This document shows positions 1-13,027 of a stretch of 13,027 nt of DNA, one piece after another. Made by a program: the position numbers and the translations under genes. The stretch comes from Armatimonadota bacterium (GTDB taxonomy: Bacteria; Armatimonadota; Zipacnadia; Zipacnadales; UBA5352): contig JAYENL010000063.1 of assembly GCA_034722055.1 (NCBI GenBank), positions 1 to 13,027 on the forward strand. The letters are read 5' to 3'. Position 1 is the first letter of the stretch; each line of letters starts with the position of its first letter. Below the pieces are notes generated by a model that was given only the letters and a program-made list of their open reading frames with translations, was not told the DNA's origin and searched no databases.

Positions 1-4
1 GACA

Positions 5-44
5 GCAAACGGCTGGCGGGCAAGGCTGCCCGCCGCTCCGTACG
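5..44 (-). repeat. REP-like palindrome, type B, copy 1 (GGAG foot, 8-bp stem, 4-nt loop)
   Basis: Plus strand GCAAACGGCT-GGCGGGCA-AGGC-TGCCCGCC-GCTCCGTACG. 36/40 identical to 12734-12773. On the minus strand GGAGC precedes the stem. Confidence 0.75.
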
Positions 45-94
45 GCAGACGCAGCGCACCGAGCAGTCATGGAGGGGCCGGGCGCGAGTTCGTT

Positions 95-170
95 CCCCCT
101 CCCGCTTGCGCCACGTCGTGTGTGGCGCCAGGGAGGGGGGTGGGCCGAGCGAAGCTCGGGCCGGGGGGAG
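95..170. repeat. Composite palindromic intergenic element just downstream of the activase gene
   Basis: CCCCCTCCC (95-103) pairs with GGGAGGGGG (131-139); inner GCGCCAC (108-114) pairs with GTGGCGC (122-128); second hairpin CCGAGC-GAA-GCTCGG (145-159). No U-tract. Confidence 0.55.
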
Positions 171-182
171 GCCACGCGCCAG

Positions 183-1100
183 CTACGGCGGCAGCACGCT
201 CAGGCCGCGCTCGCGGCAGATCGCCTCCAGCCGCGCGACGCGCTCCGGGGACTGCCGAGTGGCGTCGGGCATGGGGTCGGTCTGGCCGACCCACGGATAC
301 TTGCCGCCGGTGGCGGGATTGAAGGGCAGCAGTGAGATGCACTCGGCGCCCAGGTCCGCCGCCAGCTCCGCCAGCTCAGCGACGGTGTGATCCTCGTCGG
401 TGATCCCCGGGATCAGCGGGACGCGCACGATGACATCCGCGCCCTCCTCGATGAGCCGGCGCAGGTTCTCGATGATCCGCTCATTCGAGGCGCCGGTGTG
501 CTGCTCGTGGATCGCCGGGTCGGGGTGCTTGAGGTCATACAGGAACAGGTCCACGGCCCCCGCGAGGCGCTGGAGCGTCTCCCAGGAGGTGAGCCCGCAG
601 GTCTCCATCGCCACGTGGATGCCGGCCTTGGCGCAGAGGGTCGCCACGGCGTACGCGAAGTTCGGCTGAGCGGTTGGCTCGCCGCCGGTGAGCGTCACGC
701 CTCCACCGGTGCGCTCGAAGAATGGCATCAGCCGCCGGGCGGCGTCGGCGATCTCGCCCGCGGTCACGGTCTCCCCGCAGATCTCCAGCGCCTCGGCCGG
801 GCAGATCGCCACGCAGGCCCCGCACAGGCGGCATCGCGTTCGGAGCTCGGGCTCGATGGGCCCGAACGCGCGGATGGCCTCCGGGCAGGCGTTCAAGCAG
901 GCCCCGCAGTACACGCAGCGCGTCTGGTACCACACGACCTCTGGCCGAGGGCTGTGGGACTCGGGGCTGTGGCACCAGGTGCAGCGCAGGGGGCAGCCCT
1001 TGAGGTAGAGGTTCATGCGCACGCCGGGGCCATCGTGGACGGCCGTCTCGTCGATGTCGAAGATGACGCCCTCCACCGCGCGCACCTCGTCGGACATCAC
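183..1100 (-). CDS. Glycyl-radical enzyme activating protein (radical SAM) with a 2x[4Fe-4S] ferredoxin insert
   Basis: HDGPGVR, KGCPLRCTWCHSPES (CxxxCxxC), ferredoxin motifs CVYCGACLNACP and CRLCGACVAICP, GGVTLTGGEP, ETCG, LFLYDLK, VRVPLIPG. Start is GTG at 1100 (overlapping the GRE TAG stop by 1 nt) or ATG at 1097; GAGGAG at 1112-1117. Confidence 0.95.
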   Translation of the reverse strand: MMSDEVRAVEGVIFDIDETAVHDGPGVRMNLYLKGCPLRCTWCHSPESHSPRPEVVWYQTRCVYCGACLNACPEAIRAFGPIEPELRTRCRLCGACVAICPAEALEICGETVTAGEIADAARRLMPFFERTGGGVTLTGGEPTAQPNFAYAVATLCAKAGIHVAMETCGLTSWETLQRLAGAVDLFLYDLKHPDPAIHEQHTGASNERIIENLRRLIEEGADVIVRVPLIPGITDEDHTVAELAELAADLGAECISLLPFNPATGGKYPWVGQTDPMPDATRQSPERVARLEAICRERGLSVLPP

Positions 1101-3454
1101 TACCAGCCCAGCTCCTCGCGCGCGATGACCTCCTCCTGGGCCTTGGGCGGCAGCAGCACGAAGGGCACCAGGTAGCCGCCGATGCGCACCAGCAGGTCCC
1201 GGTACTCATCCGGGCTCTCCTGCGCGGCGCGCATGGCCTCGGTGGAGGCGAGGTTGAACTGAAGCTGGTAGGCGCCGAGGTCCAGCGCGGCCTCCGAGAG
1301 GCCCTTGAGGGCGTCCACACCGTGGTCCTCGTCGAGCACGTTCGCCTGGAAGCGGACGTTGCAGGTGGTGCCGCCCAGCGCCCGGGAGTGGTCGAACCGC
1401 TCGGTGATGGAGCGCACCAGGGAGGGGAAGCCCTTCAGCTTCACCCCGGTGCAGCTCATGATGGAGTTGGCCAGCGGCTCGCCTGCGCGGCGGCCGTCGG
1501 GCGTGGCCGGCGTCATCTCGCCGTAGCGGATCCAGACCGTCCAGCCTAGAAAGCCCGGCAGGAAGGGCCCGCCCAGCAGATTCGTATGGCCCTCGATGAG
1601 GTCGCACCATCCCCCGGCGACCTCCCCGAACAGCTCGTTGACCAGCGGCTCATCATTCCCGTGCTTGGGGCACTCGCGCTGGATGGCCCGGCGGAGGTCC
1701 TCGTGGCCCTCGAAGTCCTCGCGGATCGCCGCGCGGAAGTCCTCGAGCGTGGCCTCCCCGCGCTGGGCAACCAGCGTGCGGATCGCGGCCAGCGCGTCTA
1801 CCACGTTGGAGACGCCGACCGCCTCCGGCTGGATGAAGTTATACAGCGCGCCGCCGTGGGAGATGTTCCGCCCGGTCTCAATGCAGCCCTCGATGAAGCA
1901 TGACAGCAGCGGGAAGGGCCGGTGCTGTGCCTGCAGGTGCAGGTCCCGGTTGCACTGGATGACGGCTCCATGGACGGCGTGGCCCAGCACGGCCATGAAG
2001 GCCGCGCGCAGCTCGGCGTACGTCTGCGGGACGCCGTTGCCGGGCCGTTTGGAGGGGCCGGTCTCCGTCCCGGCCCGGTCGTTTGCTGGCAAGGAACGAC
2101 CGCAGGCAGGGATGCCTGCGCCACGAGCAGTCCAACTCTGCGGCGGGTCGCTCAGCCGCAGACCCACGTCCGCGGCGAAGTCTCGGGCGTGGCCCTTCTC
2201 GGGATGCACGCCGCCGAAGAGCGCGTAGAGCAGGCACATGGCAACGTTGACGTAGGGCCAGGCCACGTGCGGGTTGGAGCGGCCCATGATGGAGGTCTCG
2301 GTGCAGGTGCTGGGCAGATGGTCCACGGCGTGCTCGAAGGGCACGCCCCGGCGCACCAGGCCCCTCACGATGACGTCGGAGTTGAACAGCGAGGGCTGGC
2401 CCCTGCCGTTGCGCAGCAGAGAGATCGCCCGGCGCATGAAGGCCTCGTCGATGTCCGCGTGCCAGGAGATGTCGATGCCCGGGAAGTACATCTGCACGCG
2501 GTCGGCCAGCTCCAGGATCCGCCAGGACAGCTCATTGGTGGCGTCGGAGCCGTCGGGCCGGCGGCCGCCGATGACCAGGATCACCGCGCTCATCGACGGG
2601 CCCTGGAACTCGTTGCACTTGATCAGCAGTTGCGCCAGGAGGTCCTCCGCCAGCTCTTCGTCGAGGGTCCCGGCCTGGCGCTCGGCCTCCCAGAAGCGCC
2701 ACAGCCACTGATCCAGCCGCCCCGGCCCGAAGCAGTGGTGGTGGGTGGAGTTCTCCAGCGCGCATCCCAGGAACATGAACCAGCCGAGCTGAATGGCCTC
2801 CCGGAAGCTGCGCGGGGGCTCGTGCGCCACGCGCCGGCAGACGCCCGCGATCTCCCGCAGCTCCTCCGCCCAGCGCTCGTCCTCAGCCTCACCGGCCATC
2901 TGCTCGGCGAGGTCGGCGTAGCGCTCGATGAGGGTCTGCAGGCCGGTCAGGGCGATCCGCGCCGCCTCGTAGAAGTCCTGCTTCTCCGGCGTCTGCGGGT
3001 CGCCCGGCACCAGCGCCCGCAGTGCATCGTCGATGCGCCGCAGGAGCCCATCCAGGCCCTGCTGGCAGACGGTGGGGTAGTCCGGCGCCATGTGCCCCTC
3101 GGAGACGAAGCCGCGCCAGTGCTGGCGCCCCAGGTACTCCCGCGCCTCCTGCAGCGTCTCGGCCATCTCCTCGTCAGGGTGCGTGTTGGGGTGCCAGCCG
3201 GCCAGGACCTCGCCCTCGCGGATGCGCACGGGCATCTGTTGGAAGAGCCGGGCCACGGCCTTCGCCACGCGCACCTGCCGGCGCGGCTCGCCCTCGGTCT
3301 CGCGGAAGCTCTCCGCCATGATGATGTCGCGCTCGTCGAAGCTGTTGGCGTCGGCGAGCACGTCCTCGCGCAGGGCCCGCGACCAGTCCGAGAGCCCGGA
3401 GGGGCCCACGGGCTGGGGGAGGGCGTCAGTTGTCCGGTCCGTGGTGACTGCCAT
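1100..3454 (-). CDS. Glycyl radical enzyme (PFL-like superfamily), substrate unknown
   Basis: C-terminal Gly loop YRDLLVRIGGY (Gly760), Cys loop LPSTCTET (Cys384, Glu386), GHMAPDY, PGRLDQ, PKHGND, ATPDGRRAGEPLA, QLQFN. AGGAG RBS at 3463-3467. Adjacent to a GRE activase. Confidence 0.95.
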   Translation of the reverse strand: MAVTTDRTTDALPQPVGPSGLSDWSRALREDVLADANSFDERDIIMAESFRETEGEPRRQVRVAKAVARLFQQMPVRIREGEVLAGWHPNTHPDEEMAETLQEAREYLGRQHWRGFVSEGHMAPDYPTVCQQGLDGLLRRIDDALRALVPGDPQTPEKQDFYEAARIALTGLQTLIERYADLAEQMAGEAEDERWAEELREIAGVCRRVAHEPPRSFREAIQLGWFMFLGCALENSTHHHCFGPGRLDQWLWRFWEAERQAGTLDEELAEDLLAQLLIKCNEFQGPSMSAVILVIGGRRPDGSDATNELSWRILELADRVQMYFPGIDISWHADIDEAFMRRAISLLRNGRGQPSLFNSDVIVRGLVRRGVPFEHAVDHLPSTCTETSIMGRSNPHVAWPYVNVAMCLLYALFGGVHPEKGHARDFAADVGLRLSDPPQSWTARGAGIPACGRSLPANDRAGTETGPSKRPGNGVPQTYAELRAAFMAVLGHAVHGAVIQCNRDLHLQAQHRPFPLLSCFIEGCIETGRNISHGGALYNFIQPEAVGVSNVVDALAAIRTLVAQRGEATLEDFRAAIREDFEGHEDLRRAIQRECPKHGNDEPLVNELFGEVAGGWCDLIEGHTNLLGGPFLPGFLGWTVWIRYGEMTPATPDGRRAGEPLANSIMSCTGVKLKGFPSLVRSITERFDHSRALGGTTCNVRFQANVLDEDHGVDALKGLSEAALDLGAYQLQFNLASTEAMRAAQESPDEYRDLLVRIGGYLVPFVLLPPKAQEEVIAREELGW
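2051..2124. repeat. REPIN-like triple hairpin lying in frame inside the GRE gene
   Basis: GGAG + GGGCCGG-8nt-CCGGCCC (2051-2076); CGGTCGTT...AACGACCG (2076-2102); CGCAGGCA-GGGA-TGCCTGCG + CCAC (2101-2124, read as GTGG + hairpin on minus). Confidence 0.7.
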
Positions 3455-3556
3455 CAGTCAGTCTCCTGAGAGCGTCGAATGCCTCCTGAACTCCCGCGCA
3501 ATGCGTACCACGAATACTCGTATCTGTGCGCCCTTGCCAACAACTGCTGCTACTCG

Positions 3557-3581
3557 GTGGCACGGACACTCTTGTCCGTGC
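3557..3581 (+). repeat. REP-like palindrome, type A (GTGG foot), between sulfatase and GRE
   Basis: GTG-GCACGGACA-CTCT-TGTCCGTGC, perfect 9-bp stem. Followed by GCCGTTGCCGTCA (3582-3594), whose reverse complement recurs at 12791-12803. Confidence 0.7.
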
Positions 3582-3630
3582 GCCGTTGCCGTCAGCTTTC
3601 AGCTTGAGACTTGTAGCTTGCGCCTCCCGT

Positions 3631-4959
3631 TCAGTCGAACGGCGCCCGCTGCTGTGAGATGAGCTGGTTCTGCCCCTCAGCCCAGGGGTCGAGGATCTCG
3701 CGCAGGTACCAGACCTCGTCCGGGTTCTCGTCGGCCAGGTTGGTCTGCTCGCTGAAGTCCTCGGTGATCTTTGACAGCCACACCGGCTCGGGGTTCTCGC
3801 GGCCGTCGCGGAAGATGCCGTTCAGCACCAGCTTCCAGTCCCCGCGGCGGATGGCGCGCTGGCCGCGGAGGTTCCAGGCGATCCAGTCATGCGGGTTCTC
3901 TGCGCCCTCGGTGAGCATGGGCAGGAGGCTGAGGCCGTCGAGGTCGTAGCGCCCGGGACCGCCGCCGGCCGCCTCCAGCATGGTCGGAAAGATGTCCATC
4001 ATGATGCCGACCTCGCTGGAGACCCGGCCGGCCGGGAAGGTGCCCGGCCAGCTCATGATGGCGGGCATGCGGATGCCGCCGTCCCAGAGCGTGCCCTTGG
4101 AGCCCCTCAGCCCGCCGGTGGTGCCGCCGTAGTAGGGGTCCCTGGTCCCGTCCATCCAGTTGCGCGTCTCGCGCGAGGGCCCGTTGTCGGATGAGAAGAA
4201 GATGATGGTGTCCTCGCGAATATCCGCGGCCTCCAGCTCGTCGAGGATCTCCCCGACGCCGTCGTCGATGCCCGCGATCATGGCCGCCATGACCTGCTTG
4301 TCCCAGGGCAGGTGGTCGAAGCGCGCCATGTACTCGGCCGGCGCGTGCATGGGGTAGTGCGGCGCGTTGTAGGAGGTGTAGAGGAAGAAGGGCTGCCCGT
4401 CGCGGGCCCGCTCGCGGATGAAGTTCACGGAGCGCTCGGTGATCATGGAGGTCATGTACTCCCCGTTGCGCCACACCTCCTCCCCGTTCTCCCACAGGTC
4501 GTGAAGGGGGTCCACGCCGCGGCCCTGCATGTAGTAGAACAGGTGCGAGTAGTAGTCGATGCAGCCGGCGAGGAAGCCGAACCACTCGTCGAAGCCGAAG
4601 TTGTGCGGCTGCGAGCGCGGGGTCACGCCCAGGTGCCACTTGCCGAACAGCGCGGTGCGGTAGCCCTCCTCGCGCAGCGCCGAGGCGATGGTGGGCTTGC
4701 CGTCGGGCAGGCCCTCGCTCCCGCGATCGCCCGGCAGCACGCCGTTGACGCCGGCGTGGTCGGGATACTGCCCGGTCATCAGCGAGGCCCGGGAGCCGGA
4801 GCACACCGCGCAGTTGGAGTACCAGTCGGTGAAGCGCACCCCCGAGTCCGCCAGGGCGTCCAGGTGCGGGGTGCGCACGTGCGTCTCGCCCATGCACGAC
4901 AGGTCGCCGTAGCCGAGGTCGTCGGTGTAAATGATGATGATGTTGGGGCGGTCAGCCAT
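3631..4959 (-). CDS. Formylglycine-dependent (S1) sulfatase / arylsulfatase A-like hydrolase, cytoplasmic
   Basis: RPNIIIIYTDDLGYGD, CSGSRASLMTG (Cys53), GYRTALFGKWHLG, PFFLY..YNAPHYP, SSDNG, KGTLWDGGIRMP, GDWKL. No signal peptide; GAGGAG upstream of the ATG. Confidence 0.93.
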   Translation of the reverse strand: MADRPNIIIIYTDDLGYGDLSCMGETHVRTPHLDALADSGVRFTDWYSNCAVCSGSRASLMTGQYPDHAGVNGVLPGDRGSEGLPDGKPTIASALREEGYRTALFGKWHLGVTPRSQPHNFGFDEWFGFLAGCIDYYSHLFYYMQGRGVDPLHDLWENGEEVWRNGEYMTSMITERSVNFIRERARDGQPFFLYTSYNAPHYPMHAPAEYMARFDHLPWDKQVMAAMIAGIDDGVGEILDELEAADIREDTIIFFSSDNGPSRETRNWMDGTRDPYYGGTTGGLRGSKGTLWDGGIRMPAIMSWPGTFPAGRVSSEVGIMMDIFPTMLEAAGGGPGRYDLDGLSLLPMLTEGAENPHDWIAWNLRGQRAIRRGDWKLVLNGIFRDGRENPEPVWLSKITEDFSEQTNLADENPDEVWYLREILDPWAEGQNQLISQQRAPFD

Positions 4960-5080
4960 GCGAACGGTCTCCTCTCAGTCGCCGACTTCCAGCCAGCAGC
5001 GATAGCCTTCGAGAGCCGCGTAGGTTTTCCTTCACCGCACGCCCTCGTGTCACGCCGCCGCGATGGCGGGTGCGACGGCA

Positions 5081-6097
5081 TCAGGCCTCAGGCCACTGCA
5101 GGATCACGCCCAGGCAGGGCTCGCCTTCGCCGATGGCCGTCAGGTAGGCCGTCTCCGGCTCGGAGAAGGGCAATCGGTGGGTGATCATGGCGTCGAGGGC
5201 GAGGGCGTCCTCGGCGGCGAGCCGCAAGAACAGCCGGCCGTTGGCGTGGCGGTCCCAGCGGTTGCGAGGGTCGCCCGGCTCCGGGTGGGCGGAGACGATG
5301 GCGCCCACGCAGGTGAGGGCCTTGAGGTGCAGGGCCATCATGTCCACCTCCGCCGGCCACCGGGCCGAGCCCAGGGCAACCACCGTCCCGAACCTGCGCG
5401 CCAGAGCGAAGGCGGTGTCGTAGGTCTCCGTGAGGCCGGTGACCTCGTAGACGATGTCGGCTCCGCGGCCGCCGGTCAGCTCCCGGACGCGCTCCGGCGC
5501 GTCCTCCCGCCGGGGGTTGACGGCATGGGTGATGACCCCCGCCTCGCTGGCCAGCTCCAGCCGGAAGTCATCCAGGTCCAGGCCAATGACCGCCCCCGCT
5601 CCGGCCAGGCTGAGGTAGCGGCAGGCGAGCTGGCCCAGCACCCCCAGGCCGATGACCGCGACCTCCTCGCCGAGCTGCGGGTGCGCCATGCGCACACCGT
5701 TGAGCACCGTGCAGCCCAGCACGCAGAAGGTGGCCTGCTCGTCGCTGACGCCCCCGGGGATCTGCCACAGCGCGGGATGCTCCTCGGGGAGGACGCTCAG
5801 CAGCCGATGGGGGCTGCTGGAGACCACGCGGTCGCCGACCTGAAGGCGGGTAACGCTCTCGCCCACCTCCTCCACCACACCCGCGTTGGAGTAGCCCGGC
5901 GTGGTGGGATACCGCGGCATCACGGAGCCGTCGGCGCGGTGCCACTGGCGGCCGACGTAGCTGGCCCCCTCGGTGCCGGCGCTGATGAGCGAGCGGCGGG
6001 TGCGCACGCGAATCTGGTGGGGGCCGAGCGGGGGCACGTCGGCGTCCTGGATCTCTACGTGGCGCGGCGCGATAAAGGTGATCTGCGGGTTGGTCAT
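5081..6097 (-). CDS. Medium-chain dehydrogenase/reductase (GroES + Rossmann; ISAGTE / GYS subfamily)
   Basis: SLISAGTE, YPTTPGYSNAGVV, GDRV, Rossmann VIGLGVLG followed by an acidic residue (GLDLD, suggests NAD), GADIVYEVTG, MITHRLPF. Start moved from 6148 to ATG 6097 (GGGGG SD at 6104-6108), 338 aa. Confidence 0.9.
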   Translation of the reverse strand: MTNPQITFIAPRHVEIQDADVPPLGPHQIRVRTRRSLISAGTEGASYVGRQWHRADGSVMPRYPTTPGYSNAGVVEEVGESVTRLQVGDRVVSSSPHRLLSVLPEEHPALWQIPGGVSDEQATFCVLGCTVLNGVRMAHPQLGEEVAVIGLGVLGQLACRYLSLAGAGAVIGLDLDDFRLELASEAGVITHAVNPRREDAPERVRELTGGRGADIVYEVTGLTETYDTAFALARRFGTVVALGSARWPAEVDMMALHLKALTCVGAIVSAHPEPGDPRNRWDRHANGRLFLRLAAEDALALDAMITHRLPFSEPETAYLTAIGEGEPCLGVILQWPEA

Positions 6098-6160
6098 GTG
6101 GCACCCCCGGCTGTGAGTGTGCGGGCCGTCAGGCCCCTGAGGTGCCACTGTTCGCCGCGG

Positions 6161-7426
6161 TCAACGGCGCCGCCTGCACCGGGCGATGAGAACGGCGGCG
6201 CCGAGGCTGAGCATCGCCAGCGTTGTGGGCTCGGGGAAGATGTCGCGGTAGGTGGACAGCCAGTAGTCGCCGGTGGCTCCGCTACCGCCATACCTCACGT
6301 TCAGGTAGTAGTAGCCCGAGGTGCCCGCCTCCCACCACAGGTTGGAGGTGTAGGTGCCACCGGACCCGCCCCAGAAGTCATCGCAGTACACCAGCTCGGG
6401 GAGGTCGGGGTCATAATGGAGGTCGATGCGGGTGTCCACTGCCTGGTCGTAGCCCTCTTCATCCTGCGTCATCGCCGTCAGCACGTCGTACTGGTCGAGC
6501 CAGATGCGGTACCAGTCCTCGTCGCTGGTGGAGCCGAGGCTGGCATAGACGGTCTCCATGGGACTGTCGATCAGCTCAGCCAGGTCATAGCTGTTGCCGA
6601 AGTCGGTATCCTCCTGCTTCAGCCCATCGTGGTCGGGGGCGAAGTAGATGGCGTCACTCACGAAGTAGGCATCGCCGAAGCTCTCGCCCTCCTCGCACGT
6701 CTCCCAGCGCCACCACTCCTGCCCGTCGTAGGTGGTGGCGGTGATACCGAAGCCGCTTTCGGCGCTGCCGACCCCATTCTGCCAGGTGTCGCGGACCGCG
6801 TACCACTTGTCCCCGCTGTCATCGATCCAGTAGCCGTAGGACATTACGGAGTGCCCGGCACCCTTGAGGCTCAGGTCCAGGAGCATGGGCCGGCCGCCAT
6901 CGATCTCCGCCACCAGGTCCAGGAAGTCGAAGGTGCCGGCGTTGAAGGATCCGAAGTCCGGGTGGTAGCCGTAACGCGGCAGGGAGTGGAAGGCGTAGGA
7001 TTCGTCGATGCCGGTGCCGGGATCGTCCCACGCCGCGTAGCGCCGCATGCCGGTGGCAATGTTCCAGGTGTTCGAGCCGCCACTGTTGGGATCGGTGTGG
7101 AAGAAGCAGCCGAGGCTGTTGGGGGCGTTGGTGTGCGTGCACTCGTTCTTGACGTAGGTTGCGGAGTTATGCTCATCGGAGCTGATGAGCTGGTAGATCT
7201 CCTCGACGTTGCCGTCGTTATCGTTGGCGTACAGGGGGGCGGTCCCGTCCCACAGGTTCTCGTATCCGGTCTGGCGGTCCCAGTAGCCGAAGACCATGCC
7301 GCCGGAGGTGGGGCTGCAGCCATGGTACCAGTTGTAATCCGGCACCTCGTCGAGGTACACGGGCGTATCGGCCACCGCGCCGGCGCAAAGCGCCAACGCG
7401 AGAACCATAAGCAGCAGATGCCGCAT
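6161..7426 (-). CDS. PEP-CTERM-sorted surface protein with a papain-like (C10/C39-like) cysteine peptidase domain and a PPC-like beta-domain
   Basis: Signal peptide MRHLLLMVLALALCAGAVA; candidate triad HGCSPTS (Cys), GHSVMSYGY (His), VRDTW (Asp); PPC-like SDEDWYRI...DTRIDL...GYYYLNV; C-terminus FPEPTTLAMLSLGAAVLIARCRRRR (PEP, TM helix, Arg cluster). GGGAG RBS at 7433-7437. Confidence 0.85.
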   Translation of the reverse strand: MRHLLLMVLALALCAGAVADTPVYLDEVPDYNWYHGCSPTSGGMVFGYWDRQTGYENLWDGTAPLYANDNDGNVEEIYQLISSDEHNSATYVKNECTHTNAPNSLGCFFHTDPNSGGSNTWNIATGMRRYAAWDDPGTGIDESYAFHSLPRYGYHPDFGSFNAGTFDFLDLVAEIDGGRPMLLDLSLKGAGHSVMSYGYWIDDSGDKWYAVRDTWQNGVGSAESGFGITATTYDGQEWWRWETCEEGESFGDAYFVSDAIYFAPDHDGLKQEDTDFGNSYDLAELIDSPMETVYASLGSTSDEDWYRIWLDQYDVLTAMTQDEEGYDQAVDTRIDLHYDPDLPELVYCDDFWGGSGGTYTSNLWWEAGTSGYYYLNVRYGGSGATGDYWLSTYRDIFPEPTTLAMLSLGAAVLIARCRRRR

Positions 7427-7463
7427 TGTGAGCTCCCAGGACCTGACGTCAGTGGGCTACGCT

Positions 7464-7492
7464 ATCATAGCGCTGACACGCGGTCGTGTAAA
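7464..7492 (-). promoter_or_regulatory. Sigma70-type promoter for the PEP-CTERM gene
   Basis: Minus strand TTTACA (7492-7487), 17 nt, TATGAT (7469-7464), in the intergenic region about 40 nt upstream of the ATG. Confidence 0.65.
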
Positions 7493-7601
7493 CGTCGGCA
7501 GTGAATTGAGAGTGGACTGTGAGACCGGCTTCCTGCCGGCGTGCCGATGCTTGATACGCGCCTGCGCACCCGACCCACTACCCGACGGTGGCCCTCAGTC
7601 G

Positions 7602-9239
7602 CTACCTGGTCGCAGGAAGACGCGGCGGTGGAGGAGGCTTGCGGAGTCGATAGACCGTCATCTCCGGGGCCGCGCGCACCTCGTCGAGGCCCTCGACCTC
7701 CACCAACAGGTGTGCCTGCTGGCCGTCGGCGGCCACCCAGCCGCAGCCGGCCTCCCGCAGGATCGCCAGCCGTCGCTGTGGCGACGTGTCCTCGGCAAAC
7801 AGCTCCGCGGCCATCTCGCGCTTCCGCCCCACGTCCACGGTGACGTGCCAGTGTCCCATGTGCACGTGCCGCAGGGCGTAGCGGGCCAGGAAGGTGCCGG
7901 TGAGATGCGTCGTCATGAAGCGGGCCTCGGCGGGTGCGGCGGCCTCGATCCACTCGAAGGTCCGGGCCCAGTCGGCGGGGATGACCGGCTCGTTAGTCGT
8001 TGACAGGCGGGCCAGCAGCCACACGTCCGTCGGCAGGATGCCCACCAGCAGCAGGGCCATGGCGCAGGCCGTGGCGCGACGGGCCACCATCCGCAGCCGC
8101 GACTGCAGCCACGGCACCACCCACCAGGCCAGTCCGGCCGCCGCCAGGATCGCCAGGGGCAGGTGCAGGCCCTCCACGCACCGCCGCTCAAAGGGGACGA
8201 GCGGATAGGAGTACACCGCCACCGCGGCCACCAGCGGCCAGAAGATCATCAGCCAGTCGCGCGCGGTCTCTCGCCGGCGGCGGCCGATGGCGAGCCGCCC
8301 GCCGATGGCCAGCGGGAGGATGAGCCCGAGCCCCAGCAGGTAGGCGTCCGGCGGCGGAGACCTCAGCACGTTCTGCTCAGCCCACGAGGCCACCAGGGGG
8401 TTGGTGGTCCGCTGCCACCAGAGGATTCCCACCGCTGGGATAGTCCCTGCCAGCGCCCACAGGTTGATCGCGGCACCGCGCCACCCCTCGGGCCTCGCGA
8501 TGCGGCAGTACACAAAGTGTCCCACCAGCAGCGGGGCGATCACCGCCACGTCGTAGGGGTGGATGAGGGCCAGCAGCGCCAGCGTGGCCGCCGCCCCTGC
8601 CGCCAGCCACCCCGACGGGCGCCGGTAGGCCCGCAGCAGCAGCATCAACAGCAACGCCAGCAGCGACAGCGCCAGGGCGAAGTGTGGCAGCCACAGGGAG
8701 TGATAGCCCCACATCTCCGGCATGATGTCCGAGCTCATCAGCACGTGCCGGCCGGTCAGGGCGTTGACCCCATCGGCCACCGCGGCAAGGCCGCTGCCCA
8801 GCGCCGCCGCTACGAATCCGAAGGCCCGGGCCGCCGGCTCGCTGAAGAACTCGCGCATCAGCACCCACACCAGAAGCAGATACGTCAGCCCCCACAGCAG
8901 GCGCACCAGGTGATAGGTGACAAGGATCGGCACGGGGAGCGCCCGGGCCAGCAGGCCGATGGCGAGCCACGGCAGGCTGGGCAGCAGCGGGGGGACCCGC
9001 TCCGCGGTCTGATAGACCTCCACCAGCAGGGCGCCCCGGCGCACCTGCTCCACGTAGGTCAGGTAGAGGTTCTGATCGTCAACCTGCTCCACGATCCCGG
9101 CGAAGTGCTCGCCGGGCTTGGCCGTGAGCCGCTGCCAGGCATGGGGGATGAGGGTGGAGAGGATGATGCCGCCGCTGAGCAGGAGCACCCAGGTGGGGAA
9201 GAGCCTCTGGCGCGACTGCGGCGCGTCGCCGCCGGTCAC
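7602..9239 (-). CDS. Polytopic membrane protein, probable GT-C superfamily glycosyltransferase
   Basis: About a dozen hydrophobic segments; acidic DDQNLY motif in the loop after TM1; HPYD; C-terminal soluble domain (FEWIEA..., GHWH, LREAGCGWV, TVYRL) as in GT-C-type proteins. Likely GTG start at 9239 in a GTGA overlap with the upstream stop (GAGGA at 9250-9254); the ORF track starts at 9263. Confidence 0.65.
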   Translation of the reverse strand: MTGGDAPQSRQRLFPTWVLLLSGGIILSTLIPHAWQRLTAKPGEHFAGIVEQVDDQNLYLTYVEQVRRGALLVEVYQTAERVPPLLPSLPWLAIGLLARALPVPILVTYHLVRLLWGLTYLLLVWVLMREFFSEPAARAFGFVAAALGSGLAAVADGVNALTGRHVLMSSDIMPEMWGYHSLWLPHFALALSLLALLLMLLLRAYRRPSGWLAAGAAATLALLALIHPYDVAVIAPLLVGHFVYCRIARPEGWRGAAINLWALAGTIPAVGILWWQRTTNPLVASWAEQNVLRSPPPDAYLLGLGLILPLAIGGRLAIGRRRRETARDWLMIFWPLVAAVAVYSYPLVPFERRCVEGLHLPLAILAAAGLAWWVVPWLQSRLRMVARRATACAMALLLVGILPTDVWLLARLSTTNEPVIPADWARTFEWIEAAAPAEARFMTTHLTGTFLARYALRHVHMGHWHVTVDVGRKREMAAELFAEDTSPQRRLAILREAGCGWVAADGQQAHLLVEVEGLDEVRAAPEMTVYRLRKPPPPPRLPATR

Positions 9240-11395
9240 AGCTTGATCGTCCTCTCGTCCCACTCCTCCAGGAACCTCCTCTGACGCGGCCGCTGCCTGG
9301 GGATCTGGGGCTTGAGCTCCACGGAGGACAGCCAGCCGGCGTGAGGGCTGGTAAGCTGCATCGACAGCAGCTTCACCTCACCCGGCCGCAGGCTCACGAA
9401 GACCACCGGCCGGTTCAGCGCGATGGCGTCGTCGCTGAAGTGGAAGGCGCCCACGTAGCTGCGCACCACGCCGCCGGGAGTGAAGCTGAGGGTGTGCATA
9501 TCCAGCGGCTGGGTGCGGACCTCGAAGATCAGCTCCACCTCCGCGCCCGTGTTGTTCCACAGCGCCAGGATGCCCTCGTCCCCGCGCAGGAAGGGCCGGA
9601 AGCCCACCGCAACGCCATCCCCTAGCCCGATCTCCTCGCTCTGCCGCACCGCGCCCAGCGGCACCGCCCCGGCCAGCTCGCGGCCCAGCTCCGCGAAGGC
9701 CGTCGCCAGCGTCTCCCGCCGGGTGCCGTCAGGGGCCAGCAGCGCGAAGCCCTCCGCCCCCGGCGGGCAGTCGGTCGCGCGCGCCGGGAGCATGAAGCCC
9801 GTGGCGCCCTGGTAGGCGCAGGCCACCAGCGTTCGCGCCAGCACCGCCGCGTCCAGCGCCTCGGAGCCGGTGGGCGTGGCCGCCAGGCCGGCGAAGAACA
9901 TCGGCAGCCGCGCCTCCGCACGGATCGCCCCGGTGACCTCGGCCACGTTCAGAGACCGCGCCACCTCCACCCAGCCTGGCTGTGGCGCCGCCACGCCCTT
10001 CCGGCCCACGCTCACCGCCCCCGCCGGTCGGGCGGCAATGGGCGGCAGCCGCAGCGACGGCGCCGCGATGCTCCCCTCCGCCCCCAGCTCACACGCCGTC
10101 GCCAGGTCGTCCTGGCTCAGGGTCGGCGGGGAGCCGGGCTGCAAGTCCAATGGGGGACTGAGCACGAACGGCCCGCCCTCCAGCGCCGCGTGCAGCTTCC
10201 GCGTGGCCGCGACCGCCCCCGGCGGGGCCGCGCCCCCACGCTCATGGTGCAGCATCATCGCCTCTGCGGCCCCGGCGTGGGCCGCCGCATCTTCCGCGGG
10301 CCCTTCGAACCACCCGGGGCTCAGCAACAGCAGCCGGCTGGCGGAGTCCGGCAGAGCCGGGGCCTCGTCGCCGGGGGCCAGCCGCGCGGCGTGAAGCTGG
10401 GCGTCGAGGCCCGCCACCGCCGCCAGCTCCCGGCTCGACGGCGGCTCTGACAGCCACGCCAGCCCGGTGGCCGGATAGACGGGCGTGACGTGCACACGCA
10501 CCGGCGCCGACGCCTCCTCCCCCCGGCTGCGGAAGGTCGCGCGAGCGTGGTGCTCGCCCAGCGCGAAGCACTGCAGCGAGGCGCTGAAGACCGTGGTGCC
10601 GCCGCCCAGGATCGTCACCGTGCGCTCTGGGACGAAGCAGCCCGGCGGGCCCGCCACGGAAACGGTCAGCTCCTTGTCGATGTCGCCGCGGTTGGTGATG
10701 GTCAGCTTCAGCCCGCCGCGGCAGCCGCGAGGCTGCCTCACCTCCGCCGGCATCGCCACCTCCATGCCGGCGACGTTCACGACCAGCTCCCGGAGCCTGC
10801 CCGCCCTGCGCTCCCGGGCGTCTATCAGCCCCTCCGGCTGCCAGTGGGCCGGCAGGTCCTCGGGGACGATGGGGGCGTGCTCGCTGCTCGCCGGCTCCGG
10901 CTCGATGGCCTCGACCTCGATGGCGTCCACCAGCCACCGCCCCTCGCCGCCGTCGGTGCCGACGGCCAGCCGTATACGCCCGACGGGCGCGAAGACCTCC
11001 GCCGCCACGGACCGCCAGCCTCCGCCCACCGCCTCGCCGGTCAGCGCCACCTGCGCGGCCGGTCGCTCACCGTCGGCCGCCATCACGCCCAGCAGCAGGC
11101 GGCTCTCGCAGCGCCTCCCCTCGATCGCCCGCGCGCGCAGTCCAAGGCGCAGCCAGCCGGCCGGCCGCTCCGAGCCGGCCTCGGAGACCACCCAGCCCGT
11201 GCTGATGCTCAGGGCCGACCCGCCTGGAGCGCCCGCGACCTGCTCCACCGAGGCCTCGGAGTCCACAGCGGCCCAGGCCTGCAGCCCGTCCTCGAAGCTC
11301 GGATTCTGTGGGAAGCCCTCGATGGGCTCCCCGTCCGCCACCACCGCCAGCAGCGCCACGCACACGCAGATAAGGGCACGCCCGGTCATCGCCAC
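9236..11395 (-). CDS. Secreted multidomain hypothetical protein (CBM4/9-like N-domain, Ig-like domain, degenerate glycoside-hydrolase-like region)
   Basis: Signal peptide (RALICVCVALLAVVADG), NPSFEDG...W and WLVDAIEV typical of galactose-binding-like CBMs, LTITNRGD Ig-like strand, C-terminal ILALWN...VSLRPGEVKLL beta-sandwich. GGAG at 11404-11407; tightly packed between its neighbours. Confidence 0.6.
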   Translation of the reverse strand: MAMTGRALICVCVALLAVVADGEPIEGFPQNPSFEDGLQAWAAVDSEASVEQVAGAPGGSALSISTGWVVSEAGSERPAGWLRLGLRARAIEGRRCESRLLLGVMAADGERPAAQVALTGEAVGGGWRSVAAEVFAPVGRIRLAVGTDGGEGRWLVDAIEVEAIEPEPASSEHAPIVPEDLPAHWQPEGLIDARERRAGRLRELVVNVAGMEVAMPAEVRQPRGCRGGLKLTITNRGDIDKELTVSVAGPPGCFVPERTVTILGGGTTVFSASLQCFALGEHHARATFRSRGEEASAPVRVHVTPVYPATGLAWLSEPPSSRELAAVAGLDAQLHAARLAPGDEAPALPDSASRLLLLSPGWFEGPAEDAAAHAGAAEAMMLHHERGGAAPPGAVAATRKLHAALEGGPFVLSPPLDLQPGSPPTLSQDDLATACELGAEGSIAAPSLRLPPIAARPAGAVSVGRKGVAAPQPGWVEVARSLNVAEVTGAIRAEARLPMFFAGLAATPTGSEALDAAVLARTLVACAYQGATGFMLPARATDCPPGAEGFALLAPDGTRRETLATAFAELGRELAGAVPLGAVRQSEEIGLGDGVAVGFRPFLRGDEGILALWNNTGAEVELIFEVRTQPLDMHTLSFTPGGVVRSYVGAFHFSDDAIALNRPVVFVSLRPGEVKLLSMQLTSPHAGWLSSVELKPQIPRQRPRQRRFLEEWDERTIKL

Positions 11396-11398
11396 ATC

Positions 11399-12574
11399 TC
11401 AGACTCCGCCACTCTCGGACATGACTTCATACACAGCGTACAGATTGCGCCACGCCATGGCCAGGGCTACCAGCGTCATGATAGCGCCCAGCGCCAGCGC
11501 CCCCATGGACATCCCGACGGTGAGGGACCCCACCGCCGCCTCCCGTCGCTCGGACGCCATGGTTGCTGCCGAGTCCACGCTGGCCTCCAGGCTTCCCGCC
11601 CGCTCGGCGCCCGCCAGCATCTGGCGCACCCGCCGCGACAGCACCGGCACTCCGGTGAGGGCCTCCCGGAGGCTGCGGCCGTGGCGCACCTGCTCGGCGG
11701 CTCGCACGGACGCCTGCCGCAGGCCCGGGTGGCCCGACGCCTCGCCCCCCAGCTCCAGGCCTCGGTCCAGCGCGACTCCCGCACGTTCCGACAGCGAGAG
11801 CGTCTGCAGGAACCGCGCCACCACCGACCACCGCGCCATGTCGCCCACGATCGGCAGCGCGGCCGTCACCCGCACCCGCAGACCTTCGGCCGCCGGCAGG
11901 TTCATCACGCCGCGCAGCACCACCAGCGCCGCGAGGAGCACCAGCAGCCCGGGAAGCAGCCTGGTCGCCGCCAGCTCCAGGTACCACCTCATCCCTCGCG
12001 CCACCATCCACGGGAAGGGCGCCACCAACACCGCCAGCACCAGCACCGCCCCGTAGTAGAGGCGCACCCAGCGCAAGCGCGCCTCCACGTTCGCTTCGGT
12101 TTCGTACTGATCCGCCAGTGACTGCAACACCTCCGGGAGGCCACCCAGCTCCTCGCCGGCCCGCACCAGCGCCACGACGTGCCGCGGGAAGAGCCCCGGG
12201 TAGCGCGCCAACAGCTCCGCCAGCGCTGCCCCCTCCGACAGCCGCGGGGCCATCTCCTCCGCCGCCCGGGCCAGTCGCCCGTCGTGGATGGCGGTGGACA
12301 GCTCCCGCATCGCCTCGTGCGCGGTGACGCCGCTGCGGATGAGGCTGGCGAGCTGACTGAAGAACTGCGCCAGGCTCGCCGGCGCAGCGGGGAAGGCCCG
12401 ATGCCGGAAGCCGGCCGCCCACCGCTCCACGTCCGGCTCCGCGGCGGTGATCTGGATGGGGCGGAGATCCCGCTGCCGAAGTTCGCGGGCCGCCGCGGAG
12501 CGATCCGTCGCCTCCAGCGTGCCGCTTCGCCGCGTCCCGCCGCCGTCCTGGGCCACGAACTGGAATCTGGGCAT
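11399..12574 (-). CDS. Type II secretion system F / type IV pilus PilC family inner-membrane platform protein
   Basis: MPRFQFVAQDGGGTRRSGTLEA..A..ELR N-terminus; FFSQLASLIRSGV; ALVRAGEELGGLPEVL..LAD.YE; second repeat RFLQTLS...AGV and MLAGAERAGSLE; TM segments. ATG at 12574 with GGAGG at 12581-12585 (391 aa); the ORF-track extension to 12850 is rejected. Confidence 0.9.
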   Translation of the reverse strand: MPRFQFVAQDGGGTRRSGTLEATDRSAAARELRQRDLRPIQITAAEPDVERWAAGFRHRAFPAAPASLAQFFSQLASLIRSGVTAHEAMRELSTAIHDGRLARAAEEMAPRLSEGAALAELLARYPGLFPRHVVALVRAGEELGGLPEVLQSLADQYETEANVEARLRWVRLYYGAVLVLAVLVAPFPWMVARGMRWYLELAATRLLPGLLVLLAALVVLRGVMNLPAAEGLRVRVTAALPIVGDMARWSVVARFLQTLSLSERAGVALDRGLELGGEASGHPGLRQASVRAAEQVRHGRSLREALTGVPVLSRRVRQMLAGAERAGSLEASVDSAATMASERREAAVGSLTVGMSMGALALGAIMTLVALAMAWRNLYAVYEVMSESGGV

Positions 12575-12605
12575 ACACCGCCTCCCTGCCACCGTGGTCA
12601 CGGGC

Positions 12606-12634
12606 ATTGTACTCGTGGTGTCGCGGGAGTTCAA
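12606..12634 (-). promoter_or_regulatory. Sigma70-type promoter for the GspF/PilC operon
   Basis: Minus strand TTGAAC (12634-12629), 17 nt, TACAAT (12611-12606), about 20 nt upstream of the SD. Confidence 0.7.
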
Positions 12635-12733
12635 TGCGTATTGCTGCTGGAGTGCGAATCCGCAGTTGGGCCGGCCTCCTCCGGCTGCTTCGCATCCGTC
12701 GTCGTGCGGCCCCTCCGACGGCGACGGCCCACG

Positions 12734-12773
12734 GCAAACGGCCGGCGGGCTGGGCAGCCCGCCGCTCCGTACG
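12734..12773 (-). repeat. REP-like palindrome, type B, copy 2
   Basis: Plus strand GCAAACGGCC-GGCGGGCT-GGGC-AGCCCGCC-GCTCCGTACG; 36/40 identical to 5-44. Confidence 0.75.
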
Positions 12774-12851
12774 ACATGGCGACAACGGCATGACGGCAAC
12801 GGCAGGCAGCGCACGGGCCCCCCTGAGCCACCGCATCCCTGCCGTACCAAG

Positions 12852-12873
12852 GCGCGGCGTGCCTACGCCGCGC
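12852..12873. repeat. Perfect GC-rich hairpin in the palindrome-rich non-coding region
   Basis: GCGCGGCGT-GCCT-ACGCCGCGC, 9-bp stem with 4-nt loop. Confidence 0.5.
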
Positions 12874-13027
12874 GCCGCTGCCCTCGCTGTATGGCTTACC
12901 TTTACCCACATCGTGGCGACTGGCGATTCGCTGTCTGCCGTCCGGAGGGGCCGTCTGAGGCTCCAGCATCGTTCGCTGCAGCCGAAGCCGGCCCGGCCGT
13001 TGGCCGTCCAGGCCGCCGATTGCGTCA

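Follow-up and report, generated by a model that had tools for sequence, protein, structure and literature searches.

The window, meaning the whole 13,027-nucleotide stretch of DNA analysed here, comes from an Armatimonadota bacterium (contig JAYENL010000063.1) and contains a glycyl radical enzyme (GRE) gene whose stop is overlapped by the start of a radical SAM activase gene. A GRE with its activase is a textbook pair. The locus comprises the following features:

1100..3454, minus strand: GRE of 784 amino acids (P0001) with PFL-like and glycine-radical domains, from its reading frame, profile matches and structural model
183..1100, minus strand: radical SAM GRE activase of 305 amino acids, from TIGR02494 (295 bits, cut-off 174) and its motifs
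2033..2083, no strand: palindromic repeat, found genome-wide, in frame inside a surface loop of the GRE
3631..4959, minus strand: sulfatase directly upstream of the GRE, linked to it in close kin and not clade-wide

The GRE matches PF02901 at 417 bits (cut-off 24) and PF01228 at 56 bits (cut-off 22), and it is the sole GRE found in the host genome. The activase carries HDGPG, a CX3CX2C motif (residues 36-43), two CX2CX2CX3C auxiliary cluster motifs and GGE; it is the cognate activase of this GRE. A small-subunit gene has no space between the two genes in the window, and a promoter scan near the GRE gave no signal above shuffle level. Both genes are intact. The repeat at 2033..2083 is private to the host genome, is absent from clade relatives and falls in a low-confidence loop of the model.

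Conservation was assessed in an alignment of 120 sequences, namely the query and 119 listed hits (relatives 50-89% identical to it), where counts out of 119 or 117 refer to the rows covering that position. Residues of interest, with their counterparts in glycerol dehydratase (GD), HypD, CutC and IslA, are:

2303..2305, minus strand: Cys384, predicted thiyl-radical site, aligned with GD Cys433
2297..2299, minus strand: Glu386 of the CxE motif, aligned with GD Glu435
1175..1177, minus strand: Gly760, predicted glycyl-radical site in RIGGY, aligned with GD Gly763
3092..3094, minus strand: His121 on strand beta1, aligned with GD His164, HypD His160, CutC Asp216 and IslA Gln193
2732..2740, minus strand: His239-His240-Cys241 on strand beta2, His240 at the position of GD His281 and HypD Asp278
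2252..2254, minus strand: Tyr401, aligned with CutC Tyr506 and HypD Tyr450
1532..1543, minus strand: Trp638 and Trp641, the former at the position of IslA Phe682 and HypD Thr645, the latter at a position that is His or Asn in the references

The motif positions and coordinates given by an earlier, sequence-only reading hold: HLPSTCTETS spans residues 379-388, VRIGGY 756-761, ENSTHHHCF 234-242 (followed by one Gly and then PGRLDQ at 244-249), VAWPYVN 397-403 and FLGWTVW 635-641. In the model, VAWPYVN forms a strand (E398-403) and FLGWTVW runs from the end of a strand into helix 640-647. Cys384, Glu386, Ser382, Tyr401, Trp638, Trp641, Arg757, Gly759, Gly760 and Tyr761 each occur in 119/119 sequences. 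This set includes the C384-T-E386 motif, the CxE of characterised GRE eliminases and isomerases, which that reading had correctly described as kept. His121 is conserved in 117/117 (and its position reads His in 22/22 clade and 41/41 sister sequences), His239 and Cys241 in 120/120, Glu119 in 116/117 and Glu544 in 118/119, with Gln542 likewise invariant or nearly so. The emphasis once placed on the His-rich ENSTHHHCF segment is borne out for His239 but not for His238 (28/120) or His240 (94/120), and that on the Trp-rich segments for Trp638 and Trp641 but not for Trp399 (93/119).

The catalytic loops had been called non-canonical. They are conserved, but their departure from known loops is mild. 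The C-terminal GRE fingerprint RVXG[FWY], which holds the radical glycine (PMC11528403), is present as R757-I-G-G760-Y761 with one conservative V-to-I change. A set of 161 non-clade GREs contains 20 with RI in the Gly loop, 20 with a second Gly, 20 with an STC Cys loop and 5 with RIGG; RIAGY is read in 3/4 C-S-lyase-family proteins fetched, and both RIGGY and STCxE are present in further uncharacterised GREs. Since the motifs are invariant in relatives and dN/dS against the nearest relative (L001) is 0.16, the loop variants are conserved features and not products of decay.

The predicted structure (pLDDT 92.4) shows the ten-stranded alpha/beta barrel fold of GREs. The closest solved structures are C-O eliminases, with propanediol dehydratase (PD; 9rco) at Z 44.1, rmsd 2.0, 716 residues aligned and 29% identity, and GD (1r8w) at Z 42.4, rmsd 2.1 and 30%; GD is also the top match by sequence. 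Fold scores across all eliminases and isomerases are bunched, however (Z 36-44), and the arylacetate decarboxylase 7e7l scores Z 37.1 and 2y8n Z 39.7; class III RNR folds reach Z 18-20. The enzyme reaches no named-class cut-off among the family models, with bit scores of 311 against 1109 for PflD, 341 against 1100 for HypD, 293 against 1000 for HpsG, 260 against 1050 for CutC, 197 against 1100 for IAD, 182 against 1150 for HPAD and 56 against 994 for PFL. ESM Atlas returned generic PFL-family clusters only. In the best trees, which left out HPAD, IAD, BSS, HplG, HpyG, HpzG and AAD, the clade stands apart from characterised GREs, including GD and PD, as expected from the sequence-only reading; a tree forcing it together with GD and PD is 57.6 log units lower and is not rejected (p-AU 0.133). 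Judged by sequence, the enzyme is a member of the PFL-like GRE superfamily (IPR004184) placed outside every named class, as had been proposed.

GD (Clostridium butyricum, 1r8w) and PD (9rco, 5i2a) resemble the query in fold (Z 42-44, rmsd 2.0-2.1) and in having an adjoining activase. GD shares about 30% identity with it (32.5% over the local alignment), against 59% between GD and PD. The positions of GD His164, Cys433, Glu435 and Gly763 are kept, and that of His281 is His in 94/120 clade sequences. In contrast, the GD pocket residue Phe333 is deleted together with the cap helix, and Tyr339 becomes Ser or Ala, Asp447 Ala398, Tyr640 Leu636, Ser282 Cys and Ser642 Trp; Tyr339, Asp447, Tyr640, Ser282 and Ser642 are residues that we take to line the GD pocket. 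HypD (6vxc) shares the positions of His160, CxE and Tyr450, whereas its Asp278 is His, its Thr645 is Trp, its Asp339 and Phe340 are replaced, and its essential cap-helix residue Ser334 is deleted. CutC likewise shares CxE and the Tyr506 position and differs at Asp216 (His), Phe395 (Ser or Ala) and Phe389 (deleted). The IslA/IseG/HpsG family has CxE and, in 3/4 members fetched, an RI Gly loop; Trp638 occupies the position of IslA Phe682, but the sulfonate-binding Arg189, Gln193, Arg678 and Trp374 of IslA are not kept. Arg678 aligns with Gly634, and the position four before His121, found by residue count, is Ala, Val or Gly. The PFL Cys-Cys pair is absent, its place being taken by Thr383-Cys384.

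PflD/YbiW (8id0, 8yjo, 8id7; Z 38.9-40.3) share CxE and the beta1 His, and they themselves cleave a C-O bond of a ring substrate. PflD also lacks an aromatic residue at the GD Tyr339 position. Nevertheless, PflD and YbiW are 31-34% identical to the query and keep the cap segment, and their PTS and sugar-phosphatase neighbours do not recur beside the clade. Taken together, alignment places the substrate-binding residues of GD, CutC, HypD and IslA among those mostly replaced in this GRE. Pocket residues were assigned through sequence alignment rather than model coordinates, a procedure that strand shifts make unreliable (PMC8473560).

The loss of the cap helix is a more unusual feature than the catalytic loops. 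The deletions lie at the following positions:

2585..2614, minus strand: residues 281-290, site of the absent beta2-beta3 cap helix, from alignment and model
3092..3199, minus strand: residues 86-121, site of the N-terminal deletion, from alignment length

The beta2-beta3 segment counts 12 residues against 24-25 in six reference GREs. It is 12 residues shorter than in GD, PD, YbiW, PflD and CutC, and all 31 PDB GRE sequences spanning the cap region are 6-13 residues longer than the query there; BSS did not align across the region, and PAD, HpfG and the aminoacyl radical enzymes fall outside the comparison. No helix is present between residues 279 and 292 in the model, and the GD Tyr339 position bears no aromatic residue in the clade (Ser or Ala). 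The cap helix, according to a 2026 review, is retained by every GRE, lining the substrate channel and, in HypD, holding an essential residue. Residues 86-121 form a 36-residue segment, against 90-94 in six reference GREs and 99 in one C-S-lyase-family protein, which amounts to an N-terminal loss of about 55 residues.

Both deletions extend to a wider lineage of uncharacterised GREs, which share the beta1 His, xSxCxE-type Cys loops and the WVAxxY and GF(L/F)xW strands with the clade. Cap-less GREs including the clade form one group of 63/183 sequences in the tree. A 110-sequence short-cap group has a support of 0.53, and a 55-row tree places 4 short-cap sequences among capped ones and 1 capped sequence among short ones. 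Within this lineage the clade is discrete: its members are 50-89% identical to the query, next relatives about 40%, and the cap-less relatives P0122, P0123, P0125, P0135 and others at most about 43% identical to the clade. Trp641 and Gln542 occur in the clade alone, with His at position 641 in 39/41 cap-less sisters. One sister group, which reads GHxCFCP, keeps Cys241 and His239. No paper on the clade or on cap-less GREs was found in the open-access literature, supplements aside; given that scope, published networks or the PMC11528403 tree may include clade members without naming them.

The neighbourhood survey covered 104 clade loci (39 genome, 65 metagenome) with crude ORF calling and Pfam scans of 115/275 neighbour ORFs at the genome loci and of 93 chosen from 206 at the metagenome loci. 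The activase lies downstream of the GRE in 36/39 genome loci (2 of the 3 misses are cut off) and in 43/44 metagenome loci with room, and it is the only universal neighbour across the scanned loci. As no pathway gene common to the clade appeared among the scanned neighbours, the context names no substrate. Frequent neighbours include glycoside hydrolases, sulfatases, sugar oxidoreductases, aldolases and a sodium:solute symporter. The symporter was considered as a required partner and rejected: it follows the activase at 12 loci of one lineage (GREs 87-100% identical, several of them duplicates), the host genome has no match above 31%, and an orthologue (at least 51% identity) occurs in 1/19 clade genomes against 16/382 others. 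A macro-domain gene (12 loci), a second radical SAM gene (5) and URO-D-like genes (8) were set aside as lineage-limited or belonging to expanded families.

The preferred reading, to which we assign roughly even chances, is that the enzyme breaks a C-O bond in a bulky, uncharged molecule of the sugar or polyol type, either by dehydration or by an isomerisation that opens the ring, as part of the anaerobic degradation of carbohydrates. C-O cleavage is favoured because the closest solved structures are C-O eliminases, because His121 aligns with GD His164 and CxE with Cys433/Glu435, and because the C-O-cleaving isomerase PflD has His at the His121 site and no aromatic residue at the Tyr339 position. 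GD His164 protonates the leaving hydroxyl (PMC13450708), and His160 is essential in HypD (PMC7077986). The reading also draws on the absence of Arg at the IslA sulfonate sites, on the carbohydrate-related genes and the symporter that are frequent among the neighbours, on the co-occurring activase and on the dN/dS of 0.16. By analogy with the family, the activase would place the radical on Gly760, from which it would pass to Cys384. The Cys384 thiyl would strip a CH-OH carbon of a hydrogen atom, Glu386 together with His121 would shuttle protons as the adjacent C-O bond breaks, and a ketone, an aldehyde or a deoxy-keto sugar would leave. In the weakest steps of this scheme, the missing cap and small residues at 289-290 and 398 would widen the pocket, and Trp638 may assume part of the packing done by the cap Phe in other eliminases.

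Several observations stand against the C-O reading. The earlier reading took CxE as fitting an eliminase; the motif is kept and His121 fits an eliminase or isomerase, but CxE also occurs in isomerases, in the decarboxylases HPAD and IAD (PMC13450708, PMC13598205), and in C-N and C-S lyases. Eliminase and isomerase fold scores are close, no pathway gene is shared, and the host is rich in sulfatase-, URO-D- and Zn-dehydrogenase-like ORFs anyway (49, 26 and 14, respectively). Moreover, the proposed mechanism gives no part to His239, Cys241, Gln542, Glu544 and Trp641, although these vary little or not at all, while His240 is not invariant (94/120).

A broader and doubtful extension would make the clade the tip of a large cap-less GRE lineage that has shed the lid helix together with an N-terminal subdomain and in which Trp, His and a second Cys rebuild the pocket. 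Its members would carry out radical reactions on molecules exceeding the size that known GREs accept, namely glycosides, the ends of oligosaccharides or modified sugars of glycans, and the reaction might include a reductive step. They would represent a new class of GRE among anaerobes that degrade glycans in sediments, brines and digesters, some of them in archaeal bins.

A C-N-cleaving enzyme acting on an amino sugar, an amino alcohol or a quaternary amine is unlikely. Trp638, Trp641 and Tyr401 would bind the cation and Glu119 or Glu544 would balance its charge; these putative pocket residues are conserved at the counts given above, Tyr401 aligns with CutC Tyr506 and HypD Tyr450, no basic residue maps to any known pocket position, and CxE chemistry of this kind operates in CutC and HplG. 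However, CutC Asp216 is His here, its cation-pi Phe395 is Ser or Ala, and the CutC model stays at 260 bits against 1050.

It is improbable that the GRE forms one pathway with the upstream sulfatase and takes as substrate a sulfated sugar or what desulfation leaves of it. An orthologue (79-94% identical) lies upstream in 9/9 loci with a GRE at least 75% identical, and in a phylum sample orthologues (at least 54% identity) occur in 14/19 genomes with the clade against 27/382 without it. The kin are not independent, though, and the host has its 49 sulfatase-like ORFs; the orthologue is found in 0/54 loci that are more distant and extend 1.2 kb or more upstream (3/54 have an unrelated sulfatase), 6/14 genomes having both genes carry them on separate contigs, and no Arg occupies known anion-binding positions.

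A role for Cys241, with His239, in a reductive step or metal site, such as RNR-like reductive deoxygenation, is distinctly improbable. Both residues are present in 120/120 sequences and in the GHxCFCP sister group, and RNRs, in which a second barrel cysteine donates a proton and an electron (PMC4390871), have the same fold. That cysteine sits on the first strand, betaA (bioRxiv 2022.04.23.489257), whereas Cys241 belongs to the second strand. Fold scores for class III RNRs reach only Z 18-20, and the scanned neighbours show no recurrent gene for thioredoxin, formate or another reductant. A decarboxylase or other C-C-cleaving GRE acting on an aromatic acid is very improbable: CxE is common to HPAD and IAD, the predicted pocket is aromatic-rich and 7e7l is the top match for residues 215-345 alone, but the IAD and HPAD models stay far below cut-off, the fold scores of 7e7l and 2y8n are lower, and in the window the GRE and activase genes leave no space between them for one encoding a small subunit. 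Decay to a radical-free protein with privately damaged loops, the counter-case named by the sequence-only reading, is scarcely credible: one loop does hold a private repeat insertion, but this keeps the frame and falls in a surface loop modelled at low confidence, 119-120 sequences show no variation in the motifs, dN/dS is 0.16, and the activase is intact and co-conserved.

Since GRE pockets are tailored and the clade is isolated with its own invariant pocket residues, its reaction is very likely undescribed so far, and a new substrate, as proposed, is likely. Uncharacterised GRE clades are numerous, which limits the significance of adding one. If the carbohydrate reading is true, the enzyme would extend the anaerobic turnover of carbohydrates by microbes of sediments and brines by one step. 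The clade and the wider lineage lack the cap helix, so that the role of this helix in sealing radical intermediates becomes directly testable. The two-gene unit is compact and, judging from the window, does without a small subunit. The clade members belong to uncultured microbes. The same 2026 review records no PFL-like GRE with an established function in archaea, and some clade members are found in archaeal-labelled bins.

The glycyl radical enzyme (GRE) of the window belongs to the PFL-like GRE superfamily but to no named class tested, and its main oddity lies in structural deletions more than in its loops. Pfam places PFL-like and glycine-radical domains on the protein. The protein scores below the cut-off of each of the twelve NCBIfam GRE models that it matches; the strongest match, to the broad PFL2/glycerol dehydratase model, has 416 bits where 678 are required. 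This upholds the sequence-only reading that the enzyme fits no known class. The motifs named in that reading all lie where it had placed them: Cys384, Glu386, RIGGY (residues 757-761), ENSTHHHCF (234-242), VAWPYVN (397-403), and FLGWTVW (635-641). The activase scores above its cut-off and carries CX3CX2C plus two auxiliary cluster motifs. One GRE and one GRE activase, both at this locus, and no PFL were found in the genome, which is 93% complete.

Features of the GRE locus
183-1100, (-) strand: GRE activase, adjoining the GRE
1100-3454, (-) strand: GRE, an ORF of 784 aa
2303-2305, (-) strand: Cys384 codon in the Cys loop, with Glu386 two residues on
5081-6148, (-) strand: zinc-binding dehydrogenase, upstream on the same strand as the GRE; its orthologue neighbours the GRE at one other locus of this clade only, L001
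6161-7426, (-) strand: PEP-CTERM protein, upstream, with a weak C39-like match
7602-9263, (-) strand: membrane protein without family match, upstream
9236-11395, (-) strand: 719-aa protein without family match, upstream
11399-12850, (-) strand: PilC/GspF-like protein, upstream

The cap helix between beta2 and beta3 is reported to bear the essential Ser334 in HypD, at the site of Phe333 in glycerol dehydratase (GD) and Phe389 in CutC (PMC7077986). In the present enzyme, the preceding helix runs directly into beta3, leaving 12 residues against 24-25 in GD, propanediol dehydratase (PD), YbiW, PflD, HypD, and CutC. This segment measures 12-13 residues in 22/22 sampled members of the clade, defined as the enzyme and its close relatives at ≥50% identity. 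When residues 215-345 were compared with the PDB, 32 of 33 matches were GRE-family, and the 31 spanning the region were all 6-13 residues longer; BSS is the one family match without a span across it. In the confident predicted model (pLDDT 92.4), residues 279 to 292 likewise contain no helix. The stretch before the beta1 His is also shortened by a second deletion, to 36 residues compared with 90-99 in seven references. Both deletions extend beyond the clade into a wider set of GREs.

The catalytic loops had been read as non-canonical. They are conserved clade-wide, with catalytic and loop residues invariant in an alignment of 120 listed sequences, but the departure is milder than claimed. RIGGY differs by one conservative change from RVXG[FWY], given as the GRE fingerprint (PMC11528403), and among 161 GREs outside the clade RI occurs in 20, the second Gly in 20, RIGG in 5, and STC before Glu in 20. 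Separately, the Gly-loop columns of four library representatives (P0168, P0189, P0221, and P0180) read RPAAH, RVSTW, or RVAAY; misalignment, gene breakage, or membership of the aminoacyl radical enzymes are possible explanations.

Judged by sequence comparison, the clade is real and discrete. A homologue search at E ≤ 1e-50 returned 183 proteins, the best 120 of which, apart from the query, are 50-89% identical. A 50%-identity library holds one full-length cluster at 956 bits, the second-best scoring 468 bits at 39% identity, and the clade profile scores 1078-1329 bits in 19 of 401 host-phylum genomes, the next-best reaching 606. In a 183-sequence tree, built without cap columns from sequences picked by similarity to the query, the clade groups 22/22 (support 1.0, stem 0.70) inside a set of 63 sequences (0.963) whose cap segments measure 13-20 residues. 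Another group, of 67 sequences (0.92), takes in the six characterised-class references as well as four proteins of the C-S-lyase family, and 66/67 of its segments measure 27-33 residues. IQ-TREE on 55 rows supports the clade at 100 and the clade with its sisters, wider uncharacterised cap-less GREs, at 99. In these trees the clade stands apart from characterised references, although a tree joining it with GD and PD is not rejected (p-AU 0.133); deep branches are weak, and the cap may have been lost more than once. Searches of the open-access literature found no description of the clade or of cap-less GREs.

The closest folds to the model are PD (Z 44.1) and GD (Z 42.4), but the eliminases and isomerases as a whole span only Z 36-44. 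His121 aligns with the common beta1 site compared across GREs in PMC8473560 (GD His164, HypD His160, CutC Asp216, IslA Gln193). His240 aligns with GD His281 and HypD Asp278 yet varies, while the adjoining His239 and Cys241 do not. The usual beta3 substrate-packing aromatic (CutC Phe395, HypD Phe340, IslA Trp374) would be replaced by Ser or Ala in the clade; the site is non-aromatic in 63/63 of the cap-less group and aromatic in 34/67 capped sequences. By alignment, Tyr401 corresponds to CutC Tyr506 and HypD Tyr450, IslA Arg189 and Arg678 appear to have no counterpart, and Trp638 corresponds to IslA Phe682, said to occupy the space of the CutC cap residue Phe389 (PMC8473560). Because of this correspondence, and because Trp at 638 is confined to cap-less sequences (22/22 clade, 33/41 sisters, 0/67 capped), Trp638 may compensate for the lost cap.

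CxE is kept but is not specific to eliminases: isomerases and decarboxylases are described as sharing it (PMC13450708; PMC13598205). The most likely reaction, to which we give even odds, is C-O cleavage through Cys384, Glu386, and His121, the substrate being neutral and of greater size than glycerol. In this scheme the activase would place a radical on Gly760, relayed, by family analogy, to a thiyl radical at Cys384. This would abstract H at a CH-OH carbon, and Glu386 and His121 would act as acid-base pair while the adjacent C-O bond is lost. Genes, residues, and deletions are observed, whereas the bond broken and the size of the substrate are inferences. C-N cleavage by the same enzyme is unlikely. 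A step coupled to the upstream sulfatase is quite unlikely: the gene is present at 9/9 loci with a GRE ≥75% identical and in 14/19 clade-bearing genomes against 27/382 others, but at 0/54 more distant loci, and kinship confounds the genome counts. Reductive or metal chemistry through the invariant Cys241 is improbable, as published work on RNRs assigns their cysteine to another strand, and decarboxylation is a shade more so. Decay of the gene, the case of private loop mutations, is rejected as barely credible, given clade-wide loops and a dN/dS of 0.16 against L001.

The activase lies downstream at 36/39 genome loci and 43/44 metagenome loci with room, and is the only neighbour shared across the clade loci scanned. 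A sodium:solute symporter comes after it in just one other lineage. Overall, the neighbouring genes point to carbohydrate catabolism, and this is equally the background of these genomes. At five loci (L033, L034, L035, L195, and L212; two labelled Poribacteria), a second radical SAM gene with a weak YydG-like match directly follows the activase. At nine others (L016, L021, L023, L030, L031, L176, L181, L222, and L226) the GRE and activase lie 300-1100 bases apart, and some of these gaps contain an unannotated ORF; the ORFs scanned gave no family match.

Clade members occur in MAGs labelled Armatimonadota (including Ca. Zipacnadia and WS1), Planctomycetota, Poribacteria, and Desantisbacteria, and in two archaeal-labelled bins. 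The latter (L020 and L022) are assigned to Thermococci and Hadarchaeota by bin label only; these loci and L179, L183, and L225 carry a 660-aa neighbour without Pfam or NCBIfam match, and three of the five have an alpha-L-fucosidase-like gene beside the GRE. Four brine metagenome runs, all from a single study, contain the DNA of the window. Published work characterises Zipacnadia as acetogenic, fermentative anaerobes, and GREs go unmentioned in its main text (PMC10290634). Many host-phylum genomes, G303, G382, and G387 among them, yielded 20-41 first-look GRE-profile candidates, figures that are not copy numbers since two were scored in each, against one GRE here; GRE expansion in some of these genomes is possible.

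A palindromic repeat with 133 genome copies of ≥35 nt lies in frame within the GRE gene (2033-2083), the sole copy inside a gene under crude gene calling. The insertion lengthens a low-confidence surface loop (451-472) by a net 23 residues. Next to the repeat is another hairpin (2094-2125, ~10 genome copies), and one contig of metagenome run X2 reads across the site and is a net 15 bases shorter there. The related proteins P0011 and P0005 have their own insertions in this loop, the P0011 peptide resembling the window's repeat, which suggests a hotspot for coding repeat insertions. Further high-copy palindromic repeats lie between sulfatase and GRE (3557-3590, about 130 copies) and beyond the activase, where the contig ends (1-170).
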